From a virus (taxonomy: Duplodnaviria > Caudoviricetes), in the IMG/VR virus record IMGVR_UViG_3300031519_000069, positions 1-39,226 of that record: DNA of 39,226 bases. One strand, given 5' to 3'. The notes beneath the pieces were generated by a model. That model saw only the letters and a list, made by a program, of their open reading frames with translations, was not told where the DNA came from and ran no database searches. Shown piece by piece: positions 1 through 39,226 of the stretch (positions are counted from its first letter, which is position 1; the number at the start of each line of letters is the position of its first letter). A program made the translations under genes and the position numbers.

Positions 1-2
1 TT

Positions 3-179
3 GGCTCAAACACGTTTCGCACAAAGATCATACAGACAGTACAGAGCAACTTGCTTGTGCTACCTTTCAATTACCCGTTCGGCATTACTGAAAAGTCAGA
101 TATAGAATGCCGAGCCAGCTCCGATACCACTAACGTAGTCGTCGGCGCTTCATTTGAGGGGGTGCTAATAGCAAACTGA
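3..179 (+). CDS. 3' end of a phage protein, probably structural (truncated at window start)
   Basis: Open frame from base 3 to TGA at 177-179 (GSNTFRTKIIQ...PFGITEKSDIECRASSDTTNVVVGASFEGVLIAN*). It ends 1 nt before the next ATG at 181. Confidence 0.6.
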   Translation, partial: GSNTFRTKIIQTVQSNLLVLPFNYPFGITEKSDIECRASSDTTNVVVGASFEGVLIAN

Positions 180-180
180 T

Positions 181-3100
181 ATGGCAGCTCCAAACTGGAA
201 AACTTACGATACAAATGGTGACGGCAAGCTAACCGACACTGAACTTACTACGTGGAATAATGTGGTAAGAGCCTATAAAAACTACGTAGATTCTAACTTT
301 GAAAACACCTACGAAGCAGATATTGCAGCTAGTGAAAGCGGGTCTAGCTCTACCCCTGCGGCTACAAACTGGTGGGCCGACGATTCAACTGCTTGGTGGG
401 ACGTAAAAGATCCTGCAGCTTTCTTTGGTGTTAAAGGGAATCGTACCGAAGAGCAGGTTGCTCGGGTACAACAATTTAGAGACGAATTTAAATACGATTT
501 AGATGGGGCTAAACCTACTTTACAGCTACTAAATAGTTGGATTGACGGTGGTATCCCTACATCTGAATTTAAAAATTACGTAGGGACAGGAACTACTCCC
601 CCCTCAACTGACCCCGCGCTTGTTGGTATTGTTGGATACGATGGTACAGCTCCTGCTCAAGGTAATAATTGGTACGAGGATTTTTTAAGCAGTGTTGATG
701 CCGGAACAAATGCACAGCTTGCAAAAGATATAGGCGCTCTTATAGGTGCCGCGACAGGGACTGCTAAAGACTACGAAGGTAATATTAATCCTGATGCCTA
801 CGATGAGGATGGGGATGGGGTATTAACAGGAGAAGAACGTAGAGCCTATGACTTTGCCGTAGCGGTAGACGAAGGCACTATTATGACCCTCAGTGGAGAG
901 GGCGCACCTAGCTCTACCGGCGAGTTCAGCGGTAGCGATGCTAGTGTAAACGCGTGGAGCAACGACGCATGGACAAATTTTTGGGAGGGGTTAAGCAGCG
1001 GTTCGCAATTAACACTTAAAAACGATCTTGCAGCATCAGGGTTAATTGAAACAACAAACGCTAATGGTATGCCCATACCATTTTCACGCGCCTTTCAAAT
1101 GCTACAAGGCTTAATGAACATGTTCATAACAGTGAGTGGGTTTGAGATAACCCCTACTGCAATGGAACAAGCGCGGAGCATGAACGCGGGAGCCAGAGGA
1201 GAGCTACAAGAAAAGACTCGGTGGATAGCACAACGCGTTCGTGAAGGTTGGACTCAAGAACAAGCTAGGCATTTGTATTATGAATGGGGTGGTGAAGGGC
1301 AAGAAGTAAACCCGAACAAAACTTTGTCAGATACAGAGATTGCAGATATATATCAACTGTACCAAGCGGGGGAAATTCCAGAAGGGCAGTACCCGGCTAC
1401 GTATGCGGGAGATACAAGTACAATAACTAAGACCGAAGTTGATTGGAAAAGAAATAAATTACTTTCTGCGGCACAAAGTCCTATAGCGAAAGCCTCTATA
1501 GAAAAACTTACTGACGATCAGATACGTGACCGTATAGCTACTGAGCAAAAAGAAGTAGCTATCATGGCGGGGGTAAACGAAAACAGTATTTATTCTCCCG
1601 AGTTCCTACAAAAACGTGATGAGCTTGTAGCGGCAGGTATTACTAACGCGGCAGCAATACTTGAAAACGTAGATCCTTTTTCTGAGCTTAGACCCCTACT
1701 GTATGAATCAGCGATAAATAAAATAGGTGACGCTGCAGACGCACTAGTAGCAAGGCGGGACGCTGCTGGCGGGTACTCAGACTTAGATCCTAAAACTAAA
1801 AACATGTTAAACCTTGCGTCTTTTGGTATACGTGCTGTAGGTAGCATGTCCCAGACTTTTGCAGGAGCATTGGCCCTTGTTGGAGAAACGTCTAGCGATA
1901 GTATATTAGGACGTTTTGGAGAGTCACTTGTCAACTTAGCTTCAAGTATAGAAACTCAAGATTTTAAAGACGCTGCAGATGAAGTAGAAGCTAGACTAGG
2001 AAGAACCACAGGGTTTTGGGGTACTGCCAAAGCTTTATTTGGTTCTGGTGATATACCATTAGAATTCCTACTACGTCAGGTTTTACCTGAAGTTGGAGAA
2101 GAAATATTACTTAGTAAAATTACTGGTGGCACAACTAAAGGTGTCAAATTTGACGGGGCAAATTCAGAGTTTAAAGAGTTCCTTACCAACCCTGCTAATA
2201 GACCTGATGGTGCTCCTACATGGCTTAAAGACAAACTTGCAATCTTAGTTGGTAAAGATGAATTAGGAGACATGGCGGAGCTTATAGCAGGCACCGCTGG
2301 GGAGGCTTATGATCGTGCTTACTTCCTAGCAATAGACAGTACAAACCCTGCTACTGATAAGCCATACACTGAAGAAGAAGCAAGAGATTTTGCCTATGGG
2401 GTAATGGGTAGAGCTACGACGGGCGCTTTTATAGTGAACCGGTTTGCTGCTGGTGTATCTATAGACGACATGGTAGAGAACTTTTTCCCCGGTGCTGATA
2501 ACAAGGCCATTAGGGAAGTATTAACTGCAATCCAAAACAACCCTACAGTAAAAACTTTCCTTTCTTTGACAGGAGAAGGGGCGAGTGAAGGTGGCGAAGG
2601 GGCTATTGCTGCATATTCTGTAGCGAGTGATTTGGTGGTGTTAGACTCCACTATTAATGTTTTAGGTGAAACTGGAGCCGCTGGCGCACTGGGCACTGCG
2701 CTAGGTAGTTTAGTAGATATCTCCATGACTGGGGGTTTCGCTATAGATAACGCTGCTTCCAGTGTTGCCGCAGCTTTTAACACTGATATAAACGACGTTT
2801 TAACCACTGCGCGAACAGAGCTAGATGCGGGTGCCAATCTTGCAGATGTAACCGCAAAGATGGAAGAAAGTTTCAATGGTATGGGGTTAGCAGACGTACC
2901 CCTCCAGACAGACATATTAAACGGTGTTGATGATTCGTCGTACACCACAGGATTGGAAACTGCAGGAAAGTTTGAGGAATTAGGTTATACGCCTACAGAA
3001 GAAGAGATAAACGAGTACATCGGTAAATCAAACGAAGCTGATACTCTCAACAGTGTAGGCACCTATGTAGATCCTAGGCAAGTTACTATAGATGAAGCCA

Positions 3101-5928
3101 AAGCCGAGTTAGTAGCTCAAGGTATAACCGATCCCAGTGATGCAGAAATTGCTGCATACGTCGGTCAAGGCGACGAGACTTTTCAGAGTACTAAGAATAC
3201 AGAAATACAAACTTACGCTGACCCAAGAGTTATAGACGATGCGGAAGCTAGGGCCGCACTACAAGCGCAAGGTATAGCTAATCCAAAACAAGAAGAAATT
3301 GACCAATTTACAGGTCAAGGCGATGAGAATTTTGAAACTAACAACATAGGCAAGGCTACTGATTACGCTAACCCATTAGCCCTATCCGCTGCAGAAATAG
3401 AAGACATCGCTGCAAAACAAGGGTACACCCTAGCAGCAGGTGAGGCAGAAGCTCTTTCAGGGCGGGTAATACCGGGACAAACAGAAGCTGAAGCTTTAGC
3501 AAGCCAAGAAAATACGTTTAACAACGCAGCTATTACAGCCGCGGAATTAGAAGCTATAGCTACCGCTCAAGGGTATACCTTAACTCCTGAAGATCGCGCT
3601 CTAATAGGAAACAACCCTAACGCTGCCCAAGAATTACTTAACGCAGGTAACCGGTTTGATGCAAGTGCGATAACAAGGGAAGAAATAGAAACCGCTGCAC
3701 GTAATGCGGGTATCGACCCTAAAGACCTTACACCCAGTGATTACGCGCTGGTTGGCACTATCACGTCAGCCGTAGATGCTGACGGTAACCCTGTAACTGC
3801 TGCGGATCTTTTAGACTACCAAGAAGGTGTTTTTGAAGGCACGGTAGCAGATGCAACTGCAGCAGAACGAAAAGCCGCAGCAGAAGCCGCTATTACTGCA
3901 GCCGTTACAGCCGCTGGCGCTCCTGCCCTATCTCCTACTGATCTTGAGCGTTATGTCGCAATGGCTATCGGTGGCGGGCTTACTATCGCTGAAGCAGTAC
4001 AAGCAGCAGAAGCTGATATTGCCGCCGCTGCTGTTACTGATGATGGCGCTGGTACTGACTCTGGTGGTGCTGTTACTGACGATGGTGGCGCTGCTACTGA
4101 CGATGGCGCTGTTACTGATGATGGCGCTGCTACTACTGGTGGTGTACTTCCTGATGATGATGTCGTTGTTACTACTGGTGGTGCTGCTGCTGGTACCGAT
4201 ACTAGTACTGACTCTGGTACCGATACTAGTACTGACTCTGGTACTGACTCTGGTACTGACTCTGGTACTGACTCTGGTACTGACTCTGGTACTGACTCTG
4301 GTACTGACTCTGGTACTGACTCTGGTGGTAATCAGAGCATTATGGATCAAGTAGTAGCTGCCATCACTGCAGCAGGTGTGACGTTAGCGCAAGGTAAAAT
4401 TGACGAGATTGTTGCTGATATTGTTTCTGGTGCCGCTACTAATATAGACGAAGCAGTCGCAGATAAAGTTACAGAGTACCAGCTTGGTAATGACACTGAC
4501 TCTGGTACTGATGACGGACTAGAAGAATCAACCATCGAGGGCGACCCAGATGATTACGTAAAAGTAAAAGATTTCAACCGTGAAGTAGGTACCTTACAGG
4601 ACAATATTGTAAAGTTAATTAATAAATTAGAATCAGAAGGGGCAACTCGTGATGAGGCTCTTGCTGCGGCTATTGGCGTACCTGCAGGGCAAACCGGAGG
4701 CCCATCGGGGTTATATGCCGAACTTGGCAAGTTTGCTACTTCAGATCAAGCCGAGGCAATCAAAAAAGTAGTTGATGGTATTGCTACAGAACTTGGTACG
4801 ACTGCTGATGATGTTGCGGCAATAAAAATTAAACTGGATACTCTTGTAACCAAAGACGATATATCAGGTCTTGCCACTAAGAAAGACGTAACAGATGCAG
4901 AGGGGCGTTTAGAGGCTCGCATAAACGAACTTATGACAAAAGACGGGAAAAACCGTCTTGATGCTGTAGACATCGCCTTAGAAGAACTGGCTACCGATCT
5001 AGGTACAACTAAAGAAGAAATAACTAAACAGCTAACAAAATTTGAATCTGATCTAGCTTTAGATATAGCGGAACTTGCAACCAAGCAAGACGTTTTAGAT
5101 TCCGAAAAGCGTATCCGCGATAAGCAAGACGAGTACGTACGGCAAGGTATGAAGGCAGATGAAGCCTTACAAGTCGCAATAAACGATGTTGCTAAAGAGT
5201 TAGGTGTAACTAAGGACGTTCTAACCGACCAACTTGCGGCTTTCCAAACAAAACTAGATGCAGATTTATCTCTACTTGCTACTAAACAGCAAGTTAACAC
5301 GCTTGAAACAGAGCTGTATTTAAAGTTAGCGGAGTACGAAGCACAAGGTAAAACTCGTGACGAAGCAACCCAATTAGCTATTAAGGATCTGGCTACTGAT
5401 TTAGAGACTACCGAAGATAATTTGATGACTCAGTTGGGGGTAACTCAAGACACCCTAACCAACAGAATTAATGAAGTTGAGACTAACCTTACTAACCAGT
5501 TCAATAGTCAGATCGAGTCTACCAAAGAACTTATAACCGAAACTGCGACAGAGACTCAAAAACAAATACAAACTACGGCAAACCAGAGCGCGGCTAGAGA
5601 CTTCTTTGATATGGTCTTGGGTTCTGAAGATCTTGAAGGGCAGCAAGTTACGGTAAGTCAGTCTCCTTTGGCGCAGATCAACTACATATATGACTTCCAA
5701 GACCCCTTAGCCAACCAACAACAGCGCGGGTTCTTTGGTGCAGCAAGTCCTTACGGAGAGTCGTTAGCTGCAGGGAAAAGCAGACGGCCCCAGACAATCG
5801 CTAATGTTATGCAGGGGCCACTGAACCTGCAAGGCGCACCAGTAGGCCCGATGGGTATGGCCGCAGGCGGTAAAGTAGATTATGATTTCCTAAACGAAAT
5901 CTCACAAATAATGAGTTTTGGAGAATAA
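181..5928 (+). CDS. Giant acidic virion-associated / putative ejection protein (1915 aa) with internal repeats
   Basis: Long ORF in the structural arm. It has two EF-hand-like 12-mers, ~50-aa repeats (DPRQVTIDEAKAEL..QG..DP...EI), a TDSG low-complexity linker, helical ATK[KQ]xV repeats and a C-terminal MAAGG motif. Function is inferred from position. Confidence 0.6.
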   Translation: MAAPNWKTYDTNGDGKLTDTELTTWNNVVRAYKNYVDSNFENTYEADIAASESGSSSTPAATNWWADDSTAWWDVKDPAAFFGVKGNRTEEQVARVQQFRDEFKYDLDGAKPTLQLLNSWIDGGIPTSEFKNYVGTGTTPPSTDPALVGIVGYDGTAPAQGNNWYEDFLSSVDAGTNAQLAKDIGALIGAATGTAKDYEGNINPDAYDEDGDGVLTGEERRAYDFAVAVDEGTIMTLSGEGAPSSTGEFSGSDASVNAWSNDAWTNFWEGLSSGSQLTLKNDLAASGLIETTNANGMPIPFSRAFQMLQGLMNMFITVSGFEITPTAMEQARSMNAGARGELQEKTRWIAQRVREGWTQEQARHLYYEWGGEGQEVNPNKTLSDTEIADIYQLYQAGEIPEGQYPATYAGDTSTITKTEVDWKRNKLLSAAQSPIAKASIEKLTDDQIRDRIATEQKEVAIMAGVNENSIYSPEFLQKRDELVAAGITNAAAILENVDPFSELRPLLYESAINKIGDAADALVARRDAAGGYSDLDPKTKNMLNLASFGIRAVGSMSQTFAGALALVGETSSDSILGRFGESLVNLASSIETQDFKDAADEVEARLGRTTGFWGTAKALFGSGDIPLEFLLRQVLPEVGEEILLSKITGGTTKGVKFDGANSEFKEFLTNPANRPDGAPTWLKDKLAILVGKDELGDMAELIAGTAGEAYDRAYFLAIDSTNPATDKPYTEEEARDFAYGVMGRATTGAFIVNRFAAGVSIDDMVENFFPGADNKAIREVLTAIQNNPTVKTFLSLTGEGASEGGEGAIAAYSVASDLVVLDSTINVLGETGAAGALGTALGSLVDISMTGGFAIDNAASSVAAAFNTDINDVLTTARTELDAGANLADVTAKMEESFNGMGLADVPLQTDILNGVDDSSYTTGLETAGKFEELGYTPTEEEINEYIGKSNEADTLNSVGTYVDPRQVTIDEAKAELVAQGITDPSDAEIAAYVGQGDETFQSTKNTEIQTYADPRVIDDAEARAALQAQGIANPKQEEIDQFTGQGDENFETNNIGKATDYANPLALSAAEIEDIAAKQGYTLAAGEAEALSGRVIPGQTEAEALASQENTFNNAAITAAELEAIATAQGYTLTPEDRALIGNNPNAAQELLNAGNRFDASAITREEIETAARNAGIDPKDLTPSDYALVGTITSAVDADGNPVTAADLLDYQEGVFEGTVADATAAERKAAAEAAITAAVTAAGAPALSPTDLERYVAMAIGGGLTIAEAVQAAEADIAAAAVTDDGAGTDSGGAVTDDGGAATDDGAVTDDGAATTGGVLPDDDVVVTTGGAAAGTDTSTDSGTDTSTDSGTDSGTDSGTDSGTDSGTDSGTDSGTDSGGNQSIMDQVVAAITAAGVTLAQGKIDEIVADIVSGAATNIDEAVADKVTEYQLGNDTDSGTDDGLEESTIEGDPDDYVKVKDFNREVGTLQDNIVKLINKLESEGATRDEALAAAIGVPAGQTGGPSGLYAELGKFATSDQAEAIKKVVDGIATELGTTADDVAAIKIKLDTLVTKDDISGLATKKDVTDAEGRLEARINELMTKDGKNRLDAVDIALEELATDLGTTKEEITKQLTKFESDLALDIAELATKQDVLDSEKRIRDKQDEYVRQGMKADEALQVAINDVAKELGVTKDVLTDQLAAFQTKLDADLSLLATKQQVNTLETELYLKLAEYEAQGKTRDEATQLAIKDLATDLETTEDNLMTQLGVTQDTLTNRINEVETNLTNQFNSQIESTKELITETATETQKQIQTTANQSAARDFFDMVLGSEDLEGQQVTVSQSPLAQINYIYDFQDPLANQQQRGFFGAASPYGESLAAGKSRRPQTIANVMQGPLNLQGAPVGPMGMAAGGKVDYDFLNEISQIMSFGE
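4192..4326 (+). repeat. Intragenic tandem repeat: 2 x 24 bp (GGTACCGATACTAGTACTGACTCT) running into 8 x 12 bp (ACTGACTCTGGT), encoding (TDSG)n
   Basis: Read directly; perfect 12-bp units span 4231-4326. Confidence 0.95.
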
Positions 5929-5929
5929 A

Positions 5930-6775
5930 ATGGCAGGCTTTCTAGACTACCTTAAAGATGCTTCTAGTTGGTTAAAGAGTGAAGAGAACCAAGGCACTGT
6001 TGGGCTACTCAGTATGCTCGGTACAGCAGCGTTTTCGGGTAGTGACTTCTTTGACACAGAAATAGAGAAAACAGGATACCAAGGGAAAATCCCAGACTAT
6101 ACAGCCGTTAGAGAGCGTGTACAGGATACCTACGACCCCAATAGACGACCCGGAAGTGGTGGGCAGCGGTTCTTTTCAGAGACAGAATTTGCAGAGCAAG
6201 GCCAAGAAGCTTCGGCTAAACAACGTGCAGTCCAACAAGCACTGAATCTAAAGGCGCAAAACGCAGCTAATATGGCTAGACAGTCTAGTCAGTATGGTGC
6301 GCCGCCCCAGCCTCAACCACAAATGCCAATGCCCGTTATGGGTGCTGCCCCTTCGCAGGTAGGCACTATGATGCCACCTCCTCAACAAGGGGGTCTAGCC
6401 AGCTTCTCTCCCCAGTACAAATATGGTGGCGGTATTGCCGCACTTGCTGGTGGTGGCGCTGCTTCTCCGTACAACCGAAGATATAACGGGTATGCGGCTG
6501 GTGGACAACCAAGTGGACAAGGCTACTATTTAGGTGGTGCAACAGATGGAATGGCAGACAAAGTACCTGCTACAATTGACGGTATGCAAGAAGCCAGATT
6601 AAGCGATGGGGAGTTTGTTATTCCTGCAGATGTCGTTAGTCACCTCGGTAATGGCAATTCTAACGCTGGTGCTAACACGTTATACGGTATGATGGATAAA
6701 GTTCGACAAGCTCGTACCGGCAATAAAGAACAGGGTAAAGAGATAAACCCTAACAAATTCATGCCGAACAGGTAG
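5930..6775 (+). CDS. Putative internal virion protein with a C-terminal DGMADKVPA..ARLSDGEFVIPADVV motif
   Basis: ATG at 5930 follows a GGAG SD (track start 5918). The motif resembles the G.GDG.SD.IPA.LSDGEFV segment of phage virion/tape-measure proteins. Confidence 0.6.
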   Translation: MAGFLDYLKDASSWLKSEENQGTVGLLSMLGTAAFSGSDFFDTEIEKTGYQGKIPDYTAVRERVQDTYDPNRRPGSGGQRFFSETEFAEQGQEASAKQRAVQQALNLKAQNAANMARQSSQYGAPPQPQPQMPMPVMGAAPSQVGTMMPPPQQGGLASFSPQYKYGGGIAALAGGGAASPYNRRYNGYAAGGQPSGQGYYLGGATDGMADKVPATIDGMQEARLSDGEFVIPADVVSHLGNGNSNAGANTLYGMMDKVRQARTGNKEQGKEINPNKFMPNR

Positions 6776-6781
6776 AAGATT

Positions 6782-7615
6782 ATGGCAACAGCAGCAGACG
6801 ATCCTATTGTAGGTAAACAAACAGGTAGTGAATCCTCCCTATCTAACTGGGCGGGTGATTACGTTACTGATATGTTGGGTAAGGGTCAAGCTCTTGCAAA
6901 CCAACCATACCAAGCTTATACCGGCCCACTTTCGGCTGGGCAATCTACAGCCCAACAAGCAGCGTTTCAAGGGATAGGTAATCTATCTGTTCCTACTGGG
7001 CAGATGGGTGCGGCAGGGTTCCAACCACAGAAGTTTACGGCGCAAGCTGCACAAGACTACATGAACCCATACCTGCAATCGGCGTTAAATCCTCAGATTG
7101 AAGAGGCGCGACGACAAGCTCAGATCACCCGTCTTGGAGATGCTAACAGGTTAACGCAAGCTGGTGCTTATGGTGGCTCTCGGCAAGCTATTATGGAGTC
7201 TGAGTTAAACCGTAGTTTAGGGCAGAACCTTGCCAATATTACGGGGCAAGGCTACCAAACTGCGTACGATAAGGCCATGCAACAGTTTAATACCGAGCAA
7301 GGTGCGGCACAGCAAGCACAAAACCTTACGAACCAGTACGGGCTACAAGCCCTGCAGAACCAAGCCAGTCTGGGTGCACAAGAACGCGCTATTCAAGCCG
7401 AAGGCATCGCTGCCGATATTGCTCAGTTTGAAGAAGAGCGAGACTTTCCCTATAAGCAGACGCAGTATCAACAGTCGTTGTTGCAAGGGTTACCACTGGC
7501 AGCGCAATCGTATTCTTACGCAAAACCTAGCCAACTATCTGAACTACTTGGGGGATCTGGCGGTCTCATGGGTCTACTCCAAAGCTTCGGCATAATTCCG
7601 TCAGACGCAGAATAA
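6782..7615 (+). CDS. Putative internal virion / DNA-injection (pilot-like) protein, Q/A/G-rich
   Basis: 277 aa with YMNPY and AGAYGGSRQAI motifs, typical of podovirus ejection proteins; lies in the structural operon. Confidence 0.6.
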   Translation: MATAADDPIVGKQTGSESSLSNWAGDYVTDMLGKGQALANQPYQAYTGPLSAGQSTAQQAAFQGIGNLSVPTGQMGAAGFQPQKFTAQAAQDYMNPYLQSALNPQIEEARRQAQITRLGDANRLTQAGAYGGSRQAIMESELNRSLGQNLANITGQGYQTAYDKAMQQFNTEQGAAQQAQNLTNQYGLQALQNQASLGAQERAIQAEGIAADIAQFEEERDFPYKQTQYQQSLLQGLPLAAQSYSYAKPSQLSELLGGSGGLMGLLQSFGIIPSDAE

Positions 7616-7628
7616 AGGGTAATTAATA

Positions 7629-9554
7629 ATGGCATATCAACCAATTGAACCTGTAGGTTTGGGTAGAAACGTTTCTGCTGAGATGATGAAAGGTGGCCCT
7701 AGACTACAACAAGAAATTAAGCAGATGGGGCCAAACACGATCAAGATGATTGCGTTGCAGCAGATTGCCGACCAGCAAAAACAAAAAGCTTCACAGGCAA
7801 ATCTTCAGGCACAAACCAATCCTGCTACTGTAGTACAGCAATTGGAACAGCAGCTTGGTGGTATGGGTCAACCCCAACAAAGTATGGGGCTTCCTCCTAT
7901 GCGTGATAAAGCGCAACAGGTTGGTGGTGCACTTGCTCAGAAACAACAGCAACAGCAGAAAAATATGCAGCGTGCTGCACAAGGCCAAGGCCGACCCATG
8001 ATGGCTGGCGGCGGGTTGCTATCTAGACCTGCACCGAATATAGATCCACGGTACTTTGAAGGTGGCGGCATCGTTGCTTTTGCACAAGGTAAAGAAGTTA
8101 GAGGGTACTTTGATGGCGGAGCAATAGCTAAAAAACTAGGTATTAGCCTTGAAGAACTAGAGAGGCGAATTGCGGATCAAGAATCTAGGGGTCTTCCTAG
8201 AGAGAAAGCAGAACAAGCTATGGAGCAAGCTGCTGCGGTACCTAGCGCACGCAAAGATTTTTCTATGACTGAAGCCTACCGCCAAAAACTAGGTATGCCA
8301 GAAAAAGAAGAAGTAAAAAAAGAATTTACTGGTACAACAGAATTCCCTGAATCTCCAATGTTGGGTAATGTAGGAGGCGCTCCAAAAGGGTTGGCAGGCT
8401 TAATGCCGGGAGTAAATCTCCCTGAAAAGTTACCCCCTGTCGATGACCGAACAAAAAAAGTATTTGAAGGTTTACCCGAAGAAAAAATAGAAGAAACGGT
8501 AGATGTAAGTGTAGAAGAAGAGGTAGAGGTGCCTAAAGTATCTGCTACGGGTATAGATATCCCTCAAAGTCTAAAAGATGCGGGGCAAAGACCTAGCACT
8601 GACAAGATAACAGAGGGTTTGGGTGCTCTTAAAACAGCGGGTGTAGATGGAGAAGCAGCGGCTAGGACAGACTACAGAAAACAAATGCAGTTAGATCCTG
8701 AGCTTAAAGAAGAAATGAATACGATGGCGCGGCGAACCAAGGAGCGTGAGGAGAACTATAAACCTTCTAGAGCGACAACCATCAGAGAAGCGTTAGCAGG
8801 TGCGGCAAACAGGGGTAGCCTTGGTTCTGTAGGTGCAGGTATTTCAGGTGCAATGTCAGCTAGAGAAGGGGATATCCAAGAACGTAAGGATAGTTTGTTC
8901 AAAGCCCGTCAAGATTCCCTCGACAAGTTAGTGACGCGTTCCGATGATATCGCTAAAGGAGCACTTGCATACGGCGCTGATGCTAGGAAGGGGTTTAAAG
9001 CAGATGCACGGACGTTGGTTGACGCAGAAGTTGCTATGTACAGCACTCAAAGCAACGATGCTAGGCAAGCAAGGCAGCAAGAGGCCGATATCGTTATTGC
9101 AAATGCAGGGCAAAAATTTAAAGCGGAAGTCGAAAACGTAAGAAGTACGTTGAAAGCCCAATCAGATGCAGATCTAGCTAGTTATCGAAAAGAGTCTAAT
9201 GCCATTGCTAGAGAAGGGAATGCAGCAAGCAAAGAGTCAAGCAGGGCCACCCTAATTAATAATATAAATAGGGGTAAAGCTAAAACGCAAACCGATATAG
9301 CCGCAGTAATTGCAGAACGCGCTGCTGCATTAGATTCAATAGAGGCTGAAGCGTCAATACCCGAGGATATACGAGACGATCCGGCAGAAGTTGCAAAGTG
9401 GAAGAAAAAAATCCTAGACGCAATGGCTAAACAATACGCCCCAATGCTAGATGCTTACGATGCACAGCTAAAAGACTTAGGGATAGATGTTCCTGAACCT
9501 GCAGCGGCAGCGAGTACAGACACGAGCGGTTTTAAGCTGAAAGGCGTCAAATAA
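7629..9554 (+). CDS. Putative internal virion protein (641 aa)
   Basis: Q-rich N-terminus, repeated aromatic/Met-x-x-GG motifs, helical C-terminal half; tight operon spacing. Confidence 0.55.
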   Translation: MAYQPIEPVGLGRNVSAEMMKGGPRLQQEIKQMGPNTIKMIALQQIADQQKQKASQANLQAQTNPATVVQQLEQQLGGMGQPQQSMGLPPMRDKAQQVGGALAQKQQQQQKNMQRAAQGQGRPMMAGGGLLSRPAPNIDPRYFEGGGIVAFAQGKEVRGYFDGGAIAKKLGISLEELERRIADQESRGLPREKAEQAMEQAAAVPSARKDFSMTEAYRQKLGMPEKEEVKKEFTGTTEFPESPMLGNVGGAPKGLAGLMPGVNLPEKLPPVDDRTKKVFEGLPEEKIEETVDVSVEEEVEVPKVSATGIDIPQSLKDAGQRPSTDKITEGLGALKTAGVDGEAAARTDYRKQMQLDPELKEEMNTMARRTKEREENYKPSRATTIREALAGAANRGSLGSVGAGISGAMSAREGDIQERKDSLFKARQDSLDKLVTRSDDIAKGALAYGADARKGFKADARTLVDAEVAMYSTQSNDARQARQQEADIVIANAGQKFKAEVENVRSTLKAQSDADLASYRKESNAIAREGNAASKESSRATLINNINRGKAKTQTDIAAVIAERAAALDSIEAEASIPEDIRDDPAEVAKWKKKILDAMAKQYAPMLDAYDAQLKDLGIDVPEPAAAASTDTSGFKLKGVK

Positions 9555-9566
9555 GAGGGGCGCTTC

Positions 9567-12500
9567 ATGCCTATATACGAAGTAGAAGCTCCCAACGGTA
9601 AAGTATATGAGATAGAGGGGCCAGAAGGTGCTACCTTGGAGCAGCTTGTTGCTGTTATTAACCAAGCCCCTGAACCCGAACTCCCTGAACCCGACTTTCT
9701 AGACCAGATCGAAGAGTTTGGTAAGGGTATTCCTAGGGGGATTATCGGGTTAGCTGAACAAGCTGCATTAGGTGGCGCTTCTATACTGACCGAAGAAGCT
9801 GAAGAAGATGTTCGTGAATCTATCCTCGATACCGCTGGTTCTGCCAGAGAGTACTTTGCACCCGACCGTGGCTCTGAAGATACCGTAGGTGGTAAGTTTG
9901 GTGAGGCAGTTGGGTCGTTTGCGGGTCTTGGTCTTGCTTCTTTAATTCCGGGCATTGGTATGCCCCTTGCTGGTGGGTTAGCTGTTGGCGCTGGTGCTGG
10001 TGAAGCTAGAGAACGTTCGCGTGCTGCTGATGCTACCGAAGGTGAACGCGGCTTTGCTACTGCGTTAGGTGCCGTAGTTGGTCTGTCCGAATTAATCCCG
10101 CTTAAAGTCCTAGGTGCACTCCGTAAAGACGTTGATGATAGCGTCGTTAAACAGATACTGGGTCGCGTTAAACGTGCTGGTATTGCAGGTGGTGCTGAAG
10201 GTGCACAGGAAATGGCTGCGGGTATAGCCCAGAACCTTATTGAGAAAGGCGTTTACAATCCTGAACAAGGAGTATTCACGGGTAGTGGTGAAGCGTTTGG
10301 CTATGGGGCAGGTGTTGGCGGCTTGGTTCAAGGGCTGCTTGATCTAGCACTACCTAAGTCAAGAGGTAGGGGCGACGTTGATCCAGAAGAAGTAACCGAA
10401 GAGTCTGTAGAAGAAACATTGCAGTTAGGGTACGACCCTTCAGCAGAAATAATCTTTGAAGATGGAAGTGTACTACGTGGTAACAGAGAGACAATAGAAG
10501 AAGCAGGATACGACTTCGATGAGGCGCGGCAGAACACTGAGTTCCGCGCTATAGCCAAAGCAAAAGAACAAGAAGCTATCATTGTAGAAGAAGCGCGTAC
10601 AAATGCTCTCCGTGAATCTTACGACAGAGCAAATACTCTCGGTGTACCTAATGCCCTGATAGAAGATGCTAATACCGAAGCGTCTATTATCTTTGAAGAT
10701 CGAGCAGAAAAAGCTAGGGCGGCAGCTCCTAAAGACATAGATCCTAGTAAGTTACCAGTACTTGCTGGTGCAGAGTTTATTACAGATTCCGAGGGCAAAA
10801 CGGTATCTAAAAAAGACTACGATAATAGGCTGCTTGAAGAAGAAGTAGAAACGCAAAAGGCTTTGATCGAAGAGTACCGTGAGTCGGTAGTAGTATCAGG
10901 TGACCAACCTGCAGCTAATGTACTCCAGCAAAGACAACTTGCTGATGAAGCACAAGCATTGGGCGCAGCGCAAGCAGAGTTAGCCGGTAGACCGCAAACA
11001 GATTTATTCCCACAGGCACTCACTACAGCAGAGGCGCAAGAAGCCAGAAGACCTGCGCCAGAACCTGCGCCAGAACCTACACAAAAGATCAGTCAGAAGT
11101 TCCTGAAAGACATTGGGATTGCTCCAACAGATACGCGCAACCGAAGAACTAAACCTATCTACCAAGATCTAATGACTAGGAAAGAAGTTTCTTTACCCTA
11201 CCTGAATGAAAAGTTAAAAGCGTATGTAGATAACCCAGACGTAAAAGATGCTCCGACTAAAGCTAAGATAAACGAGTTCTTGGGTGTGCCTCAGAACAAA
11301 CAGATCGAGCTTGCCTTTGGGGAAACCGAAACGGCAGAGACAGTAAAAGAAGTTACTACCCCATCAGGTACGATAGAAGAAACTATCACAGAGGAATCTG
11401 TCATAGGAGAAGCGAAAGAAGATACTGGGACAACACCCAAGAAGTTTGACATGAAGAGCCTTGAAGGGCTGTCTATCACAGAACAACTAAAGGTACTCGA
11501 AGGTAGGGGTGCACCTACTGAGTTTACTCCTGCGGCAGTTGTTGACGGACAACTTGAACTTGAAGGGTCTATTTCTGAGGCAGATCTTGAGCAACAAGGC
11601 GAGCAAAGACGTTTCGTAAACCAAGTCAGTAGGGATATGCAGCGTCAAGAACTGGATACTAAGCCGCTAACTATTGGCGAGCGTGCAGAAGCTGTGATGA
11701 AGTCGCCTTTGGGTATAGAACCTGCACTAGCTAATGTGCCCCCAGAGTATCGTAAACAAGTTACTGCCGCAGTAGAAACCGAGCGAACTATCCGAGAAGC
11801 TATGGCGCAAAAAACTGCTGACGAAAAAGCTGTTAAGCAAAGGAAAGCTAACGCAGCGGTAACGGAAGGCGCTAAAAATAAAAAGATTAAAGTACCTGAA
11901 TTGTCAGGCACTGCTCAGAAACGCCCGAAAACAAAGTCTAGAACTAAGCTGAAATCATTACCCGAAGACGTTGTAAAAGAAGCTAACGAACGTATGGCTA
12001 AAGGCGAATCGGGTTCCGTAAACGAGATAATAACGAAGGTCAAAGAAGACCTAGGTATACCTAGATTCCAAGACGGTGTTGATACCCCCCTACCAGATTC
12101 GGTAATACAACAATTGAAAGAGGGTAATCTCAAAGAGGCGCTAGAGCTTGTTAGTAAGTCAGAAGTTGACCCTATAATTAAGCGGTTGGCTAAACAGTTC
12201 TCTACGATGGTAGGCACTACTAAAGTTGCCATCGTACCTGCGAACCCAGAAGATATCTCCGGTAAAGACAACTACTACGAACTAAAGAATAAACAGACCG
12301 CGATAGCGTACCGACAAGTGTTAAATAAGTTAGGCGAAAAGAACAAAACGCGCATACCGGGGATGTACCAACCAGTAAGTACTGACAAGGGTTTAAAACA
12401 CTTTAACGACATAATTTTGTTAGATGAGGTAGTAGGACTTACCCCTGCCACATTAATGCACGAGATGGCTCATGCGGTAACTTATGCAACATTGCAGAAC

Positions 12501-15500
12501 CCCTCACACCCTCTTACTAAGCAGATAACTAAGCTGTTTAAAGAAGTTGAACCAAAACTATCTAGCGTAAACGGCACTGATAATGTACTAGAGTTTGTTG
12601 CGGAGGCTTACGGTAGTCAGGAGTTTATCCAAGAACTATCTAAGATACAGGTTCAGGTGAAAGGTAAGTTTATAAGTGCTCTACAAGCCCTTTACAATAA
12701 TATAAGTAACTTCATACGTAGCAAACTTGGTCTAGCCCCTGTCGAGTTATCCAAAACAGATGCCTTTACCGAACTAGATACCCTACTGCAAAAAATTATA
12801 GCCCCTGCTTCAGATATGCAAGGTGCTGGTGACCTGCTGCAAAACTCTACCGACCCAGAAGTCAGAGCGTTGATGCGTAAGATGGGTAACGTGCAGAAAG
12901 ATTTTAAGGCACCCACCAAGAAGTTTCGGGAAGACTTTATTAACCAATCGGATAAGTTCCTACGGAGCGGCGTATCCGGTAAAACCCGCCGTGCCTTCCT
13001 AGGCTTCATGCCTTCACAGGCTTTGGCAGACATAGCAGGTAGCTATAACAAGAAGTTAGGTGATTTAGGTCAACGACTACACAGGTTGATGGAAGAGCAG
13101 CGCGGTGAGTTGAACAAGAAAGACAACGCTGCCGATGGCACCATGAAACAAGTAGATGAGTGGGCTAAAAATAATCAAGCCGCCGTGCCCCTGCTAGATG
13201 ACGTTATAACCGAAAGCACCCTAGAAGGTGTTGACCCCTCCAAGCCTAGAAGCACCTACGAAAAGAATGCAGCAAAGTTAGCGATCTGGAAAGGGCTGCA
13301 ACCTAAATGGAACAAGCTCAAAGAAAGCGGTGGGCAAGACATCTACGTAGGTATGCGAGATTCTTACGCCAAGCTGTACAAAGAACTGATTGCTGTCATC
13401 AACAAACGTATTGACGGGCTTGACGTAGACAAAGAAAACAAAGAAAAGTTACGTAAATCTGTCTTCGATAAGATAACTGATCGGGCTGGTACAGATCCTT
13501 ACTTCCCACTAATGCGCTCCGGGGATTACAAACTTAGCTTCCAAGCCTATAACGAAGCAACAGATAGCACTGAACCTGTGTTCTTGATGTTTGAAAGTCC
13601 TAGAGAGCGTGATAAGTACGTTAAAAACGAGTTAGAGAATAACGATACCGTAGAACGAGATGGGGAAGGTGCGTTGGTATATAGCGAGTATGATGGTAAT
13701 GACTCTCCGACATACAAGAAAACCACCTCTGCCAGTTTTGTTAACGAAGTGCTGGAGATCCTAGAGACGGCAAAAGTAGATGCAGCGGTTAGGAATCAAA
13801 TACTGAATTCGTTCATAGAGACGTTACCCGAAACATCTTTTGCTAAGAACTTTCAGAGACGGGAAGGGGTTGCTGGCTTCGACCAAGATCATATAAGGGT
13901 TATGCGATCTAAGATATACGATATTGGGCGGCAAGTTACGCGTCTAGATTACACCAATCGCATAACGAAGATGCAGCAACAGATACTCGGTACTGACCCT
14001 GATAACCTTGATGGCACGTTAGCCGGTTTAAAGAACCGTGAAGGTACCCTTAAAGATATACAAGCAGAATTAGAAGCTCGGGCAGAGTTCGCCATGCGGC
14101 CACCTAAAGATGGTTTTGCTCAGTCAGCTAACCGTGCTGCATTTATATGGACTATTGGGTTTAACACTTCTTCTGCGCTGGTCAACCTATCTCAGGTGCC
14201 ACTGTTCGTACTGCCTATGTTGGGCGGTAAACACGGTTTCCGTAGTGCAAGCAAAGCAATTACTGAAGCGGCGGGTCTAGTATCTGGCACGCTCCTCTCC
14301 AGCAAAACAAGGTCACGCCGTATTCGCGGTATTGTGCCCTTTGGTAAGAACGATACGGTCGATGCTTTCGCAATGCCCTCTATGGACAACTTGTTCGAGA
14401 TGGATGAAGCGGGTAACTACACTGTACGTAAAGACATTGAAGGCTATGCAGAGCGTAGGAAAGAACTTGAAGAGATCCTACCGCTTGTCCAACTTGCAGC
14501 AGAACGTGGACAGCTCAACCGATCCCTGTTTGCAGATAGCTTGGGTCTAGATTCTTCTGGGCGAGACAAGAGTGTTATCGATAGAATAAGTGGGTGGTCA
14601 GCATTTATGTTCCATCAGGTGGAGCAGTACAACCGCCAAGTGACAATGCTTGCAGCGTACAAGTTAGAGTTAGCCCGTATTAACGATCCAAAAAGAGCTA
14701 CCAAAGCAGAACAAGCCATGTCTACGGCTAAGAAGAGAGAACTCGCTGCTCAAAACTCGTTATTCGAGGCGCAGCAATTGAACGGTGGTTCAGTCTTAGA
14801 AACTGCTCCTCGGTTTGCCCAGAAAGGTATAGGCCGAGTTGCTCTGATGTATAAGACGTACGGCATACAGATGTACTACACGATGATTAAGACAGCGGTA
14901 GCTGGGTTGCGTCGGGAGAATGACCCCGAGGTTCGGAAGGCTGCGCTCAGACAGTTGGTTGCAGTGCATGGTTCAGCGTTGTTCTTTGCAGGGGTGCAGG
15001 GGTTACCACTCTTCGGTGCATTCACTATGATCGCTAACTTGTTCTTGGATGAGGATGAGGATGATGCAGAGACCATCGTACGTAAGCATATCGGAGAGGG
15101 TTGGTATAAGGGTGCTCTAACAGAACTGCTTGACGTAGATGTATCGCAACGGGTTGCTCTCACTAACTTGTTATTCCAAGTAAACCGTTACAACCGAGAT
15201 GCCTCACCAGAAGAGACGCTAGGGTATTACTTAGGTGGCCCTGCATGGAGTGTTAGTAAGTCGTTTATCCGAGGCACAGGCGAGCTTATTAACGGAAACA
15301 TGGAGCGCGGTATCGAGGCGATGGTGCCGGGGGCAGTCCGTAATGGTTTGAAGGCAATACGTTATACGGAAGAGGGTGCCTTAACGCGACGTAAAGATCC
15401 TATCCTTGACGACATTACCGGTGGGCAGCTTATTTCACAGGTGGTAGGTTTTGCCCCCGCTGAGTACGCAAGACGGCAAGAAGAGAACCAAGGGGTTAAG

Positions 15501-15800
15501 CGTATAGAGAATACTTTACGTACTAACCGAGGCAAGCTACTCAAGCAATACTACCTCGCCATGCGTATGGGAGACTACGAAGAAGCTCGGGATGTCAAAC
15601 AAGATATCTTGGACTTCAATAAGCGTGTAAGTAGGAAGTTCCCGAAAGCAATTATTACATCGGATTCAGTTGCACGTTCTATGAGATCGCACATGCGTAC
15701 TTCTGCCACCATGCACAACGGTATTGCAATAAGCCCTATGTTCCGAAGGTCTCTACAAGAACACTTAGACGACAGTTCGCCTATTACGCTCGACGATTAG
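9567..15800 (+). CDS. Large polyvalent-type internal virion/ejection protein (2077 aa) with an HExxH metallopeptidase-like domain
   Basis: N-terminal MPIYEVEAPNGKVYEIEGPEGAT, Gly/Ala-rich hydrophobic segments, LMHEMAH...EFVAEA zincin-like motif (12459-12473) and a large helical C-terminal domain. Last gene of the structural arm. Confidence 0.65.
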   Translation: MPIYEVEAPNGKVYEIEGPEGATLEQLVAVINQAPEPELPEPDFLDQIEEFGKGIPRGIIGLAEQAALGGASILTEEAEEDVRESILDTAGSAREYFAPDRGSEDTVGGKFGEAVGSFAGLGLASLIPGIGMPLAGGLAVGAGAGEARERSRAADATEGERGFATALGAVVGLSELIPLKVLGALRKDVDDSVVKQILGRVKRAGIAGGAEGAQEMAAGIAQNLIEKGVYNPEQGVFTGSGEAFGYGAGVGGLVQGLLDLALPKSRGRGDVDPEEVTEESVEETLQLGYDPSAEIIFEDGSVLRGNRETIEEAGYDFDEARQNTEFRAIAKAKEQEAIIVEEARTNALRESYDRANTLGVPNALIEDANTEASIIFEDRAEKARAAAPKDIDPSKLPVLAGAEFITDSEGKTVSKKDYDNRLLEEEVETQKALIEEYRESVVVSGDQPAANVLQQRQLADEAQALGAAQAELAGRPQTDLFPQALTTAEAQEARRPAPEPAPEPTQKISQKFLKDIGIAPTDTRNRRTKPIYQDLMTRKEVSLPYLNEKLKAYVDNPDVKDAPTKAKINEFLGVPQNKQIELAFGETETAETVKEVTTPSGTIEETITEESVIGEAKEDTGTTPKKFDMKSLEGLSITEQLKVLEGRGAPTEFTPAAVVDGQLELEGSISEADLEQQGEQRRFVNQVSRDMQRQELDTKPLTIGERAEAVMKSPLGIEPALANVPPEYRKQVTAAVETERTIREAMAQKTADEKAVKQRKANAAVTEGAKNKKIKVPELSGTAQKRPKTKSRTKLKSLPEDVVKEANERMAKGESGSVNEIITKVKEDLGIPRFQDGVDTPLPDSVIQQLKEGNLKEALELVSKSEVDPIIKRLAKQFSTMVGTTKVAIVPANPEDISGKDNYYELKNKQTAIAYRQVLNKLGEKNKTRIPGMYQPVSTDKGLKHFNDIILLDEVVGLTPATLMHEMAHAVTYATLQNPSHPLTKQITKLFKEVEPKLSSVNGTDNVLEFVAEAYGSQEFIQELSKIQVQVKGKFISALQALYNNISNFIRSKLGLAPVELSKTDAFTELDTLLQKIIAPASDMQGAGDLLQNSTDPEVRALMRKMGNVQKDFKAPTKKFREDFINQSDKFLRSGVSGKTRRAFLGFMPSQALADIAGSYNKKLGDLGQRLHRLMEEQRGELNKKDNAADGTMKQVDEWAKNNQAAVPLLDDVITESTLEGVDPSKPRSTYEKNAAKLAIWKGLQPKWNKLKESGGQDIYVGMRDSYAKLYKELIAVINKRIDGLDVDKENKEKLRKSVFDKITDRAGTDPYFPLMRSGDYKLSFQAYNEATDSTEPVFLMFESPRERDKYVKNELENNDTVERDGEGALVYSEYDGNDSPTYKKTTSASFVNEVLEILETAKVDAAVRNQILNSFIETLPETSFAKNFQRREGVAGFDQDHIRVMRSKIYDIGRQVTRLDYTNRITKMQQQILGTDPDNLDGTLAGLKNREGTLKDIQAELEARAEFAMRPPKDGFAQSANRAAFIWTIGFNTSSALVNLSQVPLFVLPMLGGKHGFRSASKAITEAAGLVSGTLLSSKTRSRRIRGIVPFGKNDTVDAFAMPSMDNLFEMDEAGNYTVRKDIEGYAERRKELEEILPLVQLAAERGQLNRSLFADSLGLDSSGRDKSVIDRISGWSAFMFHQVEQYNRQVTMLAAYKLELARINDPKRATKAEQAMSTAKKRELAAQNSLFEAQQLNGGSVLETAPRFAQKGIGRVALMYKTYGIQMYYTMIKTAVAGLRRENDPEVRKAALRQLVAVHGSALFFAGVQGLPLFGAFTMIANLFLDEDEDDAETIVRKHIGEGWYKGALTELLDVDVSQRVALTNLLFQVNRYNRDASPEETLGYYLGGPAWSVSKSFIRGTGELINGNMERGIEAMVPGAVRNGLKAIRYTEEGALTRRKDPILDDITGGQLISQVVGFAPAEYARRQEENQGVKRIENTLRTNRGKLLKQYYLAMRMGDYEEARDVKQDILDFNKRVSRKFPKAIITSDSVARSMRSHMRTSATMHNGIAISPMFRRSLQEHLDDSSPITLDD

Positions 15801-15943
15801 TTATCTAAGTGGCGTTGTTCTTTGTCGAGTATTTGTAGCGTACTCAATATGATCTGGTCGTCACCAGCATCTAACACGTTACTGTCACGCAGCTTAATAA
15901 GAGTCATCCACGCGAGTAATAGTTCAGTTTTGTTTGCTTCCAT
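15797..15943 (-). CDS. Small hypothetical protein (48 aa; below the ORF-track cutoff)
   Basis: TAAGGAG SD then ATG: MEANKTELLLAWMTLIKLRDSNVLDAGDDQIILSTLQILDKEQRHLDN*. Its stop overlaps the stop of the convergent 2077-aa gene. Confidence 0.6.
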   Translation of the reverse strand: MEANKTELLLAWMTLIKLRDSNVLDAGDDQIILSTLQILDKEQRHLDN

Positions 15944-15970
15944 CAGGAACTCCTTAGTGTAGGAGTTAGG

Positions 15971-15991
15971 AAACCCCCTCCGAAGAGGGGG
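15971..15991 (-). terminator. Putative weak intrinsic terminator / stable hairpin
   Basis: CCCCCTC-TTCG-GAGGGGG-TTT on the - strand: C(UUCG)G tetraloop, short U tract. Confidence 0.55.
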
Positions 15992-16058
15992 CGCTCAGAG
16001 AGCAGGAGGATGACAGCACGAAGTGTGAGAAGGAGGACGAACTGTCGAGCTAAATATA

Positions 16059-16286
16059 TCACAATACCCGCCATACACGAACCCCTAATTTGCCACTCTC
16101 CACCCTAACTCTAGTTTCTATAGCCCAGCCTTTTTTCTTTGTGATGGCCTTGGCTTGCTTTACAGCTTGTGGAGTATTGATGCACGGTACAAATATAGAT
16201 GAGCCGACAACCATACTCCCCCAATCAATTATAATCTGAACGCCGTCAGGCGATAGATCAAACGTTCTCAATACTCCCCTCTTCAT
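16059..16286 (-). CDS. Hypothetical phage protein (~75 aa)
   Basis: Probable ATG at 16286 after GAGGGTG, overlapping the primase 3' end (track start 16313). Ends in GVRVWRVL. Confidence 0.6.
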   Translation of the reverse strand: MKRGVLRTFDLSPDGVQIIIDWGSMVVGSSIFVPCINTPQAVKQAKAITKKKGWAIETRVRVESGKLGVRVWRVL

Positions 16287-19089
16287 CGTCACCCTCAGAA
16301 AATTGAACTGCAATCACATCTGTTGGGGGCATATTTAGTTGGGTGCCTTTGCTCAAACGCATCTTCATCCGCTTGGCTCCTAGCTTTTCGACAAGATCAT
16401 TTATGAACGCCCCGTAGTTTATCTGCTGCTCCCCACACCACAACCGCAACGGCTTGGGTACTAGGTAGAGCTTCTTAATATCAGTCTCATATCGCGCCAC
16501 CAGTTTGTTGCGGGGTACAGCCTCCGGTAAAATTATGGACTCCATAGCAGTGCCGTCAATCTTCCGCAGGTCGCTAGTGCTCTTTATACGCAGGATGTTA
16601 TCGATATGCTCGTTGACATATTCGTTAAGGGTTTGCTCGATAGAGACAGCCATGTCATGCGCCTTGGCCTTATTCTCTAACAACATGCTAACCGTCCAAT
16701 CAGTAAGCGCCGGTATGTCAAACCGAATAAGACCTAGCTGTTTTGCGATAATAGCCCCTGCCAAAGTAAGTGTTGCATGTACTGACCAGAATCGGTTTTC
16801 TGAAGACAGCCCTGCTTTCTTATCGATACGAATCTGGATCTCCCGTATCAACCGCTTAACCTCGTCTAGATTGTTGATGACATACTGCACGAACACTGGC
16901 CCCGCGTGCCCGTAGCACTTACCTAACGCACGGCTGAAATCATCGGTCTCTTCCTTACTACTAGAACCGGTAAACATCTTCTCAACACGTACCTCAAGTA
17001 TCCTCTGCGCTTCGGCATTTGGATTCTCTTTCTTCATACGGATACGCTCTATGATACTGGTGTTCCCCGTCGTCAACGCAAGAAGGCTCCAAGACTCACC
17101 CCGCAACCGCTCTGCGTTACCCCCACTAATAAGCCTGCCCCTCTGCTTACCCGTGGTGAACTGCAACGCCAACGTACTCAACGCTTCACTCTTTGCATTA
17201 GTCAACTCGTCAATGAGCAGCGGTAGGTTATGCAATACTTCAGAACGATTCATCTTGGTGTTGTGCGTATCCTGCTCGTTAATCACTAACTCTGCTGGGT
17301 CACCCCATATAGATGCAGATGCTTTCATGGCGGTTGTTTTACCTAAACCAGATTCCTTACTGTAAAGGTGTAATGCAGAACAAGCGATATCATCTATGAA
17401 CTGCATCAAGACAGATCCAAACCCAGTACAAGTAGCATACTGATGTAATTCAAATCCCGGCTTATTGTAAAAGTTAATTACCTCTCGCCACTCATCTAAC
17501 GTACCCTGCGGCTCAAATGCGGGGAACATACCCGCTGTGGCCTTAGAAGGTGGGTTAAATACCACCTCATCTTTCAGGATCATCTGGTTACCCAGTACAA
17601 ACCCTGTTGCCTCGTCGTCTATCCAACCAAATTGTCTATATGCTTTATCGGCCACTTCCTTCTCCTGTAGTTCATTTACCCAAGTTGTGATGTATTCCAT
17701 CAATTTTTCCACTCTTGAAACAGCTACCCCGTGCATGGACATGTTCTTTCTAAGTTCTTCCTTAGATGTAACTGCCGTTAAAGGCAGAGTGAACTCCCGT
17801 ACACCGTCTCTAGGTAGATGCAGACGTACCACCACAGATTCACCTAACTCTAAATCTACGATGCGCTTAACAATATAGATATCGTTATGGTAAATCCGTT
17901 CTTCGTTTTCGTTTCCTTCCGAATCTTGTGACCGTATGTAAACTCCCCCGTTCGTACCTCTAATATATGGGAACGGGTACTTAGGTATTACATAGGTATT
18001 GACCGGTGCATTAGGTAGGTCTAAAGCAGGTGCTTCGACCGTATTTTCCTCTTCTGTAGCTTCTCTAACGCGCTTACCGATATGCAAAGGTGACCTGTAT
18101 TTGCCCCTATTTGGACACTGTAAACACGTTTCTGGTTCAGTTTCCTCGAATTTAACGCAGGTATAACGTTTGTCGGACGTTAAGTTATCCCACTTTGAAT
18201 CAGTCTCTTCAGGGTCATAACCGTCGTAACCCTTCGATATCTTGTGTGCCTTCTCTCTTGACCCATCGCTACAGGCTTTTAACACCGATAGCATCCCACG
18301 CCATATAGGCTCCGAAACTCCATTAGGGTTGGTTAGTGCTTTCTGTATCTGGGCGCACCCTTCCCCTTGGCTCGTCTTGAGTAGTATGTCTTTGAACCGA
18401 TACTCACGGTTCGACAACGCCGCGTTCATTACGGCGTTAGCCCCATCAAATCTTTTTGTGGGAACTGGTATCAAGTCATTTCCAAGCAGCCTTGAAAATA
18501 AATCAAAGTCAACCAAGGTCGGTAGGTGGGTACCTACGAAATCAACCTCTGCGGGAATTTCGGGTTTGTAGTTGTGGGTTCTGGGTATACGTAATACCCG
18601 TGCTGCATCCGCTGTAACTGCGGGGTCAGCTAGAAAGTTGTTCTCTGCACATAACTGCTTTAGCCTGAGTGCCACTGGCAACCAGTCATCTAAGGGTACT
18701 GCTTCTGACAACACCCAGTATACGTGAATGCCGCGTCCTGAATTAATCAGTAACGGGCGAGGTAGTTGAAGCTGCTTACAAAACACTTTAAGTTGTGCTA
18801 ACGCTTCTGTCTGCGATACGAAATCTTTGGATGGGCCACAATCGAGGTCTAGGAAAAATGATTTTAGATGTTGTACGTTATCTACTTTGCGGGATTTGGC
18901 TTCTTTAAAACTAGCTAACGCAAAATAAACATCATACCCCTTGGTATCTAAATCCTGTGCCGCATCAACCACGTCATCTACAGAGTCAAAGAACTGTTGG
19001 CTCCTTCTATCCGCAGATGTGTTAGATGCAAAAACACAATACGATCCACTCTCTGGTAGCGCCTCCTTTAAAAATATTGCTGTTTCCAT
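16258..19089 (-). CDS. DNA primase-helicase: N-terminal AEP-type primase, Cys cluster, DUF927-like P-loop ATPase/helicase
   Basis: FFLDLD, SGRGIHVYW and DAARVLRIP (AEP motifs); C..F....P..C..C; Walker A ESGLGKTT; Walker B LLIDE. Confidence 0.8.
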   Translation of the reverse strand: METAIFLKEALPESGSYCVFASNTSADRRSQQFFDSVDDVVDAAQDLDTKGYDVYFALASFKEAKSRKVDNVQHLKSFFLDLDCGPSKDFVSQTEALAQLKVFCKQLQLPRPLLINSGRGIHVYWVLSEAVPLDDWLPVALRLKQLCAENNFLADPAVTADAARVLRIPRTHNYKPEIPAEVDFVGTHLPTLVDFDLFSRLLGNDLIPVPTKRFDGANAVMNAALSNREYRFKDILLKTSQGEGCAQIQKALTNPNGVSEPIWRGMLSVLKACSDGSREKAHKISKGYDGYDPEETDSKWDNLTSDKRYTCVKFEETEPETCLQCPNRGKYRSPLHIGKRVREATEEENTVEAPALDLPNAPVNTYVIPKYPFPYIRGTNGGVYIRSQDSEGNENEERIYHNDIYIVKRIVDLELGESVVVRLHLPRDGVREFTLPLTAVTSKEELRKNMSMHGVAVSRVEKLMEYITTWVNELQEKEVADKAYRQFGWIDDEATGFVLGNQMILKDEVVFNPPSKATAGMFPAFEPQGTLDEWREVINFYNKPGFELHQYATCTGFGSVLMQFIDDIACSALHLYSKESGLGKTTAMKASASIWGDPAELVINEQDTHNTKMNRSEVLHNLPLLIDELTNAKSEALSTLALQFTTGKQRGRLISGGNAERLRGESWSLLALTTGNTSIIERIRMKKENPNAEAQRILEVRVEKMFTGSSSKEETDDFSRALGKCYGHAGPVFVQYVINNLDEVKRLIREIQIRIDKKAGLSSENRFWSVHATLTLAGAIIAKQLGLIRFDIPALTDWTVSMLLENKAKAHDMAVSIEQTLNEYVNEHIDNILRIKSTSDLRKIDGTAMESIILPEAVPRNKLVARYETDIKKLYLVPKPLRLWCGEQQINYGAFINDLVEKLGAKRMKMRLSKGTQLNMPPTDVIAVQFSEGDDEEGSIENV

Positions 19090-19205
19090 AAGATAGATCC
19101 GAAAGACACCACGGCAGGGGCATTGCTACGCCCTCTTCGACTAATCTAGCCGTGGGTACTGTTAATGAATGGGCTTCTTCTAGAAGAGACCCAAATTAAT
19201 CGGGA

Positions 19206-19931
19206 CTAGTCGTCCCAAGCATCAACAAGGTCACTCAGATCTTCTTTCTCTTTCGGTGCAGCCGTTTTAACTTTGGCCGCTTTCTTCTTTGGTTCTTCGA
19301 TAGGTTCTTCTGCTGGTTCATCAAATGCGTCATCGATATCACTATCAACTTCTACCACCGAACTGCTTTCGGTTTCGACCTCTGCAAAAGGATTCTCATC
19401 TTCCTCTGCAATATCGTCAGCATTAAATCCGTCTACAGAATCAAAGGGAGACGCAACTTGTACAGGCAGGTACTTAGTTACCTGAACCGCACGTAACCGC
19501 AACGATACCCCAGCACTTGCCATGCTGTAGGGCACCAAGACAACCGCAAGGTTTACCGTACTGCCAGAAGTTAACTGGAAGTCCTCTGGTAACTCTTTGT
19601 TCTTGGCATCGTATTGCTTGGGCTTATTGGTAGCGTCTTTACCGTACGCCCCTTTAAGTTTTGCTTTGCCGATGTACATACCGTCATCGTCTTTTGTAAA
19701 AGGCATAGGGAACTTTTCAGGCCACTTCGCCTCACGCTTCTCTTTGTAGAAAGCCGCCATAGCAGCCATGAGTGCCTTGGCTTTATCTTGATTCATCTTG
19801 AAAGACATTTCGTATGCAGCACCATCATCCAATGGGTCGCATGGAACACTGCGGTTCTCACCACTGTCAAACTTGTATGTCTTATTGATACGTGGGTAAA
19901 GTGCTTCTACATTTCCAATCTTGTAATTCAT
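19206..19931 (-). CDS. Single-stranded DNA-binding protein (T7 gp2.5/DUF2815-like)
   Basis: OB-fold-like core (GVSLRLRAVQV), long acidic tail ending in aromatic AWDD. Probable ATG at 19931 after GGAG (track start 19949). Confidence 0.65.
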   Translation of the reverse strand: MNYKIGNVEALYPRINKTYKFDSGENRSVPCDPLDDGAAYEMSFKMNQDKAKALMAAMAAFYKEKREAKWPEKFPMPFTKDDDGMYIGKAKLKGAYGKDATNKPKQYDAKNKELPEDFQLTSGSTVNLAVVLVPYSMASAGVSLRLRAVQVTKYLPVQVASPFDSVDGFNADDIAEEDENPFAEVETESSSVVEVDSDIDDAFDEPAEEPIEEPKKKAAKVKTAAPKEKEDLSDLVDAWDD

Positions 19932-19949
19932 ATATGTTTCTCCAAACAT

Positions 19950-20612
19950 TCAGTCATTAAAATTAAAACCGTCAACTTCTGAAAAAGGTGACACACCCGC
20001 GTCCTCCACTGGCACTACGCTGAAAGTAATTGCTTTCATAGTATCTGGATGCTTCATCATTTTCTGTACGGCTTCGTACTCCTGCTCTTCCAACGGACGT
20101 ATAGGTCTGAAGAAGAGTTTTGGTATGTCGCTACTAGGGTCAAAAAAGACCTTCGTTATCACAGCGACTATCGGGGTATTCTGTGCCTCTAAATACCTAG
20201 CGTAGGCTTGTAGTGGCATGTTTACCCCAACTGCGTCACCAAATATAGAATTAGAAGGGAGTTGTAGTTGATAAACTGTTTCCAGATCATCCTCCGTAAC
20301 TACGGCTAACCGTTGCACGAATTTACATGCGCGGCTTTGCCCTTTCCCTGAACCCTTTATATTGTTAACACAATCTAAGCACCGCCCCGCTTGCCTTTGC
20401 TCTACTGGAACATCAGTAGCGGGTGAATCTGTATCTGAAGACCAACAAGTTGGTAAAGCAACCTTGCTAGGGTTGTAATCATCCGCGTAATAAATACGGG
20501 ACATATAGGCTATACCAACCACGATCACATTTACAGAATCTTTTGCCATTTCTGGCAAACCATCGAACTGACGGTTACGTATGCTAATTCTTTTTATCAT
20601 CTCACCCATCAA
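19950..20612 (-). CDS. Conserved phage replication-module protein with a Cys cluster (possible SSB-like/Zn-binding)
   Basis: CWSSD...C..C..N..GSG...RAC pattern; lies between the HTH and SSB genes. Confidence 0.5.
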   Translation of the reverse strand: MMGEMIKRISIRNRQFDGLPEMAKDSVNVIVVGIAYMSRIYYADDYNPSKVALPTCWSSDTDSPATDVPVEQRQAGRCLDCVNNIKGSGKGQSRACKFVQRLAVVTEDDLETVYQLQLPSNSIFGDAVGVNMPLQAYARYLEAQNTPIVAVITKVFFDPSSDIPKLFFRPIRPLEEQEYEAVQKMMKHPDTMKAITFSVVPVEDAGVSPFSEVDGFNFND

Positions 20613-20869
20613 TAATCTTCATCTGTTTCTAATGATGGGATAGATTCCTCGTTATCACTAACATCGCTCCATGTGGCAGGTTTACCTTCTTCGCTTTTCG
20701 CTGTGGTTAACGCGTCCGTGATGGCAGCTAAGTTAAACCTGTAGGTGGAACCGATGTGGATATACGTGTCTTTGGGAATTATCCCTTGTTTCAACCAGCC
20801 TCGTATTGTGGCTTGGTTTACCTTGAAATGTTCTGCGACATCTGCAATAGGGACAAAGGGGCTACTCAT
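20609..20869 (-). CDS. Excisionase/MerR-like winged-HTH DNA-binding protein
   Basis: IADVAEHFKVNQATIRGWLKQGIIP...YRF pattern. Confidence 0.75.
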   Translation of the reverse strand: MSSPFVPIADVAEHFKVNQATIRGWLKQGIIPKDTYIHIGSTYRFNLAAITDALTTAKSEEGKPATWSDVSDNEESIPSLETDEDY

Positions 20870-21273
20870 TTTTTCGGTCTCCTGACAGAAAGTGTGTATG
20901 ATGAATCCGAGTTCAAACCTTTCGGCAGCTTATCGGGGTTTTCTTCTAGGTACTGGCGTACGTTCTTTTGGTTAAGGCGTTTGTCGAATAACTCAGGTAC
21001 TTCGTTCTCAAGTATAAATTCGTACATGGATTCCCAATCACTCGTCCAATAACTCTGCTTAACTGAACGATAAAACAAACCTTCTGGAGTTTTAAGACTG
21101 TCCACGTTATTCTCTTTGCAGTAGTTAAGTAGGGCTTGTTTCACCTTATCCCGTTCTTGCGTCAGCAAATTGTACTCTGCGTCAAATGCGCTCTTTAACT
21201 CAGTACGTTTAGCAGTCATCTTCAAATAAACTTTAGTCAGTTTCTCCAAAGACAAAGTACTACCTTCACTCAT
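20866..21273 (-). CDS. Conserved hypothetical phage protein with a coiled-coil N-terminus
   Basis: AAGGAG SD precedes ATG 21273 (track start 21288); DW..MYEFI..N...LF.KRL pattern. Confidence 0.6.
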   Translation of the reverse strand: MSEGSTLSLEKLTKVYLKMTAKRTELKSAFDAEYNLLTQERDKVKQALLNYCKENNVDSLKTPEGLFYRSVKQSYWTSDWESMYEFILENEVPELFDKRLNQKNVRQYLEENPDKLPKGLNSDSSYTLSVRRPKK

Positions 21274-21302
21274 TTCGATCTCCTTCACTTATCGAACTGT
21301 TG

Positions 21303-21331
21303 AATATAATGTACTTGGATCTATTACGCAA
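21303..21331 (-). promoter_or_regulatory. Putative sigma70 promoter for the SSB/primase cluster
   Basis: TTGCGT (21331-21326), 17 bp, TATATT (21308-21303) on the - strand. Confidence 0.55.
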
Positions 21332-22859
21332 GTATTTCGTTGTATAAGTCGATCATTTTTGTATGTATGTTTATTTTGTTATCAAGCATTCTATAGACGT
21401 GCTTTTCTATAGCCGATCCTTGCAACTGAACGACGGTACACTTGTGGTCTTGACCTGACCTATGTACACGAGCGTTGGCCTGTGCGTACGTTTCTAATGA
21501 ACTGGTTGGCCCCCACCACACCACTGTATTTGCAGCCGTAAGGGTTACACCATGCGCTGCTGCTTGGGGTTGGATCACTAAAACTTTAGGGTCTTCGAGG
21601 GTTTGAAACTGTTTAAATATTTCCGTGCGTTTAGGGGCAGGAACATCACCCCTGATTACTGCTGTCGTAATCCCATCGCTCCCTAGCTTCTCCACTAGCA
21701 TGTCTATAACGTGTTTAAAAGGTACGAAAACAAGGATCTTCTTACTGGACTCGTCAATAACTTCTCGCAGCACTTTGTACCGATGCTTGATGTCGAACTC
21801 TAGCGCCTCACCGTTATCGGTATAAACTGCACCACAAGATATTTGTAGTAACTTGTTCATGTTAACCGCTGCATTGGCGGCAGTTACCTGCTCTCCCGCT
21901 GCATCCATGACCATCCGATCTTTCAACAACTTATAGTATTTAATCTGTTGTCTGGTAAGTTCAACTTCCCGTTTTACATACACCATAGGGGGTAGGTCTA
22001 GGCACTCGTCTTTAGTAAACCGGATAGCCGGTTGGAGAACCCTGTACACCGTATCGGTTGCGTCGTCCTTCGGCACCCATCTAAAGTTGGTGATCTTTGT
22101 CATCACTCGGTCACGGAATGACCCGAAGAACCTTGGCACCGCTGACTGGTTAACAAGTTTGGCTATACCATAAGCATCGAGGGGACTCTGAGCTGCGGGA
22201 GTACCGGTCATCATCCACAACCATTTATCTGGCGTGAGTAATGCGTGCAAAGTTTTCCATCGTTTGGTCTGTGCATTCTTATAATGAGTCGCCTCATCAA
22301 CAATAATCAGGTCAAACCCACCGTTGGCTATAGCTTCTGATACGATCTCTACCCCATCATAATTTATTATCACGAAGTCAGCGCCGTTATTAACTATGCC
22401 CCGCCGTTTTGCTGCTGGCCCGTAAGCCACGTCTACTGTTCGGTGCATCGCAAATGTAAATAAATCGTTACGCCATGCGGAATCCATAATGGAAAGGGGG
22501 CATATCACTAGAGCACGTTTAATGTGCCCTTCGTTCATCAGATAGTCTGCCGCCCAGATAGCACTAGCAGTCTTGCCGGTACCCTGCTCGTTGAAACAGA
22601 AGGCACGTTTGTTTAACGTAAGAAAGGAAGAAGTCGTTTTCTGGTGCTCGAACGGCGTGTACTTACCCGTCCACTTGTACTTCCCTTCAATCGGGGAAGG
22701 TACTTTGATGTTTAAATTTTTAAGTACTTGAGCCTCGTCGATACCCCAGTTAACCATTACTTTGTTATCAGGTAACTGTTTACTTTTGGGTATGACTGTC
22801 GTTACTTTTTTAGGGTTGCGAAGCCGCAAGAGCAACGCCTTGTTATTTATAATTTCCAC
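21324..22859 (-). CDS. SNF2-family (SF2) helicase
   Basis: EQGTGKT (I), IIVDEATH (II), MTGTP (III), HGVTLT (V), QANARVHRSGQ (VI). Probable GTG start at 22859 after AGGAG (track start 22892). Confidence 0.9.
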   Translation of the reverse strand: MEIINNKALLLRLRNPKKVTTVIPKSKQLPDNKVMVNWGIDEAQVLKNLNIKVPSPIEGKYKWTGKYTPFEHQKTTSSFLTLNKRAFCFNEQGTGKTASAIWAADYLMNEGHIKRALVICPLSIMDSAWRNDLFTFAMHRTVDVAYGPAAKRRGIVNNGADFVIINYDGVEIVSEAIANGGFDLIIVDEATHYKNAQTKRWKTLHALLTPDKWLWMMTGTPAAQSPLDAYGIAKLVNQSAVPRFFGSFRDRVMTKITNFRWVPKDDATDTVYRVLQPAIRFTKDECLDLPPMVYVKREVELTRQQIKYYKLLKDRMVMDAAGEQVTAANAAVNMNKLLQISCGAVYTDNGEALEFDIKHRYKVLREVIDESSKKILVFVPFKHVIDMLVEKLGSDGITTAVIRGDVPAPKRTEIFKQFQTLEDPKVLVIQPQAAAHGVTLTAANTVVWWGPTSSLETYAQANARVHRSGQDHKCTVVQLQGSAIEKHVYRMLDNKINIHTKMIDLYNEILA

Positions 22860-22994
22860 TTTTCCTGCTCCTAAAAGCCCTGCTTCGTCCACAGATAGGG
22901 CTAGGTCTGCGATATCGGTATGAACTACCTCTGGACTAACCTGATTTTTGCACCCTATAACTGGAGGATACAGGGTACGTTTTTTAAAGACGCA

Positions 22995-23285
22995 TCAAGC
23001 TAAACGTCTGGGAGAGTTCTTTTTCTTCTTTAAGTTACGGCTACGGTTGGCACTCGCACTCTCCACCTTCACGCCGTCCTTGTTAGTGCCGCCCTGTGCT
23101 AGGGCTTTGTTATGGCTAACATCCTTGCCTTCTCGCTTGTCTGCTTTGCCATTCTTGTTAGCGTCTTTACCTGTCCTGTCCATTTCACGTCTAGCTTCCT
23201 GTCGCGCCATACGACGCCTGAACTCTGGACTATCTGGTGATTTGTTTACTTGTTTCTTTCGGTCTGTTTTATTTCTATAAGGCAT
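22995..23285 (-). CDS. Small basic HNH-like endonuclease/DNA-binding protein
   Basis: GKDVSH.KAL..GG.N.......S...NRSRN resembles the HNH (beta-beta-alpha) signature. Confidence 0.6.
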   Translation of the reverse strand: MPYRNKTDRKKQVNKSPDSPEFRRRMARQEARREMDRTGKDANKNGKADKREGKDVSHNKALAQGGTNKDGVKVESASANRSRNLKKKKNSPRRLA

Positions 23286-23960
23286 CTAACTTCTCCCGTT
23301 GTGTGGACATTCCAACACCACGCAATGCGCCCTGCATAACCCGCTAGGGTTGGTGTTCCACGAATTGTTTTCAAAGGCAGATTCCATACGACTGAAATCT
23401 CCTAACCATTTTTCCCATAGCCCTCCTTGTGCGCCCAAGGCATAACTATCTTTAATTAGTTCGTTTGACACCACGAACATAAGGCCACCACGTACAAACT
23501 TAATAGCAGGAAAGTGTTTAAATGTTGCTAAAGCCATCAACTCAAGCTGCCCTTTGTCGGCGTACCGTGCGTTTCGACCCGTCTTGTAGTCTATTACCCA
23601 AGCAGTCTCGGCTTCCTCATCAAGGATAATCAAGTCGGCTACCCCACGGAACCACACGTCATCAGCAAAGAAGTCGCAGGGTTCTAGGTTCTCAGTCAAC
23701 CCCATCTTGTATTCGCATAACTTCTTACCACGTTTAGCGTTTAAAGCATCTAGCGCACCCTTAGCGTAATCAAACTGAGGTGGTAGTGGTACGTTATCAC
23801 GTACGTATTCTTCGGCTGCTTCATGGAACGCGGTACCGTAGTACATCGCATCAGTCTCAGGCTCGGAGTAGTCCTTAGCTACCTTCAAGTGGTAAAACTT
23901 CTTTGGGCATTGCTCGAACGCCTTTATCTTACTGAACGACCAAGGGGCTATGCTCATCAA
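23286..23960 (-). CDS. PD-(D/E)XK exonuclease, Cas4/RecB-like
   Basis: WSFS...F.QCP, GTAFH, G..DL, IDYKTG, QL, and C-terminal C...C....CPH (Fe-S-type cysteines). Confidence 0.85.
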   Translation of the reverse strand: MMSIAPWSFSKIKAFEQCPKKFYHLKVAKDYSEPETDAMYYGTAFHEAAEEYVRDNVPLPPQFDYAKGALDALNAKRGKKLCEYKMGLTENLEPCDFFADDVWFRGVADLIILDEEAETAWVIDYKTGRNARYADKGQLELMALATFKHFPAIKFVRGGLMFVVSNELIKDSYALGAQGGLWEKWLGDFSRMESAFENNSWNTNPSGLCRAHCVVLECPHNGRS

Positions 23961-24244
23961 TCTTCCCCAGAAATATAATCGTATGCTTCTTGTAGCGCGT
24001 CCATAAGGTGCGGTATCTCTTCAACGCTGAATGTCACCGTATCCAACCGACCACCTTCCATCTGATTAATCATAATAACCAACTCAGGATCATCTCCTAA
24101 CGAGGTAACCCCAACTGAGCTGACGACCATCTCTTGACTATCTTCTCGTACCGTAGGCTTAGATTTGTGGTGTATGTATAACTTGTTTCTATTAGCGTGC
24201 TTAGTTCTGTGTTCTTCAAAGTCTAGTATCTCAGTCACTCGCAA
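23957..24244 (-). CDS. Hypothetical protein (95 aa)
   Basis: Fills the gap between polA and the exonuclease, with overlapping start/stop codons. Confidence 0.6.
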   Translation of the reverse strand: MRVTEILDFEEHRTKHANRNKLYIHHKSKPTVREDSQEMVVSSVGVTSLGDDPELVIMINQMEGGRLDTVTFSVEEIPHLMDALQEAYDYISGED

Positions 24245-26064
24245 TCTCCATAAGACTTACCTATACCGGACTCACAATCGATTGGCATCCCATCAGCCCA
24301 AGCAGGTAACCAGCGCATACATCCTTCGATATACTCTTGCGCTTCTACTACTTCTTCTTCGGGAACGCAGCAAACAACGGAGTCATGTACCGTTAAAACA
24401 ACGCGATATCGTTTAGCAATTTTTAGCATCTGCTCCCCGATTATGCAACGCGCAATGGCTTGGCATACGTTCTCTATCACCTTGCCACCATAGATCCGGT
24501 TTCGGCCTCGTCTAACTTTATAGGTGTATTCCACACCCCTTTCACCTTGCTCACCGGCCAACTCGTCGTAACGCATGAGTAATCCAGACGGTAGTATGAT
24601 TGCGTTTCTAGTTGCATCAACCGTAAGTACTTCCCCTAACCCAAACTGTAAGCTGCCACCTCGCGCCATGTTCTCTAGCATATAGCCAGCGTCACGCCAT
24701 AAAGTTGTTATCTTAAAGTTCGCTTCACGATACACCGAGATAACCCTGCGAGCTTCACTAAGATCCATCTCGAACCCGAAAGATCGTAGCTGTTCTTTAA
24801 ATCGCACTGCGCCCATGCCATAACCGGCACCAAGGATAGTAGTCTTACCAACAAACCGCTGGTCTTTAGTGATATCTTCTTCCCTGTTGGCCCCGTATAT
24901 GGACATCGCCATCTTCTTGTAGACATCATCCCCTACATGGAATGCTTCAGTAAGATCTTCTTGACCTGCCAACCATGCCAACACTCGGGCCTCGATCTGA
25001 CTTGAATCGCAGTCAATCAGCACGTAACCATCAGGGGCAATCATACTTTTCTTGAGTTTCTTACCGTTTGGCCCTCTACTAGGAAGGTTCTGTAAATTGA
25101 TCTTGTCCGCCCCACCCCAACGTCCAGTATGTGCTGCATAGTACTTTACAGGAACAGGGAGTAGTCCCCGCTTGGCTATGTCGATGAACCGTTGCGTCCT
25201 TGTTTCTTCAAGCGTGCTCTTGTTACCAAGCCTAGCATTGACCAAGGTTTGCACCCGCACATCTTCGTGCTCTAATAATGCTTTGAACCCTTCATCAGAC
25301 TTGGCAAAGGCGAAAGTCTCCTTACCCGTAGTAAGGCTGGTCTTCATCGGAGGGACAACCCCCAATATCTCTAGCAACCCAGCAAACTTAGGGTTGCTCA
25401 TTAAATCTTTCTTATCTACACCCGCATCTAGTAACAACTTATCCTTAAGTTCTTTAGTGTCTTCTAGGTGTTGTTCCAGTAACCCTAGGTCGAGATCAAG
25501 CATAGGCTCGATGAACATACGTAGTGTCAGGTCTATGATCTTAAGTTCTTGTCTGGGAAACTTCTTACCCATAATCCCAAAGAGTTTGTAGGTTAACTCG
25601 ACATCGTTGATGCAGTAGTCGCCGTACTTATCCAGCTCTTCATCAGTAAAATCTAGCCGCCGCTTGCCTTTGGCATCTAAAACTTCGGTACCTTTAGCGC
25701 CGATCTGATATCGTTCGGCCAACGCCTTGAGACTGCCCCCAACTTCCACCCCGTGTACAGCACGGCCAATGCACAAAGTGTCAGCCCACACCCGAGGATG
25801 AATATCGAATAGCCAAGAAAGTATAGCACCGTCAAACATTGTGTTGTGAGCCAACACCATAGAGTCTTTCCAATCGAAACCATTGAAGTAATCTTTAAGT
25901 TGTTCATGAGTCCCACTCGCCCATTCGGTAGCCTCGTCGTTAACTTTAACGGATACGCCGATAACCTCAAAGCGAGGGTCGCGTACGTATTCTTCTGTAG
26001 TCATCTTGCTTAGTGAAAAGTCCTGAGAATAGAACGTCTCGAAGTCTATAGTAATAAGATTCAT
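24235..26064 (-). CDS. polA: Family A DNA polymerase (3'-5' exonuclease + polymerase; no 5'-3' exonuclease)
   Basis: ExoI DFET, ExoII HN..FD, ExoIII YC.ND; motif A DSSQIEARVLA; motif B RFVGKTTILGAGYG; motif C TVHDS. Confidence 0.95.
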   Translation of the reverse strand: MNLITIDFETFYSQDFSLSKMTTEEYVRDPRFEVIGVSVKVNDEATEWASGTHEQLKDYFNGFDWKDSMVLAHNTMFDGAILSWLFDIHPRVWADTLCIGRAVHGVEVGGSLKALAERYQIGAKGTEVLDAKGKRRLDFTDEELDKYGDYCINDVELTYKLFGIMGKKFPRQELKIIDLTLRMFIEPMLDLDLGLLEQHLEDTKELKDKLLLDAGVDKKDLMSNPKFAGLLEILGVVPPMKTSLTTGKETFAFAKSDEGFKALLEHEDVRVQTLVNARLGNKSTLEETRTQRFIDIAKRGLLPVPVKYYAAHTGRWGGADKINLQNLPSRGPNGKKLKKSMIAPDGYVLIDCDSSQIEARVLAWLAGQEDLTEAFHVGDDVYKKMAMSIYGANREEDITKDQRFVGKTTILGAGYGMGAVRFKEQLRSFGFEMDLSEARRVISVYREANFKITTLWRDAGYMLENMARGGSLQFGLGEVLTVDATRNAIILPSGLLMRYDELAGEQGERGVEYTYKVRRGRNRIYGGKVIENVCQAIARCIIGEQMLKIAKRYRVVLTVHDSVVCCVPEEEVVEAQEYIEGCMRWLPAWADGMPIDCESGIGKSYGDCE

Positions 26065-26170
26065 ATCATACCCAGTAACAAGTTAATAAGTAGGGGCTTC
26101 GCACCCCTTCGGTGTCAGTTATACTCGCATTTTGAGTCTGCTTTAACACACTGGAAAGGTCGGACTATTT

Positions 26171-26707
26171 TTATTTGTTTGCTATCTCACCACCACAGGC
26201 GAAATACCCTGCACCATCCACCCAGTTATCAACATGCTGGGGGTTCTGCTTGATCCTAGCTACCTTTAATAGCGCCATCATCACTGCAACATCAGTAGCA
26301 GTTAACGTAGTACCTATATGCAATGACCAGTACCCTGCGATCCGCGAGAAGTTATCCTCTGCATCACCGTGGTCTGCTTGTCTATCCCTCGTGATGTACG
26401 ATCTGGCGGTACTAAGAATGCTGCTTCGGGTCACTACCTCGACCGGGGCCGGAGGTAGGTCGTTAGTTTCTACATAACTTCTTTTCACCTCTGCACTTAC
26501 TCCAGTCGGTTGTACCGATACCGACGTTACCGCTGCTGTCGATTCCGCTTCAAGCTCTGCTTTGGCAGCGTTGTATTCTGCTTCTTTAACTTGTTTACGC
26601 AATAGATGCGCGTAACTAGGACTACACTTAGCCTTCTTTGCCACCAAGGGCACACTCCAACTAGGGTGTTTCGCCATGACCTCAAGCACCTTCTCTCTTT
26701 TACTCAC
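26171..26707 (-). CDS. N-terminal HTH fused to a DUF6378-like domain
   Basis: SVPLVAKKAKCSPSYAH (HTH-like); RQADHG...NF.RIA.YWS...DVA.MM.LLK.AR...H.DNW.D.AGY. Confidence 0.7.
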   Translation of the reverse strand: MSKREKVLEVMAKHPSWSVPLVAKKAKCSPSYAHLLRKQVKEAEYNAAKAELEAESTAAVTSVSVQPTGVSAEVKRSYVETNDLPPAPVEVVTRSSILSTARSYITRDRQADHGDAEDNFSRIAGYWSLHIGTTLTATDVAVMMALLKVARIKQNPQHVDNWVDGAGYFACGGEIANK

Positions 26708-26717
26708 ATTCCTCTCC

Positions 26718-27032
26718 TTAAAATTCCAGCTCTAGCTGGTGTTGGTTCGATGGCGCACCCAGTAAGTGCGTAACATCTTTCATGTTGGCTTCATTGATTA
26801 GAAGCGCGATTCCCTCTGTCGAGGCAATATCATCTAGGTTCTTCTGTTGTAGTGGGGTAGGTTTGTTCTTACCTGCCTTGCACTCGATCCCGAAGAACCT
26901 TCCTTTGTAGCACCCTACGATGTCCGGTACACCACTTCGCCCGTACCCACCCGTTGCTGGGTAGAAGTAATAAGCACCCATCTCTTTAAGCTGTTTGGTA
27001 ATGACACGTTTAACTTTGGCCTCGGGGGTCAT
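26718..27032 (-). CDS. VRR-NUC domain nuclease (putative Holliday junction resolvase)
   Basis: MTPEAKVK...SGVPDIVGC...FFGIECKA...PTPLQ. Probable ATG at 27032 after AAGGAG (track start 27092). Confidence 0.85.
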   Translation of the reverse strand: MTPEAKVKRVITKQLKEMGAYYFYPATGGYGRSGVPDIVGCYKGRFFGIECKAGKNKPTPLQQKNLDDIASTEGIALLINEANMKDVTHLLGAPSNQHQLELEF

Positions 27033-27054
27033 GCGTTCTCCTTGGGAACTGGTA

Positions 27055-27162
27055 TCAAGATTCTTTTTCGAGTTGTTCTTCAACGATCTCAAGCAACCGC
27101 GCTAATGAATCCGCTATGTTATTCAACGCAGTGACTACTTGGTCTGTCTGCTCATCGTTCAC
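27055..27162 (-). CDS. Small hypothetical helical protein (35 aa; not in ORF track)
   Basis: AAGGAG SD then GTG: MNDEQTDQVVTALNNIADSLARLLEIVEEQLEKES*. Lies directly downstream of the repeat array. Confidence 0.55.
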   Translation of the reverse strand: MNDEQTDQVVTALNNIADSLARLLEIVEEQLEKES

Positions 27163-27179
27163 TTACTTCTCCTTGTAAA

Positions 27180-27712
27180 ACCATACCTGCCAAACCCTAC
27201 CTAACCAAACACAACCATACCTAACATAACCTAACCTTACCTGCCAAACCCAACCAAACCGAACCGTACCTGACCTCACCTGACCTAACCCCACCCTACC
27301 GGACCACACCTGCCATACCACACCTTGCCTCACCCTACCGAACCCCGCCATGCCATACCTGCCTTACCTGACCCTACCCAATCTCACCGGAACGCACCTA
27401 ACCATACCGTACCTAACCTGCCAAACCGTACCGCACCAAACCTCACCACACCGCACCTGACCTGACCCTACCTAACCTGCCATACCTCACCAGACCTTAC
27501 CTCACCACGCCATACCCCGCCCGACCTGCCATACCGTACCCTGCCGTACCTCACCCGATCCCGCCTGACCATACCGTACCTTACCGCACCTGCCAAACCG
27601 TACCTCACCGAACCTGACCTCACCGTGCCATACCAAACCGAACCCAACCATACCTGCCAAACCACACCCCACCACACCAGACCCCACCCCGCCCCGCCCT
27701 ACCTAACCTGCC
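27180..27712 (-). repeat. Array of nine units, each GGCA + (GGY-NN)x9-13, delimited by ten GGCAGGT motifs
   Basis: ACCTGCC on the + strand starts at 27185, 27239, 27308, 27357, 27416, 27475, 27524, 27588, 27652 and 27706. Spacings are 54, 69, 49, 59, 59, 49, 64, 64, 54 (all 5n+4). 83 of 88 internal scaffold triplets are GGY. Confidence 0.97.
27180..27712 (-). ncRNA. Candidate guide-RNA precursor array (VIPR-like vrRNA)
   Basis: Non-coding 5-nt periodicity; conserved scaffold with variable dinucleotides; starts 3 nt after the stop of the RAMP-partner operon on the same strand. Expression and processing are inferred. Confidence 0.65.
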
Positions 27713-27715
27713 AGA

Positions 27716-28213
27716 TTAGTTTCCTAGAAACTTCTTAATGGGTGACAATATATCGGCTAACTCAGATAGATCTTCGTACTTCTTTACAAACGAATCCAAC
27801 TCACGCTTCGCTGTCTTCAGTATTTTGTCCCTACCTTCAGGGTCAGCCAACATGTCAATGGTTGACATCCAAACTTTTTGCGAACCTTGTGGGGTATCTA
27901 TCGTTGTGCGTTGTAGCACACGGATAGTTTTTGGTGGCGTATCAGGGATAGGAGAATGGGATATAAACACAAGGTTGCGCTTCATACTCTTCTCAGTCAT
28001 CAGGCGATACTTCTCGCCAGCCACTGAATCGTTCCATTCAAAGTCACCGTGTAAGAAGTTTTGAGGGTCGCGTGCTATCTCTACCAACGATCCATCAGGG
28101 GCATAGCCCCCATGTGCCACATTTAACTCTTCTATTACTTCCAATACTTGAACAGGGTCAGACCGAAATCTGACCCCCTTTCTCCAAGCAACATCAGCGT
28201 TGGGTATACTCAC
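27716..28213 (-). CDS. Putative accessory protein of the RAMP-like/GGY-NN array system (165 aa)
   Basis: GTGA overlap with the upstream RAMP-like gene. LVEIARDP...LH..FEWND..AGEKYRL is a motif I recognise from phage proteins found next to such RAMP-like genes. Confidence 0.65.
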   Translation of the reverse strand: MSIPNADVAWRKGVRFRSDPVQVLEVIEELNVAHGGYAPDGSLVEIARDPQNFLHGDFEWNDSVAGEKYRLMTEKSMKRNLVFISHSPIPDTPPKTIRVLQRTTIDTPQGSQKVWMSTIDMLADPEGRDKILKTAKRELDSFVKKYEDLSELADILSPIKKFLGN

Positions 28214-28833
28214 AGTACAATCTCCGTCGTTTCTATTGGGAAGTCTGTATCGATTGCGAACCTACCATACTCACCAGCTTTTTCAGGTCTCCACTCACCT
28301 AGACCTACTCCGAATCCAGCCCGTTGAAATATGTTTAGGATGTTCTCAGGTGTAAGAGCCTCGCCGTCATACTGTAGCGTTAACTCTATAGCCCATGTTT
28401 TGAACTCAGGGCGATACCGTAGATCTGTTGACCCCATACCTACACGAACTACATCTTCTCGCATGATTGGTTCAAGCGTATCCATAAGGCAAAGAGGTTC
28501 ACCTGACTCACTGTCTGCATCTGCAATTATGAATAAGGACTTTCTCAGTAACGTCTTTTCAATACCTATATCTTTGTGAGCGGCATTGAGTAGGCATTTT
28601 TTAATACCCCCAGACGGAAACCCGTACGCTCCATCAGGAGTCCTGTGCATTGCTGCCTTGAACTCCCTATCTGGATCTCGTACATCTCGGTTCTTGGTCT
28701 TAACACCAGCATGTTTCTGCCGCATCATATGCTTGGCTTTCTCATCCCAGTTATGTTGAACCATTGGACTTGTACCACGTATGCGTAACCGCATCTCACA
28801 CTGCTTAATTGGCGCTAGAGTTACTCCGGCCAT
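28210..28833 (-). CDS. RAMP/Cas7-like RNA-binding protein (Vipr-like, 207 aa)
   Basis: N-terminal strand LRIRGTSP, FPSGGIKKCLLNAA helix, thumb-like DVVRVG...DLRYRPEF.TW and C-terminal glycine-rich loop AGFGVGLGEWRPEKAGEYGRF, the RAMP-style signature. AAGGAG SD present. Confidence 0.7.
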   Translation of the reverse strand: MAGVTLAPIKQCEMRLRIRGTSPMVQHNWDEKAKHMMRQKHAGVKTKNRDVRDPDREFKAAMHRTPDGAYGFPSGGIKKCLLNAAHKDIGIEKTLLRKSLFIIADADSESGEPLCLMDTLEPIMREDVVRVGMGSTDLRYRPEFKTWAIELTLQYDGEALTPENILNIFQRAGFGVGLGEWRPEKAGEYGRFAIDTDFPIETTEIVL

Positions 28834-28850
28834 AACACTCTCCTTCTCTT

Positions 28851-29114
28851 TTATTGATAAACCCAGAACGTACGTTCGTTGATACGTCTGCCTACACCTT
28901 TAACGTCGATGGTAGGTGGGATATAAGAAGTCATCATCAGCAGGGCAACCTTCTCTTGCATCCACTGTGGCAACTCCTCCATCCCACTATACGATCCATC
29001 CACCACACTGTCAACACAATACATTCCAATACACTGCACTTTAATAGATTTTTTCTTACTCTCGTCTATTATGACGCGGTATGCTGGATCTTCTTGAGTC
29101 TCATTGGGTGACAT
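28851..29114 (-). CDS. Hypothetical phage protein (~87 aa)
   Basis: ELPQWMQEKVALLMM...VKGVGRRINE..FWV. Overlaps the upstream gene stop (track start 29129). Confidence 0.65.
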   Translation of the reverse strand: MSPNETQEDPAYRVIIDESKKKSIKVQCIGMYCVDSVVDGSYSGMEELPQWMQEKVALLMMTSYIPPTIDVKGVGRRINERTFWVYQ

Positions 29115-29988
29115 AGAACACCTCGTCATGAACCCGCATCCCTACGCCATCGACGTACTCCTTCATATCAACCATGAGTAGCATAGACAGCTTGCCTCGG
29201 ATGTCATCTGGTAACGTGTCCTCGGTATAGCGCAGGAAAGACTCTTCAACATCGAAGGTGTAGTGCTTGTGCATGTTGGCAATCGGCACGGTATCGAACA
29301 CTTGCTGCTCGCCCAGCATATAGGCCCGTACATGTACCATGTCCACTTTCTGTTGGCGGAGGGAATACTCGTCGGCTTCGTGCAGGAAAGAAGTTACCAA
29401 GTCAGAGAACTCAGCATTGATAAACGTATACCCACTGGCAACGATACCGCGCAGCTCTTGCTCTAAGCTGTCATGCCGAACTACTTTGCCCTTGATTTTG
29501 CTTACCTTGTCGCGGCCTTCGTAGTCAGAATCCCACACCCTACGCGCCACATCAGGTGCATAGTGCTTCGCAATTGCGATAGGCGTATGGGGACGCAGTG
29601 CACCCCGCGCATTAGATAACGCACGCTTCGGGTTTACCGATGTCCACATGTAATGCTGCGTCCTCTCGGAACCGTACTTGTCATTCCTAATTCGGGGAGA
29701 CTGCACCATTATAGAGTTTGTTGGTTTGCCATCTACTGACCAATCACCCCAACCTACCCTACCCAACGTGAAGTGATCGGTGGGCAGATACACATGGATC
29801 GCACTACCGCTGCCTGTAATCTTGCGGAACTTACATGTGGGTAACTTCTTTGCCAGTGCCTCAAGGAACGTGGCGTAGTCACTACTACCATAATTCCGTT
29901 CGTTGGCGATGAACGCAGACAGATCAAACGGCCCGTCATGTGTTTCTTCTTTCTCTAACGCTGCTACTAATACATGCTTATAACTCAT
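29101..29988 (-). CDS. Hypothetical phage protein (295 aa)
   Basis: AGGAGG SD. C-terminus TLPDDIRGKLSMLLMV....VDGVGMRV resembles the downstream 87-aa protein. Confidence 0.7.
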   Translation of the reverse strand: MSYKHVLVAALEKEETHDGPFDLSAFIANERNYGSSDYATFLEALAKKLPTCKFRKITGSGSAIHVYLPTDHFTLGRVGWGDWSVDGKPTNSIMVQSPRIRNDKYGSERTQHYMWTSVNPKRALSNARGALRPHTPIAIAKHYAPDVARRVWDSDYEGRDKVSKIKGKVVRHDSLEQELRGIVASGYTFINAEFSDLVTSFLHEADEYSLRQQKVDMVHVRAYMLGEQQVFDTVPIANMHKHYTFDVEESFLRYTEDTLPDDIRGKLSMLLMVDMKEYVDGVGMRVHDEVFYVTQ

Positions 29989-30022
29989 TATCGTCCTCCT
30001 ACAGACTTAGTTTTAACATTGT

Positions 30023-30331
30023 TTAAACTGCCATTCCTACTGCTACCCCAACAATCCCATGATTCATTATCACGACCATATCTTTGCAGGTCATGGGTAA
30101 CGTATCTTCATGGGGATGTGTTTGCGTACGGTGCTTACTGGTTGTCACTGTAATCTTCTCGATGTTCTCATACCACGTACCTTCTTCCCAAATGAACAGC
30201 GGGAAGTGATCGCCATACGATGTCACGACGTACCGGCCATACCGCCATTCACCAAACAAGTTATTACCTTGAAACGATTCCTTCCGCTGCACGTACTGAC
30301 GTGCTGTTACATTAGTTATCCTTGGTGCCAT
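30023..30331 (-). CDS. Hypothetical phage early protein (102 aa)
   Basis: F.GNNLFG..YVV.SYG.HFPLFIW....WYEN..K...TTSKH pattern; in operon. Confidence 0.7.
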   Translation of the reverse strand: MAPRITNVTARQYVQRKESFQGNNLFGEWRYGRYVVTSYGDHFPLFIWEEGTWYENIEKITVTTSKHRTQTHPHEDTLPMTCKDMVVIMNHGIVGVAVGMAV

Positions 30332-30566
30332 CTCTCTTCTCCGTCCATTGTTTGATTATGGTAGCCACAGTCGTGTCACTCACACCCACTATCCTGCTGA
30401 TGCGTCTGCAGCCATACCCTCGGTTGTGTCGGTCGAGCACCGCTTCTTCCAACTCCGCACGGGTAGCGTAATTACCCTTAGTCAGGGGTCTACCACTAAA
30501 TAGCTTGGTTGATTGCGGGTGACGTTTCTCCGTCGTATAGATTGTCTCAGTCATATCCTTCCTCAT
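30312..30566 (-). CDS. Small HTH DNA-binding protein
   Basis: GYGCRRISRIVGVSDTTVATII (HTH). Confidence 0.65.
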   Translation of the reverse strand: MRKDMTETIYTTEKRHPQSTKLFSGRPLTKGNYATRAELEEAVLDRHNRGYGCRRISRIVGVSDTTVATIIKQWTEKRDGTKDN

Positions 30567-31753
30567 AACTTGTTTGTACCAATGTGAACTACCTTGCCGC
30601 AGTCAGGCTTGGCTTGCTTGTTGTCGTACACCGCCCACAACACAGGGCATGACCACGTACCCCAGTCGTACACGTACCCATCGGTGAACACAATCACAGC
30701 TTGCGGGTCTATCTTGTGCTCGGTCATGTAGTTGGGCACACACCGCACGTCGGTACCACCACCACCGGCTGGCTTGGTGCTTTGCACTAGGGTAGACAAT
30801 TCGGTAGTACCGTACGATTCATCCCCGCATATCTCGGTGTCCCAATACAATAGGCGTATGCGCTCGGGGTGCACCATGTCACACACTGCCTTGACCTCGG
30901 ATAAGAACGCAGTCAACTCACGCTGACCGATAGATGCTGACGTATCTAGGGCAATCACTAACTCCTTTACCTGCTGACTGATACCGCTTGGCATATACAC
31001 ACCGGCAGATACAAACCTGCGATTGGGGCGCGACCATGTAGAGAAGTCCTTACCAGCACACGTTGTACTGATGAACTCACGCAGTACCTCACGCCAATCG
31101 ATCTCGGGTTTGAGTAACGCCTCAAGGTCACGGGCACCACCACTACCCAGCTTACCGGCAACAAGTGCACCCTGACGCACGGCCTCCTCGATCTCACGTC
31201 CGAGATCATCCTTCTCACCTTGGGTCAACTCTTCGGCACCCTCCCAGTCATGGTCATCCATGCCATCACCAAACCCGCAGGTATCGTCGGGGTCAGGCTC
31301 ATCGAGCGAGTCATACAACTTATGGAATACTTGGGCGCTGTCCATGTCACGGTACTGCTCGTCTATCAACCCAACCTTGGGCATCCTGATAAACCCCATA
31401 CCCTCATCACTATCGGACAACTGGATGTTGATAACATAGTCACAGGCAACGTTGGCTAAGGTCGGATGCTTCTTGTAAAGATGTTCCCACGTCGTCAGAT
31501 GCTTATACATCTTGTGGTAACACTCGTGCAGTACAAGGAACCGTAGCTCTGGGTCAGTCAACCCATCAACGAACGTCCTACCATACATCTCATCGCGGCC
31601 ATTGGTACAAGCGGTTGGGACGGTATCACTCACCGTCCGGTCGCCCACCATCAGCACACTTGAGAGACCCACGTACTTGTCGTGCGCCATGACAGACATC
31701 ACTGCCTTCTCTAACCGCTGCTCGGCAGTCAGTGCTTGGTTAAGTGCTAACAT
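30563..31753 (-). CDS. HExxH metallopeptidase-like + von Willebrand A domain protein (DUF2201-like)
   Basis: TACTNG, LHECYH, N.ACD..IN; MIDAS-type DTSAS, GGGGT, FTDG. Confidence 0.85.
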   Translation of the reverse strand: MLALNQALTAEQRLEKAVMSVMAHDKYVGLSSVLMVGDRTVSDTVPTACTNGRDEMYGRTFVDGLTDPELRFLVLHECYHKMYKHLTTWEHLYKKHPTLANVACDYVINIQLSDSDEGMGFIRMPKVGLIDEQYRDMDSAQVFHKLYDSLDEPDPDDTCGFGDGMDDHDWEGAEELTQGEKDDLGREIEEAVRQGALVAGKLGSGGARDLEALLKPEIDWREVLREFISTTCAGKDFSTWSRPNRRFVSAGVYMPSGISQQVKELVIALDTSASIGQRELTAFLSEVKAVCDMVHPERIRLLYWDTEICGDESYGTTELSTLVQSTKPAGGGGTDVRCVPNYMTEHKIDPQAVIVFTDGYVYDWGTWSCPVLWAVYDNKQAKPDCGKVVHIGTNKL

Positions 31754-31762
31754 GTTTCCTCC

Positions 31763-32854
31763 TTACTTGTCTGCTGTAAACAGATAGTTGTTGTCCATCG
31801 CCCACTGCGTGAACTTCTTGTTGGTCATCACCATCGATTGCTTGGTGTACTTCTTAGACCGAACACCATTGGCGAACACACCCTGCGCTTCCTTGGATAG
31901 GCGCAACATGTAGGTCATCCACTGGTCAACCCAATCACGTTCGAGTGTGGCTAACACCTTGTACACAACCATCATCACAGCACCCGCGCTGGTCGGCACT
32001 AGCGCACCACTAGGATCAGACTTGATCGAATCGATAGACGGCAACTGATCGGCAAGCCTAGCAAACGCCATCATGTCACCCGCTGCTGACCCACCGATGG
32101 TGCCAATCAGCAAAGACGTTAGTGTCTTGTCATCGAACTTGTCGCGTACCTTCATCCAATCACTGGCAGCTTCGAGTGACCTAGGTGTAACAAACGCCGT
32201 ACGGGTAGACCGTGGGTGATACACATAGTCGTTATCCTCTGGGTCTTCGACATCACGGAAGTCAGCGAACGCCTTGTCGTTGTTGCGACACCACCCCAAC
32301 ACAGTAGGATCGACACCGTTGTTGATACCCCACTCGATCCACTGCTCCCACGTTGGCTTGGTAGACTCGATCACCGTCAAGCGATTACATGCGTGTGCTG
32401 GTAACAAGTCACCGACACCCTCACCACCTAGGTTCGTCGTCGCAAACACAATGCTCTCGGGGTGTAGCGTGTAACTCCCGATCTTACGTTCGAGCATCAT
32501 ACGCAATAGCGCGAGCTTGACCGCTGGGTTGGACTTACCGAACTCATCAATCATCAGGATGATCGGCTTGTCATTGTGTGCACCCAACTCCTCGTTGGTC
32601 AGGTACCGCACGAACCCACTGCCATCCTCGACCCGCATGATATCTGGGATCGTTATATCCCCCAGATCCTTGGTGGTACAGTCGAAGTAACACGGCACAT
32701 GCTTGGGCAGCTCCGCTGCTAACATGTTTAACAGGGATGACTTACCCGTACCCATGTGGCCCTGCACAAGTATCGTGCGTTGATGACCACCGGCAATGAT
32801 TGCTTGGGCGATCTCGTCTAGGTTTACCGCATACAAATTGGCTGATGTTGCCAT
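31763..32854 (-). CDS. MoxR-like AAA+ ATPase
   Basis: Walker A GHMGTGKS, Walker B ILMIDE, ATTN sensor I, NR arginine finger, TPRS sensor II; adjacent vWA gene. Confidence 0.85.
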   Translation of the reverse strand: MATSANLYAVNLDEIAQAIIAGGHQRTILVQGHMGTGKSSLLNMLAAELPKHVPCYFDCTTKDLGDITIPDIMRVEDGSGFVRYLTNEELGAHNDKPIILMIDEFGKSNPAVKLALLRMMLERKIGSYTLHPESIVFATTNLGGEGVGDLLPAHACNRLTVIESTKPTWEQWIEWGINNGVDPTVLGWCRNNDKAFADFRDVEDPEDNDYVYHPRSTRTAFVTPRSLEAASDWMKVRDKFDDKTLTSLLIGTIGGSAAGDMMAFARLADQLPSIDSIKSDPSGALVPTSAGAVMMVVYKVLATLERDWVDQWMTYMLRLSKEAQGVFANGVRSKKYTKQSMVMTNKKFTQWAMDNNYLFTADK

Positions 32855-32886
32855 TTTATGTCCTCCTTCATTGGACTGGTTGTTGT

Positions 32887-32904
32887 AGTATGGAATTCCA
32901 TACT
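32887..32904. promoter_or_regulatory. Palindromic operator-like site AGTATGGAATTCCATACT (copy 1 of 4)
   Basis: Perfect 18-bp palindrome ~32 bp upstream of the AAA ATPase start. Confidence 0.7.
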
Positions 32905-32920
32905 GGTTTGGTTAACACGT

Positions 32921-33139
32921 TTACCGCTTGTTCCTATGCACTCGGTTGTACCTCGCATACTCCCGCGTATCGACATGCTTAAAGAAGTGCATCGTCTCGC
33001 TCGAATACATATACATGTAGTGATACTTGCCCTCCTCATCCATCCCGTTACGGATGGCATCATCGAACGCATCCTTCGGGTGCAGCATCGTGCGCCCATG
33101 CTTGTACCACATCTTGTCTTCCGCTGCGCTGTATCTCAT
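32921..33139 (-). CDS. Hypothetical protein (72 aa)
   Basis: GGGAG SD; YMYMYS....HFFKH..TR.Y pattern; in operon. Confidence 0.65.
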   Translation of the reverse strand: MRYSAAEDKMWYKHGRTMLHPKDAFDDAIRNGMDEEGKYHYMYMYSSETMHFFKHVDTREYARYNRVHRNKR

Positions 33140-33162
33140 CTCGCTCTCCCTACTAGTGTGTT

Positions 33163-34077
33163 TTACAAGTCAATGGTTGGTAGGCTGCTGATAACGTCTT
33201 CTACCACCGATCTGGTTTCGGCACGCAGGTGGCTGTCCTCCTTGAGCGCCTCGGGTGATATCGGAAACTTACCTACACCACGGAACTGATCTTCGAGCTT
33301 GGTGCGTATCGCCTCCATCTGGGTATCACCCGTCAGGTTGCACGTCTTGAGCATGTCGATCATATCGAGCACACCATCGAACGTCGTATTGTGCAACGGC
33401 TTGCGCTTCTCACCCTTGTTGTAGTCCAGACTGTTGTGCAGTCGTTCGAGATACTTGCGGGTACGGTTGAACACGTCACCCATCGCCTTGGTGATCTGCG
33501 CCTCGTAATGCTCCTGATATTGTGTTTTCAGGAGTGCCGCTTGTTCGTTGCCCATGTCAACCCGAAAGTCACCGGCTTCTGGCACGGGTGAATAGGTCAC
33601 GTTGAACGCAAACTTACGGGCCAGCTCATGCACAGAAACATAGTCGGCATCGTTGAACAGGTCGCCCAACTTGGTGCGAGACTGGATGATCTCCCAATCG
33701 TACACATCGAGGAACGCTTGCACCAAACGATTGAACTCCTGCTCGAACGCTGTCATCTGCGCTTGGTAATCGAAGAACATGGCAGTAGGAACTAACCGCT
33801 GACCGAGATCTGACCAAGGCATTGTCAGGGTATAATGTATGTTGCGGGAATTGGCAACGAAGTCTTGAACCGCTCTCAACTCGGCGCAATCACCTAGCAA
33901 CTTCTTACTGACGTTGGCGGTGCCTGACTTAGCATTGTTTTGCAAGGTGACCTGCGCTGATGCGCTCTTGTCTTTCTTGCGTCCTGTCCAGACCGACGCG
34001 CTAAACTCGACGATCATGGCGCTTGATTGTATCGACGGGGCCGACACGTTGGGTACTGCTGTTAACATGTTATCCAT
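33163..34077 (-). CDS. DUF3150-like early protein (304 aa)
   Basis: W.G.K.D...K.LL...TMPW...G.RLVP...F..Y...F...F...Y pattern; first gene after a consensus sigma70 promoter; sits with the AAA + vWA genes. Confidence 0.55.
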   Translation of the reverse strand: MDNMLTAVPNVSAPSIQSSAMIVEFSASVWTGRKKDKSASAQVTLQNNAKSGTANVSKKLLGDCAELRAVQDFVANSRNIHYTLTMPWSDLGQRLVPTAMFFDYQAQMTAFEQEFNRLVQAFLDVYDWEIIQSRTKLGDLFNDADYVSVHELARKFAFNVTYSPVPEAGDFRVDMGNEQAALLKTQYQEHYEAQITKAMGDVFNRTRKYLERLHNSLDYNKGEKRKPLHNTTFDGVLDMIDMLKTCNLTGDTQMEAIRTKLEDQFRGVGKFPISPEALKEDSHLRAETRSVVEDVISSLPTIDL

Positions 34078-34108
34078 TCTTATATCTCCATAAGATGTTT
34101 ATGTGACG

Positions 34109-34128
34109 CAGTATGGAATTCCATACTG
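34109..34128. promoter_or_regulatory. Palindromic operator-like site CAGTATGGAATTCCATACTG (copy 2 of 4)
   Basis: Perfect 20-bp palindrome between the promoter and the 34077 start codon. Confidence 0.7.
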
Positions 34129-34164
34129 GGTGAAGTGCTGACGGAATGCCCCACTCACAAACAC

Positions 34165-34193
34165 ATTATGACACAGATAGCGTCTGATGTCAA
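34165..34193 (-). promoter_or_regulatory. Strong sigma70 early promoter
   Basis: TTGACA (34193-34188), 17 bp, CATAAT (34170-34165), with an extended -10 TG. Confidence 0.8.
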
Positions 34194-34239
34194 ATGATGA
34201 AGGAGGGTCGAGTATGGTGTAGTTGTGTGTAGTACGGTG

Positions 34240-34614
34240 AATGTTCTTGAATGTTCCGGTAATGTTCGGTTGGAAAATGGCGCAAGTTATTGATAAGCAA
34301 AGAATGTAGTGAATGTTCGGTAATTCTGGTGAGGAGACTCTAGCTCCGCCTTAGAGAGAAGGCAGGAGATTTTTAGGAACAAAGGAGCTGATAAGATGTT
34401 AGAGAGACGGTTTGATTAAAAAGAGAGTTAAGTAATTTTATTTACAGAACATTATTAAAATATATATATATATAGGGCTTTTTGTATCCAAGACAATAGA
34501 CCCAACTACACGAGACTATACGGAAATACACCAAACATAATGTAGTAGAACGTAGTCGTGATTACCGAACATTGCAGGAACATTACCCCTTTTTACCGAA
34601 CATTGCGGAACATT
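34240..34614. repeat. Iteron-like AATGTTC/GAACATT repeats flanking an AT-rich (TA)n core; candidate replication origin
   Basis: AATGTTC at 34240, 34250, 34261, 34312. Inverted GAACATT at 34447, 34567, 34578, 34598, 34608. (TA)7 at 34461-34474. Confidence 0.6.
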
Positions 34615-34616
34615 AC

Positions 34617-34636
34617 CGGTATGGAATTCCATACTG
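34617..34636. promoter_or_regulatory. Palindromic operator-like site CGGTATGGAATTCCATACTG (copy 3 of 4)
   Basis: 16-bp perfect core at 34619-34634, abutting the GAACATT repeats. Confidence 0.65.
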
Positions 34637-34651
34637 CGCTAGACGCGCCGT

Positions 34652-34734
34652 GCTACTACGGGAACTGGTATCAACAACGTGTTTCTCTGTCGGCTCGACC
34701 TGATGCGGCGCGCTACTACGGGAACTGGTATCAA
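34652..34734 (+). repeat. Direct repeat, 2 x 23 bp GCTACTACGGGAACTGGTATCAA, 60 bp apart
   Basis: Copies at 34652-34674 and 34712-34734. The core 15-mer also occurs at 18460 and 27044. Confidence 0.9.
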
Positions 34735-34747
34735 ATTTATTTGAGAC

Positions 34748-34773
34748 AAAAAAAAGCCCCTCCGAAGAGGGGC
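34748..34773 (-). terminator. Rho-independent terminator
   Basis: GCCCCTC-TTCG-GAGGGGC followed by T8 on the - strand, 7 nt after the stop of the 34781-35365 gene. Confidence 0.9.
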
Positions 34774-34780
34774 CAGTTGG

Positions 34781-35365
34781 TTAGTGGGTGGGTTCAGCCT
34801 TGCCTAGGTCAGCCAAGATATCATTCAACCTGCTGATGTGTTGCTGAGTCTTGAATCCTTTCGGTAATTCGTTCTCAGGATTTAGCAGTAATTTCTTGGC
34901 AGAGTCTAGCATTGTCGCCAGCTTTTCAGCCGCTGATTTCTCGCTGGCTTGTTTGGCCGCTTCTGCAGGGTCAACCCCCTGAGATACTAACTCAGCCTTT
35001 ACCAGTCTCTTTTCTAGCGAGACCTTGTAGTCTCTCAGCTTGCTAGATACCACTGCCTGTTCAGAGTCCCTCTGATCCCACTGTTCGGCCTTCATATCGG
35101 CTTTCTTGCCTAGGTACCTATTGAGGCCAGCCTTATTGTATAGCGCCAAGGTGATCCTCTGCTTGATCCATTCCCTAGACTCAGTACCACTAGCAAAATC
35201 CTCTGGCGTCCAACCGTCAGACTCAAGGCGGTCAAGCACTAAACCCCGCGCCGTCATTGCCGAGATTTCTTTCTTTTGGTGGCTCTCAATATCCTTGGCC
35301 AGTGCCAGTGACATCTTGCCATTGAAGCCCATTGTTAACGTACCTGCTGCTTTTGAATTACTCAT
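34781..35365 (-). CDS. Hypothetical immediate-early protein (194 aa), monocistronic
   Basis: Helical ORF with an upstream palindrome and its own terminator. Confidence 0.7.
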   Translation of the reverse strand: MSNSKAAGTLTMGFNGKMSLALAKDIESHQKKEISAMTARGLVLDRLESDGWTPEDFASGTESREWIKQRITLALYNKAGLNRYLGKKADMKAEQWDQRDSEQAVVSSKLRDYKVSLEKRLVKAELVSQGVDPAEAAKQASEKSAAEKLATMLDSAKKLLLNPENELPKGFKTQQHISRLNDILADLGKAEPTH

Positions 35366-35394
35366 ATTTATATCTCACATTTAAGTTTATATAC

Positions 35395-35414
35395 CAGTAT
35401 GGAAATCCATACTG
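35395..35414. promoter_or_regulatory. Palindromic operator-like site CAGTATGGAAATCCATACTG (copy 4 of 4)
   Basis: One central change relative to copy 2; ~29 bp upstream of the 35365 start. Confidence 0.65.
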
Positions 35415-35754
35415 CGGGCCAAGGGTTAATCCCTTCGACTTGTAAACAAGTTAACATGAGATGACGGATAGTCTAGTAATACCTAGGGTCGCGTGATGAT
35501 CTGGATCTGGCTGGATGGATGCCCGTTTTCTGACATGGCGACCCCTACCTACCCCCTATGCACCACTTCTCCTACAGGGACTCCAGCATTACTATAGCAT
35601 TACTAATCTACACGAATAATGACCGTTTTTTTGAGTTCAGACCCCCCACCCCCCTATATATAGGAACACCCCCCGGTAGGAGTCCCAACTTCTTGTTGCA
35701 AAAAATTATTTTTGGTGTAAATTGGTGCCATTAGATACTAACCAGTGTATATCT

Positions 35755-36381
35755 ATGACAGTGATGCTTCAGCCAGAAGTCGGTATACCCATATCAGCGG
35801 ACATGCCGTACCTAGATCTTAAAGTCCGTGCGGAAGCTGCGTGTAACACTGCTTTGTTATTGGCAGAACACGGGCTAGACATCACCCCAAACAAAGAAGA
35901 CAAAGACGTAGCGGCTGGTATAGCAATAGATTACGCAGAGAACCCAGAGAAAACCTCTAAAACACTATCAGTTACCCGTTCTTCTAAGCTAACACCTGCC
36001 TCGTTAGTACTTACTAACAGCATCCTGCAAGAGTTTGGACAGTCTGTGGCCGAGAGTGCTACCCAGATACGACATCTTGTCACCAACAAGCTCCTGTTAG
36101 AGTCAGAGAACCCAGACCCACGGGTAAGAATCCGTGCCCTAGAGCTGTTAGGTAAGATCTCAGACGTTAGTTTGTTTGCAGAGAAGTCAGAAGTCACTAT
36201 AACGCACCAGTCTACGGACGATCTACGTGCCAAGCTGCGTCAAAAGCTGGAGAAGTTGGTCAATCCGCCAGAAGAGTTGGGTGCCCCTATCGTATTTGAG
36301 GGCGAAGTAATCGACATTGACGCTGAATTAGGTATAGAACCGGCTAAACCCGAGGTAGACGAAGAGTATGACGATGAGTGA
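35755..36381 (+). CDS. terS: Putative terminase small subunit
   Basis: Immediately upstream of and overlapping TerL; D.RVRIRALELLGK...V.LF.EK.E pattern. Probable ATG at 35755 (track start 35722). Confidence 0.65.
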   Translation: MTVMLQPEVGIPISADMPYLDLKVRAEAACNTALLLAEHGLDITPNKEDKDVAAGIAIDYAENPEKTSKTLSVTRSSKLTPASLVLTNSILQEFGQSVAESATQIRHLVTNKLLLESENPDPRVRIRALELLGKISDVSLFAEKSEVTITHQSTDDLRAKLRQKLEKLVNPPEELGAPIVFEGEVIDIDAELGIEPAKPEVDEEYDDE

Positions 36382-37927
36382 AGTCGCATTTGACTTTACA
36401 GAGGATGAAATCCAAGTGATGTTGGATAATCTTGACGAGTATACGCAAGATGAAGTCCTTGAGATCGATAAATTAGTTGAGGAGCTGGATTCACGTAAGA
36501 GAAGTAAGTTAGCGTACGACGATTTGATAGAATTCTGCAAGGCGATGATGCCTGAGTTTATTGTGGGTAAACATCACCGCATACTGGCCGACATGCTGAT
36601 GGCAATTGAGGGTGGGGACAAGGATCGGGTATGCGTAAACATACCCCCACGTCACGGTAAGTCCCAGTTAGTTTCTATCTTCTATCCAGCGTGGTATTTG
36701 GGCAGAAACCCTAATAAAAAGGTCATGATGGTGTCTCATACTACCGATTTAGCGGTAGATTTTGGCCGTAAAGTACGTAATTTAATCAATACTGATGCCT
36801 ATACATCCGTGTTTCCTACCGTTAGATTAGCCTCTGATTCCAAGTCTGCAGGTCGGTGGAACACCAGTGTAGGGGGTGAATACTATGCCTGTGGGGTAGG
36901 TTCTGCCCTTGCTGGACGTGGTGCTGACTTGCTTTTGGTGGATGACCCGCACTCTGAGCAAGATGTTATTAACGGTAACTTCTCGGTATTTGAGAAAGCC
37001 TATGAGTGGTACACGTTTGGGGCGCGTACGCGTCTTATGCCCGGAGGGCGGGTAGCGATTATTCAAACCCGTTGGCACATGGATGACCTGACAGGTCGCG
37101 TTGTGCGGGATATGACTCAGAACGATAAAGCTGATGAGTTCGAGGTGATCGAGTTCCCTGCGATCCTAGAGACCTCGGATAAGAAGACGGGTAAACCTAT
37201 ACAGAAGCCGCTGTGGCCTGAGTTCTTTGACTTAGACGCTTTGCTACGGACTAAGGCGTCGATGCCGGTCTTTCAGTGGAATGCTCAGTATCAGCAGGAA
37301 CCTACGGCGGAAGAAGCTGCCATCGTTAAGCGTGAGTGGTGGAGTATCTGGACGAAGGAAGATCCGCCCAAGTGCGAGTATATTATCATGTCATTAGACT
37401 CTGCTGCGGAGAAGCACAACCGTGCTGACTTTACAGCCCTGACGACGTGGGGTGTTTTCTTTAATGAAGAGGTAGAAGCGTACAACATCATTTTGCTGAA
37501 CAGCATTAAGAAGCGGTTGGAGTTTCCCGAACTAAAAGAGCTGGCGTTGGAAGAGTATGCTGACTGGGAACCCGATGCGTTCATCGTGGAGAAGAAAAGC
37601 TCTGGTGTGGCGATCTATCAGGAGATGCGCCGTATGGGACTGCCAGTACAGGAATATACCCCTCATAGAGGATCTGGTGATAAACTAGCACGTTTAAACT
37701 CGGTAGCAGATATTGTAGCATCAGGTATAGTATGGGTGCCCGAAACTCGCTGGGCAGAAGAAGTAGTTGAAGAGATTGCTGGATTTCCCTTTATGAGCCA
37801 TGATGACCTAGTGGATTCGACAGTCATGGCACTGATGCGTTTTAGGCAAGGTGGATTCATACGCTTACCAACTGATGAACCTGATGACATACGTTACTTT
37901 AAACAACGACGTGGCGGGTATTACTAA
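36368..37927 (+). CDS. terL: Terminase large subunit
   Basis: Walker A PPRHGKS, Walker B LLLVDD, IQTRWH coupling motif, RNase H-like nuclease domain (SLDSA...HDDLVD). Confidence 0.95.
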   Translation: MTMSEVAFDFTEDEIQVMLDNLDEYTQDEVLEIDKLVEELDSRKRSKLAYDDLIEFCKAMMPEFIVGKHHRILADMLMAIEGGDKDRVCVNIPPRHGKSQLVSIFYPAWYLGRNPNKKVMMVSHTTDLAVDFGRKVRNLINTDAYTSVFPTVRLASDSKSAGRWNTSVGGEYYACGVGSALAGRGADLLLVDDPHSEQDVINGNFSVFEKAYEWYTFGARTRLMPGGRVAIIQTRWHMDDLTGRVVRDMTQNDKADEFEVIEFPAILETSDKKTGKPIQKPLWPEFFDLDALLRTKASMPVFQWNAQYQQEPTAEEAAIVKREWWSIWTKEDPPKCEYIIMSLDSAAEKHNRADFTALTTWGVFFNEEVEAYNIILLNSIKKRLEFPELKELALEEYADWEPDAFIVEKKSSGVAIYQEMRRMGLPVQEYTPHRGSGDKLARLNSVADIVASGIVWVPETRWAEEVVEEIAGFPFMSHDDLVDSTVMALMRFRQGGFIRLPTDEPDDIRYFKQRRGGYY

Positions 37928-37938
37928 GAGTATAAATT

Positions 37939-39226
37939 ATGGCAATTGAAAAAGGCTTGTATGCTGCACCAGAAGGTATCGATGATCTGCTCGAAGGCGG
38001 GATGATGGACGGCGATATGATGGGTGCACAGTTAGAGATCGAGATCGTTGATCCTGAGATGGTTACGTTGTCTGATGGTAGCATGGAGATTACGTTAATC
38101 CCTGATGCCAACGAAGCAGACCTTATGGGGTTTGATGCCAACCTTGCTGAAGCGTTAGATGATAATGATCTACAGGGACTTGCACAGGATTTAGTTGGGC
38201 TGATCGATGCAGATATCGAAAGCCGAAAAGATTGGGCTGATACGTTTGTCAAAGGACTGGACGTATTAGGGTTCAAGTACGAAGAGCGCACAGACCCGTG
38301 GGAAGGTGCCTGCGGGGTTTACTCTACTGTACTGGCCGAAGCCGCGATACGTTTCCAAGCAGAGACGATGAGCGAGACTTTCCCAGCCGCTGGCCCCGTA
38401 CGAGTAAAGATCCTAGGAGCAGAAACACCCGAGAAAGCCGAAGCCGCTGAGAGAGTAAAAGCGGATATGAACTATGAGCTGACTGAGCGCATGGTTGAGT
38501 ACCGGCCAGAGCACGAACGGATGTTATACAGCCTAGGACTAGCGGGGTCTGCGTTTAAGAAGGTGTACTTTGACCCTAATTTAGGGCGTCAGGTTGCTAT
38601 CTATGTGCCTGCAGAGGACGTTATTGTACCCTACGGCGCGTCCCATATTGAGACTGCAGAGCGTGTTACCCACGTCATGCGGAAGACCAAGAACGAGCTT
38701 AAGAAGCTTCAGGCGATGGGGTTCTACAAAGAGGTAGACCTCGGTGATCCACAGCCGTTCCATACAGACATCGAGAAGAGGAAGGCCGAAGAAGGTGGCT
38801 ACTCTATTACTGACGATGATCGATATGCGATATACGAAGTCCATGCCGACCTTATTATTGACGGTATTGACGATGATGAAGACGAGATTGCAAAACCGTA
38901 CGTTATTACGATTGAACGTGGTACGAACAATATCCTAGCAATTCGGCGTAACTGGAGCGAAGAAGACCCGTTGATGCTGAAGCGTCAGCACTTTGTTCAT
39001 TACGTCTATGTACCGGGGTTTGGGTTCTACGGCCTTGGCTTGATCCACATTATTGGTGGGTACGCTCGTGCAGGTACCTCGCTGATTCGTCAGTTGGTCG
39101 ATGCCGGTACGCTGTCTAATCTTCCCGGTGGGTTGAAGTCTCGTGGCTTACGGATCAAGGGTGATGACTCGCCCATCGAGCCGGGGGAATGGAAGGATGT
39201 GGATGTGCCGTCTGGTAGTATCCGCG
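37939..39226 (+). CDS. Portal protein, 5' part (truncated at window end; absent from ORF track)
   Basis: ATG at 37939 opens a frame that runs to the end: MAIEKGLY...SRKDW....KGLDVLGFKYEERTDPWEGACGV...LAEAAIRFQAE...FPAAGPV. Follows TerL. Confidence 0.85.
   Translation, partial: MAIEKGLYAAPEGIDDLLEGGMMDGDMMGAQLEIEIVDPEMVTLSDGSMEITLIPDANEADLMGFDANLAEALDDNDLQGLAQDLVGLIDADIESRKDWADTFVKGLDVLGFKYEERTDPWEGACGVYSTVLAEAAIRFQAETMSETFPAAGPVRVKILGAETPEKAEAAERVKADMNYELTERMVEYRPEHERMLYSLGLAGSAFKKVYFDPNLGRQVAIYVPAEDVIVPYGASHIETAERVTHVMRKTKNELKKLQAMGFYKEVDLGDPQPFHTDIEKRKAEEGGYSITDDDRYAIYEVHADLIIDGIDDDEDEIAKPYVITIERGTNNILAIRRNWSEEDPLMLKRQHFVHYVYVPGFGFYGLGLIHIIGGYARAGTSLIRQLVDAGTLSNLPGGLKSRGLRIKGDDSPIEPGEWKDVDVPSGSIR

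Follow-up and report, generated by a model that had tools for sequence, protein, structure and literature searches.

The window, that is, the whole stretch of 39,226 nt that we have analyzed, covers only part of a phage genome: Its longer kin reach about 57–64 kb. It contains ejection-protein, DarB-like, polymerase, helicase and terminase genes. The terminase is 46–48% identical to those of Pelagibacter phages HTVC027P and HTVC023P and of phage DSL-LC04, and we infer that the phage is a podovirus. A compact cassette is found on the minus strand. Its first ORF (28833-28210, 207 aa) ends in the glycine-rich loop GFGVGLGEWRP...YGRF, the second (28213-27716, 165 aa) is joined to it by a GTGA overlap, and an array of short repeats starts at 27712, 3 nt past the stop of the second gene. 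All this agrees with a preliminary description of the sequence. The features are as follows:

27163..28850, minus strand: whole cassette, in a variable slot flanked by genes of 92 aa and 35 aa; the slot is empty or otherwise filled in kin
28210..28833, minus strand: vipr gene, 207 aa, RAMP/Cas7-like (SUSP1 Vipr profile match, hhalign, AF2 and Foldseek)
27716..28213, minus strand: accessory (vap-like) gene, 165 aa, phrog_15946, of unknown function; a homologue lies beside vipr in 64/80 loci
27178..27712, minus strand: staggered GGY-NN array, nine units and a terminal stub (pentamer parse, GGCAG junctions)
27659..27712, minus strand: unit 1, 10 pentamers; no target found
27595..27658, minus strand: unit 2, 12 pentamers; no target found
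27531..27594, minus strand: unit 3, 12 pentamers; decodes to AKT(I/V)HGRETRTI in HGGxSTG-domain genes
27482..27530, minus strand: unit 4, 9 pentamers; a short guide, with matches only in unrelated genes
27423..27481, minus strand: unit 5, 11 pentamers; no target above chance
27364..27422, minus strand: unit 6, 11 pentamers; no target in limited searches
27315..27363, minus strand: unit 7, 9 pentamers; compared with fetched loci, no target
27246..27314, minus strand: unit 8, 13 pentamers; no target found
27192..27245, minus strand: unit 9, 10 pentamers; compared with fetched loci, no target

The nine units span 27712-27192, and the stub follows. Each unit consists of GGCA and 9 to 13 pentamers; 92 of the 97 pentamers start with GGY. 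The array contains 88 pentamers in runs of at least four, as compared with 0.26 on average and never more than 8 in 1000 dinucleotide shuffles, and no second run of four GGY-NN pentamers is found on either strand of the window. The GGCA which opens a unit corresponds to a one-base register shift: All unit borders present a GGCAG/GT junction with a one-base overlap, and the units have neither tails nor spacers. An Rfam scan gives no match, that is, no hammerhead between units. Judged against the wording of the published legend, this is very likely the layout called staggered.

The 207-aa protein has 1345 homologues and belongs to no Pfam family. A profile of 71 sequences matches a single PDB sequence, the SUSP1 Vipr (36pp_D, E 1.1e-13), with 24% identity and an hhalign value of 98.1%. 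Its AF2 model (pLDDT 92.4) has an RRM core, a thumb and a G-loop, and Foldseek finds Csm3/Cas7 chains (best E 5.4e-6, TM about 0.5), as expected for a RAMP fold. The SUSP1 residues reported to grip GGY (H17, R138, D177, W178 and R179, according to the accessible part of 10.64898/2026.04.26.720927) align with H27, R141, E180, W181 and R182. H27, R141 and R182 are invariant in 71/71 homologues, position 180 is E or D in 71/71, and W181 is found in 55/71. On the other hand, K82 and K33, described as essential in SUSP1 Vipr in the same source, correspond to H86 and A42: The surface which clamps DNA is therefore not the same as in SUSP1. We have practically no doubt that the system belongs to VIPR, a class in which a small protein related to those of CRISPR is accompanied by guides made of five-base repeats. 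The preliminary description had matched it to VIPR, and rightly so according to the accessible text of 10.64898/2026.04.26.720920 and the homology to 36pp_D; its reservation that this might be a new member and not a new class was also correct, the class being already published.

The 165-aa partner belongs to an extensive family, which comprises 4256 clusters at E 0.001. Its model is of high quality (pLDDT 93.5), with no significant match in Pfam, NCBIfam, PDB sequences or Foldseek, and it does not align with the gene that follows vipr in SUSP1. No cas gene, cas1/cas2 or repeat-spacer array is found near the cassette, either among the listed ORFs or when the larger ones are scanned against protein families, again as the preliminary description had it.

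The association of genes and array is a general feature of these loci. Among the best 80 of 414 viral loci with a Vipr homologue, GGY-NN runs are found nearby on the vipr strand in 72, and on the opposite strand in none; they are absent from 212 control windows. Of the eight loci lacking such runs, four stop about 500 nt or less from vipr. The GGCAG junction is present two or more times in 62 of the 80 loci, and a partner homologue lies near vipr in 64. Some of the homologous loci deserve mention. The cultured Gordonia phage UmaThurman (L002:3123-3418) contains a vipr gene with 40% identity and a partner, and its annotation shows a hypothetical gene in place of a GGCAG-staggered array; the phage is a ready laboratory model for the staggered layout. 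Homologues are also found in Mycobacterium phages, for example Saal. Felixounavirus and related phages have a SUSP1-like Vipr (L001:2160-2381, 3612-3783), with 118 records at least 90% identical to the L001 protein. One locus (L042:4849-7507) has three arrays with about 290 pentamers, far above all others.

The runs which hold sequences of this phage come from brine and marine samples. Three DNA runs from brine have contigs with the array of the window: X2 and X3 (0 differences over the compared pieces) and X4 (3 differences); the window may come from one of them. Contigs of RNA run X17 contain pieces of vipr, vap and the array; such contigs carry neither RNA ends nor levels. Depth in RNA run X15 at 27657-27695 was considered as an orphan guide and rejected, since it corresponds to short low-complexity matches. 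A search of the phage polymerase against genome contigs, as a clue to the host, gives no relative. The window also has a G-rich motif at 35640-35680, upstream of a 219-aa gene and the large terminase, which is kept in many kin with G-runs of varying lengths; it is likely a terminus or packaging region.

Four of the 39 kin loci which contain both flanking genes have a cassette of the window type (L003-L006, found first through their Vipr), four have a distant Vipr (29%) elsewhere, and 31 have no vipr. The distant Vipr (L480, at G004:C1:36591-37175, L393 and L396-L398) is found at another position, together with a degenerate GGCGG-jointed array: In this phage group it was acquired separately. 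In L322, whose flanks are both 94–99% identical to those of the window, an unrelated ORF fills the slot, and one contig of a marine run joins across the cassette, with a short side of only 22 letters. From these comparisons the cassette appears to occupy a swappable slot. Some kin without the cassette (L328:2500-2660, L336-L342) present short tandem repeats with TTCTGCAACA between the 35-aa gene and a nuclease gene.

The arrays themselves are variable. Five close arrays (Vipr 96%) have 5 to 9 parsed units in different orders, and six of the nine units of the window have a near-identical partner among them. A variant in X17 omits exactly units 1 and 2 (118 nt). We infer that guides are reshuffled by unit-wise recombination at the junctions. 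Unit 3 is common to four of the six close arrays (window, L003, L005 and L007).

Unit 3 is the only one of the nine guides with a decoded target. The search pattern consisted of dinucleotides 1 to 10, each separated from the next by one free base, which corresponds to 1 in 5.5e11 per position. No match is found in IMG/VR; metagenome contigs contain 73 matching stretches. About one match would be expected by chance, a rough estimate since the base total of the collection is not given, and two or three unrelated matches are in fact seen. Of the 73 stretches, 70 are homologues of a single gene with an HGGxSTG domain; they include 34 distinct sites with varying skip bases, some loci being duplicates. 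The site lies on the coding strand, in frame, and the skipped base falls on the third codon (wobble) position, so that it reads AKT(V/I)HGRETR. When all 12 dinucleotides are considered, 75 sites score 23/24 (2 sites), 22/24 (51), 21/24 (11) or 20/24 (11), and therefore most matches extend beyond the ten dinucleotides searched. A 1-nt skip gives 23/24, as compared with 17–18/24 for skips of 0, 2 or 3 and at most 18 for shuffles; this comparison is not independent, as the loci had been preselected by the 1-nt rule. The variant of unit 3 in L005 reaches 24/24 on L580; for the unit of the window itself there is no 24/24 site, the best being 23/24.

Bacterial genomes give a similar result. One of 401 genomes matches in the family of a Rhodobacteraceae-labelled locus (reversed-pattern controls, 0), and two of 401 in the order of a Cellvibrionales-labelled locus (reversed-pattern controls, 1). 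Two of these three matches, in two bacterial genomes, are HGG genes at 23/24. Targets of unit 3 occur in at least two bacterial groups. In all four guide variants, dinucleotide 11 opens with an A. L580, L585, L591 and G765 are the only HGG sites which fit this letter, a slight and weak indication in favour of a host among the marine Gammaproteobacteria.

A further comparison was made with 263 units from homologous loci which had been fetched for another reason. A guide of L023 (Vipr 57% identity) matches the site of unit 3 at 24/26. Guides of L012-L014 (Vipr 61%) correspond to the HGGxSTG motif itself, with 23/26 in L555; within gene windows they reach 21/26, against at most 19 in 30 shuffles. 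Guides of L017-L018 (Vipr 59%) spell LHGGSSTGP at 19/24, a match which is suggestive only. The scaffolds of all these guides are unlike that of unit 3. The guides of three more distant VIPR lineages thus seem to spell the same gene, which suggests independent support for the target. It is very probable that unit 3 is truly aimed at HGGxSTG genes. The non-contiguous, gapped code proposed in the preliminary description is supported by these in-frame sites found under a 1-nt skip; its suggestion of competing phages or host genes as targets does not hold for the one guide decoded, which points to a gene of bacterial mobile islands.

We have also considered that the array might be a protein-binding or coding repeat without any guide function, the match of unit 3 being due to chance. 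Short ORFs do overlap the array, and eight guides are targetless. Nevertheless, the homology to a structurally solved Vipr, the same-strand linkage in 72/80 loci and the in-frame convergence of four lineages on one gene family all argue against this explanation, which is extremely improbable.

The HGGxSTG gene corresponds to NCBIfam NF041373; a literature search found no paper naming HGGxSTG. These genes sit on islands, often adjoining tRNA genes. In L521 the order is tRNA-Ser, cargo, HGG gene, primase-helicase, AlpA-like gene and tyrosine integrase; the site of unit 3 scores 22/24 there, below the best. A complete element is seen in L521 and L546, most other loci being partial or decayed: tRNA genes are found in 14 of the 60 loci scanned, primase-like genes in 12/70 and an integrase in 6/73, with many short contigs. 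The cargo of L521 (2695-4833) is a 712-aa cysteine-rich repeat protein with no NCBIfam match, possibly a defence gene.

The HGGxSTG protein gives a weak match to small terminases (E 0.004). Four of its six phage matches lie at record starts, and in one of the two phages viewed the gene is upstream of the large terminase. It may thus be a small-terminase-like packaging factor, although this is a weaker proposal. No HGGxSTG gene is found in the window or in kin loci. A conserved non-coding module lies about 100–360 nt past the unit 3 site in L519-L536, between the HGG gene and the end of the tRNA, with G-rich tracts and AAACTCAAAATTTT; it is possibly a packaging signal. AAACTCAAAATTTT is also found, in a different order, beside the G-rich motif ahead of the terminase genes in kin phages.

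Many of the matched genes might be decayed remnants, in which case the true target would be an active element that has not been sampled, or the guide would simply bind inert copies. For example, a stop is found near the site in 11/70 HGG loci, G381 has a lone HGG gene beside a tRNA-Ser, and the island of G765, at a tRNA-Met, has only a 140-aa integrase-like ORF. On the other hand, primase-bearing elements exist, and current selection is suggested by the retention of unit 3 in four of six close arrays and by the three other lineages which target HGGxSTG. We consider the remnant explanation improbable. That the HGGxSTG elements are active parasites of the phage of the window is a little more probable than the opposite.

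The searches with the other guides were less productive. Exact-match scans covered viral sequences for units 1, 2, 4 and 8, genomes for unit 5, and fetched loci or small genome sets for units 6, 7 and 9. The five IMG/VR pattern scans gave zero or chance-level matches. For unit 2 there are seven, none of which extends; unit 4 gives 43, in unrelated genes, this guide being too short to judge; unit 8 gives 116, with a best score of 21/26. Unit 1 was considered to be aimed at the G-rich motif around 35640-35660 and this was rejected: A single relative gives the best score, 15/20, and the motif is not among the 73 IMG/VR matches. In genomes, unit 5 has 102 matches, within chance, the best being 20/22 for the unit of the window and 21/22 for the variant of a relative. 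Two of these place the unit 5 family at 20–21/22 on a conserved transposase-like motif (L596:1501-1526, L651:545-570); we take these transposases to be IS3-like. In the family of G765, units 2, 6 and 8 match none of 21 genomes, and unit 5 matches 6/21 against 4 control matches, the two best in an unrelated gene. Checks on five genomes gave nothing convincing.

The guides of the window and of L003-L007 have no match clearly above shuffles in 163 kin loci or in 38 stretches taken from 17 longer records of kin, and the guides other than unit 3 have none in the 73 island loci; this includes units 7 and 9, compared with all three sets. No 1-nt-skip excess is found when 196 staggered units from homologous loci are compared with Vipr and kin loci. 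The best 1-nt-skip match within the window, a partial genome, is 17/22 (77%), below the 80% threshold stated in the accessible text of 10.64898/2026.04.26.720920.

These results bear on the possibility that related or competing phages are the main targets of the system, unit 3 with its match on islands being one guide in nine and not typical of the rest. Published guides of P. fulva target prophages (accessible text of 10.64898/2026.04.26.720920), eight guides have no assigned target, and kin could be targeted safely because most of them have no cassette (vipr is absent from 31 of the 39 loci that have both flanks). Nevertheless, the absence of clear matches in kin and the empty or chance-level IMG/VR scans make this explanation rather unlikely.

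The code of unit 3 matches an island gene, and therefore the phage likely silences parasites that would steal its packaging. In our preferred reading, which we consider probable, the host genome contains satellite-like islands, and a phage VIPR with staggered guides silences one of their genes, which is related to packaging. By analogy with the work on SUSP1, the array would be transcribed together with vipr and vap, and the transcript would be cleaved close to every GGCAG junction. Each pentamer would be covered by one Vipr subunit, which would hide GGY and present NN to double-stranded DNA, and the resulting filament would block transcription with no cutting. More weakly, the islands may parasitise the phage group of the window, and the remaining guides may aim at elements absent from the collections searched. 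A bolder and more doubtful proposal, which we put forward tentatively, starts from the convergence of guides from four phage lineages on the uncharacterised HGGxSTG gene. This gene would be the mark of marine satellites which integrate at tRNA genes and form a family not described so far, and its small-terminase-like product would hijack packaging in the podovirus group. In this proposal the tail-less array would be cut at its GGCAG register shifts through some novel mechanism, possibly with the partner protein as the agent.

The decoded target would link a marine phage group with candidate satellites, a pairing which the accessible text of PMC9618062 names among its unanswered questions. For the HGGxSTG protein the target offers a hint of function, and the processing of multiplexed guides could be studied on this compact array without tails. 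According to the same part of PMC9618062, marine phage satellites (VEIMEs) share integrase, primase/helicase, AlpA and small-terminase homologues. L521 has the integrase, primase and AlpA in common with them, plus the HGGxSTG gene.

The VIPR class was first described in 2026 (10.64898/2026.04.26.720920). In the accessible part of that work, Results and the legend of fig. S18 mention staggered vrRNA arrays, whose guides overlap by one base. As presented there, its sRNA-seq confirmed two layouts only, those with ribozymes and with single guides. The cutting of staggered arrays is thus apparently untested in that work, whose text gives no targets for them. A literature search on such arrays gave nothing beyond this paper. 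The system of the window resembles the published staggered VIPR in having vipr and one accessory gene, in being phage-encoded and in the absence of a self-target. Both present a one-base overlap, with 9–13 GGY/NN repeats per unit in the window and 9–16 in the accessible description. The GGCAG junction also fits the published wording, a comparison by description only. This type, or its target, may already stand in the figures or data files S1-S4 of that work.

SUSP1 has a type II VIPR (36pp), with a homologous Vipr, GGY-binding residues and a wobble-aligned 1-nt skip as in the window. In SUSP1, and probably here as well, the target is on an integrated satellite-like element, and SUSP1 VIPR restrains a satellite, according to the accessible text of 10.64898/2026.10.15.759431. 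The targets are different: an excision recombinase in SUSP1, the HGGxSTG gene here. SUSP1 guides are separate and have a structured 3' tail, with 0 GGCAG junctions in L708, whereas the array of the window is tail-less and has such junctions; the SUSP1 partner (Vap1) is not detectably related to the partner found here. Since there is no room for tails and the partners cannot be aligned, the system does not have the type II layout of SUSP1 and P. fulva. Other VIPR types have ribozyme spacers or a nuclease/helicase Vap; the window has no Rfam match, and its partner no family or fold match. The Cas7/Csm3 backbones of Class 1 CRISPR share the RRM core, thumb and G-loop with the Vipr of the window, which differs from them in its 5-nt period and gapped pairing and in the absence of cas1/cas2 or a repeat-spacer array. 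In summary, the system itself is no surprise, because the VIPR class is published: What appears to be new, judging from sequence matches, is a natural target decoded for a staggered-array VIPR and recurrent across lineages.
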